Below are positions 1 through 64,000 of a DNA stretch of 64,000 bases, in pieces. Numbering within the stretch: position 1 is the stretch's first letter; the number at the start of each line of letters is the position of its first letter. The stretch lies in the IMG/VR virus record IMGVR_UViG_2061766007_002077; one strand, given 5' to 3'. The notes beneath the pieces are model-generated. The model worked only from the letters and a program-made list of their open reading frames with translations. It had not been told where the DNA came from and did no database searches. This stretch comes from an uncultured virus (IMG/VR IMGVR_UViG_2061766007_002077) (lineage: Duplodnaviria > Heunggongvirae > Uroviricota > Caudoviricetes). Both the position numbers and the translations under genes were made by a program.

Positions 1-364
1 CTGTTGAAAGGACCCTGCATATAAGGGCTCTTATATCCGCAATGGTCAGCTTCCCTCTCCACCTCATAAGAAAGATTATTGAGATATCTGTCTATCATCT
101 TACCGTATCCGCCATCCTCCACGAACTGAACGACTTCCTCATCAGTAAGGTCATAATTCCCGTAATTATCTATTGTGTNNNNNNNNNNNNNNNNNNNNNN
201 NNNNNNNNNNNNNNNNNNNNNNNNNNNNNNNNNNNNNNNNNNNNNNNNNNATCCTGGATATAATCGAATATCACATCCTTGTAAGTCTCAAAATTACCTG
301 ATTTCACATCCACATCTTCATTCATCTTGATGAGGTTATTGTTCTTCCATGTCTTCTTATTCAT
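1..364 (-). CDS. Small acidic protein with shared WKxNN-LxE leader (runs off window start; interrupted by N gap)
   Basis: ATG at 364 gives MNKKTWKNNNLIKMNE; an open frame continues after the gap (TIDNYGNYDLTDEE...); ACTAATT box at 400-406 upstream. Confidence 0.6.
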
Positions 365-480
365 ACGGATATATTCCCTTTTGTTTTTGTTGTATAGGCA
401 ATTAGTTAAANNNNNNNNNNNNNNNNNNNNNNNNNNNNNNNNNNNNNNNNNNNNNNNNNNNNNNNNNNNNNNNNNNNNNN

Positions 481-2064
481 GCACCATACCTGCTGACTCA
501 GGCTCCTGTTTCTCAGGAATTGTTGTGATACTTGCTGAAGAAGTGATGATAAGGGATGCAACAGATGCCGCGTTCTGAAGAGCGAGTCTTGTGACCTTAA
601 CAGGGTCAACAACTCCAGCCTTCAACATATCNNNNNNNNNNNNNNNNNNNNNNNNNNNNNNNNNNNNNNNNNNNNNNNNNNNNNNNNNNNNNNNNNNNNN
701 NNNNNNNNNNNNNNNNNNNNNNNNNNNNNNNNNNNNNNNNNATAACCCTTGTCATAACCATCACCCTCTCCCTTAGGAGTCTCATGGGCTGACCTCTCCT
801 TAGAAATCTGACAGAGAGCTGTTCCACCACCAGGAATGATACCCTCGGAAATTGCAGCTCTTGTGGCGTTCAGAGCATCCTCAATTCTGAACTTCTTCTC
901 TTTGAGAGCTGTCTCTGATACATCACCGACCTTGATTACCGCAACACCACCAGCGAGTCTTGCGAGTCTCTCCTGAAGCTTCTCCTTATCATAATCAGAG
1001 GTAGCCTCATCAATCTGCTTCTGAATCAGCTTGACTCTAGCCTCGATATTCTTGGCCTCACCCTGACCACCGATGATTGTGGTGCTGTCCTTTGTGACCT
1101 TGACACTCACTGCCTGACCAAGGTCTGAAAGAGTGGATGTCTCAAGTCTGAGTCCGAAATCCTCTGTGATAAGCTGACCACCGGTGAGGATTGCGATATC
1201 CTGAATCATATCCTTCTTTCTGTCACCGAATCCAGGTGATTTAACGGCACAAACCTTGATTACTCCTCTGAGTGAGTTGACAATCAAGGCACTCAGAACC
1301 TCAGCTTCAATATCATCAGCGATGATAAGGAGAGGTCTTCCCTCTCTTGAGATAGCATCAAGGATAGGAAGGATTGTCTGGATATTTCCGATTGACTTGT
1401 CTGTGATAAGGATATAAGGATTGTTGTACTCTACGGTGAGATTATCTCTGTCCGTGGAGAAGTAAGGTGACATATAACCTCTGTCAAATGCCATACCCTC
1501 AACGAAATCCATATAGGTGGAACCTGTATTGGATTCTGCGGTTGTGACCACACCAGCTGTTCCGACCTTGGAGATTGCATCAGCGATAAGCTGACCAAGT
1601 TCCTTGTCATTGTTGGCTGAGATAGCTGCGACCTGTGCAATCTGCTCCTCGGTCTCAACTTCCTGTGTGATGCTCTTGAGGTCATCAACAACATCCTTGA
1701 CTGCGGCCTCGATTCCCCTCTTGACCTGAATCGGATTGACACCATTATCAACAACCTTCAGTCCCTCTGCAAGAATTGCATCTGCGATGACTGTTGCGGT
1801 TGATGTTCCGTCACCTGCATCCTGGTCAGTACTGGAACTGATATTCTTCATCAAAGAAGCACCAAGATTCTCAACTGGGTCAACGAGGTCAATATTCTTT
1901 GCGACCGTGACTCCATCCCTTGTCACAAGAGGACTATATCCTCCGTCAATGAGAACCGTTCTTCCCGCAGGTCCTAGCGTAGAACCAACGGCCTGGGCAA
2001 CCTTATGGGCTCCCCCATAAACAGCCTTTCTCATTTCATCTGAAAAAACAACATTCTTTGCCAT
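481..2064 (-). CDS. groEL: Chaperonin GroEL (C-terminus continues after the N gap; stop hidden in gap 411-480)
   Basis: MAK start, [45 protein letters not shown], and [17 protein letters not shown] in ORF 170..628. Confidence 0.97.
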
Positions 2065-2099
2065 TTAATCATTCTCCATTATTTTGCAAAATAATTTAT

Positions 2100-2660
2100 T
2101 CAATTCTGTTCAAGCCCTAAATAACGGGCACCACTTAAATTCATAACCTCGGCCTGGACATTCTTACTGAGAACACCCAAGTTATATTTGAAGGATTCAA
2201 GATTATCAAGCATTCTTCTACAGAAAGCGACTTTCTTCTCAGCCGCGTTCATCTCATCCCTCAATCTTCTGTATTCATCACGCCATCTTGAATCACTCTG
2301 TACAAGATACATCAGTTCCTGTGTTGACAACCATTTCTGTGCGGACAATGACTGGAGATTGTTTTCCCTTCTCACTTGTGAGTACTTCTCTGCTATGAAT
2401 TCATCGTAGGCGTTCTTGGCTTCCTGATAATCCGCCTTGGCCAACACATCAAGGGAAATCAAACTGCAATTCATGTCACCATAAGAACTGAGAGCAGAAT
2501 TAAGTTCAAAGAAAGTGGGCTGACCCTCAGTAAAGGTCATATACTTCCTTATTCTTGTTATTTGATTCTCCACATATTCCAGAAGTCTATCTTCCGCTGT
2601 GGTATTGGATACAGATACAGATGGTATCTGAGCAGTCTGAGATTGCACGCTTCTTACCAT
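2100..2660 (-). CDS. Helical protein, possibly UvsY-like recombination mediator
   Basis: Coiled-coil pattern ending ...EKKVAFCRRMLDNLESFKYNL resembles UvsY; RecA lies 2.7 kb away. Confidence 0.4.
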   Translation of the reverse strand: MVRSVQSQTAQIPSVSVSNTTAEDRLLEYVENQITRIRKYMTFTEGQPTFFELNSALSSYGDMNCSLISLDVLAKADYQEAKNAYDEFIAEKYSQVRRENNLQSLSAQKWLSTQELMYLVQSDSRWRDEYRRLRDEMNAAEKKVAFCRRMLDNLESFKYNLGVLSKNVQAEVMNLSGARYLGLEQN

Positions 2661-2722
2661 ACTTTTAATATAAAGTATTATTTACCAGTCTAGTGCTTCT
2701 CTTTTCAAAATAGAGGATTTTA

Positions 2723-3313
2723 CTAACTGNNNNNNNNNNNNNNNNNNNNNNNNNNNNNNNTCCAAGTCAATGCAGAATATCCGAATGTTCCAAGTATTTC
2801 CTTACACTGCAACACCATGACATAAGGATTGTTTATGTCCGGTGAGGAATCATAGAGGATTCTAACCAGTAAATCATCTTCATGTAAATCACAGAGAACA
2901 GGAGCATAGACCTCAAAGTATTCTTCCTGCTGTATCGGATACATTGAAGGAATAAGAATGTCCTTTCCTTCTCTTATAAGATGTCTGAGAGGGATATCCT
3001 CCATCTTTGGAAGAATGATTGGCATAATCTCTGTGGATTCAATTGTCCTTGAAATGAGGTCATGGGAACGTTCATCTCTCTGAACTGCTATTCTGAGCAT
3101 ATCTGTGGGATGAGCGGACAATCTGATATTGTTGTCAAGAACTCTCTTTCTGATATTGTCCATCTTTCTGCCTAAGCGGGCCTGAAAGTCTGTCCTTCTC
3201 ATTCTGCGGAGTTCATCATTACCCTCAACGAGATTATAATTATGAGTATTCTTATGTATGGCGGCTCTTATATCAGANNNNNNNNNNNNNNNACCCATCT
3301 GTATCTTAGCCAT
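2723..3313 (-). CDS. Hypothetical protein, probably virion-associated
   Basis: Intact ORF directly downstream of 3316..4002 in an ACTAATT-driven unit. Confidence 0.5.
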   Translation of the reverse strand: MAKIQMGXXXXXSDIRAAIHKNTHNYNLVEGNDELRRMRRTDFQARLGRKMDNIRKRVLDNNIRLSAHPTDMLRIAVQRDERSHDLISRTIESTEIMPIILPKMEDIPLRHLIREGKDILIPSMYPIQQEEYFEVYAPVLCDLHEDDLLVRILYDSSPDINNPYVMVLQCKEILGTFGYSALTWXXXXXXXXXXXS

Positions 3314-3315
3314 TC

Positions 3316-4002
3316 TTAATCCTCAAACATATGGTCTATAGCCGAATTACTGACTCTATTTAAAGTATCTATATTATCTTCTTCTACATGAGGATTATCA
3401 TAGTCCTCTTCATTATTAATACGGATACCATATCTTTCAAGGGATTTGCTGTAATTATCAAGGGCCTCAGTAATAACCTTGTTTTGAATAGGATTACCAC
3501 TGTCCTTATTAAAGTCCGTATCTATAGTAATACCCATATCAGCAGATATCTGTATTGTGATAACATTAGCCCATGAAAGAGTAAGACCTTCCTTATTCAG
3601 AGTTATAGGAACATCAAACGGAAAACAACTGACTAACAATCCGTCTGTATCTCTATATATTATTGCATAGTAAGCTGTGTTATCCCCACTCAAGGAAAGA
3701 TAATCATTGAATATGACATCACCGCAGGAATATTTCTTATATATATCTGTGGAACTTTCCAGCAATGTGAATGTAACAGGAATTCCTCCCTTCTTATACC
3801 CCTTATAAGGATTATCTGAAACAGAGGGGTCATCATCCTCACACTCGAATCCTGCAAAGCTCAGTGCATCATATGTTATTACTCCGTTTACACTTGGAGT
3901 ATAAGTTCCTTTGAAAAGAGCCAACTTATAAGAACCTTTTGTAAGGTCAACATCTTGGCTAAAATACTTTTGAAGAAAATAGTTATAGATAATGTTAGTC
4001 AT
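3316..4002 (-). CDS. Putative virion structural (tail-associated) protein
   Basis: MTNIIYNY...DLTKGSYKLALFKGTYTP...GY..GG.PVT...AYYAIIY pattern typical of phage structural proteins; ACTAATT 5 nt upstream. Confidence 0.5.
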   Translation of the reverse strand: MTNIIYNYFLQKYFSQDVDLTKGSYKLALFKGTYTPSVNGVITYDALSFAGFECEDDDPSVSDNPYKGYKKGGIPVTFTLLESSTDIYKKYSCGDVIFNDYLSLSGDNTAYYAIIYRDTDGLLVSCFPFDVPITLNKEGLTLSWANVITIQISADMGITIDTDFNKDSGNPIQNKVITEALDNYSKSLERYGIRINNEEDYDNPHVEEDNIDTLNRVSNSAIDHMFED

Positions 4003-4067
4003 AGTTAAATTAGTCATTTTTACATTTATATTAGATATGAAATGATATTTTATCATCTGGAGAATGT

Positions 4068-5309
4068 ATGGACATAACAAGTCAGTATAGTATCAAGTAC
4101 AGACCTAAGACTTGGGACGAAGTGAAAGGTCAAGATGCTACGGTAAAAGCACTTAGAAAAAGAATAATTGATAAGAACTATGGTAAGGCGATTCTTCTTG
4201 AAGGACCATTCGGTTGTGGAAAGACAACCTTGGCTCAGATTTATGCCGCCGCCATCATGGCTCACGATAAGGACGGAAATCCGGATTGGAACAATCCTGA
4301 ATGTAAGACAATCCTTGACGAGACATTCACTGGAAGCGTAATCAGACTTGATGGTGGAATGTTCTCCGGTAAGTCCGATATGGTGGAACTTCTTGCTGAC
4401 CTCAACAAGAAACCACTTTATACAAAGGATAGGGTAATCATTATTGAGGAGGCTGACCAGCTCACAGGTCAATCTGTAAACGCCCTTCTCAAAACATTGG
4501 AAGACCCTTGCACATGGAATCACTTTATTCTTCTGTCAATGATGGACAAGAAGGGTATTCCAGCCGCAATAAAATCAAGATGTCAGACCTATAAAATCAA
4601 ATCACTTGATGTAATGCCCATCATGATGGGTCTGAAAGATATCCTTGAGAAAGAAGGTCTTTGGGGTAATGAAAAGATTCCTCAGTCTTTCTTCCTTGAG
4701 GGATTAAAGACAATTGCAGATGCTTCCCTCGGTTCAATGAGAAGTGCCGTCCAGTATCTTGAAAAATGTCTGATGAATGAAGCTTGGACTTCAAAGGAAA
4801 TCACAGACCTTCTCCAAGTCCTTGATGATGCGGCACTTTGGCAGGTTCTTGACGGACTCCTTGCCAAAACAAAGGATGAAACAATCCTCAGAAAACTCAT
4901 ATGGCTCAAGACAGGAGAGGAAGTTGACCACTTCCTTAACTATTCCTATGTGATGTTGTCAGAGGCCATGATTTACAGAGTGACCCAAGTGGCCTGCGAT
5001 GACCAGCACGAAGGGAGATTAAAGGCGATGGCTTCATGTCCTAATCTTGAGGATTTATTCTATTGTCTCACACTTCACCCGCAGCTCTGTAAGGCCTTTG
5101 TAAGGACATCTGACTTGCTGGGTGCAATCTCCTGTTACTATCAAGGAGTTAATTTCAGACCTGGAAGTGCAATCACTGCAATAAGACAACCTGAAAAAGT
5201 TGAACTTGGAATAAAGGATTATGTAAATAGGGATTGGCCTAACAATTCAACAGACCCATCACTTACTACAGCTCCACAACCAGCTGTAAGAAGAAGAGCA
5301 GTTAATTAA
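4068..5309 (+). CDS. dnaX: Clamp loader / DNA polymerase III gamma-tau-like AAA+ ATPase
   Basis: KYRPKTWDEVKGQ, Walker A GPFGCGKTT, IIEEADQL, NALLKTLEDP, IKSRC. Confidence 0.9.
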   Translation: MDITSQYSIKYRPKTWDEVKGQDATVKALRKRIIDKNYGKAILLEGPFGCGKTTLAQIYAAAIMAHDKDGNPDWNNPECKTILDETFTGSVIRLDGGMFSGKSDMVELLADLNKKPLYTKDRVIIIEEADQLTGQSVNALLKTLEDPCTWNHFILLSMMDKKGIPAAIKSRCQTYKIKSLDVMPIMMGLKDILEKEGLWGNEKIPQSFFLEGLKTIADASLGSMRSAVQYLEKCLMNEAWTSKEITDLLQVLDDAALWQVLDGLLAKTKDETILRKLIWLKTGEEVDHFLNYSYVMLSEAMIYRVTQVACDDQHEGRLKAMASCPNLEDLFYCLTLHPQLCKAFVRTSDLLGAISCYYQGVNFRPGSAITAIRQPEKVELGIKDYVNRDWPNNSTDPSLTTAPQPAVRRRAVN

Positions 5310-5328
5310 ATAAAAAAGGAATTATATA

Positions 5329-6403
5329 ATGGGTAAATTAGACAAGATTTTTGAGAAAATCGGTAAAGATTACAAAATCACAATCAAGAGTGCAAGAGAN
5401 NNNNNNNNNNNNNNNNNNNNNNNNNNNNNNNNNNAACTATGCTTTCGGTGGTGGTGAGCCCCTGGGAAGAATCCTCTTTCTGCAGGGTCCTGAGAGTGGT
5501 GGTAAAACAACTCTTGCCACATATCTGTGTATGCAGACACAGAAGGCAGGAAAGGCGGCCATCTTCCTTGATTATGAGCACACCTTTGACACCTCCCATG
5601 CTGAGGAGATGGGACTTAATGTAGATGAGGGATTCCAGATACTCAGACCTCTCAACGCAGAGGACGGATTCAACATCATCAGAGATTTGGCTGAGTCAGG
5701 TGAGGTGGGAATCATAGTGATTGATTCAATCACATCAATGGCCTCAAAGGCAGCAGTTGAGGATGCTTTCTCAGGATTCTCTGGTGGTAAGACTGCTGCT
5801 GTGATTGCTGCTGGACTGAGAATGGTCATTCCATATCTCTACAACAACAAATGCACCCTTGTCATTCTCTCACAGGAAAGAGTGAATATGGGAGCCACCT
5901 ATGGACCTGACTTCAAGCCTACAGGTGGTAGAGCACCTGCCTTCTATTCCTCATGGTCTGCAAGAGTCACAAGAACAGGTGATATCCTTGACCCCAAGAC
6001 AAAGGAACTTATCGGACTTGATATCCGTGTAAGGAACACCAAGAACAAGGTAGGTATCGCCAAGAGAGATGCAAATCTCAAGCTCTACTTCAAGGGTGGA
6101 ATCAGCTCTGATGATGAGTATATCGACTACCTCAAGGTTCTTGGACTCATCACACAGAAAGGTGCCTACTATTCCAATGATACTTGGGTGAATGATACCA
6201 CAGGTGAGGTCGGAATGAAGGTCTGTGGACTTGAAGCAGTCAAGACATGGCTTCACGATAATCCTGAGATGTATGCTGAGGTCAAGAGACAAGTTAACTC
6301 AATCATTCAGGGACACAATGTCCTTGATACCGGAGAGCAGGAACTTTCTGATGAGGAGCTGTCATCTGGTGCTTGGGATGAGGTCGAGAATCCTGAGGAA
6401 TAA
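5329..6403 (+). CDS. recA: RecA/UvsX recombinase (true start MGKLDKIF at 5329; frame shifts across N gap)
   Basis: GPESGGKTT, FLDYEH, IVIDSI, PTGGRAPAFYSS, KNKVG, KGAYYS. Confidence 0.93.
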
Positions 6404-6422
6404 ATCAAACTCCTTATAAAAA

Positions 6423-6450
6423 ATACCCTCCTTAATCGGAGGGTTTTTTA
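6423..6450. terminator. Bidirectional intrinsic terminator
   Basis: ACCCTCC-ttaatc-GGAGGGT hairpin flanked by A and T runs between convergent genes. Confidence 0.75.
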
Positions 6451-6752
6451 TTCACCTTATCGTGCTTCTCACATATCTTCTTCAATCTGTCCAGTATTCC
6501 TGGGTCATTGTTATAATGTGACAGAAGCCAATGAAGGAACTCATGAGTCTGTCTGTTGAGACACATGAAGTTATCCTCATTTGTTATGTTCATGTAATGG
6601 GATTCATTCATATCAACGTGATGAAGGCTCCAACCAGTAGACAAAAGGTCACCGGTAATTTCATCACATATTCTTTCAGTTTTGAGCCTGTTCCTCAGTC
6701 TTTTCCATTTATAAGACTGCCTGAACTTTGTCTTTTTCTGTTGAATCGTCAT
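6432..6752 (-). CDS. Small HNH-type endonuclease
   Basis: FRQSYKWKRLR...LHHVD...NFMCLNRQTHEFLH. Confidence 0.7.
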   Translation of the reverse strand: MTIQQKKTKFRQSYKWKRLRNRLKTERICDEITGDLLSTGWSLHHVDMNESHYMNITNEDNFMCLNRQTHEFLHWLLSHYNNDPGILDRLKKICEKHDKVNKKPSD

Positions 6753-6835
6753 TCATAAAATTAGTAATATCACCATACATAAAAAGATACACTAATTATA
6801 GAAAGTACTTTAATATTAAAGGAGTTTAAACTACT

Positions 6836-7090
6836 ATGGTAAGTACATCAAGTTTTTTAAGATTAGAGCTTAAGGCTGATGATATGGCTGAGTTCCTTGC
6901 AAAGAAGGAAGAGCTCCTTGCTGACGGATTCCAGGAAGCTGATAAGCCAGTTTGTGCAACTGGTATCATCNNNNNNNNNNNNNNNNNNNNNNNNNNNNNN
7001 NNNNNNNNNNNNNNNNNNNNNNNNNNNNNNNNNNNNNNNNNNNNNNNNNNNNNNNNNNNNNCTGAGCCAGAGCCTGAGCCAGAGCCGTAA
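6836..7090 (+). CDS. Small protein with EPEPEP tail, paralog of next gene
   Basis: GGAG RBS and ACTAATT at 6791; ADDMAEFLAKKEELLADGF aligns with ADNVDELNTKAEELAEDGF. Confidence 0.65.
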   Translation: MVSTSSFLRLELKADDMAEFLAKKEELLADGFQEADKPVCATGIIXXXXXXXXXXXXXXXXXXXXXXXXXXXXXXXEPEPEPEP

Positions 7091-7154
7091 TCAACCCAAA
7101 ATCTTAACACACTATGAGGAGGCTCAGGCCTCCTCATCTTTTAAGGAGAAGTAA

Positions 7155-7403
7155 ATGACACAGGTTTATACATACCCCGAAAGAAAGGAAATTTTCGCTG
7201 ACAATGTTGATGAACTCAACACAAAGGCAGAGGAACTTGCCGAAGATGGTTTCGCACCCCTTACAAAAATCTGTAAGGCAATGGGAACATACAGACAGAC
7301 TTTCTTTAAGCAGGCTGCTACTGACCAGGCTCAGTTCCCTTGTGTGGAACCTGAAGAAGAGGAAGAAGCAAAAGAAGGACAGAACGAGCCCGAAAATCCT
7401 TAA
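7155..7403 (+). CDS. Small acidic-tailed protein, paralog of 6836..7090
   Basis: AAGGAG RBS; shared motif; followed by terminator at about 7427-7455. Confidence 0.65.
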   Translation: MTQVYTYPERKEIFADNVDELNTKAEELAEDGFAPLTKICKAMGTYRQTFFKQAATDQAQFPCVEPEEEEEAKEGQNEPENP

Positions 7404-7456
7404 TCCTTCATCATTAGAAAAAATTAAACCCCTCATTTTGAGGGGTATTTTTTTTA

Positions 7457-8123
7457 TTATAATCCTTCTTTCTGTATGACTTGATTGGCTATTGAAGCCA
7501 TTTGTGGTAAGAAGAAACCAATTTGGTCCAACAGACCTTTAAGATGCTTACACAAAAAGTTATAATCTCCGTGAACCTTGTTCCATTTCTTCGGTGCAAT
7601 GTTTGTCGGATAAATTGAAGCATCAACTTGACTCAATGTGTAATTTGCAGTCTGATACTGAAAACTGGGGTCATCACAGAACAACTGGACATAAGCTGAA
7701 TTAAGGACATCAAGTATTTCCTTTTCGGTAATAGGAGACTCACTCAGGCTATCTGGCCTTGTTCCTCTCAGCCATTCCATGAAGTTCAGAACCTTGACAT
7801 ACATATGATACTTTCTGTCAGGATTAGGAATAAGATTGAAATTGTTGAAAGGGTCTGTTCTCTTGAACTCACTTCCAGCAGGATGTGCCTTGATTGTGGC
7901 GGTGGNNNNNNNNNNNNNNNNNNNNNNNNNNNNAAGAGCCTTTGACTATTCTGGCAGTAACATTCTCACCTTTATACAGAGAAGTCCTTATAGCCCTTTT
8001 TCTCTTTGTAAAATCAGATGTGGCATCCTTTGTATTGAGGTCTGCTATTGTCATCCACTCATAGAGTCTTTTGGAATCAGAGGATTTCTTTTCATATATA
8101 CGCTTGAATTGTAAGAATGTCAT
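7457..8123 (-). CDS. Conserved jumbo-phage-type protein with SWIM-like metal-binding motif (one gene across N gap)
   Basis: The frame TATIKAHP...KYHMYVKV joins ORFs 7869..8123 and 7457..7804; VQLFCDDPSFQY...FLCKHL. Confidence 0.55.
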
Positions 8124-8270
8124 ACCATAAGAATTAGTGATAATTTACTCTATCTCTTGAAAATTTTATTTGAAAATACTTTATTTTCAACTAATTATTA
8201 TTAGTCCATATTATNNNNNNNNNNNNNNNNNNNNNNNATCGACCCAAGTTGGTCATAAGGAGAATTAAAC

Positions 8271-9593
8271 ATGGCAAACGAACTTGACAGCATGTTTGAG
8301 GCTTACGCAAAGAAGGCGGAAGCAGAGAAGTCAAATAAGAAGTCCGGTACTTCTTTCACAAAGAACTATGAGGAAATTGAGTATACAGGTCTTGAACCTA
8401 ATGTTCCCAAAGTTCTCAGATTCGTAGGTCCCCTGTACGGAACAGGTATCGACCAGTACACAGCCCGTAATGTTACCATCGCTAAGATTGTTGATGATGA
8501 GGGCAAGAAATTCAGAGTAATCAGACCCTCCTATGAGCAGGACCCTGATTTCATTCTCAACAAAATCATTTCCAAAGTAAAGCAGGCCAAGTGGGTAAAC
8601 AAGGAGAAGACTTTCCCCATCAAGGACAAGTATCCTGAGATTTACAACATCGTTGACAAGAATGGCTTGCAGAAAACAGACCCCCAGTACAATTATGACA
8701 AAGGNNNNNNNNNNNNNNNNNTAATTGACAGAGAGAAGATGGATTGGCACAGAGAGCATAAGCACACCATGCTTCTCGCCAAGTCCGTTAATGTCGATAA
8801 GAACGGAAACAAGTGGCCTGAGGAAGGTATCTCATGGTATTCAGTTGAGAATGAGTTCCCTCAGCTTTTCAAGTATTACAAGTCATGGGAGAACTATGAT
8901 GTTGCAATCACAAGAACAGGAAACAAGGAGAGGGCATATATCATTGATAATGCCACCAAGAATCCTGAGAGAGTTGAAGGCCCTGCCGCTCAGTACATCA
9001 GCATGACAGACCACCTCACAGACGAGGAGAAGTCTTGGGAGAGATATGACCTTGACAAGTTGTTCAGAGTCACAACTGCAACCAAGATTTACAACAGACT
9101 CAAGAGAACCATCGCAAGAATTGATGCGGCTCTTGGAACTGACTTTGGTACAGAACTCAAAGCCCTTGTCGATGAGGAAAAGGTGAAGTTCGATGAGATG
9201 TATAACAGAGAGAACGCAACTGAGGATGTTGAGACCTCTGATACTGCAAGTGATTTTGAGGATACTGATATTCCCAGCTTCACAAGTATCTCAGAGCCTG
9301 TACAGGAAACAGCAGCCCCGAGGGCAGCTGCAAGGAGAACCCCTGCAACTCAGTCAAAGCAGGCTTGGGAGTCACTTCCCCATCCTGAAAAGATTTCTGA
9401 TGCACTCAAGAAAGAAATCACTTCGGTTGAAAAGGGTACTTATGATGGTACAGAGCCCGTCACCAATCCGGAACTCTTCTATAAGATTGGATGGACTTTC
9501 CCGATTTCCAACTTGGCAACCTGCCCCACCTGCGGCTCATTGAGTCCCCTTGAGGCAACAGATTGTCCTGTTTGCGGAGCTCATTTCATCTGA
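8271..9593 (+). CDS. Single-stranded DNA-binding protein (gp32-like) with C-terminal CxxC-CxxC zinc ribbon
   Basis: KVLRFVG, YDVAITRTG, YDLDKLF, acidic linker, CPTC...CPVC; strong RBS. Confidence 0.55.
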   Translation: MANELDSMFEAYAKKAEAEKSNKKSGTSFTKNYEEIEYTGLEPNVPKVLRFVGPLYGTGIDQYTARNVTIAKIVDDEGKKFRVIRPSYEQDPDFILNKIISKVKQAKWVNKEKTFPIKDKYPEIYNIVDKNGLQKTDPQYNYDKXXXXXXXIDREKMDWHREHKHTMLLAKSVNVDKNGNKWPEEGISWYSVENEFPQLFKYYKSWENYDVAITRTGNKERAYIIDNATKNPERVEGPAAQYISMTDHLTDEEKSWERYDLDKLFRVTTATKIYNRLKRTIARIDAALGTDFGTELKALVDEEKVKFDEMYNRENATEDVETSDTASDFEDTDIPSFTSISEPVQETAAPRAAARRTPATQSKQAWESLPHPEKISDALKKEITSVEKGTYDGTEPVTNPELFYKIGWTFPISNLATCPTCGSLSPLEATDCPVCGAHFI

Positions 9594-9774
9594 TAGATGT
9601 CTATACCTCCCTTCAAATTGTTGGGTCTTGAAAGAGACCCAACTTTTTTTTTGCTTTTTTCTTTCACAAGGGGGTTGACTAGTTCTGTGAGATNNNNNNN
9701 NNNNNNNNNNNNNNNNNNNNNNNNNNNNNNNNNNNNNNNNNNNNNNNNNNNNNNNNNNNNNNNNNNNNNNNNNN

Positions 9775-9993
9775 CATGACCCCAATATCAAAAGAGTTAC
9801 CATTAAGGTGATTACAGGTGATGAGGTTGCTATTGTTGATTACACCAACGGAGCAAGGTCTGTCTATGACTCCTCAGATTGCAGAAAGTATGATTTCTAT
9901 GATGCTGAGTATGTTATTCTTGACAGAGAGAAAGATATATACCTGATTGATGAGTTCAGAGGAAGATATAATTCCTATGATATTCCCTATTGA
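9775..9993 (+). CDS. Small early hypothetical protein (start in gap)
   Basis: Open frame after gap; TTGACT at 9675 upstream. Confidence 0.45.
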   Translation, partial: HDPNIKRVTIKVITGDEVAIVDYTNGARSVYDSSDCRKYDFYDAEYVILDREKDIYLIDEFRGRYNSYDIPY

Positions 9994-10031
9994 CAAAATC
10001 CTCAGGATATGTTAACATAATAATGTAAGGA
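9990..10031 (+). promoter_or_regulatory. Sigma70-type early promoter with fused RBS
   Basis: TTGACA-17-TAACAT followed by TGTAAGGAG; same layout at 35901, 36400, 36928, 38535, 60106, 60181. Confidence 0.75.
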
Positions 10032-10041
10032 GATAAGAGAT

Positions 10042-10365
10042 ATGGCAATCACAAGAGAAGGAAGATTTGTTTTCGATTATGACAGAGTTGACGCAGTTAT
10101 CTATGACCTTCTTGAGGTCCCAATCGACAGATTCACGGTCTCAAAGAACAGCATGGACAAGATTAGGACACTTCTTGACCTTGATAACATCGAGGACGAG
10201 GAAGGTCTGAGGGCTGTCAGAAATGCAGTTGTCAGAAGACTCGGAGAGATGCAGGATGAAATCGGTGAGGATAATTTTAATGACCTCTGGCATCTCCAGA
10301 CACAGATTTCCGGAATCACCGCAGTGATTGACAATGAGCTCTGGAAGAGGGGTTACCCCGTTTAA
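10042..10365 (+). CDS. Early hypothetical protein
   Basis: Own promoter and RBS; terminator at 10401-10430. Confidence 0.75.
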   Translation: MAITREGRFVFDYDRVDAVIYDLLEVPIDRFTVSKNSMDKIRTLLDLDNIEDEEGLRAVRNAVVRRLGEMQDEIGEDNFNDLWHLQTQISGITAVIDNELWKRGYPV

Positions 10366-10445
10366 TCAGCCTCCGTTTTTTCATCTTTTTCATAAATATA
10401 AAAGGAGACCACTGAGGTCTCCTTTCCTTTTACTGATTGACCTAA

Positions 10446-13400
10446 TCAATCATAAGTGTCGAAGTCAGAGGCCTTACCATCCCAAATCCTAAACATCTTT
10501 CCTTCATAGTCAATGATGTAATTCTTCTTTGGGTCACTGTCGGGAGTTCTATTATAACCCTTCTTGACCAAGCACTTCTTTTCTCTATANNNNNNNNNNN
10601 NNNNNNNNNNNNNNNNACTGACCAGGGATAGGCATCTTTGTACCAGCCTGACCATAACCATCATGGGAAATGACCTTGGACTTAAGTCGTCTTACAGTAA
10701 CCATCTTATTGGTCTTTGCAATAACTTCAACCCAAACAGGAAGAGTCATACTCCAACCAAAGTCACCTTCAAGAATATCTCCTACCTCAAAAGGATTCTC
10801 ATAATCAGGGTCTGATGTCCTTGTGTTTCTGGGCTTCTGTGGGATTTCTTCAACCTCAAAGTGAGCACCCTTGGCATTGACCTTATCTCCAAATCTCTTT
10901 GTGAAATACTCAAGTGATTCGTCAGCTTCTTCCTTTGACCTATACCTCAATGTATCTGCATGAGACATTCTGACTCTGAGAACATCATTAGGGTCATTGG
11001 GCTTCAAGACAAGTCTGTGGGTATATCTTGTGGCCTCTGTGAGTTTATCTCCGTCAAGAACATCAAAGATTTCTTCCTCACGGTCAATGTCCCTCACGAA
11101 CTTTGAGTTCTTCAAGTCAACCTTGTTTCTTCTCTTATTGAGATAAAGGGAACAAGAGTAATTACCGTCCTTACAGGAGAACACATAACGGAATCCAGGG
11201 TCATCTGTCTCGTTGAACTCCCAAGTGCTTGTGTATCCGTAGGAATCCTCAACCTTATACTCGGTATTCACTCTAAGCTTTCTCTCTGCAGCAATCTTTC
11301 TAAGAAGCTTTCTAGCATCCTCTTCCCTGACAACTTCCTTTTCGTCAAAGTCCAACGGGAAATCAATCTTGATGCTCTTATGGACAAAACTTGTTCCGGA
11401 TTCTGTCATCTGTGAAGTCTTTCCATGATTTATGGCTGCTCTCATCATATCCTGTGAAGCCTTGCTGACAACCCTATCAAGAACATCAACATCCTGGTCA
11501 ACCTTCTGCTTGGCTGCGTTCACTTCAAGGACACTCTGTCTAATCTTTGAAGAAAGAGCATCTTCTTCAAGCTTTGATTCAGATGATTCCTTAGACTCAT
11601 AGATACCTGTTGTCCATCTCCATTCTTCCTCACTCATGGGGTCACCATTGGTGGCATCACAATATCTCAGATACTCCTCATAGGTGCCTTCCTTGTCATA
11701 ATCCTCTGGATTGACATAGAAGTCATCTTCCTCATAGCTTTCCTTAATAGGTCTCCATGTTCCATCAAGAACACTTCTGCACCATCTTGCAATCTCTGAA
11801 GGAGTCTTACCTTCAAGTTCAGGATATGTCTCAACAAGAGAATCACATATGGATTCAAGTTCCTCAAGGGCTTTCTCTCTTTTCTTAGGACTTCCACCTA
11901 GAGTGCCTTTGAATGTGGATACAAAATCAAGGATATCAGGGTCATTGGCTGTAGGAATCATAGCTTCCTTGATTGCTGCTGGCTTCTTCAACTCTGTGTA
12001 ATCAGGAAAGGCTTCATAGACTTCCTTGGCAAGATGACCTTTGAGATATACCTTTCCATCATCAGCTGAAATGAAACCGATTGGTCTTGTGGCTGACTTT
12101 CCGTTGGAGTAGAAAAGATATTCATCTTCACCGGGTTCAGCATAACCGATTACATGACCTTCATGCTCAATTCTGTGAATTCTCTCTGAAAGTTTCTTGG
12201 ACTCGTTATATTCCTCAGGATATCCGTATTTGTTTATAAGGTCCTGAAGTTCCCATCTTTCCTCATCATCAAGAGCAGTAACCTCTTCCTTTCTGAGAAG
12301 ATACTTCAGATACTTGATGTCCTCTGACTTGGATTCTTTCTTGGATTCCTCATAGTTTCTGAATCTGTACTTGTTATCCAGCCTGCCCTTGATTACATAG
12401 AACTCACCTGGATAGAACTCAAACTCCTTATCCTTGGATGGACCATCAAGAACCTTTATGATGAAAGACTTCTTGACATGGCTGTTCTCAGGAAGAGTCT
12501 TCACTATCTCTCCCTTATGTCCTAAGGCGTTCTTGAAATCAGAGAACTCCTGCTCCAGACCTTTCTTCTTATAGTCTTTGAACTCAGGTCTCTTTGAAAA
12601 ATCATATTTGACACCTAAAAGACCTCTTCTGCTGGCAGGAACAGCGCTGTTCCCACATTCTACTCCGACTATCTTGACGATATCACCTACTGAACCCTCA
12701 TCATTCTGATACTTCTTTGTCTGTTTGAAGTCATGTTGGGGCTTATAGTTCTTTATACTTCTTGATGGAGAGTATTCTCTCATCTTGGACTCATCAAGAG
12801 TATCTTTTCCACCAACATAAAGATGAACAGACTCTTGAGGAAGTCTTAACTCACAACCCTTTGATTCCCCTGTAAGAACCTCAACAAGGTAATCCCTGGG
12901 AACTCCACCATGATAATAGACATCTTTTACCTTTCCAAGCTGACCACAGGCATTGAATCTATCATAATAGACCTTGGCTGGTACCATTTCCCCTACACTG
13001 GAAGTGTTTGTCTTATAAATCTTGACAATATCATCTTTTTCTGGGTAGGCAAAGGCATCAACATCAGGGTCATCCTCTGGGTGAGGAAGATTCTCATGTC
13101 CCCAACCGAAACCCTCATTCAGTCTTGACTTACCTGACTTCTTGGACTCATAGACTCTCTCAATGTTCTCAACGCCGTTTACAAGGAAACCATAGTCATC
13201 TGAAAGCTGGTCAATGGCGTCATCTTCATCACCGCCATCTTCAAGAACAACAACTGCTTCTTCGGGTAAGTCAGCAAGGTCATCTTCGTCATCAACGTCC
13301 CAGTCGATTCCGGTGATTCTGTATTTTACTTCTTCATCTTCTCCGTAGATTGCCCTATCAACTGCATCATTGTAATCAGCAACCCATTCAGGGTCAAAGT

Positions 13401-14040
13401 TGAACATGGCCTTCAGTATTGTAGCATCATTGTAATTACCTTCGGTCTGGTCAATAGCATGGAAGTAGGAATTTCCTTCACTATACTCAAACTCAATCTC
13501 AGTCTTCATTGGAGAATGAGCATAACCACCACCATAGATATCACCAAGAATGAATTCCTCAGATTCAATCTCTCTTATATAATCTTCCTCTGTCCAACCT
13601 GGCCCATTGTCATCGGAGTTCCATGAAGTGAATCTCTGTCCACCATCATCACAGACTCCTTCTACCTCTCCACCGGTGATAACTGCAGGAGATTGAGCAT
13701 CATAAGAATCTATTGTATATTTCTTCCAATCTTTATGCAAATAATCATGCTTGTCATCAGTACCTGTATATGAACCAAGATTCCAATAGGGATGGTCAGC
13801 AAAGAAGTTATACTCACCTGGAACTATATCAGCAGTGAATCTGGCGGTATAGAAACCATCTTCGTCCTTCTGTGGCTCCTCAACCTTGACATTGGTGAGC
13901 TTGATTCCAAGAAAAGTAAGGTCATAACCAGCACCGACACCTTCTTTGAGATTTATTTTCTTGCCATAAACATGAACCGGGTGGGTATAACTCTCCACCA
14001 TCTTCTTATATGATTTAGGCTCTATAATCTTTTTCATCAT
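10446..14040 (-). CDS. About 1190-aa acidic multi-module protein (putative head-packaged polyprotein); C-terminus lies in ORF 10446..10664 after the gap
   Basis: About 11 LxE/ESKK linkers separating unrelated 50-200 aa modules; downstream of ACTAATT box at 15665. Confidence 0.7.
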
Positions 14041-14059
14041 TTATTCCCCATATCTCCAA

Positions 14060-15632
14060 TCAAATCTCGTCATCATCGGACATACTTATGCTGTCATTAA
14101 GATGATTTATAGGACCAGACCTTCCAATAAATCTTACATCTTCGGGAGTAGTCTCTATTTTCACAAGTGCTCTGTTCATATAAGGCTTGGACATGAAGCT
14201 TCCGAATGTTTCATTGTTAAATCTTATTCCTGGGATTCCCTTGTATTCAGCAAACAACTCAGCATAATAAGGAGCCATATCAAAGTCCATAAGNNNNNNN
14301 NNNNNNNNNNNNNNTCTGGTCCCCATTCGTAGGATATTAAGAACCTTCCGTCCTTATATTCCGGAGATTTCACCCAATCAAGGAAAATATCGGCAATATT
14401 CTGTCCATAAGATTCTGCAAGCTTGTCATAGATTCCTGACTCCTTGAAGGCATCTTCATTAAAGATAAAACCGATGTCTCCACCTTCCCTGAACCTCTTA
14501 TATCTGGCCATAGACTCTTCAAGGACACCTCTGTAATCATAATCGACCACATCAACTGGAAGAAGTGAGGCCATATCCTCTACGAAATCCTCAACTTCCT
14601 CGTCCATTCCGACATACTTTGTGTGTCTGATTGGAACAACAACGTCCTCTCCTGCCTTGTCCTTACCGAAAGTATCTTTCTGGACAATATCATAAGAACC
14701 GAAAAGGTCAGCATAAATGACTATTGCCCTATCAACTGCCTGCTTCTTCTCAGCACCTGGGAAAGCAGGAAGATAATGAGCGTCACACTTGTATACATCC
14801 TCGTCATGGTCAAGAAGAAGTGAGAAAGCTGTATCCCTATCTTCCTTTGTCTTAAAGTACATGAGAACCTCAGCGGAAGTATACTTAGGCTTGTCAGCTT
14901 CTCTTATTTGAAAAGGGCGTCTGATTTCCTTTTTCTCATACCACTGTCTTCCGGTATTTGGGTCCTCATAGAATTCAGGCTGCTCATCGTCATAAAGGTC
15001 ATCGTCTTCGGGATATATCACAGAAGAATCATCAATTTCTGAACCATCAATTTCCTCAATCTCAGGGTCATCAAGGTCATCTTCATCCCCATAGAGCTCC
15101 TCATTTTCAAGAGGGGAATCATCATAAAGATTCAGACCATCTACATAATCATCTGTATCATCAAAGTCATCTTCCTCATAGAGGTCATCATCCTCGTCAG
15201 TGTAATCACCATATCTCTTGGAGTATCCGTCACCATATTCATTCCAGTGGGTATATTCTTTGAATGTGACAGGAGCCCTATTCTCAAGGCTTTCATAAAT
15301 GGCTTCCTCATAATCCTCTGAATCTGGGATATCCCTGAAATCATCAAGGAATTCTTCACCATAACTGTTCAAGTCCCAGTTCTCGTCATCATCGTGGGGA
15401 TTATGATAATTGTCATTATCAAGGTCATAGAGGTCCTCACCATCATCGGGAGCACCAGCAAATTCAGCCTTCTCATTTCTGAAATAATCCCTTANNNNNN
15501 NNNNNNNNNNNNNNNNNNNNTCTCTGGGTCCATAGACTCCCAATCAGGAGTTCCGTCACTTTTAATCTTAATTGATTCATTAAGGGGAAGTCTGACCTTT
15601 ATTTTCTTTGACTTCTTGGAAATATCACTCAT
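14060..15632 (-). CDS. About 520-aa very acidic multi-module protein (one gene across two N gaps)
   Basis: Start MSDISKKSKKIKVRLPLNES at 15632 joins ORFs 14224..15543 and 14060..14326; linkers IYES, WYEKK, IREA, LEES, FREG. Confidence 0.65.
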
Positions 15633-15666
15633 AATTATCCTCAATTATGTTTAGAATATATAAAAA

Positions 15667-16292
15667 TTAGTCAAGTCCTTTCGATANNNNNNNNNNNNNN
15701 NNNNNNNNNNNNNNNNNNNTATTCTTCTGCAGAAGATATGTGCAGACCTTACCGGGAAGGAACTTGACTCCGTTGTATCCCTTGCAGTATTGTCCTTTGG
15801 GAATCTCAACATCACCGAAGTCATTGTCATTGTCAAGGACATCAACAACNNNNNNNNNNNNNNNNNNNNNNNNNNNNNNNNNNNNNNNNNNNNNNNNNNN
15901 NNNNNNNNNNNNNNNNNNNNCACCGTTGATGAAGTATGGGGCATAATAGGAATAGAACTGACATCTTACGAAGGGGCTTGTATCCTCAATCTCATCATCA
16001 AGGGCATTTATGATTTCATACATATTATTCTCATAATCCCAGCATGGCCATCTATCAAGGGCTTCACCAAACATAGGATGACCGATTTCATCATTAAGCT
16101 CTTCCNNNNNNNNNNNNNNNNNNNNNNNNNNNNNNNNNNNNNNNNNNNNNNNNNTTCATAAGGAGTAATCTCCCCATCAAGATAATGGGCTGATATTAGC
16201 TCGGAATTCTCACCATCATATTTCCACATTATGATGTCTTTATCATTATCAGGTCTATCTGTCCTGCCTTTAAGTCTTTCGTCCATTTTCAT
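15667..16292 (-). CDS. Hypothetical protein (three N gaps)
   Basis: MKMDERL start with ACTAATT at 16322; continues EALDRWPCWDYENN. Confidence 0.5.
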
Positions 16293-16363
16293 TCCTCTAA
16301 AAGCATTAGAATATATCACAAAATTAGTTGAAATTACAGNNNNNNNNNNNNNNNNNNNNNNNN

Positions 16364-17107
16364 ATGAAAGGTGATTGTCTGGAAAGGATGAAAGAGATTC
16401 CGGACAACTCCATAGATATGATATTATGTGACCTCCCATATGGCGTGACAGCCAATGAACTTGATATTGTCATACCATTTGATTTATTGTGGGAGCAATA
16501 TAACAGGATAACAAAGGACAACTCAGCCATTCTTCTTTTCGGACAAGGAATATTCTATATAGACCTTGTTGACTCCAATAGGAAGATGTTCAAGTATGAT
16601 TTGGTATGGGATAAGGTCCTTACCTCAGGATTCCTCAATGCCAATAGGATGCCGTTGAGAAGACATGAGCAGATTGCTGTGTTCTATAACAATCAGCCTG
16701 TTTATAACCCACAGATGGTCAAGGGTAAGCCTAATCATAAAGTGGGGGATCTGACAAGGGAAAAGACCAATAACAATTATGGAGATTTTGAAAGGGTGAA
16801 TCCAAGTTATGATGGAATGAAGTATCCTACTTCCATAATCTCTTATGAGAAACCACATCCTTCCGTAGCCCAGCACAGAACGGAAAAGTCTGTTCCCATG
16901 TTGGAGTATCTTATCAAGACATATACAGATAAGGGAATGGTTATCCTTGACAACTGCATGGGAAGTGGAACAACTGGACTTGCCTGCATAAACACGGAAA
17001 GGGACTTTATAGGTATAGAAAAGGATGAGAGTTATTTCAAGGTATCTTGTGACAGAATCAGAGATAACTTGCCTATGTTCAGAAAGAAAGACTTGGTGAT
17101 TGAATGA
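16364..17107 (+). CDS. N6-adenine/N4-cytosine DNA methyltransferase (beta class)
   Basis: GDCLE, ILCDLPYG, HRTEKSV, LDNCMGSGTTG. Confidence 0.93.
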   Translation: MKGDCLERMKEIPDNSIDMILCDLPYGVTANELDIVIPFDLLWEQYNRITKDNSAILLFGQGIFYIDLVDSNRKMFKYDLVWDKVLTSGFLNANRMPLRRHEQIAVFYNNQPVYNPQMVKGKPNHKVGDLTREKTNNNYGDFERVNPSYDGMKYPTSIISYEKPHPSVAQHRTEKSVPMLEYLIKTYTDKGMVILDNCMGSGTTGLACINTERDFIGIEKDESYFKVSCDRIRDNLPMFRKKDLVIE

Positions 17108-17852
17108 TTAGACTATACAACGGAAACTGCCTTGATATTCTACCTAAAATAGATACCAAAGTGGATATGATACTTACAGACCCACCTTACGGAACAACGG
17201 CAAACAAATGGGACTTTGTTATTCCACTTGAACAGATGTGGCCTTTACTTCTCAATGTGGGAAAAGAGAACGCCGCCTATGTTTNNNNNNNNNNNNNNNN
17301 NNNNNAAAGCTTGTCCTGTCCAATCTTGATATGTTCAAGCATGAATGGATATGGCAGAAGAACAGAGGAAGCAACTTCGCCAACACCGTAAGAGAACCAT
17401 TCAAGGAACATGAAGAAGTCCTTGTATTCAGCAAGGGTAAATGGACATACAACAAACAAATGGAAGAAAGGGCTGAAACAGGTAAGGGAAGAATCAAGTA
17501 TGATTTCAACAAGGTAGCTTCATCAGAAAACTACAGAGAGTTCACAAGAGTTCAGAACACCCCAGAGGAACTGAGAGTTCCCTCATCTGTACAGAAGTTC
17601 AACACGGAAACCGGTAGCCACCCCACACAAAAACCTGTTCCCCTTATGGAGTATCTTATTAAGACATATACAAATAAGGGAGATACCGTCCTAGACTTCA
17701 CTATGGGTAGCGGAACAACAGGGGTCGCTTGTGCCAATCTCGGTAGAAATTTCATAGGTATTGAGCTGGACGAAACCTACTTCAAGACAGCCTGTAAGAG
17801 AATCAAGGATGCACTTCCGTTCTTTAACAATAAGATTGAGATAATCAAATGA
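17104..17852 (+). CDS. N6/N4 DNA methyltransferase (beta class; frame shifts across N gap)
   Basis: ILTDPPYG, HPTQKPV, LDFTMGSGTTG. Confidence 0.92.
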
Positions 17853-18623
17853 AGATAGAAAACGATAAGTATTACACTCCCAAAGAACTGGCTAAGGAAC
17901 TAATTGACAAGACCTTTGAAATCATAGGTAAAGAGAACGTAACCGAAATCATTGAACCCTCAGCAGGTGCAGGTGCTTTCAGTTCCCAACTTGATTGTAT
18001 CGCCTATGACATTGAACCTGAGGCACCTGGAATCATCAAACAGGACTATCTCACTTCATTTCTATGGAAAAAGAAAGGTAGACTTGTCATAGGAAATCCT
18101 CCTTTCGGTAATAGTAACTGGCTTATCATAAAGTTCTGGGAGAAGTCCATAGAGATTGCCGACTACATCGCTTTCATTCTCCCCATATCTTTCTTGAACA
18201 ACAACATCAGACTCTACCAGTTCGACCTTGTGTATTCGGAGGACTTGGGTAAAAGAGATTATAGCGGAGNNNNNNNNNNNTATCTACAAAAGACCTGCGA
18301 ACGGATTGAACAAGAAACCGAATTACAGAATGGACAGCATTAAGTTCATCGAGTATAGAAGGACAAAGACCTCAGACCCTAGCAAGATTCCTGCTGGATG
18401 GGATTATGCTTTCTGTAACTGGGGAAACGGAAGTTTCGGTAAAGTTCCGGAGTATGTGGGTCAATATGCACAGGAAATCTATGTATATATAAAGGACAAG
18501 GAAATCAAGGACAAAGTTATTGAACTTCTGTCATTCGATAACCTGAGAAATAAATTTAAATCCATTTCTGCTATGAAAGCCAGCGTAATGGCCATCAGCA
18601 GATATATTCAAGAAAATCTATAA
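17849..18623 (+). CDS. N6-adenine DNA methyltransferase (gamma-like; one gene across N gap)
   Basis: DKYYTP, IEPSAGAGAF, VIGNPPFG, IAFILP. Confidence 0.85.
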
Positions 18624-18715
18624 GGTATTGACAAAACCCCACTAATAAGATTATATTATATATACCAGTGTAGTAACTACTGGAAAAAATTGTTCTATAA
18701 AGGAAGTGTTTACTT

Positions 18716-19509
18716 ATGGCAATGGAAAAAGTAAATCCCAGCCACCCCGATAAAGTAGCAGACAGAATCGCGGGTNNNNNNNNNNAGAATCCGAAGGTTG
18801 CAGTTGAAGTCCTTCTCGGACATGGAGAGTGCAACATCATCATTGAGTCCTCTGAGAGTTTCACAGATGAGGAAGTCCAGACAATCGTTGACAGAATTGT
18901 GGGAACAAAGCTTCACCTCAATCTCAAGGTTGTTCCTCAGGACACACACCTCGCTGACAATCAGAAATCCTCAGTCCATTGTGGAGATAACGGAATCTTC
19001 AAGGGAGTTCCCCTTACAAAAGAGGATGAGGAGATTTCAAGAATCGCAAGAGAAATCTATGCGGTATTCCCCTATGACGGAAAGTATATCCTAGATGGTG
19101 ATAAGCTGATTGTATGTCAGAGTAATGCTAAGGATGAGGAACTCAGAGACCTCTGTGCTAAACTCGGATATGCTAACGCAATCATCAATCCTCTTGGATA
19201 CTGGACAGGTGGTGAGAACGTTGATGCCGGTGCCACCAACAGAAAGCTTGGTTCAGATATGGCTAGGTCAGTTTCNNNNNNNNNNNNNNNNNNNNNNNNN
19301 NNNNNNNNNNCCTTTCCAAGTCTGATGTTTCAGCCAACATTTATGCTTTCGTCAAGGCCCAGGAGACCAATAAGGTAGTAGAGTTCTCTTGTGCAATCGG
19401 TGATGGAACCATTGATGGTAAGCCCTATCAGGAAATCGTGGATTTCGCAAGAGAATACATCAAGGGTCTTGGTGGATTTGAGGCCTTCGCTGAGTGGGGT
19501 CTTTACTGA
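18716..19509 (+). CDS. metK: Compact S-adenosylmethionine synthetase
   Basis: EKVNPSHPDKVADRI, CGDNGIF, DGKY, NPLG.WTGG..DAGATNRK, SKSDVS..IYA, FAEWGL; own TTGACA at 18628. Confidence 0.88.
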
Positions 19510-19580
19510 AACGAAGAGGTCTGNNNNNNNNNNNNNNNNNNNNNNNNNNNNNNNNNNNNNNNNNNNNNNNNNNNNNNNNN

Positions 19581-20343
19581 CGGGTCAAAAACAAACATGA
19601 CAGGAACACTTCTGACCTACTTTCCCATTGACTATAAAATCTACATAGAACCATTCGGTGGCGGAGCATCAATGCTCTTTGAAAAACAGCCCTATGGAAT
19701 GGAAGTCTATAATGACATAGAAGAGAATGTATGGTCAGTATTCAAGGTCATACAGGATGAGGAAATGTTTAACAGATTCCACCAGAGATTATCTCTGGCC
19801 CTTTATTCAAGAGACCTCTATGAAGAAGCTAAGAAAGCCCTCAAAACTGACCTCAATATAGAGGATAGAGCCTATTACTTCTTCCTCATGAGCAGAATGT
19901 CATTCAATGGAAACGGCGGATTCTCAGTCTGTAAGGAAGCGAGAAGAAACATGGTCAAGAATGTAAGCGACTTCCTTTCCAAGGTGGATATGTTGCCTGA
20001 GTATCATGCTAGATTGAGAAGGGTATTGATTGAACATAAAGATGCCTTGGAACTTCTTGACGATTACAATGACAAGAATGTATTTGCCTATTGTGACCCA
20101 CCTTATGTCCATAGCACAAGGAAAAGCCCATCTGGATACATCTGTGAAATGGAAGATGACGGACATGAGAAGTTCATTGAGAAGTGCCTTAACTTCAAGG
20201 GTAAGTTGCTTATAAGCGGATATGACAACCCCATTTATGATACACTTGTTGAGAACGGATTTGAGAAGATACACTTTGAATCACCCAACGCACATTCAGA
20301 TTCAATAGAAACTTTGTGGAGAAATTATAAGACATGGTATTGA
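19581..20343 (+). CDS. Dam/D12-class adenine methyltransferase (start in gap)
   Basis: GSK, YIEPFGGGAS, EVYND, YCDPPY, LISGY. Confidence 0.9.
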
Positions 20344-21111
20344 ACAAGATTTACAACGAAGATTGCCTTGAGCTGATACCCAAGATTGATGATGGACTTC
20401 TTGATATGGTCATGACAAGTCCCCCTTATAACACATCAAGGGACGGAGGCTCATTGGAAGATAGCTCCACAAGATATCTCAAAGATACATTCTCAGATGA
20501 AAAGACCCAGGATGAGTACATTGAATGGTGTATAAACATCTTCAATGCCCTTGAGCCTAAACTCAAGCCTAATGGTGTGATAGTCTGGAATGTAAGCTAT
20601 GGTAGCGATACCACAGGTAATGAGGGAAACAATGATACCATGTGGCTCTGTATCGCTGACCTTATCAGAAATACCCCCTTCACGGTTGCTGACAGAATAG
20701 TATGGAAGAAACCGACTTCCACCCCCAATCCAAACTCCCCCAACAGACTTGACAGAATATGTGAGGATGTGTTCGTATTCTGCAGAAAGTCAGAGCTAAA
20801 GACCTTTCATGCCAACAAGAAGGTATCATCGGTAAGAGCTACCGGACAGAAGATGTACAGCACAATCAGGAACTTCATTGAGGCGCCTTGTAATAGTGAA
20901 GTATGTGATATAAACAAGGCCACATATTCAATAGAGCTCTGTAATGCCATCTTCAAAATCTATGCCCCTAAGAACGCAGTTATCTATGACCCGTTCATGG
21001 GCAGTGGTACAACCGCAGTTGCCTGCATTGAAAATGGCCATAAGTATATAGGAAGTGAGATATCAAAGGCTCAGCTGGCATGGGCTGAGAACAGAATAAA
21101 GAAGTATCGTG
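20334..21111 (+). CDS. N4/N6 DNA methyltransferase (beta class)
   Basis: IYNEDCL, MTSPPYN, IVWKK, YDPFMGSGTT, IGSEIS. Confidence 0.9.
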
Positions 21112-21128
21112 NNNNNNNNNNNATATAT

Positions 21129-21755
21129 ATGAAGTTAAAAGAAGCTCCTTCACTTAAAGGAAAGAAATTCAGAGAATGGTATGACAACAAAGTTCCATCA
21201 AACGGAACAAAGGTCAATGTCGCAATGGCAGTATACCCGGAACATCTGACAGACAGAAGCGCTTTCCTTGGTAAGATTGACACAGAAGAGGATTATGTCA
21301 AGGAAATCAGTGAACTCATAAACACCTTTGATGAGATTATGGATGAGAACTCAGTTATTCTCCTCTCAGGATACTGGGGAAAGAACGGACTTCCCAATGA
21401 GGTGAACGCCACCTGGAAGTCAGTCATGTCTGCCATCAAGACAACAGACTACTCCATCGGTGATGTAATCGTGTGGAAGAAAGGCTCCAAGACAAAGGGA
21501 CAGAGAGAGAACAGCCTTGATGTGATATGCGAGCCCATATTCGTATTGTGCAGAAAAAGCGAGTACAGGACATATCATCTGAACGTAGAAGTTCAGACCA
21601 CAAGAGGAAACGCATCCTATCATACCCCTCTTTATAACATCATCACTACAAACGGAAAGACTCCGGAAGAAGATTACAAGCAGCTTAAAGAATATCTTTT
21701 AAGGCTCTATTGTCCCGATAACGGAAACATCTATTATATGATGGAGGAAGCATAA
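21129..21755 (+). CDS. Degenerate methyltransferase-fold paralog lacking catalytic motifs
   Basis: Retains DVIVWKK, LDVICEPIFVLCRKSE and LYCP; AVYP in place of SPPY; no DPFMGSG. Confidence 0.6.
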   Translation: MKLKEAPSLKGKKFREWYDNKVPSNGTKVNVAMAVYPEHLTDRSAFLGKIDTEEDYVKEISELINTFDEIMDENSVILLSGYWGKNGLPNEVNATWKSVMSAIKTTDYSIGDVIVWKKGSKTKGQRENSLDVICEPIFVLCRKSEYRTYHLNVEVQTTRGNASYHTPLYNIITTNGKTPEEDYKQLKEYLLRLYCPDNGNIYYMMEEA

Positions 21756-22578
21756 TGTTCAAGGTAAATGAGATTTACAATGAGGATTGCCTCCAGGTCA
21801 TTCCAAGAATGGATGACCACAGCCTTGATTTGGTCATCACCTCACCGCCCTACAACACAAGTATCTCACGTTCTCAGGACAAGAAGGACGAGGATAAGGA
21901 AAAGGGAACAAAGATTAGGAAACACTCCTACAACAGATATGACACGGATGTTGACAACAAGAGTGAAATTCAGTATGCTGAATGGGTGAGAAACATCTTC
22001 AATGCCCTTGAGCCCAAGCTCAAACCCAACGGGATAATCGCATGGAATGTATCCTATGGGGTATCATCAGAGAACTCCAATGAGGACGGAATAAACAACT
22101 CCACTTGGCTTTCCCTCATGTATATCATGGATGAGACTGACTTCACCTTATGTGATTACATCACATGGTATAAGTCAAACGCCATTCCTCTCTCCATAGG
22201 GAACAAGCTTTCAAGGATATGCGANNNNNNNNNNNGTCTGAGCTTGACACTTATCATGTCAACCATGACCCCACAAAGAGAATAGGCAACTCCATATACA
22301 CCAATCCCTATGAGAACAGGATTGAGACAAGATACAACAATGATGAAGTCTGTGAGTTCAACTCAGCCACATACTCCACAGAGTTCGTGGAGAAGATAAT
22401 CCAGCTTTATTCACCCAAGAAGGCTCTTATATTTGACCCATTCATGGGAAGCGGAACAACTGCTGTGGGATGTGTGGAATGTGGAATGAGTTACATAGGA
22501 ACTGAGCTATCTGAAAATCAGGTCAAGTGGGCCAAGAATAGAATAAAGAAAGTCAAGGGAAGTTCCTTGTGGTTCTAA
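21755..22578 (+). CDS. N4/N6 DNA methyltransferase, paralog of 20334 (one gene across N gap)
   Basis: ITSPPYN, LEPKLKPNG, FDPFMGSGTT, IGTELS. Confidence 0.9.
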
Positions 22579-22606
22579 ATACTCTAAATGAGTTAAATGA
22601 TAAAAA

Positions 22607-22636
22607 TAAACCCCTCGATATCGAGGGGTTTTCTTT
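22607..22636. terminator. Bidirectional intrinsic terminator
   Basis: AAACCCCTCGAT/ATCGAGGGGTTT perfect inverted repeat between convergent genes. Confidence 0.8.
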
Positions 22637-22651
22637 TAAGGTCGGAAATAA

Positions 22652-22909
22652 TCAGCGATAGATTCCTGGAACAGCATTGACCAAGTTGAACATATCGTCA
22701 TAGTCTTTGTCTGCTTCAATGGAGTAATCAGGTCCTTTATCAGTATCTCCAACGATTTCGCAATCAATGGCGTCGGCTCCGTCTTCCCAAACCTTTTCCT
22801 CAACTGAACCCCAGTTAATATCACCAAGCTTCTGGTCGAGGTCCTCTTCACTCTCAGCTTCTATATACCATGTCTTTTCCAAAGTAAAATGAACTTTATA
22901 AGTTGCCAT
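22652..22909 (-). CDS. Small acidic protein
   Basis: MATYKVHF...IEAESEED; GAGG RBS; ACTAATT at 22951. Confidence 0.65.
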   Translation of the reverse strand: MATYKVHFTLEKTWYIEAESEEDLDQKLGDINWGSVEEKVWEDGADAIDCEIVGDTDKGPDYSIEADKDYDDMFNLVNAVPGIYR

Positions 22910-23126
22910 ACTATAAATCCTCATTAACCACTAGCGATTCTTTAATAAAGAATTAGTGTAAATATATTCACAATCATAATATGAAAATAGTAAGCAGACT
23001 ACTTATCTAATTTCTCACCAGACGCGTCAGGCAGTCCGCCATGACATTTTCCATTGAAAGACATTACCTTAATAAAAAAAAATAACCTCCCATTTCTGAG
23101 AGGTTTTTTGATGTGAATCGGAGAGA

Positions 23127-24600
23127 TTAGTCTCTGATGTTCTGAATCTGAATTCTTCCAAGGTACTTGGGCTGGAGAGCCTGAGTATCTTCGTATCTTG
23201 CGATACCTGCTTCCTTGTAGAAGTTCTTTCTCTGGAGAGCACCAGTTGAGAAGAATGGAAGGAGAGTTCCGATTGCGATGGAGACATCACCATCAGCCTG
23301 GTCATTCTTCCAAGTGGTAAGGAGCTGGTCCTTAGGCATGATTCCAGGAGCCTTGAATACAGGAATACCATTGATTTCACCAAACTTGTGAGCACCAATA
23401 GCAGTCTGCTTACCCTTGTTGCTCCAACCTTCGTTGAGCTGGAGGTAAGTACAAGCTCTTGTTCCACCAACGATAGCGCTGACTCCACCTCTCTGGAAGT
23501 CATCAAGCATATTATCAGCAATGTGCTCGATGCTCTGGTTGATAATCTGTGCTGTGTGCCAGTAGGAGTCATCGTTTCCACCAAGCTTTCCACCCTCAGC
23601 ATCGAACTGAACGAAGTTGCTGGAAGCATATGTCTTCTGGACATCAGAAGCATACTTGATAGCCTGGAAGTCGAGGCTCTTCTTGATTTCCTCAGAAGCA
23701 CTCTGCATAAGCTGGTCTTCAGCGGAAACACCGAATGATGTGTCAAGAACGAGCTCAGTGAGCTGTGTCCATGTGACACCAAGTGTGATTGGTCTTGGTC
23801 TGAAGTGATAGTCTCTCATCTGGAGCTCAACTTCACCAAGATACTTACCTGTGAGGTCTCTCTCGGAATCGAATCTTCCGATAGCAGCGAACTCTGTTCC
23901 CTCAGGAAGTGCTTCATTAGCATCGTAGTTGATTGTTCCATCAGCGTCAACAACACCAACCTGAATCTCAAACTCAGCATTGACACCAGTCTGTGCTACA
24001 GAATTGCACTTGATGGCCTTTGTTCCGCCGTCAATAAGGATATCCTTACCGCCGAACCAACCGCCCTTAGCATCCTGCATAGCGACTGCACTTCTCTGTC
24101 CCTTCTCAACAACATAAAGAACAGAAGCGTTAGGAATGTATGCACCAGTAAGAGCATTGCCTTCGAACTTAACAGAAACTGTTGTACCTGCAGCAGTAAC
24201 ATTCTCAGCAGGAACATTTACGAGCTCAGTTGCATATCTGCTCTCTGTGCTCTCATACATGACATCATACTTGTGTGCGGGGTCATCGAACTTCTGGTCC
24301 ATTGGCCATGGAGTTCCGTTCCAGTCCTTGCCATCTTTGAAAGCAGTGTTGTCCCAATCGAAATCGTTTCTCTGGGCATTGCTGTAAACTGGGTAGACAT
24401 ACTTGATTGAATCGTGACTTGTCTCCATAGCGAACTCAGTGAAGAGGTCTCCTCTGATGCTGTTAGGATAACTAAGTCTGATGAGTCTCAACATATTCTC
24501 AGGAGTATATCCGAAGAAGCTATTGCTGAGCTGGGCTTCTGTCATTCTCTTCATTCTTGAAGCCTGGTTCTCAAGGAGGATAGCGAGGTTTCTAGCTGTG
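23127..24600 (-). CDS. Major capsid protein, T4 gp23-like (N-terminus hidden in gap 24602-24810)
   Basis: LAILLENQ...MTEA cleavage-like site, LIRLSYPN, RPITLGVTWT..ELVLD, AEDQLM..ASEEIKKSLD; highly biased codons; terminator at 23083-23110. Confidence 0.88.
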
Positions 24601-25141
24601 TNNNNNNNNNNNNNNNNNNNNNNNNNNNNNNNNNNNNNNNNNNNNNNNNNNNNNNNNNNNNNNNNNNNNNNNNNNNNNNNNNNNNNNNNNNNNNNNNNNN
24701 NNNNNNNNNNNNNNNNNNNNNNNNNNNNNNNNNNNNNNNNNNNNNNNNNNNNNNNNNNNNNNNNNNNNNNNNNNNNNNNNNNNNNNNNNNNNNNNNNNNN
24801 NNNNNNNNNNNGTTAGAAAAATGTTTTAGTTCAATTGATACATCTAAAGAGTTATTTAGAATAGATATTGAAAAGTTATCCAACCACCATCTGAAAAGGA
24901 AAATAAAGGTGGAATAAGGAAAAGAACTACATTAAAGTTCTTGGAAAGTCATTCATTTATGAACGGACTAGGTGAAGTCAATTTGAAGTCTTCACAGGAT
25001 TTTTGGAATCCCAATCAATCATTTCTCTTTATTTTATCATTTGAGAAGTTCTTTACAGAACTACATATAGTTAGTGCAATTATTTTAAAAGGGTCATATA
25101 TAACCTATATAACCCTTATATTCTTTCTTATAAATCAAGAA

Positions 25142-25849
25142 TTATTCTTCATCTTCATCAGATTCTTCTTCATCATCCCCATGATAGAAGTACCAGTCAC
25201 TGTCCTCATCTTCCTCAGCATCACCCCAAGATTCAGTATCTTCCTCAACGGAATACTGATACTTGCTTCTGGAATCATCCTCATTCTTCTCGTCAAAGAG
25301 TTCTGGTCTGTTGTGGAGTGTGTCAATGACCTGCTTCATGAGCTGGTCAAGGAAATCCTCATATTCNNNNNNNNNNNNNNNNNNNNNNNNNNNNNNNTCA
25401 TCGAACTTGTCAACTATGATGTCATTCTCAATGAGATATTCATAAGAGGAGTTGACGGTCTCAACACCATAATCGAATCCAATCTGGTCACCGTCATTGT
25501 TCCATCTGTAGACGATTCTGTTGATGGCTCTGACAACCTCACCACCTACAGTGTCAGCTGCTCCGCTTGCAGGAACAAACTCATCAAAGAGCGCTTCAAG
25601 GACATCAGCACTGGAATCCTCAGTCTCTATGATTTCAAGAGCCTTTATGCTTCCGCCGAACATATGCTCATCTTCAAGGCTTTCTTCATAAAGTCCCATA
25701 GATTTATCATACTCCTCTTTATCAAGAACAGAATCTGGTTCATCCTCACGCCTTAAGAATGGGTCATCACCGAAGAAACTAGATGCCCATGGTCTTTTAG
25801 GGTCTGTCCTCAATTTAGGAGGAAGCCAAACTTTATCTTTATTCTCCAT
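25142..25849 (-). CDS. Acidic protein with conserved phage VPxSGxADTV motif
   Basis: LFDEFVPASGAADTVGGEVVRAINRIVYRWNNDGD; internal LYEES linker. Confidence 0.7.
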   Translation of the reverse strand: MENKDKVWLPPKLRTDPKRPWASSFFGDDPFLRREDEPDSVLDKEEYDKSMGLYEESLEDEHMFGGSIKALEIIETEDSSADVLEALFDEFVPASGAADTVGGEVVRAINRIVYRWNNDGDQIGFDYGVETVNSSYEYLIENDIIVDKFDXXXXXXXXXXXEYEDFLDQLMKQVIDTLHNRPELFDEKNEDDSRSKYQYSVEEDTESWGDAEEDEDSDWYFYHGDDEEESDEDEE

Positions 25850-25854
25850 TATAA

Positions 25855-28119
25855 TTACCTCACCTTCACCCAGGTTCTTCCGTTGACCTGGACTTTTCTG
25901 ATATCATCACCCCATTCCTTCTGAGATTCTGGTTTCCAATAAGTTGCCACAAGTCTCTCAGGATGAAGTATTCTGCTAATAAGTTTCATTTTGGTAAGTT
26001 TTCCGTCTTTGGTAGCTGTCAGAGGAGTACCCTGCTTGTATATCTTGTCAACATATGCAAGAACGAATCCTCCAATGGAGATATCAAGTTCCTTATGCTT
26101 TCCTTTCTTACCAAGAATGGAACCAGCAGTATCAGAATGAATACCAATTATTCCGTTCTGACAATACTTGTCAGTCTTATGATATTTATCCCCATTGAAG
26201 TAATAACAATATCCAGGTTCCGGATTAAGGGTATCCTGCACCTCAATGGCATCAGTGATATCATTCCAAACCGCATGATAGACTGCATTAGCGGCTATTC
26301 CACCATTGGCAATTATACCACCATTGACTTTAAGGGCTGCAGAACCACTGCTGGTATCTGTAGAACTTGATACTGTGGCTCCATGTACAACAACAGCAGT
26401 TCCACTGGACTTGAAGGTAGCCTTATCTCCCTTTGTATCATTGCTTCCTGCACCTAAATTCAAGGTGGTTATCTTCTGAATAGTTTTACTGGAATTCACA
26501 TAAACAGGACAATCTGTATCACCCCTTCCACTACTGTTATACTGTACGGAATTATCCCATGTATCCTCATCCCAACCCTCTATTTTAATACTGAAAGTTT
26601 TCGGAGTAGAGGAATCATCTGTAAAAGTTATGGTTCCAGAAGTATCTGATTTAGCGGTTATATTTCCTTTCAACAGGTCAGTAGTACCATCTTTCTTAAT
26701 GCTCTTTATACCTGTATTTGAAATGACATATGTACCATCCGGACTATTGGTCACATTAACACCAGGGTCAGTGGATGCATGACTTATGGAAAGACTTATC
26801 TCTCCATTAGTACATGCAATTCCATTACCTACCTTAAGAAGTCCCAAGGCATTACTGGAGCCCTTAGTTCCGGTAGGAATGGACACATAAGCCATGTCCT
26901 TCTTATCTGTACTTGACCCATCAGCACCTAGAAGTTCAACCGGATACTTCCCATCACCAGTACCATTACCTGCATCTTTAGTAAATCCGGTTCTGATAAC
27001 ACCATAACCGGTGCTTCCATCTGGATTGGGTATACTTACATATGCTTTACCATCTGAACCCAATTGGAGTCCGTATTCACCAGTTGATGCAGTATTACCC
27101 TTTAATCTTACAAGTCCGAAGTCACTTCCATTTGCTGCATTAATATTGACATAAGCTCTGTTATCTTTGCTGCTGGAACCAGTTCCATCAGACTCAAGTG
27201 CTACTCCGAATTTCCTTCCGGAATTCCCGTCATCAAAAGTGGTATGTCCCACTCTTATAAGACCATAGGAATCACTGCTGGCCACATGGACATCTGTATA
27301 AGCCTTACCTTCAGATGATACTTTAAGTTCAATTGCTCTTCCGTCAGAACCCTCATGAGTATTGTTATCATCATAATCAGCAGTAGAATATCCTGTTTTA
27401 ATGACACCTAAGACTCCTCCTGCTGTAGGTATCTCAGTATAGGCCTTGGTATTACCATCTACTCTAAGTTCATATTTTCTTCCAGTAAGATTATTATTTT
27501 CAGTTACATCAGTTGATGCATAATCTGTCCTTATGACTCCAAGCTGAGTGCTGTTATTTGATTTAGGGACATAAAGAGTTCTCAGATTATTATCTGTATT
27601 ATATTTTATGGTATTATTATCCACCAATACTGAAATCTCACCGTCTGTGAGATTTATGGCTTCATTGTTACTGGTATGAACCCTTACAAGACCATAAGAA
27701 GTTGTTGTGGTCTTGCTCATTGAAAGGTCTATAGGTCTCCAATAAGTTTCCCAGTTATCATCAGTAATGGTTGTAGACAGAGTACTAATGCATATTAAGA
27801 GCCTTAAATCTGTGAAAACACCTGTTTGCCATTTAGGAAATTGCTCTGGATTCTTGCTATATGCAGGATATCCTTGTTGAATAGTATAAATTTCCCCTAC
27901 GGAAGCAGAAGTCACTCTGGACTTGAAATTAGCCCAAGTATCTATGGTATCCTTGAAGGTATAAGGATTGCTCAGGGTATCAAGTCTTTCATCGAGTTTT
28001 CTTTCAGTTTCCCTTAAATCATTTGTAACCCTTGTCTCAGAGTTATGTATACGGGCAACAACGTTCCCGTATACAGTATTAAGAGCATTTATATTCACTA
28101 TGGAAGAATCAGCAGGCAT
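25855..28119 (-). CDS. Tail fibre/spike with internal repeats and putative C-terminal intramolecular chaperone
   Basis: Repeated G-[LV]-I-[RK]-x-G...GKAY-x-x-I-P-x-A units; T/S/G/N-rich; C-terminal VWNDITD...IGIHSDTAG...GFVLAYV. Confidence 0.75.
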   Translation of the reverse strand: MPADSSIVNINALNTVYGNVVARIHNSETRVTNDLRETERKLDERLDTLSNPYTFKDTIDTWANFKSRVTSASVGEIYTIQQGYPAYSKNPEQFPKWQTGVFTDLRLLICISTLSTTITDDNWETYWRPIDLSMSKTTTTSYGLVRVHTSNNEAINLTDGEISVLVDNNTIKYNTDNNLRTLYVPKSNNSTQLGVIRTDYASTDVTENNNLTGRKYELRVDGNTKAYTEIPTAGGVLGVIKTGYSTADYDDNNTHEGSDGRAIELKVSSEGKAYTDVHVASSDSYGLIRVGHTTFDDGNSGRKFGVALESDGTGSSSKDNRAYVNINAANGSDFGLVRLKGNTASTGEYGLQLGSDGKAYVSIPNPDGSTGYGVIRTGFTKDAGNGTGDGKYPVELLGADGSSTDKKDMAYVSIPTGTKGSSNALGLLKVGNGIACTNGEISLSISHASTDPGVNVTNSPDGTYVISNTGIKSIKKDGTTDLLKGNITAKSDTSGTITFTDDSSTPKTFSIKIEGWDEDTWDNSVQYNSSGRGDTDCPVYVNSSKTIQKITTLNLGAGSNDTKGDKATFKSSGTAVVVHGATVSSSTDTSSGSAALKVNGGIIANGGIAANAVYHAVWNDITDAIEVQDTLNPEPGYCYYFNGDKYHKTDKYCQNGIIGIHSDTAGSILGKKGKHKELDISIGGFVLAYVDKIYKQGTPLTATKDGKLTKMKLISRILHPERLVATYWKPESQKEWGDDIRKVQVNGRTWVKVR

Positions 28120-28138
28120 CTATAGCTCTCCATTTATA

Positions 28139-30814
28139 TCAATAATCGTTAAGGTCTCCGTTCTCTATACCATTCATATCAGCCAAATAGTTAATGACCA
28201 GTTCAGCCTCATAAGGTGGCAGAGCCTCAAGACAATAATCAGCAAGATAATCATTGTCAAGCTTTCTCTTGAGTTTCACCCATTTACCATAGGCCTCATC
28301 TGAGATGTGTTCAAGATGTTCCTTGACCTTCTTACCTGTATTCCAGTACTCATCCCAGCAACCCATATCTCTGAGCTTGTCACCAAGGGCATCACCGTGG
28401 AAACCGGTATTCTTCTCAAGTTCATCAACTTCCTCATCAGAAAGTCCCTTACCCTTGAGGAAATCCTTCTGACTGTTGATTATTCTCTTATGCTTGTCGA
28501 AGATATCATTCATCATCTTGTTATGTCTTTCAGCCTTTGTGAGTCCCCTTTCCCTAAGGAATTCACAGACAGAGAGCTTGTTCTCGCCATACTTGGCTCT
28601 TACTTTCTGGCTGTACTCGGACTCAGGGTCCTTTCTCATGTCAAGTTCTTTTCCTGTGTGCTTCTTATAAGCCTTAGGAATGTAAAGACACATGACATTT
28701 ATGTATCTGTTCCAAAGCTTGTCAGTAGGATAATCAGACCACTTCTCAATCTCTTCGGGAGTATTCTCATAAAGTTCGTTGAGGGTCTTTCTCACATCAT
28801 CATAATAGACATCAAGACTTCCACCCTCGACATATTCTCTTATGGCTTCATTGAGAGTACCATATCTCGCATATTCCTGGAGACCTTGAATATCGACTCT
28901 GAGTCNNNNNNNNNNNNATCCTTCAAGCCAGTTCTCAACGTTCTGAACGAACTGCTTTGTATTTCCTCTGATGGCTTCATTGAGCTTGTGGGCCTTTATG
29001 GCTGACTTGCTCTCTTTGAGGTCACCATCATCAATTTTCTTCTTTGCGGCATCCTTTGAAGGGAGAACTCCACCTACTGACCTGTTACCGACACAGATTG
29101 TGAAATAAGTTTTCTCGGGGTCTGGGTCCTCATCATCCTCATACCATTCACAGATGTCATATCCCTTATATTCTTCCTCACTGACCGGAATGAGTTCTTC
29201 TTCCTCTTCTTCCTCATCTTCATCTTCTTCATCCTCAGCATCAGGATTTCTGAGTCCCAAGGCTTCATAGACATAATCGGAATCGAACCAAAGAAGGTCA
29301 TTGAGTTCAGTCTCACCTATTCCGTCTGGATACATCTCATCAATGAATCTTTCAAGGTCATCAATGGCATCATTTTCTTCAATATAATCCCAAGTTTCGA
29401 CAGCACCACTCCAAGGTTTATAGCTTCCAGGGAAATCATAATAGACTCTAGCCTCATTCAACTTGGTATTAGGGGTCTTAAAAACTCTGTTTTCCCTCTT
29501 GGGAGCCTTCTCGATATTTCCAAGCATCTCATCTCTTTCGCTGCTTGTAATCTGTCCCTGCTTGTAGAGGTCTTCAACATAGTCAGGACTTATTCTGCTC
29601 CAGTCAACCTTATGGTCATCACACTTGAGCCACTGGTCATAGACATAATCATAATCAACACCCATGAGGTCAGCGAGCTTATCAAATACTCTTTCCCTAA
29701 TAATGCTATCACCGGGGAGATACTGATAAATATCATCATAAGAATCAAGACACTGGAAAATATGATTGAAAGTGATATAATCATCAATCTCATCACCCAT
29801 GTCATCATCAGGATATTCTTCCTTATACCACTCAGCTACTTTAAGGCTAAGAGGGTCATCGCCGTCATCACCTTCAGCATAAGGGGAGTCATTGAATTCC
29901 ATGCTCTCACGGACAAGCTTCTCTTCTTCCTCTTTACCAGGAAGTTCTTCCGTTTCTTCGGAATTTGGATTGGAAGCAACAATAGCTGACCCTTCTTCTC
30001 CTTCTATTTCAGCCTTGATTTCCTCATCTGATTTCTCAGGTTCAAAGCTGGTTTCCTCTGGTTCAATTTCAGGAAGGGGCTCTGGTCCTACTTCTGGGAG
30101 AGGCTCAGGTCCGATATCATCGGCAACTTCATCAGCTGAGGGTTCTTCTTCTATGGGAAGTTCCTCAGAAGGCTCCTGCTCAAATTCAAATTCAAAATTA
30201 TCAAAATCAATGTCATTATCGACATCTATGACTTTAAGAGGTTCTTCTGGAAGTGGATACCAAGCAAACACATTTTCCCACTTGATAGAATCACATCCGT
30301 TCTCACAGAATGTGTATTCCTCATCAAGGACAACACCACTGAAGTCATCACCTGTTTCCTCGTCAACAAGATGGTCTGAGAAGATACCTGTGACAGGACA
30401 TGGGAAATCAGGGACATCAACAGCAATAATCTGCTTCTCCTTAGGATATCCAGCAACTTCCTTATCAGTAATATACTTCCACTGTCTTACATTGGAAAGT
30501 GGGACACCAAGTCCGTCAGCCATACAGAACATCTTCTGCTCAGGCTCATAAAGTCCGATGTAAATCTTTCCATCGGCGATGAACCATACATTGTCGCAAT
30601 CTGGAAGTAACTCCAGAGTATCCTGCCATTTATCCACAAATAAAACANNNNNNNNNNNNNNNNNNNNNNNNNNNNNNNNNNNNNNNNNNNNNNNNNNNNN
30701 NNNNNNNNNNNNNNNNNNNTCCCAATCCCAATCATCTGGGTCTTTAGTATCTGACGGACATCCAAGAAGTCCTGTGATACCTCTGCGCCTTCTAAGTTCT
30801 TCAAGCTTCATCAT
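28139..30814 (-). CDS. 891-aa acidic multi-module protein (DUF551-like N-terminus; putative polyprotein)
   Basis: VFAWYPLPEEP, E/P linker, then modules split by LVRES, LNEA, LKES, LNEA, LRE, VKE. Confidence 0.7.
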   Translation of the reverse strand: MMKLEELRRRRGITGLLGCPSDTKDPDDWDWXXXXXXXXXXXXXXXXXXXXXXXXXVLFVDKWQDTLELLPDCDNVWFIADGKIYIGLYEPEQKMFCMADGLGVPLSNVRQWKYITDKEVAGYPKEKQIIAVDVPDFPCPVTGIFSDHLVDEETGDDFSGVVLDEEYTFCENGCDSIKWENVFAWYPLPEEPLKVIDVDNDIDFDNFEFEFEQEPSEELPIEEEPSADEVADDIGPEPLPEVGPEPLPEIEPEETSFEPEKSDEEIKAEIEGEEGSAIVASNPNSEETEELPGKEEEEKLVRESMEFNDSPYAEGDDGDDPLSLKVAEWYKEEYPDDDMGDEIDDYITFNHIFQCLDSYDDIYQYLPGDSIIRERVFDKLADLMGVDYDYVYDQWLKCDDHKVDWSRISPDYVEDLYKQGQITSSERDEMLGNIEKAPKRENRVFKTPNTKLNEARVYYDFPGSYKPWSGAVETWDYIEENDAIDDLERFIDEMYPDGIGETELNDLLWFDSDYVYEALGLRNPDAEDEEDEDEEEEEEELIPVSEEEYKGYDICEWYEDDEDPDPEKTYFTICVGNRSVGGVLPSKDAAKKKIDDGDLKESKSAIKAHKLNEAIRGNTKQFVQNVENWLEGXXXXXLRVDIQGLQEYARYGTLNEAIREYVEGGSLDVYYDDVRKTLNELYENTPEEIEKWSDYPTDKLWNRYINVMCLYIPKAYKKHTGKELDMRKDPESEYSQKVRAKYGENKLSVCEFLRERGLTKAERHNKMMNDIFDKHKRIINSQKDFLKGKGLSDEEVDELEKNTGFHGDALGDKLRDMGCWDEYWNTGKKVKEHLEHISDEAYGKWVKLKRKLDNDYLADYCLEALPPYEAELVINYLADMNGIENGDLNDY

Positions 30815-30882
30815 AGTTTTTTCCGCTTATACATAAAAGGGCTCCGTTGAAGAAGCCCTTTGGAATTGTTTTTATCTTTCTA

Positions 30883-32883
30883 TTACTTCCAACCCTTAGG
30901 CATCCTGTCCATCACACTCTGCCTATAGAAGGCCTTACCATTGATGGCCTTGGCTCTCTCTTCCGGAGTTGTGTACATCGTCTCAGGAAGTCTTGACCTC
31001 TCAATCTCAACGGATTCGTTAAGTGAAGGAAGAATCTCCTTGAAGAACACCTGCTTGGCCTCTGCCAAACTGATGGCCTCAATAAGTCTGTTCTTATAAG
31101 GAACAACTTGGTTACCATACTGTTCATAAAGCTCATCGTAATAAACTTCAGTATCAGTTCTCTGTGCCTTCTTTTCTCTCAAATCCTGGATAGCTCTCTG
31201 CTTAAGAGCCATCTGTGAATTCTTGGCTTCCTTGGCCAGATTGGAAATCTGAACATTCTTCTTCTCGTTGACTTTTCTGAGCTCGTCAATCTTCTTGAGG
31301 GATTCCTCAAACTTGGCTCTCTGATTCTCAAACAGAACCTTGTACTTGGAAATCTTCTCGTTAGCTTCTTTAAGTCCAGAACAAACCTGTGCATACTTGT
31401 CAGAAAGCTTCTTTCTCTCGTCCTCACCAAGCTTATACTTCATGAGGGACTCTTCAAGTTCCTTCTTAAGTTCGCCTTTCTCATTCTCAACATCAGCTAA
31501 CTGACATTCAAGACCCTCACACTTCTCCTTGAGAGCCTTATAGGCCTTGACCATCTCTTTGAGGGTATTAGCGGCCTTCTTGTCATGGTCCTCAATCTTC
31601 TCATTGAGTGCGTCAATCTTGTTCTTCTGGAACTCTGTGAACTCAACTGTGGCTCTGTTCTTGAGCTCATTGTTGGATTCAGTGAGTTTCTGCTGAAGCT
31701 TCTCGGAGATTGCCTTCCAGTCCTTTGATTCCTTCTCAAGCATCTTGTGGTCCTGGACAATCTTTGTCAGCTTCTCTTTGAGTTCCTTGGTTGATTCAAC
31801 ACCAAGGTCATCCTTCAATTCAGCCTTGTCAGCGATGGCTTCCTTGATGTAAGCCTCCTCTTCTGAAATCTTGGCTTCAACTTTCTCTCTAAGGTCAGGG
31901 CAAGCGCCGTCTTCCAAATAGGACCTTATCTCGATAAATTCTCTAAGTCTTTCCTGAGGGTCCTTAATGTTGTCGGCACTTTCAAGGAAGGACTCCATAT
32001 CTCTGCGGAATTTCTTCTCTTCCAGCTTTGTGATTTTTGAGTCTTTCACGACCTTCTCCTTAAATGTATGTTCGTAGGTATTGTTTTTATTGCTCTCATC
32101 CATGAACTCATATGGCTCAAGGATTCTTTCTATTGTCTCTTCTGACACATCATCAAAAGTATCCACAAGATATTCCACCACATCCCTTCTGGTGGCGTAT
32201 GGGTTACACCTCATGTATCTTTCAGCTGTATCTCTGATATTGTATATCAAATTGGAGCCAGACTCAGTAAAAGTTCTGTCCTTGATATCTCCATTGCTTT
32301 CATCATATGAAAAAAATGTTCCCTGAGACGGATTGAGAACCCAGTCAGCTAATCTTTCAATCTGATATGTGTCTGGGTCAACGGTGACTTTATCGGGAAG
32401 AAGTTTTCCGAAACCTGATGAAGAGGTTCCGATTCTCAGACCATTCTGTAAGTGGTCTCTGAGGTCATCACCATTATGTCCGCTGGGAACAAGAAGTCCA
32501 TATACGATACCTACTCCATCAGGTCCAGCAGGGCCAAACTTGGCATCCAACCATACACCACAGATGTCCCTTGGATTTCCATCAGAATCCCCCTCAGGAT
32601 GGTCTGTGAGCATCGGTGAACCGCACCAGATATCTCTTTGGTCATTGATTACATTTTCCCAAAGTCTGGTATTGTATATTCTTCCATTACCGTTTTTATA
32701 ATTACCATAGTGACTTATTGGAACCCACCAGCCCTTGCCGGTGTCTTCCAAGGATTCCGTCAGTCTGTTCTGGGCTCTTGTCAGCGATTCTGTAAATTCC
32801 TGTGAGGAGGCTTCACGAATTAGCCTATGGTCAATACTGGCGGATTCCACAAATCTTGTAAGATTACTAGTATCTCTTACCAT
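30883..32883 (-). CDS. Prohead core protease (gp21-like) fused to coiled-coil scaffold
   Basis: KNGNGRIY, TDHPE, IGTSSSGFG, ADWVLNPS; about 380-aa K/E coiled coil; adjacent to portal. Confidence 0.88.
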   Translation of the reverse strand: MVRDTSNLTRFVESASIDHRLIREASSQEFTESLTRAQNRLTESLEDTGKGWWVPISHYGNYKNGNGRIYNTRLWENVINDQRDIWCGSPMLTDHPEGDSDGNPRDICGVWLDAKFGPAGPDGVGIVYGLLVPSGHNGDDLRDHLQNGLRIGTSSSGFGKLLPDKVTVDPDTYQIERLADWVLNPSQGTFFSYDESNGDIKDRTFTESGSNLIYNIRDTAERYMRCNPYATRRDVVEYLVDTFDDVSEETIERILEPYEFMDESNKNNTYEHTFKEKVVKDSKITKLEEKKFRRDMESFLESADNIKDPQERLREFIEIRSYLEDGACPDLREKVEAKISEEEAYIKEAIADKAELKDDLGVESTKELKEKLTKIVQDHKMLEKESKDWKAISEKLQQKLTESNNELKNRATVEFTEFQKNKIDALNEKIEDHDKKAANTLKEMVKAYKALKEKCEGLECQLADVENEKGELKKELEESLMKYKLGEDERKKLSDKYAQVCSGLKEANEKISKYKVLFENQRAKFEESLKKIDELRKVNEKKNVQISNLAKEAKNSQMALKQRAIQDLREKKAQRTDTEVYYDELYEQYGNQVVPYKNRLIEAISLAEAKQVFFKEILPSLNESVEIERSRLPETMYTTPEERAKAINGKAFYRQSVMDRMPKGWK

Positions 32884-32954
32884 TGTTTGCAAACCCTTTT
32901 TATTATTGTATGAAATCTATAAGTATTTCAATCAATTTTATATATATGTAAAGT

Positions 32955-32961
32955 AATTAGT
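32955..32961 (-). promoter_or_regulatory. ACTAATT phage (late) promoter box, representative copy
   Basis: 21 exact intergenic copies, each oriented toward a downstream ATG. Confidence 0.75.
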
Positions 32962-32978
32962 GTTAATTAAAAGAAGTA

Positions 32979-35119
32979 TTATGATTTCTTGGACTTTTTA
33001 GGCTTCTTATACTTGAATCCTTCCTTCAATCTTCCATCATTCCTGCTGTGCTGTGAATCAAGAACTTCAAGCATGACATCAATATGAGGATTCTCAGTAT
33101 TGAATACCTCGATATGCTGTCCTCTTGCAGAGTAATTATTTACTGCACATTCTTCAAGAATGTTGAAGTAGATGTCATCCCTTTCAGCCTTATACTTCTC
33201 ATAAAGAACCTTCTCTCTAAGAATCTGTTCCTTGGTTTTAGGCCTTCTCTCATACTCTCTGAGTCTGTCCTCAAGAGTCATACCTCTGCGGGTTCTGGAC
33301 TCCAGTGTAGGTTCCTCTCCACCGGTTTCCTCACCGCCGCCGGTGTCCTCTCCACCTCCAAGGTCAAGGTCTTCACCACCCCCACCAAGGTCAAGGTCAC
33401 CGCCACCACCTCCAAGGTCAATATCAATGTCATTACCACCACCGGAACCACNNNNNNNNNNNNNNNNNNNNNNNNNNNNNNGTTGATGTTGACATAATAT
33501 TTTGCATCCCTTGTCCACTTCATGAGGTCTCCAGGGTCAAGGAATGTGTATTTTCCGATTATATCTCTGATGATATCAGCAGGAAGTGGTTCATCCTCGT
33601 CAGCACCGATTGCAGCCTTGACAAGTCCGATAACACTGTTGGCCGTGTCAATTGAGTTCTTCTTTGCATTATTGAAATCCTCATCTTCCTCAACTGCAGG
33701 GTATCTCATTGAGAGAGTGAACGGAATTCTGAAATCATAGATTCCGGTGATTGCGAAATGAATTCTGAACAGGTCTGCAAGACCTTCAAGGAAGGCACTC
33801 TGTAAATAGAAGCACTTTCTTGCGAATGGCTTGAACTGCTGAATCAAGGACTTACCGCTATGACCCAGGGCCTTCCAACCCTCATCACCATAGAAGGACT
33901 TGGGAATACCAAGGGCAACTGCGGTTCTGTCCTGATAGAGCTTGATATCATCAACTGAATCTGTATTTGATTCCTGGGCCTTCTTGACATCAATAGTGAT
34001 AAGGTCCTTAGGAATCCAAATCTTTGTATTGACAGTGTAAACCTCGGAGTTACCGACTTTCTGACTTACACCGATGTTGTCAAATTCCTCTCTTACTCTG
34101 TTGACAAGAGCGAACTGAGAGGCCTCATCCATGTTCTCGTCTGTTTTCACCTCAAAGGTGGTGATTGGGAAATTCATCTCCCTAGCGAGTGCTTGGAGAG
34201 CGATTGCAGATTGTGTCTGCTTGTAAGGAGCAAGAGCTCCGATGATTGGGGAAGTTCCCCAAGGATAGAACTGACTGCCCTCAGCACCGACTCTGAAGTG
34301 AGTGACAGACCATGCAGGAACTGTAAGGTCATTGTCAATGTTGAATCCGAAAAGTTTGGTGTCAAACAAATCAGCGAAACTGTTTTCCTCACTCAGAGAC
34401 TGGAGCATCTGATCAATGAGATAATTGTTGGAGGCGAATCCACCGAAGAATCCTTCTCTCCTTTTCTTCATCTCAAGGGCCTTGATTGGATTGAACTCGA
34501 TTCTCTCTGATACCTGGACCTGCTGTAATGGAATGATTCTCTCCACTCCCTTCTCAGTTACAGTATTTGCCCAGAAGGCATCTCCATAAATACCAAGTTG
34601 TCTTATTGTTTCCCTAACCCTAGTCTGTGTGATACCCCACTGATTGAGGAGTTTATACATATCCTTGGTCATTCTTGCATCAGGAGTCTCGATGTTTATG
34701 AGAGTATCCTGTTGGTCAAGCTGGGTGCACTCGTCAGCATACAAATCAACGGTTCTGCCTGCGTATGGGTCATTGAGAACCATATACTCCAGCTGACTAA
34801 TCCTAGCCATTCTCTCCTGGAGGTCTTCGTATCTTGTTGTATTATCTGTAAGCCAAATATTGAAAAGCTGTTCAAGCTTCTCACTCATTGGGCCTTGGAG
34901 ATTAGGGGCGTTGTTTATGAAGGCCTGTCCGATTCTCTGTTCCTTGGCGCCAAGGTCCACTTTGGTGAATTCAATTTTTCCACCACTAGCATTACTCTTG
35001 GCCCTTCTCCAACCGAATAATGTTGAAAGGAATGAGGAGAATCCTGAGGACTTAATAGCGGAAGAATCTGGTAGTTGAGTCATTCCGTTTTTGTCATTGT
35101 TTAAATCAAGTTCTGCCAT
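32979..35119 (-). CDS. Portal protein, T4 gp20-like (C-terminus in ORF 32979..33518 after gap)
   Basis: VDLYADEC, YGDAF, VTHFR, YPWGTSPI, VDDIKLYQD..AVALGIPKSF; GGGDLDL tail. Confidence 0.88.
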
Positions 35120-35164
35120 ATTATGCGTAAATCCAATCTTAATAATTAGTATTTATAGGCACTA

Positions 35165-35401
35165 TTAATAAATGGAACGTGTCTTTCCACTAGGTCTGAT
35201 ATTCATTCTCTCATTTATGAATGAGGTATCCTGTATATTGTTTGACCTGTCACTTTCAGCCNNNNNNNNNNNNNNNNNNNNNNNNNNNNNNNNNNNNTTC
35301 GTTCCACAAGAACAAATCAAACCGGTATTTGATATCTCGTCAGCAGGAACATTTATGGTCTTTGTTTCCTTACATTTAGGACATATAAACCTATAAAGCA
35401 T
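35165..35401 (-). CDS. FmdB-like zinc-ribbon protein
   Basis: MLYRFICPKC...ICSCG. Confidence 0.65.
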   Translation of the reverse strand: MLYRFICPKCKETKTINVPADEISNTGLICSCGTXXXXXXXXXXXXXAESDRSNNIQDTSFINERMNIRPSGKTRSIY

Positions 35402-35851
35402 TTATTGTTTTTCCTTGTTTTCCTTGTTTATTATTTCAATCACTTCGTCNNNNNNNNNNNNNNNNNNNNNNNNNNNNNNNNNNNNNNNNNNNNNNNNNNN
35501 NCTTATAATATAAAGCTGAGAATTACCCCATATGAAAACTCTTTTATCATTTCTGCCGAAATCAACCCCTATGGCAAATACACTTATGCCATTTCCTTCC
35601 ATAATCTCATAGGACTTTATGAGATTGTTTATCTGATGTTCCTCCAGCCTGTTGAAATTGAAGGACTCCACCTTGCTCAGCCACTTGCTTTCCCAAGCCC
35701 AGAACTTTCCCTTGTATAGACCGAAAACATCATATGGATTCTTGCTATGGAATCCCGTTATGGTGGAGCGCTCATCAGGAATCTTGAATCCATACCCACC
35801 TTGGGAATTGAATGATTTGGTCACAATGGTATTGAAATCTGATTCCAGCAT
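35402..35851 (-). CDS. RecU-like Holliday junction resolvase (PD-(D/E)XK)
   Basis: ESDF, FKIPD, NPYD..G, AWESK, LEEHQINNL. Confidence 0.75.
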   Translation of the reverse strand: MLESDFNTIVTKSFNSQGGYGFKIPDERSTITGFHSKNPYDVFGLYKGKFWAWESKWLSKVESFNFNRLEEHQINNLIKSYEIMEGNGISVFAIGVDFGRNDKRVFIWGNSQLYIIXXXXXXXXXXXXXXXXXXDEVIEIINKENKEKQ

Positions 35852-35953
35852 ATAGAATTAGTCCTCAACCCACCTTTTTCAACAAATCATGAATCAACAG
35901 TTGACATAATCCAGAAAATGTTATATATTATATATGTAAAGGAGAAAATACTT

Positions 35954-36394
35954 ATGAACTATGTCATTCTTCATGGAACACCAGACAAAATTGAGAAAGG
36001 ATATATCAGTGATGATGCAATTTATGCCACATTTTTTGAGGGTGACAGACACATCACATGGGACTATAAGCAGTCTTTAACAGAGGATGCGGAGCGTGTC
36101 CTGGTGGATGGAAATTATTTCAGTGAAGAGGATGATGGTGTCAATGACAGTTCATGGACAGAGGAAAAGAGAAATCTTGTCCATGACAAGTGGTTGGGTC
36201 TCATTGACATCATTGACAAGCAGTTAGAGGAGAAAGGAAGATTTGACATTGAACTCATAAATTATTTCTCTTCTGACAGTTCAGACGATTACAAAAAGAC
36301 AATCATTTCCTATCTCAATGATCTCATTAATCAAATCAAAAATGATGAGATTAGTGTAGAGAATCTGGTTAATCTAATCGAAAATATTCAATAA
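35954..36394 (+). CDS. Early hypothetical protein
   Basis: Early promoter at 35901 plus AAGGAG RBS. Confidence 0.7.
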   Translation: MNYVILHGTPDKIEKGYISDDAIYATFFEGDRHITWDYKQSLTEDAERVLVDGNYFSEEDDGVNDSSWTEEKRNLVHDKWLGLIDIIDKQLEEKGRFDIELINYFSSDSSDDYKKTIISYLNDLINQIKNDEISVENLVNLIENIQ

Positions 36395-36450
36395 GTCTAT
36401 TGACAGGAAATCTCTGATATGTTATCATAAGAATGTAAGGAGAAAAAGAT

Positions 36451-36910
36451 ATGTCTAAGTATGGTTATCTAAAATGTAAGTGTTCAGACCCTGGCAGTGA
36501 TTATATTGAAAGTCACGAAATTCTTGATGTTGATGAAACTGGTTTCACAGTAGGAATCAGAAGGGAAACAGAATACTTCTATAATGGGGGTGTCTCAACT
36601 GATGGTCTTGAGGAAAAGATGGTCAAGGAAGAAAAAGNNNNNNNNNNNNNNNNNNNNNNNNNNNNNNNNNAAAATTTGAATCCACCCCGTGCTATTCTTT
36701 ATTCCATAGAAAGAATAAATGTTCCTCTTGATTTTGTCAAGGAACATTCCAATGACAACTATAACAATGGCTACTACATNNNNNNNNNNNNNNNNNNNNN
36801 NNNNNNNNNNNNNNNNNNNNNNNNNNNNNNNNNNNNNNNNNNNNNNNNNNNNNGTCTATTGGGGTGAGGAGCCCACGAATTGTGTGACACATACTTGGTC
36901 ATTGGATTAA
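36451..36910 (+). CDS. Early hypothetical protein (N gaps)
   Basis: Early promoter at 36400 plus RBS. Confidence 0.6.
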
Positions 36911-36978
36911 AAAGTGAATTAGAAGACTTGACAAAGAGTTCCTTATATGTTACTCTTATAGTGTAAGGAGACAAAGAC

Positions 36979-37371
36979 ATGACAAACACCAATGTTCAGA
37001 ACGAAAAGCTTGAAGTCGGAGACATCATCGCCGCAAAGTCCACATATGGGTGGGAGTTCTGTGGATACACCTTCTATAAGGTAACAAAGACCACACCTTC
37101 TATGGTCACTCTTGTTGAGCTTCAGCATGAGACACTTTATGATGACGGAAAGACAGGTCCTCACTACTATGATGACCCTTATCACGTTGCTCCCAAGATG
37201 GACAAGACAGGACATTGGGTAGAGGCTGAGGGTAGCCAGTGGAATCCCTCCACAATCCGCAGGAAGGTCACCTACACAAAGCAGGGCCTTCCCAAGGTGA
37301 AGGTTGATTATGACAAGATTTCCTATGGTGTCTGGGACGGAAAGCCCTTGGAGGCATGGAATCTTCATTGA
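36979..37371 (+). CDS. Early protein, VGDI...GW...WDGK family; paralog of last module of 10446..14040
   Basis: Early promoter at 36928; direct motif alignment. Confidence 0.75.
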   Translation: MTNTNVQNEKLEVGDIIAAKSTYGWEFCGYTFYKVTKTTPSMVTLVELQHETLYDDGKTGPHYYDDPYHVAPKMDKTGHWVEAEGSQWNPSTIRRKVTYTKQGLPKVKVDYDKISYGVWDGKPLEAWNLH

Positions 37372-37395
37372 GATAATTATTATAGGAGAAATGAT

Positions 37396-37785
37396 ATGAG
37401 TTCAGTCAGCAGAGTACGATACATCAAGGATTTTGATGGTCACAAGTTCGGTGTCATGGAGCTTATCTATGACAAGGGAAAGTTCGGACTGGGTATGTCT
37501 CTTTGCAACACAAAGATAGACAAGTTCGACAGGGACAAGGGAAAGGAGCTCGCACATCAGAGAGCTGTTGAGTGCAGGGAGAAGAATCCTCTCCTTCTAA
37601 GAGATTTAGGGAATCTCAGCGTCTATGACATTGAGACAAGAAGCGGATGTGTAATCCCTATGGGCTCAAGAGCGGGGGACCCTCTCTTTGAGAAGGTTAT
37701 CATCGTTCTTCATTCCCTTGAGTGTCTTACCAATGATATGGTTTACACTCTGGCACTTTCCAAGGTCAGGGCAGAGACCATATAA
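37396..37785 (+). CDS. Hypothetical phage protein
   Basis: GMSLCN..DKFDRDKGKELA..RA motif; AGGAG RBS. Confidence 0.7.
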   Translation: MSSVSRVRYIKDFDGHKFGVMELIYDKGKFGLGMSLCNTKIDKFDRDKGKELAHQRAVECREKNPLLLRDLGNLSVYDIETRSGCVIPMGSRAGDPLFEKVIIVLHSLECLTNDMVYTLALSKVRAETI

Positions 37786-37837
37786 AGGAGACAATGGTCT
37801 ATGATGATTGGAGAGAGTAAATCTCTCCATAATTTCT

Positions 37838-37962
37838 GGGGGTATATCGGTATTCGACCAGTAAGGTGATTAGGAGAGACGAAAGGCCCATGCTACGAAA
37901 TCCCCTGTTCCCTAATAAGGACGCACTGAACTGACACAGAGGTTCGACTCCTCTTACCTCCA
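37838..37962 (+). ncRNA. ssrA: Minimal tmRNA-like RNA (tRNA-like domain intact, mRNA domain greatly reduced)
   Basis: GGGGGTA/TACCTCC-A acceptor stem with G3-U70; GGTATTCGAC D-loop motif; CAGT/ACTG helix; AGAGG-TTCGACT-CCTCT T-arm. Confidence 0.75.
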
Positions 37963-37988
37963 TAAAAAAGATAAGGAAGTGAAAGCAA

Positions 37989-38525
37989 ATGATAGAAATA
38001 GTCAACACACAGATTCTGTATGAGTCAGAAGACGGAAAAAGATGGTCAAGTAAGATTCAGTGCGAATCCTGGGAAGCAAGATGTAAGGCAGAGAAGGCCA
38101 TGAAAGAACAGAAACACTCTCTTGATGAGTTCTGTCACAGTATTATCAAGTTATATAATCCGACCCCAGGATATCTCAGCACACCATATCGTGAGGTTGG
38201 TGATGGAGACTGGTATGTGGTATGGCCTCTGACCCAGGAGCATATTGACTTGTTGAATGTCTATATCAACTTCTGGAGAGAGGTTGAGGAAGTCAGTGTT
38301 ATATTCTACAAGGACCTTGATGGATTCAAGATTGACAGACCATACATAATGATTCAAGACTTCAATAATGAGTACATATGGTTCGGTGAGCCTGACACAA
38401 TCATACAGACTGTAGAGAACAGAATGAGGGAAGACCTTGATGATTTCAAGGAGAACATCAAAGATGTAGAGGAAATGTATGTCAAGTGGGACAGACAGAA
38501 GCTGCAGATTCCTAAGTACAAATAA
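37989..38525 (+). CDS. Hypothetical protein
   Basis: YESEDGKRWSSKIQCESWE N-terminal motif common in phage proteins. Confidence 0.65.
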   Translation: MIEIVNTQILYESEDGKRWSSKIQCESWEARCKAEKAMKEQKHSLDEFCHSIIKLYNPTPGYLSTPYREVGDGDWYVVWPLTQEHIDLLNVYINFWREVEEVSVIFYKDLDGFKIDRPYIMIQDFNNEYIWFGEPDTIIQTVENRMREDLDDFKENIKDVEEMYVKWDRQKLQIPKYK

Positions 38526-38586
38526 GAAAAAGTATTGACAGAAAATTCTATACATTGTATAATGTACTTGTAAGGAGAAAAGAGAT

Positions 38587-38793
38587 ATGGGAAGCACTAT
38601 CAGATACGCAATCTATTCCAAGCACAAGAGCTTCAAGAGAGCCCGATTTGTTGGGGTATCAACCGAAGATTTTGAGGAAGCAAAGAATATAGTCGAGCAT
38701 CAGAGAACTTCTCAGTGTGCAAAGCTTTGTTATGACTGGTTCAAGGTCAAGAACATCATTACCAACAAGTATATCTATGAGGTAAGACCTTAA
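38587..38793 (+). CDS. Small early protein
   Basis: TTGACA-17-TATAAT at 38535 plus RBS. Confidence 0.65.
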   Translation: MGSTIRYAIYSKHKSFKRARFVGVSTEDFEEAKNIVEHQRTSQCAKLCYDWFKVKNIITNKYIYEVRP

Positions 38794-38883
38794 CAAAAAC
38801 ACAAATGCCTTGGGCATTGTAGATTGGGACACATTTTTCAGCGAATATTAACTAACTATTTATATAGTTAAAGGACACTTACA

Positions 38884-39280
38884 ATGGCGGATAAAACTTG
38901 GAAAAATAACAATACCCTTATATCTTTAAGAGAAGGTAAAAATCTTACTGAAGAAGAAAAGAAAGATAATGACATCTTCAATGAAATCTGTACTTTCTCC
39001 ATAGATAATGGGGGTGTATGNNNNNNNNNNNNNNNNNNNNNNNNNNNNNNNNNNNNNNNNNNNNNNNNNNNNNNNNNNNNNNNNNNNNNNNNNNNNNNNN
39101 NNNNNNNNNNNNNNNNNNNNNNNNNNNNNNNNNNNNNNNNNNNNNNNNNNNNNNNNNNNNNNNNNCCACAAATGGAAGGTAGATTGGGTAAGCAAGATTA
39201 AGAAACTCCATACCTTGCCACAGACTTCACAGAGAACGAAGTTCTGGAGAGGTCTTATAGACGAATACCCAAATAATTGA
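38884..39280 (+). CDS. Small protein with WKxNN-LRE leader
   Basis: MADKTWKNNNTLISLRE; ACTAACT at 38851. Confidence 0.6.
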
Positions 39281-39451
39281 GAATATCAAGACNNNNNNNN
39301 NNNNNNNNNNNNNNNNNNNNNNNNNNNNNNNNNNNNNNNNNNNNNNNNNNNNNNNNNNNNNNNNNNNNNNNNNNNNNNNNNNNNNNNNNNNNNNNNNNNN
39401 NNNNNNNNNNNNNNNNNNNNNNNNNNNNNNNNNNNNNNNNNNNNNNNNNNN

Positions 39452-39692
39452 CTGGTTCTACAGAGTTGTCGGTGAGGATGGAGTCATTTACACCGTCAGC
39501 ACTTCCAAGGAGATTTGGGCAGGTGATAAGTTCATCGCTTCTGTCACCGGTGAGACTGAGTTCCGTGGTGAGAATCAGACCAAACTCTCAAGGGTCTCAA
39601 TCCTTGAGGTCGGACCCAACAGACCCAAGTATAAGGGAACTCCTTACATCGGAGGAATCATTTCCACAGAGGGTGACTTCGGAGGATATTGA
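39452..39692 (+). CDS. C-terminal part of a possible OB-fold protein (start in gap; not in ORF track)
   Basis: Frame WFYRVVGEDGVIY...ETEFRGENQTKLSRV...GGY*. Confidence 0.45.
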
Positions 39693-39951
39693 TATGGTCT
39701 ATAACGTTTATTCAAAATCCAATGATGGAAGTAACCCTTGGTATCACGGGACAATTGAAGCTTCTTCCTTTGAAGATGCATGCAAGGGTCTGGCACAGAT
39801 TGACAGAGAATTTGCCTGTGACTTTGACTTCAAGACAATGACCTTCTGCGGAAGAAAGCTGTTCAATAAAATAGATTTTGACAAGCTCCCTTCCGCTGGA
39901 TACATAAGAGAAGACGGAGTAACAGTAGTTACTACTGAATGGGAAGCATAA
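39693..39951 (+). CDS. Hypothetical protein
   Basis: GGAGG RBS then MVYNVYS...YHGTIEASSFEDAC. Confidence 0.55.
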
Positions 39952-39996
39952 ATTTCTTTATTTAAAGAAAAATCAGCTTATAATATAAGTACATAT

Positions 39997-40068
39997 GGAC
40001 GGTTCGTCTAGTGGTCAGGACATCGGGTTTTCATCCCGGCAACAGGAGTTCAATTCTCCTACCGTCTG
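39997..40068 (+). tRNA. tRNA-Glu (TTC)
   Basis: GGACGGT/ACCGTCT acceptor, GTCTAGTGGTCAGGAC D-arm, TCGGG-TTTTCAT-CCCGG anticodon arm, AGGAG-TTCAATT-CTCCT T-arm; no encoded CCA. Confidence 0.92.
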
Positions 40069-40168
40069 ATTACTCCAATATATAGGATACCACTGAGGAT
40101 AGAGGTAAAAGGCAGGCATTTTAAAAAATAAACCCCACATTTCTGTGGGGTATTTTTTTGTCTTATGA

Positions 40169-40525
40169 TTATCTATCAAAGAAATTATCGTGGTATTCCT
40201 CATAGGAGGATTCACTTATCTCAGATGAAACAGCATCACTCTCCTCAGCGATATCCTCCACCCATTTCTCTATATCTAAGTTATCTTCTGATTTATAGTT
40301 GATGCTGAGATATTTGATTACCTTGATTTTATCATCACCAACTTTACTGATGGTGAACATATCATAATTGGAACTCTCCTTAAGCCAATCAAAGATATCG
40401 TCTCTTTCTTCCTTTGTATTGTAGGAAAAAATTACCTTATAGTAAAAATCCTCATATTCGTATCCTTGATACTCATATCTAGCTTCTCTAAGGAGCATAT
40501 TGCAATCTTTCCAAGCTTTCTTCAT
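40169..40525 (-). CDS. Small acidic protein with WK-N-LLRE leader
   Basis: MKKAWKDCNMLLRE; body resembles 50802..51302. Confidence 0.7.
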   Translation of the reverse strand: MKKAWKDCNMLLREARYEYQGYEYEDFYYKVIFSYNTKEERDDIFDWLKESSNYDMFTISKVGDDKIKVIKYLSINYKSEDNLDIEKWVEDIAEESDAVSSEISESSYEEYHDNFFDR

Positions 40526-40532
40526 ATAAACC

Positions 40533-41734
40533 TCACCAGTATCTCTCGTCTATACCAGCTCTGACTGTATCAACTTCAAGCCTATCAAGAGGAACTTTCC
40601 TTACTGCTCCCCCATCTGTCTTTATCTTGGCTGTCTCTGTGGCGTCATCAACTGATATGACTTCAACATCTTGGACATCACCATTCTGTAAGTTCCAGAT
40701 AACCACCATACCAGGAGCAATAGGATTCTCTTTAAGATAGGACTTTCTTGCTCTTGCCCTTGTATCATAGAGTTCAGAGGACTGTGGAAATCCTGAACTC
40801 ATAATTTTTGCTGAAACCTTAACAAGGTTCTCAGCTTCATCAAATATAGGCTTTACTCTTGCAGCAAAATCTTTGGCAAGCTGCTTAAGCTTGGCTAGCC
40901 CTTCTTCATATGAAGTGAAATCCTCTTCAAGAAGCGGATAATAAGTATCTTTATTTCTGAGAGAATCCATCACTCTGGAGACAACATCTCTGAGAACCGT
41001 ATTTCTGAATGACTCATACCTTGAACTGCTATTGACATCCCTATCATAAAATGTACGATATAACGAGAATGTTCTCAGTATATATTCTTTACCATCTTTC
41101 TTGAAACAGAGATTCTTCTCACCATCATCAGACCTGGAATATCTGGAATCCTTTGTATNNNNNNNNNNNNNNNNNNNNNNNNNNNNNNNNNNNNNNNNNN
41201 NNGCCTGTCAAAGCACTCTTTAAGCTTCTCTTTCTTACTTGCGATAAGGTCATCCCTCTTGTCATCCTTTACATAATATCTGGTTCTGAGATAGTCAAGT
41301 TCTTTTCTGTCCTGGGCATAATCCTCACGGAACTTCTTGCTTTCCCTATAACCCATTATGGGAGAATCCTTGACAAAGATATCCTCTGAGTAGACCGCAT
41401 TAATGCAGAATCTGTCCATGTCAGCGGAATACTCGTTCTTTGTCTCACCAAAGTCGGCATTGACATCTTCTAAGGCGTATGATGCTTCACTGAAATCTGT
41501 AAACACAGAAGCATCATCTATAGTATCTCCCCACCATGCATCATCAGAGTACTTTGTATCATATCCTATACCTTCCGGATTATCAAGAAGATATTTTCCT
41601 GTCTGTGTATCCCTTATGATATAGGCAATAGGGTCTTTCTTTATGGAATAAAGGGACCTTTCCTTGAATCTCAGTGATCTCTTGATTTCTTTTCCCTCTA
41701 AGGACTTGATTTCTCCCCAGCTCTTTTTTTTCAT
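40533..41734 (-). CDS. About 400-aa multi-module protein with C-terminal SH3-like segment (one gene across N gap)
   Basis: The frame TKDSRYSRSDDGEK... runs into MMDSLRN; leader MKKKSW...RFKE; internal YRESKKFRED. Confidence 0.6.
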
Positions 41735-41784
41735 TTTTTCCTCACAAAAATGGGCTTAGGGGAGTTTTCACTCCCCTTTATCTA

Positions 41785-43541
41785 TTAACCCAGAAAACCG
41801 TCTCTGATAAGAGCCTTGAAGTCAAGTTCTTCTCTTTCTTCCATTTTCTCAACGAATCTGTTATTTGACCAAGAATTAGACTTTCCATTGCTTGATGGTC
41901 TGCTGCTTGTTCTTACAGAACTTCTGAGAGCCTCATCAAATCTGGACTTACCAGCTGATACGCCGTGATTCTCATTGTTCCTTATGACAGATTCTCTGAA
42001 ATTCTTGATTGCCTTTCTTCTTGATTCCTGTGCCTTCTCATAGGCCTCGACCATGTTCTCTTCCTCTGAGCCGGCTGGGAACTTCACAGCGCTGTAATCA
42101 ACTTCCTCTGTGAGCTTGTCAGCCTTGACCTTCTTGGACTCATCGAAGTATTCCTCAGTTGCGATATCACCGGCATAATAGTCATTCATGAATCCATAAA
42201 GAGCATCAGATGCGTTGTCCTTCAACCAGTCAACAAGACAATAAAGGACGGATTCCGCACCATAACTCTCAGTAAGGTCTGCGATGAGCTCAGCACCCTC
42301 ATCCTTACCATATCCGTTGAAGGAATCCTCAGATTCCTTAATCTTCTTGTTCTCTCTGACAAGAGGAAGTTCTCTGGCAACTTTCTTCTCACCGAATCTC
42401 TTCTTGGGGAACTTGCAAGGAACTCTTACAAGGGATTCCTCATAGTCTTCTTCCTCAGGAACATCAGCGAACTGGTCAAGAACTTCATCACCTGTCTTGG
42501 CATAAGCACCTTTTGTCTCGATTGCATCAAGGTCAAGTGGAATCTCACCCTCATCTTCTTCATCACCTTCCTCGACATCGAGAAGGTCTTCATCATTGGC
42601 CTCATCCTCTGGGTCAATTGCATCAAAGAAGTCAGCAGAAGCTCTGAGAGCATCAGCTACTTGTGCAGGATGTGCATCTTCATCTGCCAAATATCCATCT
42701 ATTTTACTAAGGAAGTCCTGAACCGCTGGGTCATCTTCGTCAATAGCGACTTCACCATCAAGACCAGGAACATCACCCTCTCCGTCAATGTCAAGGAGTG
42801 CAGGGTCAATGTCACCCTCAATCTCTCCATCCATTCCAGGAGGGAGGTCATCTGGAAGGTCATCAGCATTACCAGCGACTTCAGCTGGGTCTTCAGAAAT
42901 AACCTTATCCTCAACACCTTCTATAAGTGTCTCACCCTCAACCTTGATTGCGTGGTCAATCATATCAAGTCTTGGCTGTTCATGCTTCTCAGCAGTATCC
43001 TTTCCAGCCTGATAGTCCTCGTCAGAGGAATCACCCTTACCATAATCGTCCTGACCCTCAACTTCGGAATTATCTGTGAAGACATCCTCTGTGAGCTTTC
43101 CACCTACAGACTTCTTGGACTCCAACTGAGGAGCAGGTTCTTCACCCTCTTCTGCAGGAGCTTCTTCTGTAGCACCCTCAACTGGGATATCATCACCTTC
43201 GGCGGAATTATCAGCAACAAGTTCCTCTTCCTGTGCGGCCTGTACATCCGGAGAAAGATTGGCAACCTCCTGGTCACCTGTTGCCTGAGCCACAGCGGCA
43301 CCAAGCTGGTCAACTGGAATCTGAACCTGGACTGAAACTGTCTCAGGATTCACCTCAACACCACTGTCAGCGGCAGCCNNNNNNNNNNNNNNNNNNNNNN
43401 NNNNNNNNNGCCTCATCAACTGCTGGAACGGCCTCTGTGGGAGCGGCCTGTGCGACCTCAGCATCAGTTGCTGGAATAGCCTGTGCCTGAGTTTCATTCT
43501 GGTCGATTAACTCAGCTTCCTTAAATCTTTTCTTTGTTTTT
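41785..43541 (-). CDS. Very acidic low-complexity protein, prohead-core/internal-protein-like (start in gap)
   Basis: KKRFKEAE, LESKK, LTED, YEES, IKES, FDESKK, LTEE, FRES; highly biased codons. Confidence 0.6.
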
Positions 43542-43915
43542 NNNNNNNNNNNNNNNNNNNNNNNNNNNNNNNNNNNNNNNNNNNNNNNNNNNNNNNNNNN
43601 NNNNNNNNNNNNNNNNNNNNNNNNNNNNNNNNNNNNNNNNNNNNNNNNNNNNNNNNNNNNNNNNNNNNNNNNNNNNNNNNNNNNNNNNNNNNNNNNNNNN
43701 NNNNNNNNNNNNNNNNNNNNNNNNNNNNNNNNNNNNNNNNNNNNNNNNNNNNNNNNNNNNNNNNNNNNNNNNNNNNNNNNNNNNNNNNNNNNNNNNNNNN
43801 NNNNNNNNNNNNNNNNNNNNNNNNNNNNNNNNNNNNNNNNNNNNNNNNNNNNNNNNNNNNNNNNNNNNNNNNNNNNNNNNNNNNNNNNNNNNNNNNNNNN
43901 NNNNNNNNNNNNGAT

Positions 43916-45897
43916 ATGAACACCATAAAGAAGGCCTTAGAGTTCCTTACTAACAACGATGCCCTTGATGAGAAACAGAAAATAGGACTTCTGCAGGATT
44001 CTTGGAAGATAAACTACAGAGCCAAACCCCCTACACCAGATGAATTCCTTACATCCAGATATCTGGGTCCTACCGCAGACACCTTGTATCCTTGGGTCAA
44101 AAAAACCTTCATGGAGTTCATGGACCCCTCGGCCAAATACAGAAATCTCATTCTGTATCCTCACATCGGTTGGGGAAAATCGTTCCTTTCAACTCTCATA
44201 ACATTGTATCTTGACATCTGCGTTTCCTTGATGCATGACCCATCGAAATATTTCGGGTTAAGTAAGGCCACAAGTTTCTCATCAATGCTTGTATCCTACT
44301 CCATCAAGAAATCCTATGAGGTCTTGGTCAATCCGTTCATAAACATAATGGAATCATCTCCGTTCTTTGAGAAAGTTACAAGAAGGGATTCGATGCAGGA
44401 ACTTGTCAATGAGTTCCAAAAGGGAAGACCAGTTGACAAGCTCTACTACACAACAGCTTCAAAAGACAAATCATCAATCTTTGAATTTGACTCAGGTTTA
44501 AGTATCAAGGCAGCAAGTAGCCCACAGGCACTTCTCGGATTGACACTCATATCAATAACATATTCAGAATTGGCGTTCTTCACAGATGCGGGTAAATCAT
44601 CAGATTATATATTAAGGATATATAATGACGGAAAAGCTCGTGTACGTTCAAGATTGGAGACAAATCAAGTTGACTACAAGACAGGAAACAAGATTGTCGA
44701 TTACTACGGAAGGTCAATCCTTGACTCATCACCTAATGACTTGAACAATGCAATAGATGATTACATTGTGAACAAGGCAAGTGAAGACCCAACCAACTAC
44801 ATCGTTAAAGGTTCAAGATGGGAATGGAGACCAGATGATTACAAGAATGACTTTGAGACAGGAAATACCTTCCAGGTCTATCTTGGTGGCAGAGGTAATC
44901 CTCCGAAAATTCTTGAAAAGAATGACCCTATACTTCAATCAGATACTGCTGACAAGAACAAGATAATAACTGTCCCAGGTTCACTTAAACAGACTTTCAA
45001 GGATGACTTGAAGAAAGCCCTTAAGGACTGGGCTGGTATTCCGACAGGTTCAGCAGGTAGTCTTGTATATGATTATGTTCCCCTTGAAAAGATGTTCAAT
45101 AATAACTTGAAGAACATTTATTTGAATATAGAGGCTCCTGCTAACGAACCCCCAAGAGACTTGATATGGAATCAGATTGCCCCNNNNNNNNNNNNNNNNN
45201 NATATTACTATAAACCAAGAATCCCAAGATGCCTGTCAGTTGACCAGTCCTATGCCACGGATGTAACTTCAATATCCATGAGTCATGTAGAGAGACTGGG
45301 GGATACAGGAGACTTGATTTATGTTGTGGATTTCTCCATAGCGATACTTCCGTCAAAGAAGTCAAATGTAAATTTGGAAGCCATCAGATGCTTCATAGAG
45401 GATTTAAGAATCAAAGGACATCTGAACATTGCTCATATATCATTTGACCAGTTCCAAAGTGAAACCACTATACAGAACCTTACAAGAGCCAAATTTGACG
45501 TAGAGAAACTTTCAGTTGACAAAACAATGGACCCTTATCTTAACTTCATAAGTCTGATGAACACTGGAAGGGTAGTATGCGGAAAGAACATCTTCCTCAA
45601 GAACAACATAAAATCCCTTAATGTCATAAGACCCAAAACGGAAAAGGGTAAATCCAAGATTGACCATGACAATTCAAGAGAGCAAGTCCTTACTGGAGAT
45701 ACCAAATGGGAGACATCCAAGATAGGTTGGTTCGGTAAGGATGTGAGTGATTCCGTATGTGCCTCAATAGAACTATGCAGATTATACATGCCGTTGGCTG
45801 AGGAAACTTGGACAGGAGGTCCTAAAAAAGAGGATTTGACTTCCATCGGCGAAAGAAAGAACGCTGAGGATAACATGAAGAATCTTCTTGACAAGTT
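43916..45897 (+). CDS. terL: Large terminase subunit (start and stop in gaps)
   Basis: PTPDEFL, PHIGWGKS Walker A, YSELAF, ILDSSP, nuclease SVDQS..DVT, SFDQFQS, KIDH, KDVSDSV. Confidence 0.85.
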
Positions 45898-45955
45898 NNN
45901 NNNNNNNNNNNNNNNNNAGACCCCAAACGGGGTCTTTTTCAATGGAATCAAGGAA

Positions 45956-46957
45956 TCATTCCTCAACTTTAAGAGGAACCTTATGAATCTCATAAGATGT
46001 TCCAAGAAGTTCCTTTTCCTCTGGAAGTACTGAAGCTTCCAGTTCAGCTTTCTTTTCCTCAGCAGCTTCCTTTGTATCTAACTCAAAGACNNNNNNNNNN
46101 NNNNNCACATCCTCACCAAGAGAAGAACCAATACCCGAAACCCTTCTCACCTGATAGATACCAGGTTTTCCATCATCCTCTTCCTTGGATTCTGTGATTC
46201 CCTCAATACCAGGTTCACCCCAAGTCTTGATAAGACTTTCAGCATAATTGGGGTCAATGACAACACCATCATCCTGTAAATAAACCTTTCCAAGTTTTTC
46301 AAGGGACTTGTTGGCATCAAGCCATTTATAAAAATCGGTTTCCTTGTCAAAAGGATTGGAATCACTGACTTTGACTTTGGATGTCCACCACTTGCCTTCC
46401 ATCTTTCCCTTAGGAGTAGACTTCCAGCTTCCTACCCACTCATCACTCATGTAAGGGAGTCGGTTTTCAGCGAATCTTTTTCTGTTATCCTCTACTGAAG
46501 ATTTTTTTTTTGACTCCTCGATAGGAGCTTCCTCAGTCTGATAAGACTGATTCTGAGGAATCTCATCAACTGGGCTCTCTACCTTTCCGGCAGGAGTATC
46601 AAGGTTGACATTCTTTGGAACAACTGGTGAGGCCAGTTCTGTGACAGAAGGTTCCTGTCTAATCATTGCAAGAGGTACTGAATCGAGGAAGATTGTAAGG
46701 TCCTTGAGACTTCCAGGTACTCTGTCACCAGTGACAAGATTATCAATAGGCTCTGCGATTCCCTGGACACCAGGGATGAAATACTTGGCCATCTGTTCCT
46801 TGAAAACCTTGGCGATTACACCACCAAAAGTATTGGCGTCATTCATGAGAACCTTGGAGTTCTCAACAATCTGATCTACAAGTGTTCTGATTGACTCAAG
46901 GTCATCCTGCAAGGATTTGATTCCATTATATAGCTTGTTAGGGTCTTTTTCAGCCAT
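45956..46957 (-). CDS. Late multi-module protein
   Basis: ACTAATT at 46999; linkers IEESKKK, RFAEN, ITESK. Confidence 0.6.
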   Translation of the reverse strand: MAEKDPNKLYNGIKSLQDDLESIRTLVDQIVENSKVLMNDANTFGGVIAKVFKEQMAKYFIPGVQGIAEPIDNLVTGDRVPGSLKDLTIFLDSVPLAMIRQEPSVTELASPVVPKNVNLDTPAGKVESPVDEIPQNQSYQTEEAPIEESKKKSSVEDNRKRFAENRLPYMSDEWVGSWKSTPKGKMEGKWWTSKVKVSDSNPFDKETDFYKWLDANKSLEKLGKVYLQDDGVVIDPNYAESLIKTWGEPGIEGITESKEEDDGKPGIYQVRRVSGIGSSLGEDVXXXXXVFELDTKEAAEEKKAELEASVLPEEKELLGTSYEIHKVPLKVEE

Positions 46958-47011
46958 TTTATGCTATCTCCAAAAAATAATTTTATTACTTTGTCTTAAA
47001 TTAGTTGTATC

Positions 47012-47398
47012 TTAATCCATTGATGAAGAAGCGACCATAATGGCCTGTTCAATCTTCCTCTGAAGCATCGGAATCAGACATACATCCTTCTCATAGTAGA
47101 CATCACCTATGAGTTTCTTGAAATTTGCTCCAAGGTCAACAAAGCAATCTACTTCGGGGGTGATATCACCATTAGGCATCACCTTGTCTTTTGAATACTT
47201 CACGCTTACCCTTCCCAAATAGGGAACTGATAAGGAAGCATAACTCTCAGGATTATCGGCAATCTTTATTGCCCAACTGCACAAAAGATACTCAAGAACT
47301 TCCTTGACTATATTCTGTGGAATACCGCTCAATGCTGATACTTCCATAATCACATTCTTGGTATCATCATCTAATTTCAGAAGATTATTGTTTGTCAT
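47012..47398 (-). CDS. HU/IHF-like DNA-binding protein
   Basis: VIMEVSALSGIPQNIVKEVLE...LSVPYLGRVSV pattern. Confidence 0.5.
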   Translation of the reverse strand: MTNNNLLKLDDDTKNVIMEVSALSGIPQNIVKEVLEYLLCSWAIKIADNPESYASLSVPYLGRVSVKYSKDKVMPNGDITPEVDCFVDLGANFKKLIGDVYYEKDVCLIPMLQRKIEQAIMVASSSMD

Positions 47399-47470
47399 TA
47401 TTATTTTCTCTATATACTTAATATAATGCAAGTATCTGACTAATTGTTATACCATAAGGAAAATATTTAC

Positions 47471-47878
47471 ATGAAATCTTCACAATTCAACAGCGGAAAC
47501 TATAACTCATGGGATAAGCTTGTCAAGCAGACACTCCCTCAGGTAAATGATACAATAAGAAATGTCCTCATTCCTAAGATTGACGCGACACTTGAATCAA
47601 TGCTTGGTGGAATGGACGCCCCATTTACAAAAGAGTGCATAGACATCAGCCAGAATTTTGAGGGTAACCAGATTTCAGGAGTCATCTGTGAAATCACATA
47701 TATTGTGGATGATTTCCAGGTCCCTGATGCACCTAAGGACGCTGTGGAAACAGATATAAAGGCCATCACTGAAGCCCTCAAGGATAACAAGTATGAGATT
47801 ACAGACTTAACTATCTCAACAAGTGATGGAAAGATGAAGATTACCGTGGAAATCGACTTTGAGGATAACGAAAAGTGA
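47471..47878 (+). CDS. Late hypothetical protein
   Basis: ACTAATT at 47439; AAGGA RBS. Confidence 0.6.
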   Translation: MKSSQFNSGNYNSWDKLVKQTLPQVNDTIRNVLIPKIDATLESMLGGMDAPFTKECIDISQNFEGNQISGVICEITYIVDDFQVPDAPKDAVETDIKAITEALKDNKYEITDLTISTSDGKMKITVEIDFEDNEK

Positions 47879-48993
47879 CCAAGAAGGATTATTTGAGAAC
47901 GAAAACTGACCCAGAAGAAAGGGTAATGACATGGAAGGCCTTAGGGTCTAACATAATAAATGACTCCACGAAGATATACATAGCCAATCAGATTTACTAT
48001 GTCAATGTCCCATTAAGTGAACTTAATGGAGCTATATTGTACTGCAATATGGATTACACCGGAAACATAGACTGGACGGCAGGTAAATTATTTGATTTAT
48101 ATTATGGAGAAATCACATTCGGTTACAATGTGGCATCCCCTTATTTCTCTATGGTGCTCACCCCTAATGAATGGAAAGAATGGGAAGATGAGACAGGTGG
48201 TACATCTTCTCCTTCATTCATAAATAAATACAAGAGTTTTGTTCCTTATAAAAACTATAACCTACAAGATAAGGTCACAATCAGCGAAGAGGATTACAGA
48301 AGGGTTATAAGTGTCCTTGGTTCTCCATTCATAAGGGAAGATGAACTTGAATACACAAGAGATGAGATATGTGATTTGGCAATCAGACCTGCTCTTGAAG
48401 AATNNNNNNNNNNNNNNNNNNNNNNNNNNATGTCCAATTCCCTGATGAATCATGCTATGATGTTGTAGGTGTTTACCTTCAGCAGTATGGTGGTTCAATG
48501 AACGGAAACATGCTGAGTCCTCTGTTCTATGGAATGGAGCAGTCATTGTATTCTGGATTGAATTACACAGGACTTTCAGGTTCATACACCGGAAGTAAGG
48601 CTCCCAAGACACAGACCAACTCGGTATCCAATGTAATCACATCAAGGGCTAATGCACAAGCACTCATAAACTATGGAAGAAGAGTTCACTTTGAAGGCCC
48701 TTATGAGCCTGACGGAGACCATGACAGTAAGTGGATTAGGGTTTGGTCAAATACCCAAGGTGTTCTGAACATATGGTTCGCAAGAAGAACTCTGAACTTC
48801 AATGAGGTCTTACATCAGCATAGGACAAGAGTATTTGATTACTCACAGGCCTGTGTTAAGGAATTATTCGGTTATCTCAGGAGACAATCCAAGTCAGACA
48901 TTCCTGGACTTATAGATTATAAGGAATGGCTCTCTGAGGCTAAGGAAACAAAGGAAAAGATACAGGGTGAATGGAAGGCCATGGTCAAGTGGG
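47875..48993 (+). CDS. Neck/head-completion protein, T4 gp13-like (one gene across N gap)
   Basis: VLGSPFI..ELEYT.DEI.DLAI..ALEE; C-terminal FDYSQACVKELFG..R...WLSEAKE. Confidence 0.65.
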
Positions 48994-49054
48994 NNNNNNN
49001 NNNNNNNNNNATAAAAAGGAGTCCAAACGGACTCCTTAATTTTTATTCTGATAA

Positions 49055-49439
49055 CTACTCCTTGAAAATGTAATTTATCTTCTTTGCTATCCTCTTTGAG
49101 AACTCAATGGCCTTCTGGAATACATCTATGAACTCTTTTGGAGACTTTATAGGTCTCATTACCTGAGGATAATCTTTTCTTGGTAGTATGTTAATGCTTA
49201 CAGTATTGTTATATCCCTTCTGTCCTACAGAAATATTAATTCCGAAATCTTGGGCTTTTCCTTTTGAATCAACCCTATATTCACCCTTTCCGTAATCAAT
49301 ACCGCCATAAGTATCAATCTTTTTTCCGGAAATTATATAGAATCTGAAATNNNNNNNNNNNNNNNNNNTTTATTGTGTTTTCAGGGACAAATTCCCTTAA
49401 TCTCAATGTATTATTTTCTTTCCACTTTGTATTGGCCAT
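49055..49439 (-). CDS. Small protein with WK-NN-LRLRE leader (absent from ORF track)
   Basis: ATG at 49439 gives MANTKWKENNTLRLRE; GAGG RBS; ACTAATT at 49459; open frame after gap to TAG at 49055. Confidence 0.65.
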
Positions 49440-49522
49440 ATTTTACCTCTGAACAATAAATTAGTCAATAAAAAGAACAGACCCCTTTTCAGAGGTCTGT
49501 TTTCCTTTTACCACAAGGTCAA

Positions 49523-49975
49523 TCACTTGATTGTGAGCTTCTTTGTGGTCTCTTTCTGGACTTCCTTGACCGGAATGAAGATGGTCAGAAGTCCGTCCTC
49601 ATAGGTGACTTCTGCCTTCTCTGTGTCATATCCCTCAGGAATCTTGTAAAGCTTCTTGAATGACTGAGCCTGGATTCTGTGTTTCTTGTAAATCTTGGAA
49701 TCATCTTCCTTGACCTCAGGAACCTCAGCAGAAATCTTAAGAGTTGTTCCATCAATCTCAACGGAAAGCCAATCCTTCTTGTAACCTGTCAGAGCAAGCT
49801 CATAGGTGCAGGCATTGGAATCCTGATTCACATAAAGGTTGATTGGAGGGAAAGAATCATCAAAACTGAATCTTGGGCTCTTGAAAACCTGGTCGAAATC
49901 CGCGAAAACATTTTCGAGGAAACTGCTACCAAAAACGCTTGGTAATGTTGTGTACATCCTGTACTCCCTTGACAT
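49523..49975 (-). CDS. Hsp20 small heat-shock protein
   Basis: FPPINLY, ELALTGY, SFKKLY, AEVTYEDGLLTIFIP. Confidence 0.9.
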   Translation of the reverse strand: MSREYRMYTTLPSVFGSSFLENVFADFDQVFKSPRFSFDDSFPPINLYVNQDSNACTYELALTGYKKDWLSVEIDGTTLKISAEVPEVKEDDSKIYKKHRIQAQSFKKLYKIPEGYDTEKAEVTYEDGLLTIFIPVKEVQKETTKKLTIK

Positions 49976-50049
49976 GACTTCCTGCCATGTCTTTAATGAA
50001 ATATATTCAGGGTCATACCGACCCATATTTTCCACAATCTTAATTAGTA

Positions 50050-50736
50050 TCAAATCTGATTATTCAAAATCAGATTATCTACCATATGGTCTGTCGGAAC
50101 TTCCTCTTTCTCAAGGACTCTTTCATCAAGGGCGCCTATGAATTCCTTCATATATGGAAGTTCCAGAATCCAGTCACAGAAAGTGTGCCACTCATCCAGC
50201 TTGTGATTCCTTCTCTGAAAATACATGGACATGAGTGTTTCATAATTTCCGTCCCAAGTCCTCATCTGATTGTAAGAGGAAGGAAGCATCTGTATGATTT
50301 GCCACCAGTTATCCTTGTCTTTTGTCTCAATGAACTTTTCTCTGTATAAGTTCATAAGTTCAATGATTCCTTTGAGAGTGTTTTTCATCAAATCATTCAG
50401 GTGCTCAGTACTGAAATCATCAATTGTCAAGTCTCTTGAATGAATCTTATGCATCGTGGAACAGGAATCCGCCACAGTCGAAATCTTATAGGTGTCAAAC
50501 TCCTTCCACCAATAAAGAGGTGCAGTGATATCCACCTGGACATGAAGCATTCTCAGGAACTTTCTGTCAGCCGGACCAGCCTTGATAAGAGCCTTGGCCA
50601 ACTTCATATCATTCTCACCAATCTTAATTTTTGGTGTAAAAGTCGAATCACCCTTTTTCCAAGAATTAAGAGGATTTCTCATTCCCCTAAATGCACTTTC
50701 AAAACCTAAAACCGATGTATTCTCTACTTTCAACAT
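50050..50736 (-). CDS. Conserved phage protein, distant ThyX-like
   Basis: AFRGMRNP, RKFLRM.HVQVDITAPLYWWKEFDTYK, SCSTMH, RRNHKLDEW. Confidence 0.55.
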   Translation of the reverse strand: MLKVENTSVLGFESAFRGMRNPLNSWKKGDSTFTPKIKIGENDMKLAKALIKAGPADRKFLRMLHVQVDITAPLYWWKEFDTYKISTVADSCSTMHKIHSRDLTIDDFSTEHLNDLMKNTLKGIIELMNLYREKFIETKDKDNWWQIIQMLPSSYNQMRTWDGNYETLMSMYFQRRNHKLDEWHTFCDWILELPYMKEFIGALDERVLEKEEVPTDHMVDNLILNNQI

Positions 50737-50801
50737 ACACTCTTAATATAAAGAAAAAACCTCTCAATTTGAGAGGCTATTTTATAATTTATATTTTATC
50801 A

Positions 50802-51302
50802 TTATCTATAAAAGTCTCTTTCAACTTCTATGTATTCTTCCACAGGACATTCCTTCCATTGAGGACTATTGTTGGATTTTGAATCCTTGTATCTCATAAA
50901 AAACGGAATCAGCTCTTCTTTATATTCCTCATCCCTTTTTATTTGAGAAAATCCTTTGTCATTAAGATTCTTTAATGATAATGGTGAATAAAGAGGATGA
51001 TAAATGGTGATTGTATCATCATCCTTTTCAACAGGAATTATATCTGCATCAGAACTTACATCTTCAAAGTATTCATAAGCCTTGTCTTTCAGTTCCTTGT
51101 TATCATAACAAAAATTTGCCTTAAAATACCTATTGTCATAATAGCCATTTTCCTGATAATATCTGTCAGGGTCATATTTTAGATTGTAACATATGGATTT
51201 ATCAATAAAATCATCAACAAGACCTTTGGTTTCATCATCAAGACTATCATACAAACTTTTTTCTCTTAATAAGGTATTATTGTCTTTCCAAGATTTCTTC
51301 AT
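50802..51302 (-). CDS. Small protein with WKDNN-LLRE leader
   Basis: MKKSWKDNNTLLRE. Confidence 0.7.
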   Translation of the reverse strand: MKKSWKDNNTLLREKSLYDSLDDETKGLVDDFIDKSICYNLKYDPDRYYQENGYYDNRYFKANFCYDNKELKDKAYEYFEDVSSDADIIPVEKDDDTITIYHPLYSPLSLKNLNDKGFSQIKRDEEYKEELIPFFMRYKDSKSNNSPQWKECPVEEYIEVERDFYR

Positions 51303-51366
51303 ATNNNNNNNNNNNNNNNNNNNNNNNNNNNNNNNNNNNNNNNNATATTAGATAAAAATATTACAA

Positions 51367-51750
51367 TTATAAGATATCATAATTATTTATACCGCATACA
51401 GGAAGTCTAACAAGACCCTTAACTTTTTTTGCAAATTTTAAGGCACTTCCAATGCAAGACCTTAATTCAAATGCATCTGATACTCCAGATTTCCCATCAT
51501 ATCCTTTCCATGCAATACGAATATCAGATANNNNNNNNNNNNNNNNNNNNNNNNNNNNNNNNNNNNNNNNNNNNNNNNNNNNNNNNNNNNNNNNNNNNNN
51601 NNNNNCAAAATTAGAATTTTCAAATAATGGACTAGTGCTCCATTTTACTGGATACTTATCAGCATCCCAGTCTTCGTCTGTACTTACCAGTTCAAGTTCT
51701 TCTGACTTTTCTCTAAGAATCATATTTTCTTCTTTCCAGGCTTTTTTCAT
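51367..51750 (-). CDS. Small protein with WK-N-ILRE leader
   Basis: MKKAWKEENMILRE; ACTAATT at 51776. Confidence 0.7.
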   Translation of the reverse strand: MKKAWKEENMILREKSEELELVSTDEDWDADKYPVKWSTSPLFENSNFXXXXXXXXXXXXXXXXXXXXXXXXXXSDIRIAWKGYDGKSGVSDAFELRSCIGSALKFAKKVKGLVRLPVCGINNYDIL

Positions 51751-51834
51751 ATATAATTCCTTTTTAAATATAAGAAATTAGTATAAAGAAAAACCCCTCT
51801 GATTGGAGGGGTATATATGAAAGTCTGTAAAATA

Positions 51835-52404
51835 TCAGAAAAGGCTTGCCTTAAGTGAAACACCAATAACAGCTGCCTTCCAGAAGTTCTCCAAATCAAC
51901 ATCGCTGTACTGGAAAGTGGTGATATTGCTGAGTGTGTAAAGGGTAGGAACATATCCGTAAAGACCAACTCTGAGGTTACCAAGAAGAACATCAACCTCT
52001 GCTCTCACGGAAAGATTAGCGTTGAGGAAATCTCCACCGACAAATCTGAATCCGTTCTCTGCATCATAAAGGTAATTGACACCAAGACCGACACCTACTC
52101 TGACAAAGAAAATGTCAAGGACAACGTTTCCTGAAAGAAGTCCGTTAAGGATTGCCTTATCCTCAACCTTTGTGACAAAAGCTGTGGCGTTTACATCTGC
52201 AATTGTGAACTTGACATCAGCGGTGGCTCCGAAATTGAAGTCATTGATATCAAACTTGAATTCCTGGAAATTATTTGATTCCTCAAGTGTGTTTCCAAGA
52301 GTTGAATTATACTGACCGATAATACCAAGGTCAACCTCAAATGTTCCTGCGAAAAGTGCCATAGCACAGAAAACACAAAGCATCACTGCTAAAAATTTCT
52401 TCAT
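51835..52404 (-). CDS. Secreted/outer-membrane beta-barrel-like protein
   Basis: Signal peptide MKKFLAVMLCVFCAMALFA; alternating hydrophobic strands; terminal Phe. Confidence 0.7.
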   Translation of the reverse strand: MKKFLAVMLCVFCAMALFAGTFEVDLGIIGQYNSTLGNTLEESNNFQEFKFDINDFNFGATADVKFTIADVNATAFVTKVEDKAILNGLLSGNVVLDIFFVRVGVGLGVNYLYDAENGFRFVGGDFLNANLSVRAEVDVLLGNLRVGLYGYVPTLYTLSNITTFQYSDVDLENFWKAAVIGVSLKASLF

Positions 52405-52499
52405 ATAAAAAAATCTCCTTAATTTTCGAAAAATAATGTGGAAAGATTTTCCACTCTCCACATAATATAACCAACGAATAAGATAAAAGTTACAAAAAA

Positions 52500-53050
52500 T
52501 TATTTTATCAGTACAGACCTTATCTCATCATAGACTTCCTTGGCAATCATGTTGTCCATGATGGGGACACTCTCACAGAAACTGTCAAAGTCTCCGTCAA
52601 CCGCAAACTGTCTGACCTTTGTGGCTGACATTCCTGTGATTCCATCTGAATCGGGGTCTCTTTCTCCTGCACTGATACCCTCGATTGAATCAAAATTATA
52701 GATTCTTCCGTTGGGATTCAAGGGGACATTATTGTATTTGCTCAAAAGTCCCTTGAGGTCCTCCAATCTGTCAGAACCGGCCACAACCTTAATGTCCGTG
52801 AATCCCTTCTCATAAAGTTCAACTGCGACCTCAAGAATTGTCCTCACATCTGATGTCATGAACTCAACATCGAGCCCCTGACTCTTTATTATATATTTTA
52901 TGAGAGCGGCCTTTGTGGGATAACTCAGAGGATTNNNNNNNNNNNNNNNNNNGCATCAGCCCCATTCACGGTCTTCCATAACTGAAGGTGACCGTATGTG
53001 GGAGGATTGTATCTACCGAAACAGAAAGCCGCTGACTTTGAATCTGACAT
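52500..53050 (-). CDS. Cytidyltransferase-like (HxGH superfamily) protein (one gene across N gap)
   Basis: FCFGRYNPPTYGH, NPLSY, VAGSDR, SAGERDPD, MSATKVR. Confidence 0.85.
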
Positions 53051-53060
53051 ATTTTTCTCC

Positions 53061-54723
53061 TTAGGAAATCTTTACATATGGAGCAAAGGTCTTACCAGAT
53101 TTAAGGGCTCCATTATACCATTTATCAAGANNNNNNNNNNNNNNNNNNNNNNNNNNNNNNNNNNNNNNNNNNNNNNTCAAGTAATTTTTCCTTATCGTTT
53201 GGGTCAGTTATCTTGTTTAATCCCATTGACCTCACTCTATTCACAAAGGCATCCCAATCAGCAACTGATAACTCTTTATCTCCAGCATATATTCTAAGAG
53301 AAGAATTACACAAGGCTTCAACCTTTCCATGTAATTTAATTAAGTCTGGTATAAGATTGGTAAAACTCTCATCAGTAAGGGTATCCTGTGTTTCCTCGTA
53401 CTCTGCATCATCATATATCTCTTCCTCATAACTTTCATCATTATTGGATTCATCTTCTTTTCCAATAAGGATTTTAGGAGTCTTACCTATTCTTGCCTTG
53501 GCATCCTCATATTCAAGCTCAAGGGATAGACCTCTGGACTTGGTGAATCTTCTGAAATCATATTTTATTCTGCTTTGGAATTCATCCTCAGCTTTACTAT
53601 TTATAACTGTAAATCTGACTCCACCAAGATTATTGGTATTACCCCTTTCAGATGCTAAACATAATTTAGGCATCTTTATGGCGCCATCTATACTCATCTC
53701 ATTTTCATGCCAATTCTTGTCCACATTGACATTCTCTAATCTTGGATGAGAGTCATCTGTTATCTTTTTAAGGGATATTCCTACAACCTTATCAACAACA
53801 TTGTTATCGTCTACGATATATCTTCTGAGAAGTTCATTGACACAATCTCTATTGCTTTCCATATCCTCTGGATTCTTCCCGAGGTCACCAGTCATGATAT
53901 TCCAGTCTTTTACAAAATTATCATAGGAATTAACTTCACATATATAGATATCAGATGGATTCCAAGTATCCTTCTTTGTACCCTTAGGGAATACCCTTCT
54001 ATCTCTTACGATATCATCTATCTTTTTATGTAAGGATTCAATTCCATTTCTTTGTTGTGACTTAGGAAGGAAAACCCTATCTTCTCTAAAAACAAAATAA
54101 ACATTTTCTCCATTATGGCTAAATCTGTTTACTATGGCATATGTTCCTTGCTTTATGGATTCAGCCCAATCCATATTGAGTCCCTTACTTTCCAGGAAAT
54201 CCTCATCAATAAGGTCATCAAAACTGACTTTTTCTGATTCAGAAGTATATTTATATCTGTTCTCAAGTTCCCTACAAACACACTCAGCCCAAATTTCTTC
54301 CATATTTCTGGTCTGTTCGGCAGTCATTCCGACTTTACCGTTGTTCTTGAATCTAATATCAAAGACTATCTCATTATCTTCTTCATCATTCAATGTAACT
54401 CTTGCTGTAGGAGTTGTTCCATCCTTAGGAGTCTTTTCCAATTTAATATCTGGATTTTCATCTCCAAATTTAAATAACCTTGACTGAAGTTCAGTTCTAT
54501 ATTCCTTTTCCTCAGGGGCTATATGAACCAAAAAATCTGAATTTGGCTTTTTAGGAGTAGCCTTAATACCCTTTCTATCATTNNNNNNNNNNNNNNNNNN
54601 NNNNNNTTGGCATCCATCAAGCTGGATTCTTTATCTGCCTTTGATATGGAAGGCTTCTTATCTTTATTCTTATTCTTAGGTATAGAATCCTTAACGTTTT
54701 TATTTAATTCATCTGTATTATCT
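53061..54723 (-). CDS. Putative PD-(D/E)XK nuclease-like protein (start uncertain because of gaps)
   Basis: KKDTWNPSDIYI, VGISLKK, AR.GK, C-terminal APYVKIS. Confidence 0.5.
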
Positions 54724-54768
54724 NNNNNNNNNNNNNNNNNNNNNNNNNNNNNNNNNNNNNNNNNNNNN

Positions 54769-55853
54769 TGTGAGATATGCGATACGAATGACTTCATGCT
54801 TGAAAGGGAATTCAACTTGCTTATGAACATCTCTTTGAGGGTTGTGGCGAACTTCTGGGCCTCATAGATTCTGAGAATCAAATCATTGTTCTTGTCAATA
54901 ACAGAGATAAGTCCTTGTGTCTTGGCCTCAACGGAAGCCTTACCCTTGTCGGTCTTTTTCTTTTCCTTCTCTTTCTCGCCTCTGGAAATAATCCATTCCT
55001 TCAATCCCTGAATATCAGGGAACTGTCTATTGGATTCCTTAATTATATAATTCCTATATGTGTTAAGAAGAAGAACAATAATCTCATTGGAAACAAGTTC
55101 ATTGTATCCTTCATCAACCGTAATGCCATTAACCATAAGGTCAAGGGAATCAAGGGTTTCCTCAGCTCTGTCTGTTTCCTCAGGAGTCATGGTAACTCTA
55201 CCGACAAGGCTCGGAATCTTGGCATCCATCTGATAAACATCAGGTACCTCATTAACTGAGGATACTGAAACATCGAAAGAGATATGGATATCATCAAAAG
55301 ATTTACCAGTATACTTGGTATGCCATGCAACTCCTATCGTGGATTTCATAATTGTCTCTGACAAAGGGTCATCAATAGGAATGGCATAAACAATTGTATT
55401 AGGTCTGAAAACAATATATTTCTTATTGTCTATCTCGTCAATCTTGATATCATCTATATGATAAAGGAAATCTCCATGCCAAATCTCATCCTTTGGAATC
55501 TGTATTGAATCAAGACTATTGAACAGATATTCCAACTTGGCACAGAGGTCTGGCCTGTCGGAGAAATTATCTTTTATTTCTTCTACAGATTGGAAAATCT
55601 TACCCTTGTCCCAAGAGTGCTTGAGAGCCACGAATTTCTGTCCATGGAAATCAGAAGCAGCAATAACTGCGGGTGCTCCATCAATCTTTTGTGTGATTCT
55701 TGAAGTGGGGGAATTTCCTTTGAGGGCATTGAAGATATCCCTGAAAGTTCTGAGAAGGAGCAAACAACCTTCCCTTCCCGTAAGAATGAGGTCCTCTGAA
55801 TGTATCATATGCTTGAGGACGTTTCCGGTAATATTTTCTTCTCTAAGTATCAT
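54769..55853 (-). CDS. DUF6267-like protein (KxDG motif; ligase/nucleotidyltransferase-like)
   Basis: LKHMIHSEDL, TQKIDGAPAV, FVALK, HGDFLY, FRPNTIVY, GVAWHTKY. Confidence 0.7.
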
Positions 55854-55958
55854 AATTGATTTTCCGATTAAAAAGATAATTCTATACAATTAGTTAAAAT
55901 CAAGGTATATTCCACTAATCTAAAACTAATTTCATTAAGACTTAATTAGGATATTCAG

Positions 55959-58058
55959 ATGCGTAAAGCCACAGAAAAAGAAATAAATGATTTCATCAAA
56001 TACAGAGCCAACCATGTGGCTCTTGTCCAGAGAATCGGTAAAGTTGTCTTTGACAAGGATTTCTCTGACCATGNNNNNNNNNNNNNNNNNNNTGAGAAAC
56101 TGAATCTCTATGCTTTAAGAAACGCCATGATAAATGGAACTTATCACCCTCATGGAGAGGATAAAAAAGAACTTGATGGACTTGCTGGTGAGCACATCAA
56201 ATCACAGAAACATCACCCTGAATATTGGGACCCAGCAATAAGCCCTAAGAACTTTGATGATAGTAATCCCCCTCAGTGCTTTCCTTCTAGGATGCCAGAC
56301 AGATATCTCTTGGAAATGTGCTGTGACTGGGCTGCTGTGGCTTTAAAAAGAAATCAGCCCCTTTTCCAATGGATTAACAAGAACTGCTTCGGTGACAACA
56401 AGAGATTCAATTTCACAGACAGACAGAAAGACCTTATTGTTGAATATACCAATAAGATAATTGATGCCATAAGCAGAGAGCATCTTGAATATCCTGGAGT
56501 AAAATACACTGCAAAGCAGGTGGAGCCTAAGATTGAATCCAAATTAAATGAATCAGAGGAGCAGATATACTCAGACAAGTTCAAGGCATGGTTCGGTGAT
56601 TGGGAAAAAGACCCCGAGAACTCAAGTAAGGTTGTGGATGATGATGGAAAGCCTTTGGTGGTANNNNNNNNNNNNNNNNNNNNNNNNTTTGATTCATTCA
56701 AACCCAACACCTATTTCTCCAGCAATCCAAACATGGCATCTTGGTATACATCCAATGATGAAGAATGGTTGAACAACCAGTGGTATAGAAATGAGAATAA
56801 AACATATGCCTGCTATCTGAATCTTAGGAATCCTATGATTGTGGATGCAGAGGATGAGACTTGGGATGATATATCCTTTGAAGGTAAGAAAGTAACCACA
56901 GATGAACTCATAGATATAGCCAAGAGCAGAGGATATGATGGTCTGATAGTGNNNNNNNNNNNNNNNNNNACTGACTTCGGTGATGATTATGTCATATTTG
57001 ACCCTAATCAGGCCAAGTCAGCTACAGACAACAACGGTGAGTTCAGCAAGTCAAGCAGATTCAATGAGGATGATTGTGGTGGAGTCTGCGGTGTGGGGAT
57101 GTCAGCTGGATTCCAGGCTATGGCTCCAGAGAAACCAGCCAAACTCGGAGATGGAACTGGGCTCATCGACCCATCTGGAAAATTACCTCTCAAAGAATAT
57201 ATCGTGGAATCCTATAACAAGATACAGGAATCAATTCTTGATGTTCCTATGAAAGAACCTTACGAAGGAGTTATCAAAGACGGAAAGATGGCTCCTGAAT
57301 GTAGGGGACAGATTATTGAAACAATCAAGTTATGGAAGAAACAGATTAACTTTGATTTTAACATTTACAAGATATGGGCAAAGGGAAGCCTTCTCACAAA
57401 GAGATACAATGATACCACAGACCTTGATGTTGGAATCTATACGGATATGAATGATTCCCAGCTCAACCTTGTCATTCCTATTCTTCCTAAGGGACAAAAC
57501 ATCATAGTCAACGGAGAGGAAACTGCTCACCCACTGGACTTCTATGTACAGGTTAAGGAAGATGTCATTGACCTGAGTAATTTTGACGCAGTATATGATG
57601 TGGCCAATGATAAATGGGTAAAGGAACCGGAAAATTATGAGAATGAGATTCCTCTTGATTATCTCATGGAAGTGTCCAATTTCTTCATCAACGGTTGCTC
57701 AATCGCCATAAGGAATTATGAGAATGATAAAGTCTTGTATCAGTATTATGATTCACTCGACCCCGATACACAGGAAATCACAGAGGATGAGAAGGCCCAA
57801 CATCTTGCAGCCAAGAAGAATGACCTCATGGCTGACCTTGATGCCCTCAGAGTCGCCCTCAGAATGATAAGTTCATTCAGAACAGAAGCATATACTGATG
57901 GTGGAATGGACTTACAGATTAACATTACAAGTAATAACCCTCATGTGACTATCCAGGAGCAATTGGCAAAGATTCTTGAGAAGNNNNNNNNNNNNNNNNN
58001 NNNNNNNNNNNGAATGTTCCAAACTTCTTGGAGTGAAACAAGAAGTAAGGGAAAGTAA
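55959..58058 (+). CDS. Three-domain protein: HD-like + ADP-ribosyltransferase-like + Pol-beta nucleotidyltransferase-like
   Basis: HHPEYW/EMCCDW; FKAWFGDW..SKVVD.DGKPLVV, YLNLRNP, GYDGLI, FDPNQAKS; KGSLL...TDLDV. Confidence 0.7.
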   Translation: MRKATEKEINDFIKYRANHVALVQRIGKVVFDKDFSDHXXXXXXXEKLNLYALRNAMINGTYHPHGEDKKELDGLAGEHIKSQKHHPEYWDPAISPKNFDDSNPPQCFPSRMPDRYLLEMCCDWAAVALKRNQPLFQWINKNCFGDNKRFNFTDRQKDLIVEYTNKIIDAISREHLEYPGVKYTAKQVEPKIESKLNESEEQIYSDKFKAWFGDWEKDPENSSKVVDDDGKPLVVXXXXXXXXFDSFKPNTYFSSNPNMASWYTSNDEEWLNNQWYRNENKTYACYLNLRNPMIVDAEDETWDDISFEGKKVTTDELIDIAKSRGYDGLIVXXXXXXTDFGDDYVIFDPNQAKSATDNNGEFSKSSRFNEDDCGGVCGVGMSAGFQAMAPEKPAKLGDGTGLIDPSGKLPLKEYIVESYNKIQESILDVPMKEPYEGVIKDGKMAPECRGQIIETIKLWKKQINFDFNIYKIWAKGSLLTKRYNDTTDLDVGIYTDMNDSQLNLVIPILPKGQNIIVNGEETAHPLDFYVQVKEDVIDLSNFDAVYDVANDKWVKEPENYENEIPLDYLMEVSNFFINGCSIAIRNYENDKVLYQYYDSLDPDTQEITEDEKAQHLAAKKNDLMADLDALRVALRMISSFRTEAYTDGGMDLQINITSNNPHVTIQEQLAKILEKXXXXXXXXXXMFQTSWSETRSKGK

Positions 58059-58168
58059 GGAAATAAAAGATTTCCTTTCAAGATTCTAAAAAAGAAAGAG
58101 ACCCAAAAGGGTCTCTTAATTTTTATNNNNNNNNNNNNNNNNNNNNNNNNNNNNNNNNNNNNNNNNNN

Positions 58169-58864
58169 GTGCAATTCAAGAAGAAGCATATCAAAAGCAT
58201 TCTCTTCTTTGTTTGTCAGATACAATCTGTTGAACAACGAATAGATGTTCTTGGTCTTCGGTTTCCTGAACTGCAACACCAACCAAGGAACAAACCTCAG
58301 ATAAAGTCTGTATGGAAGGTCTATGTAGCACTCCTCAATTAAGGATTTCACTTCATCATAGGAAACGTTTGAGGTTGAAACAAGTATGTCAGCAGGATTG
58401 TCACTTGTCTTTTCCTTTCCATATTCAGACATATTCCAAGGAAGTGCTGACCCAGAACCAATGACATCAAGGATTTCCTTGCTGTCCTTATCGTCTGAAA
58501 AGGTCAGGTTCAACGATGAGTTCATCTCATCATTTGCATGACCCCACATGGCCTCTATAATCTTGAACCTTATGACTCCAGCGAAGGAGCTTCCAACTTT
58601 CCAGTTGGGCTTGTTATATTGGTCAAGAAGAGCCAATGTGGCATCGGTGCACAATTCATCAACTCTTTCAGGTGGAAGAAAAAGATTCTTCCTTTTTATC
58701 TGTTTCAAAGTTAATGACCTTGTGTATGTCCTCAACAGTAGGAAATATTCCTCAAACACCTGTTGATTGTTTCTGTCGGCCAAAAAGAGCTTCTGAAGTT
58801 CCTGTAATCTTTTCTCTGTTTCCGGAACATCAGAAGTCACTTTTTTAGTTTTCTTCTCTTCCAT
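58169..58864 (-). CDS. Sigma-factor-like protein (region 2-like); stop in gap
   Basis: RVDELCTDATLALLDQY...SFAGVIRFKI; SSLN. Confidence 0.5.
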
Positions 58865-60064
58865 CAATCATCCCTAAGCTTACAGATATTGAATTCGTAG
58901 GTTGTTCCGACAGTACAATAGACTCCAGGGGCCTCGTCCTCACTAGGAACTGTATCATCGTCACAATTGAACTTGACAACAAGTTCCTCGTTAGGATACC
59001 TTTCCTTGATTTTCTGGAGAATCTTTCTGAGGGTTTCCGAATCAACGGAAAAACTGCAATTGAAAGGACTCTCAACTCCCTCAAGAACCTTTGTGAGGTC
59101 AGCCGAAGGCTTCTGATATCTTAAAACAACGTCCTCTCCCTTGTTAAGAGTAAATGTTACAGGCTTCCAGATATCACCATCATAGAATCCGGTGAAGAAA
59201 GCAAGACCCTCTCTCAGAGTATCAATGTTCACTTCAAAGTATGTGTCCTTGTTCGCTGGCTTGATTCCCTCAAGCTGCTCGGCTGTGGGAAGTGCAAGAA
59301 CCTTGGCTTCTGATGAAAGGACAAGTTCTGTATGCTCGTCAGCCCAGTAAAGAACCTCATAGTCACTGTCAAACCAAGCTTCCTTATTGAACTCTGAAAG
59401 GATGTCAAGAAGCTTCAGTGTGAATGAGTGAATCTGAATGTGATTATCGTCTTCGGGAAGGCTGTCGAATAACTCAGCGGGAAGTGTGTCCTCAAGGTTG
59501 GCCTTGACAACAACAGACCTGTCCGAATACATTACATCTGTGGAACTGACACCGATTGCATTGATTCTACCCTGGGTTGTGAAAAGATTTCCCATGAGGT
59601 CGAAGTCCGCGAGAATCTCAGGAGTAAGAATCAGCTTGTGATTGAAAGCCTTGATTTCATCTCTTCTTGCGGAAATGAATCTTGTGATGGCATCAGCCTG
59701 CTGGGAGCACTCGTCATAATAAATAAGACTGAGGTTGATTACATCCTGACTTCCATCAATCTTGACTCTCATAAGAGATTCACCAAGAGAAATGTGAAGA
59801 CATTCTGCTCCGTTGAACTTCTGAAGGGTAGTAGCCCACTTCTGATAATCTGTGGAGAAATAAAGGGCTGTTGTGTCGGGAGTAGAACCATTCTCATACT
59901 CCACTTCAAGATTGGTAAGAACCTCTCCGTCACCACTGTTGAGGGCAACTACAAATTCATTCCCAAAGAGCTTGAAACAGACCTTATCCAGCTTTCCGTT
60001 GAGATAGCTGNNNNNNNNNNNNNNNNAAGGCAAGATTGTAATTGTTAATCTTAAAGTGCTTCAT
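58864..60064 (-). CDS. Sliding-clamp (DNA polymerase III beta)-like protein
   Basis: About 400 aa alternating alpha/beta; FEVNIDTLREGL, FSVDSETLRKIL; clamp loader present in window. Confidence 0.45.
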
Positions 60065-60233
60065 AATACTTTTATTATAATGCGCAGAAAAGTGTTTTTT
60101 GATACTTGACATAAATTTTTTTATGCGGTATATTTTATATGTAAAGAAAAAGTGAAAGAACATAAAAAAGATTATGCTACTTGACAGATTTTTCTTTATA
60201 TTATATACTCAGTATGTAAAAGGAAGTAGTATT

Positions 60234-60944
60234 ATGTTGAGAACAAGTGATTTTGAAAATGCGCCTGAAATCGAACTGATTAAAATCGTAAATGACCCAA
60301 ACTCACCTGAGATTGAGTATAATCTTGCTGCAGAAGTCCTCATCAAGAGATATGAAAAGATGATTCACTACCACTGGTGGAAGCTTCAGAAGGAACTGAA
60401 CAACACCGGTTATGTCAACAGTATCAAAGAGGATTTCTATGATGAAGCCTATGAAGCTCTCTTGAAGGCCATCACAAAGGTTGACCTCAACAGAATCGAG
60501 AACAACAACTTCAAGATTCTTCAGTTGGCCAGCTGGTATATCACCAATGTAAGGACAAAGATGAGAAAGAAGGTTCTCACAAAGGTAAGTAAGAACAAAG
60601 GTCTGGTGACCGTGAACCTTGATGACAACGAGGATTCAAACGTCATCGACTCCAATGTTGAGAAGGCTTACAATGATGAGTTCGGATATAGAACAGACCC
60701 TGTTTACTCATATGAGGTACAAGAGGGTGAGGATAACTGCAAGTCAGCGGTAGAGAGATGTCTCAGTATGTGGGATGATGAGCAAAGAAAGATTTTCAGA
60801 TATCTTGAAAAGGGTAAGAATAAGACTGAAATCTCCCAACTTATGAACCTTCCTACAACAAAGGTTTATTCCTTAACCAAGAAGATGAAATCAGATATGA
60901 AGAAAGCCCTTGACTATGATAACCTTCATTATTCTTACAACTGA
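60234..60944 (+). CDS. Sigma70-family RNA polymerase sigma factor
   Basis: LIKRYEKMI, EDFYDEAYEALLKAI, region 4 EQRKIF...GKNKTEISQLMNL; tandem early promoters at 60106 and 60181. Confidence 0.75.
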   Translation: MLRTSDFENAPEIELIKIVNDPNSPEIEYNLAAEVLIKRYEKMIHYHWWKLQKELNNTGYVNSIKEDFYDEAYEALLKAITKVDLNRIENNNFKILQLASWYITNVRTKMRKKVLTKVSKNKGLVTVNLDDNEDSNVIDSNVEKAYNDEFGYRTDPVYSYEVQEGEDNCKSAVERCLSMWDDEQRKIFRYLEKGKNKTEISQLMNLPTTKVYSLTKKMKSDMKKALDYDNLHYSYN

Positions 60945-60964
60945 CATTAGATACTAATTAACCT

Positions 60965-61447
60965 ATGGAAGAAAAAGAATTTAATCAAAGAATGGGTTTG
61001 TCTGATGCACTTCTGGCTCAGGTTACACCTTTGAGACAGGAGTCATTAACAATCATAAACAGCCTTTCAGCTGACATAGCAAAGTATATTCAGATTGTTA
61101 CCTCAAGAGACGAGAAGTTCAAGGAATATCTCAGTTACCTCAAGGACTTCAATTATTCTGATGAAGTCACAACTCCAAGTGACCTTTTCCCTGGAATCAG
61201 AACTGTGGCAGATACCGTAGACCCAGAAGAACTCAATAAGAAAACAGAGACCATGAAGGCTCTGGCAACTGAGATTGAGGAATCCAACAAGCAGGTTGAA
61301 CTTCTTGGTCCTCATACCTTGCAGTCCATGAGGAAACTTTTCAGTGTCCTGTCAGAAGTTCTTATAGAAGAAAATCAGATATATGATGCTGACATTGACA
61401 TTCTACAGGATTTGGATTCAATCTATGATATCGGACAAATAGCGAGG
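60965..61447 (+). CDS. Late coiled-coil hypothetical protein (stop in gap)
   Basis: ACTAATT 5 nt upstream of ATG. Confidence 0.6.
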
Positions 61448-61551
61448 NNNNNNNNNNNNNNNNNNNNNNNNNNNNNNNNNNNNNNNNNNNNNNNNNNNNN
61501 NNNNNNNNNNNNNNAATAATTTATATAAAGGATACCTTTTATAGGGGGCAT

Positions 61552-61836
61552 ATGGATGTTAATGGATATTCAGATGTCTTATATGATAAAGATGAAGGTA
61601 TTGACTATTGCCATTTCGAAAATGTAATTTTTGATTCCAAAGAAGAAGCTATACAGGCTTTTAAAGACTATATTCTTAGAGAAGAAACTGACTTTAAATT
61701 TNNNNNNNNNNNNNNNNNNNNNNNNNNNNNNNNNNNNNNNNNNNNNNNNNNNNNNNNNNNNNNNNNNNNNNNNNNNNNNAGAGGATATTATCCTTATGTT
61801 GTCCATAGTTGGACTTGCACAATAGAAAAGAGCTAA
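61552..61836 (+). CDS. Hypothetical protein (start may lie in gap)
   Basis: Open frame with IFDSKEEA; terminator at 61846-61878. Confidence 0.5.
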   Translation: MDVNGYSDVLYDKDEGIDYCHFENVIFDSKEEAIQAFKDYILREETDFKFXXXXXXXXXXXXXXXXXXXXXXXXXXRGYYPYVVHSWTCTIEKS

Positions 61837-61883
61837 TGATTAAAATAAAACCCACCTGAAAAGGTGGGTAAATTTTTTATAGA

Positions 61884-62084
61884 TTAAAACTCAATCATAN
61901 NNNNNNNNNNNNNNNNNNNNNNNNNNNNNNNNNNNNNATTATCCTGAGAACTTTCCACAACTCTCTGATTCTTCTTCAATGATTCAAGTCTTGTGTTAAA
62001 CTGGCTGACAGGAATCTGCTCATTGTCCAATGTGACCTTTCTCTCATCATTTTCTTCAAGTTTAGTTGTCTGATATGCCATCAT
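61884..62084 (-). CDS. Small hypothetical protein
   Basis: Overlaps upstream gene; AGGAG RBS. Confidence 0.5.
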   Translation of the reverse strand: MMAYQTTKLEENDERKVTLDNEQIPVSQFNTRLESLKKNQRVVESSQDNXXXXXXXXXXXXXMIEF

Positions 62085-62464
62085 TTGTCTCCTTTTAACA
62101 GCCCATTATTTTCCAAGAAAGAATATTGTTCCTTATTGGAAGATAATATCCTTCTCCACCACCTTTCAACATCTTCAGCTGAAATGGGTTGACCAGTTAT
62201 AGGGTCTTTGAAGTCATCCAAGTTGGAATGACTATACCTGTTCAGCAATACAATGTTGTTGGGTTCATATATGAGGTCAGGTCTTTCGGATACGGACCTA
62301 TAATGGGCTGGGTCGGTCTTATCCAAAAAACTTCCCGCGTTTCTTTTCAACATGAAAGTTTCAGATATGGAAAGAATACGCAGAAGTCTGCAAGTATTCT
62401 TATCCCTATCCTTAACTTTCTCCTTTACCTTCTTCCACTCTGAATCGTTACTGTCTCTTTTCAT
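62081..62464 (-). CDS. HNH-like endonuclease
   Basis: WKKVKEKVKDRD..C, DPAH, NIVLLNRYSH. Confidence 0.65.
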   Translation of the reverse strand: MKRDSNDSEWKKVKEKVKDRDKNTCRLLRILSISETFMLKRNAGSFLDKTDPAHYRSVSERPDLIYEPNNIVLLNRYSHSNLDDFKDPITGQPISAEDVERWWRRILSSNKEQYSFLENNGLLKGDK

Positions 62465-63033
62465 TCAGCCAATTTATTCAGTTTGTTTATAAGAACGCAT
62501 TTCTTGAAGAAAACATCGCCAGCATCTTCCATGCTCTTGAACTCACCGGAACGGTAACTTCTGAGGTAAGAGAAAGCCGAGCCATTCATCTTATAACAAT
62601 ACTGCTCATTTGTTTCCTCATTGACGATAATGAACTCATCTTTCATAACGAGAATTTTATCAATCCTATAAACCTCATGAACATCCTCAATAACTGTTGT
62701 TGGCAGGCTATCAAGGTCAGTTCCCTTGGCGATAAGTTCAGCATGCTCGTCAGCTGTCAAGGGTCTCTCAACCTTCAGTGTCCTTGAAATCCTTGGATAA
62801 TGATTATAGGACAAATCCCTCTTTATGTCATGAATGAATGACTTGATAGGGACAACGAAATCCCAGGGATAGAAATACTTCTTTCCTGAGTTCTCATGAA
62901 TGACTGAAACACCCAAATCGTCTGTTGCGAAAGAAATGACAATAGGAGCCTTGTCGGCGAANNNNNNNNNNNNNNNNNNNNNNNNNNNNNCCTTGTATTC
63001 CTCAGAATCCACTTTCTGTAAAATCATATTCAA
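62461..63033 (-). CDS. Hypothetical protein
   Basis: Translationally coupled ORF. Confidence 0.55.
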   Translation of the reverse strand: MNMILQKVDSEEYKXXXXXXXXXXFADKAPIVISFATDDLGVSVIHENSGKKYFYPWDFVVPIKSFIHDIKRDLSYNHYPRISRTLKVERPLTADEHAELIAKGTDLDSLPTTVIEDVHEVYRIDKILVMKDEFIIVNEETNEQYCYKMNGSAFSYLRSYRSGEFKSMEDAGDVFFKKCVLINKLNKLAE

Positions 63034-63102
63034 ACACCCTTGCTATCATCAGAAGCGAAATAATTCTCAATTATACCACTTAGTTCTGCATAATCTTCAC
63101 AT

Positions 63103-63297
63103 TCAACANNNNNNNNNNNNNNNNNNNNNNNNNNNNNTCTTGAACAATGAATAGGCTGTCTTCATAGCCTTGGGGTTTATCTCATTATTTTCAGCGTATG
63201 ACTTTAAATCGTCAGAAATCCCCTTCTTGATTTCATCAGCTTCTAATTCGTTGTTATACTCTGCTTCAAAGAACTTGATTAAATTCTGTTCATCCAT
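63103..63297 (-). CDS. Small dsDNA-binding protein (T4 DsbA/GapR-like)
   Basis: EADEIKKGISDDLKSYAE..EINPKAMKTAY. Confidence 0.45.
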   Translation of the reverse strand: MDEQNLIKFFEAEYNNELEADEIKKGISDDLKSYAENNEINPKAMKTAYSLFKXXXXXXXXXXC

Positions 63298-63357
63298 TTC
63301 TTCATTTTCTCCATTTATTCATTAAAATTTTTTTATCTATGTAATTAGTAATATTTT

Positions 63358-64000
63358 TCACTTGAAAAGCGATATATGCTTCTTGTATTTGAGCCATTTC
63401 CTATCCAATAGGGAATCAAGTGTGGCTCCGGTCTTGGGAATATCCCCCACATCCTTGACCGTGACACCATTTATCGAAGGTGGNNNNNNNNNNNNATCCA
63501 ATCCTTTTTCTTTCATCTTGAAAACTGTATTTCTTCCTGCCTCATCAAGGTCATAGATGTAGACCACTTCCTTAAATTCTTTAAGTAACTCAATCTGCCT
63601 GTCCGTAACATTGGCTCCGAAGATTGAAGTGGAGTTCTTGAACTCATCACAACTGCGAAGAACGAACAAGTCCATCAGACCCTCCACACCATACAATGTG
63701 GAATTTCTGTCAAGATTATCTATATCATAAAGGGTATTGACCGTTGTGTTCTTAGGATAAAGAACCTTAGGTCCGAAATCATCATTGGACAGTCTTCTGC
63801 CCTCTATGGTGGAAAGAGAACCCTTCTCATAAACAGGAATACATATCCTATGTTTGAATCTTGTGTTGTTTATGTAGGTATCCTCGGAATATAGGAAACC
63901 ATAAGTCTCAGCCATCTCCAATGGAATCCCTCTTTTTTTGAGATATTCCACACAATCTGGACTATCAAGGGCTGGAATCAGTTTTGTACTGTCATAATTC
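63358..64000 (-). CDS. DNA primase (Toprim), N-terminus beyond window
   Basis: YLKKRGI, RICIPV, EGR, GVEGLMD, YDLDEAG, KDVGD. Confidence 0.88.
   Translation of the reverse strand, partial: NYDSTKLIPALDSPDCVEYLKKRGIPLEMAETYGFLYSEDTYINNTRFKHRICIPVYEKGSLSTIEGRRLSNDDFGPKVLYPKNTTVNTLYDIDNLDRNSTLYGVEGLMDLFVLRSCDEFKNSTSIFGANVTDRQIELLKEFKEVVYIYDLDEAGRNTVFKMKEKGLDXXXXPPSINGVTVKDVGDIPKTGATLDSLLDRKWLKYKKHISLFK

Follow-up and report, generated by a model that had tools for sequence, protein, structure and literature searches.

The window analysed here is the whole 64,000-nt stretch of an uncultured virus (IMG/VR record IMGVR_UViG_2061766007_002077), whose source is a giant phage from cattle-gut samples. 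Based on Pfam and PHROG matches, the window is that of a large phage: it encodes a GroEL-type chaperonin, RecA, a clamp-loader ATPase, a T4-like portal, a primase, Hsp20, a sigma-factor-like protein and a block of DNA methyltransferases, and most ORFs have no match. The methyltransferase block is a run of six ORFs (16328-22285) with N6_N4_Mtase, N6_Mtase and D12 class domains, several of these ORFs being short and possibly split. Elsewhere, positions 55959-58055 encode a 699-aa protein with the ADP-ribosyltransferase domain of polyvalent proteins (ART-PolyVal) and DUF5662.

The subject of this study is a 125-nt element on the plus strand with the build of a very small tmRNA (Table 1). No Pfam or PHROG match was obtained for the four ORFs nearest to it on either side. 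A tRNA-Glu(UUC) gene lies 2 kb downstream (39996-40069), and its closest BLAST matches are the tRNA-Glu genes of T4-like and Erwinia jumbo phages. This tRNA also has no encoded CCA, so that both RNAs would depend on the CCA-adding enzyme of the host.

Table 1. Features of the mini-tmRNA locus, in window coordinates
Feature	Position	Strand	Remarks
Upstream hairpin	37809..37829	+	8 nt before mature 5' end; terminator-like in terminator scan
Mini-tmRNA gene	37838..37962	+	125 nt, CCA not encoded; sequence, conservation, single match of model R1
Acceptor stem, 5' strand GGGGGTA	37838..37844	+	partner TACCTCC at 37955-37961, 7 bp
G3:U70 of acceptor stem	37840/37959	+	sequence
D-loop without D-stem, tmRNA type, TATCGGTATTCGAC	37845..37858	+	compare Rfam tmRNA consensus GGaUUCGAC
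Helix-2 5' strand (CAGT, AA, GGTG, ATTAGG)	37859..37874	+	three segments
Helix 1, CAGT/ACTG	37859-62/37930-33	+	sequence
Helix 2, (G)GTG/CAC(T)	37865-68/37924-27	+	GGTG/CACT, first pair G:U
Helix 3, ATTAGG/CCTAAT	37869-74/37911-16	+	sequence
Internal loop, 36 nt	37875..37910	+	motif CGAAAGGCCC at 37880-37889; sequence
Candidate tag frame, GCT ACG AAA TCC CCT GTT CCC TAA TAA	37892..37918	+	ATKSPVP and two stops
T-arm, AGAGG-TTCGACT-CCTCT	37938..37954	+	sole part matched by Rfam tmRNA model
Discriminator A	37962	+	sequence

As in tmRNA, the element has a GGUUCGAnUCC T-arm and a GG(n)AUUCGAC D-loop leading into helix 2; by inspection, its stem-less D-loop TATCGGTATTCGAC includes UUCGAC. Pseudoknots 1 and 2-4 are missing, helix 2 encloses the 36-nt loop only, and by eye we found no pseudoknot partner for the GGCCC of this loop in the window element. 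The base of the tRNA-like domain, GAC...ACAC, is a variant that also occurs in the 348-nt tmRNA of an Enterococcus phage (131 bits). As far as the sequence can tell, these features support the view that positions 37838-37962 encode a tmRNA-derived RNA with alanine identity and without space for pseudoknots. The initial annotation had described a complete alanine-type tRNA-like domain (acceptor with G3:U70, discriminator A, D-loop, T-arm and helices), an interior too scant for pseudoknots, an in-frame GCT...TAA TAA and a preceding hairpin, and all four descriptions hold.

The same annotation had proposed ARAGORN and Infernal as a check, and here the outcome was negative. On the window, both ARAGORN and Rfam at gathering thresholds call only the tRNA-Glu and no tmRNA. 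At E <= 10, the Rfam tmRNA model RF00023 matches the T-arm only, with 5.5 bits (gathering score 47 bits), and the Rfam mitochondrial tmRNA model has no match. ARAGORN makes no call on a related locus (L021) either, and the RF00023 gathering score is reached by none of five loci of the window family (window, L006, L009, L021, L028). The minimum free energy of the whole molecule is likewise unremarkable (z = -0.48; 61 of 200 shuffles fold equally well). A covariance model built from the window family, R1, has exactly one match in the window. Because neither the detectors nor the folding energy gives a signal, the case for the element rests on its anatomy and its conservation.

Conservation of the element and its flanks

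We found the element in five other loci on five contigs, with 117-124 identical positions (94-99%). The carriers beside the window are four metagenome contigs (L006, L009, L021, L028) and one 285-kb viral contig, and there are five distinct family sequences including L001, all of 125 nt. The metagenome loci come from a pattern scan with 24 matches, of which four are this RNA, four are other mini-tmRNAs (L012, L019, L017, L023) and the remaining 16 were judged by eye to be chance or tRNA-adjacent matches; the pattern required GGNNTTCGAC, and forms with GGATTCGAC are missed. One further candidate, L003, was dropped on inspection, its acceptor stem not pairing.

Other searches returned few relatives. 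In GenBank phages, BLAST with 4.2 kb of the window and with the element alone gave only tRNA-Glu and short T-arm matches. A search of IMG/VR with the downstream protein and a central 17-mer gave only the same 285-kb contig and one unrelated match that does not look like a tmRNA. Among bacterial species genomes, a pattern for the 5' 21-mer has two matches, both within an apparent protein gene and not a tmRNA; no host tmRNA with the 5' end of the element was thus found in the genomes searched with this pattern.

The flanks of the element change more than the element itself. In L001/L028 the element is identical to the window at 123 of 125 positions, with flanks of ~91-94%. L006 has the same 123/125 and a downstream gene of 85%, that is, 2 changes in 125 nt of the element while the adjacent gene differs by ~15%. 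Taken over L001/L028, L006 and L009, flanking genes are 85-92% identical compared to 98-99% for the element. In L009 (124/125) and L021 (117/124) the downstream gene has been replaced by unrelated sequence and the element is kept; upstream of L021 the sequence is partly related. The element therefore persists as a unit in changing surroundings, as expected of a real gene and not of a decaying deletion remnant. On this comparison of sequences, 37838-37962 is a real, conserved RNA gene of the phage.

These data bear directly on the idea that the element is a non-functional leftover, either of a recently deleted full tmRNA gene or of the 3' end of host ssrA copied at an attachment site. The silence of the standard detectors would suit such a leftover, and the family is shallow, so that part of its conservation may stem from a common origin not long ago. 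Against it stand the low number of changes relative to the adjacent gene in L006, the retention of the element beside a replaced gene in L009 and L021, and its presence in runs of several cattle-gut studies. An attachment site would moreover carry the 3' part only, while here the tRNA-like domain is represented by both halves, which pair; no integrase is found among the Pfam and PHROG matches of the window, and the ssrA-copy version was rejected. A recent deletion remnant was one of the outcomes that the initial annotation had named as fatal to its proposal, and it did not hold: the element remains 94-99% identical while its neighbours diverge or are swapped. We consider a leftover highly improbable.

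Within the element, constraint is strongest on the tRNA-like domain: in L021 its 87 nt show a single change, compared to ~9 in the 38 central nt. The G:U at acceptor pair 3 is found in 5/5 family loci, and both ACGAAATCCCCTGTTCC and the motif CGAAAGGCCC are invariant in all five. Of 26 pairs, 24 are invariant in the family, two change on one side only and none changes on both sides. The inner 6-bp segment, ATTAGG/CCTAAT, is weakened in L021.

The hairpin upstream of the RNA is also present in L006, L009 and L021. L001/L028 have a different hairpin in the same place, as does one RNA-library contig at the same distance from the 5' end of the RNA. The hairpin of the window is probably the end of the transcript of the upstream gene or a leader structure. 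A small frame, MVYDDWRE* (ATG...TAA, window 37794-37820), overlaps the hairpin. In L021, a longer upstream ORF ends with this YDDWRE*, so that the upstream gene of the window seems to end differently. No sigma-70 promoter was called by the scan directly upstream of the element, where only a CATAAT box is seen by eye. An ATG-started ORF of 14 codons (37890-37934) was also discarded, as its ATG is absent in L021.

Public runs of cattle and goat gut contain the stretch. In ~15 runs, 0.19-0.32 of the sampled words of a 601-nt query are found, which is approximately the share of the element in the query. We rely only on the four runs whose contigs were inspected, among which two RNA libraries cover the element. 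One RNA-library contig of 151 nt spans the element from 23 nt upstream to ~2 nt beyond its 3' end, and another (37880-38035) continues into the next gene. This coverage shows that the element is present in RNA libraries, which can contain DNA. In two further RNA-library contigs of low depth, the central 46-48 nt (3-5 differences) are joined to other 5' sequence, in one case to a different tRNA-like 5' half. Unless these contigs are chimeric, they hint that the loop is a conserved module with an importance of its own.

Mini-tmRNAs with a shared loop motif

A wider class of related RNAs emerged when viral contigs were scanned further and model R1 was applied. In the viral-contig scans, 21 of 23 and 17 of 22 matches were dropped by eye as chance or tRNA-adjacent. 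Seven further lineages from phages or metagenomes, 98-123 nt long (L090, L087, L080, L045, L023, L012, L019), have in common with the window family a motif, CGAAA(A)GGCCC, located towards the 5' side of the loop. The architecture of the class is a tRNA-like domain plus a helix 2 that closes a loop of 30-60 nt, into which the window element fits. This grouping of mid-size mini-tmRNAs by loop motif is our own and does not correspond to a curated family. Three of the RNAs lie on viral contigs of 147 kb (L090, 105 nt), 117 kb (L087) and 21.8 kb with terminal repeats (L080). In L090 (286-660) three tRNA genes follow directly; unlike its counterpart in the window, this mini-tmRNA belongs to a tRNA array. 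An additional RNA of 129 nt, L017, has similar size and build (35.7 bits with R1) and no motif.

The wider-class RNAs score 31-47 bits with R1, and all eight wider loci (the seven lineages and L017) pass the RF00023 gathering score with 49-71 bits. Two TLD-only RNAs of 75 nt (L063, L071) pass it as well; the published TLD-only tmRNA of phage DS6A does not. Since Rfam scores the wider loci but not the window family, this kind of RNA is partly annotatable already and the window family is a divergent outlier. The first 20 nt of L063 and L071 are shared with full-length phage tmRNAs of other contigs (L065, L067, L069), which suggests repeated reduction from full-length phage genes. An identical tRNA-shaped sequence of ~118 nt on six viral contigs (L043, L051, L052, L056, L058, L060) has the acceptor GACTCAA/TTGAGTC, a T-arm, an encoded CCA and a very long insert at the place of the variable region; by inspection, it is not a tmRNA.

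Covariation had been suggested in the initial annotation as a way to check the structure. The window family gave nothing of this kind (two-sided changes in 0/26 pairs). The class did: in ten mini-tmRNAs, 17 of 26 pairs show two-sided changes, a number reached by 0/500 shuffles, and 96.7% of cells are paired compared to 76.9% in shuffles, although the alignment is fitted to the model and thus favours structure. The acceptor stem is 100% paired, with G3:U70 in 10/10. None of the four viral records of the wider class encodes SmpB.

The motif is usually followed by 2-3 nt and G-Y-N, and this G-Y-N could close a hairpin of 2-3 bp. Across the eight lineages, we found neither a consistent pairing partner nor a known counterpart for CGAAA(A)GGCCC. 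For readings of the motif as a remnant of pseudoknot 1, as a bulge of helix 2 or as a Shine-Dalgarno-like site, no partner consistent across lineages was found. The conserved loop motif is accounted for by none of the proposed readings.

A conserved motif without explanation in trans-translation would be at home in an RNA that serves as a tRNA/tmRNA-shaped decoy for a non-ribosomal target, such as RNase R, nucleases recruited by a host defence system or a tRNA-cleaving defence enzyme. A parallel is described in the available text of PMC11662646, according to which AcrIIIA1 of a staphylococcal phage acts with tRNA/tmRNA fragments of ~90 nt that bind RNase R. However, no AcrIIIA1-like or other RNA-binding gene is recognised beside the element, and the element retains an intact alanine identity set and SmpB-type D-loop, which point to the normal partners of a tmRNA. 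A decoy of this type appears quite unlikely.

Candidate tag frame and base pairing

The seven-codon frame ATKSPVP and its two stops are kept in the family, except in L021, where the stops are lost. We regard this frame as a candidate tag frame, and the changes that fall in and around it can be read both as codons and as base pairs. In L001/L028, A37914G turns TAA into TGA, so that the tandem stop is kept as TGA TAA, and U-A into U:G. In three RNA-library contigs, C37912T turns CCC into CCT, a synonymous change, and G-C into G:U. A37925G, in RNA-library contigs, likewise turns U-A into U:G, and T37845C lies at an unpaired position. L021 has GCA in place of GCT, which is synonymous; two runs have GTC, which replaces Ala by Val and retains a possible GGC/GYN mini-hairpin. 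Finally, a pair of +1/-1 indels in L021 removes both stops, and the frame reads ATKSPVPSKDALN* into the 3' strand of helix 2. As each frame-silent change is also harmless for pairing, the coding and structural readings are not separable on these changes.

For the class, we compared the frame behind the motif in the form GGCCC-N(2-3)-GYN. A stop is found in frame in the window family, L090 (VTKAEV*), L087 (V*), L012 (AKTRLA*) and L045, and no stop in L080, L019 and L023. With three of eight lineages lacking a stop, a terminating tag frame, and with it templated tagging, is not conserved by the class; compared to the window family, the candidate frames of the mid-size mini-tmRNAs differ or are absent.

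If the frame is used, the RNA would be a complete minimal tmRNA: it would transfer alanine, resume translation at GCT 37892, add TKSPVP and stop at TAA TAA. This would recycle ribosomes and leave a short tail without a protease signal on the products. The in-frame tandem stops, preserved as TGA TAA in L001/L028, the synonymous GCT to GCA and CCC to CCT changes, and the similar frame behind the same motif in L090 (GTA ACG AAA ... TAG) all agree with this reading. So does the engineering of E. coli tmRNA, in which pseudoknots 2-4 can be replaced by single strands and pseudoknot 1 by a hairpin with tagging retained (Nameki 2000, Tanner 2006 and Wower 2009, as cited in the available text of PMC3968760), pseudoknots as such being dispensable for tagging.

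However, all the supporting changes also keep pairs (G:U in ATTAGG/CCTAAT; the GGC/GCU mini-hairpin), GCT to GTC in two runs alters the residue, and L021 lacks both stops. L080, L019 and L023 are free of stops, and over ~12 codons we estimate that a stop arises by chance in ~44% of frames. The replacements made by Nameki, Tanner and Wower reportedly kept the overall length of the ring, and we know of no 125-nt tmRNA, natural or engineered, reported to tag. In solved complexes, the pseudoknot ring wraps the beak of the 30S subunit (available text of PMC3968760); as long as helix 2 does not melt, a loop of 36 nt would seem too short for this. Taken together, we regard tagging from this frame as possible though doubtful.

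A more specific version would make the RNA the smallest natural tmRNA with complete trans-translation, with the resume codon 2 nt behind GGCCC, A-ATKSPVP as the added peptide and CGAAA(A)GGCCC as a compact substitute for pseudoknot 1. We judge this version unlikely. If true, the phage would recycle ribosomes and spare the products from ClpXP-type degradation.

Known mini-tmRNAs and a possible competitor of host tmRNA

The form described here is less singular than the initial annotation had presented it, as a TLD-only phage tmRNA is already in print. This is the tmRNA of mycobacteriophage DS6A, listed as "TLD only" by Hudson et al. 2014 (PMC4131195), whose available text adds, citing Mao 2009, that tmRNA is strongly inhibited by a molecule of this kind, perhaps through titration of SmpB. 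The available text of a 2025 database paper (PMC11915505) repeats both the DS6A entry and the inhibition, and also lists CDS-less plastid and mitochondrial tmRNAs and tags of two residues. Like the window RNA, the DS6A "no CDS" tmRNA (JN698994, ~28478-28560) is borne by a phage without SmpB; its alanine-type tRNA-like domain is complete, its helix 2 is short and pseudoknots are absent. The internal loop begins with GACGAAA in both RNAs, and DS6A has GACGAAAA at the place of the loop motif. In contrast, DS6A has ~83 nt with an insert of ~20 nt and no candidate frame, compared to 125 nt, three helix-2 segments, a conserved 36-nt loop and a seven-codon frame with tandem stops in the window RNA, and R1 gives DS6A no match at E <= 1. 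With 125 nt compared to ~83 (DS6A) and 75 (L063, L071), the window RNA exceeds the size range of the TLD-only DS6A type (~60-85 nt).

Full-length phage tmRNAs provide the other end of the comparison. The 348-nt tmRNA of Enterococcus phage vB_Edu_21C1, annotated as SsrA, resembles the window RNA in the type and the base of its tRNA-like domain and in lacking an encoded CCA; its first helix-2 segment is likewise followed by an AAGG stretch. Canonical phage tmRNAs differ from the window RNA by a region for pseudoknot 1, a tag frame preceded by an A-rich leader and downstream pseudoknot regions. Mitochondrial (jakobid, oomycete) and Mallomonadaceae plastid tmRNAs are CDS-less yet conserved alongside SmpB (available text of PMC11915505); unlike the window RNA, these organellar forms are mostly permuted or ~65 nt. 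In the literature on phage mini-tmRNAs, we found no description of a form of 100-130 nt with the CGAAA(A)GGCCC motif. By its sequence features, the window RNA is best described as a larger, divergent variant of already known phage mini-tmRNAs.

The initial annotation had also called for a search of the genome for smpB. The 84 window ORFs include no match to SmpB. IMG/VR contains a single relative, a 284.7-kb contig (G001) rated 96% complete; it carries the same RNA, and neither SmpB nor a full tmRNA was found in it; its tmRNA-model matches are weak T-arm matches only, in a tRNA array ~65 kb away.

Our preferred reading, to which we assign a probability of about one half, is that of a functional pseudoknot-free phage mini-tmRNA that competes with host tmRNA, such that products escape the degradation tag. 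The RNA would be transcribed with the neighbouring plus-strand genes, excised by the tRNA-processing enzymes of the host and given a host-added CCA, as none is encoded. Host alanyl-tRNA synthetase would charge it via G3:U70 and A73. Because the phage has no SmpB gene, the RNA would be bound by host SmpB, and it may then compete with the full-length host tmRNA for SmpB, EF-Tu and stalled ribosomes. Unfinished proteins of the infection would thereby not be given the host degradation tag and would receive at most an alanine or a short non-degron tail. Both roles put forward in the initial annotation, ribosome rescue without a degron and an SmpB decoy, are plausible.

Several observations agree with such a competitor. 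The tmRNA-type domain is complete, selection is strongest there, the element is conserved beside diverging or replaced genes, and the phage has neither SmpB nor a full tmRNA. By analogy, the DS6A precedent and the tmRNA inhibition attributed to Mao 2009 support it further, as far as these are reported in the sources above. RNA-library contigs cover the element, and the three of eight lineages that have no stop behind the motif would be compatible with an RNA that need not template a tag.

On the other hand, a pure decoy would need no 36-nt loop, yet ACGAAATCCCCTGTTCC and the motif are invariant, and the motif recurs in seven other lineages; both points count against mere competition. The tandem-stop frame, with its synonymous or stop-preserving changes, would fit translation instead. 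The joining of the central 46-48 nt to other sequence in two RNA-library contigs hints at a role of the loop itself, unless these contigs are chimeric, and the shallow family, in which no pair change is compensatory, may also be counted against the competitor reading.

Phage interference with ribosome rescue has barely been studied, and DS6A is the only phage mini-tmRNA in print. As the window gene shows, ARAGORN and Rfam miss some phage mini-tmRNAs. ARAGORN was used to assign tmRNAs in a survey of huge phages (available text of PMC7162821), and mini-tmRNAs in large phages are thus under-counted. Between TLD-only RNAs and full tmRNAs lie the mid-size forms with the shared motif, natural test cases for how much of a tmRNA suffices to resume translation, and for what a message-less tmRNA does on the ribosome.
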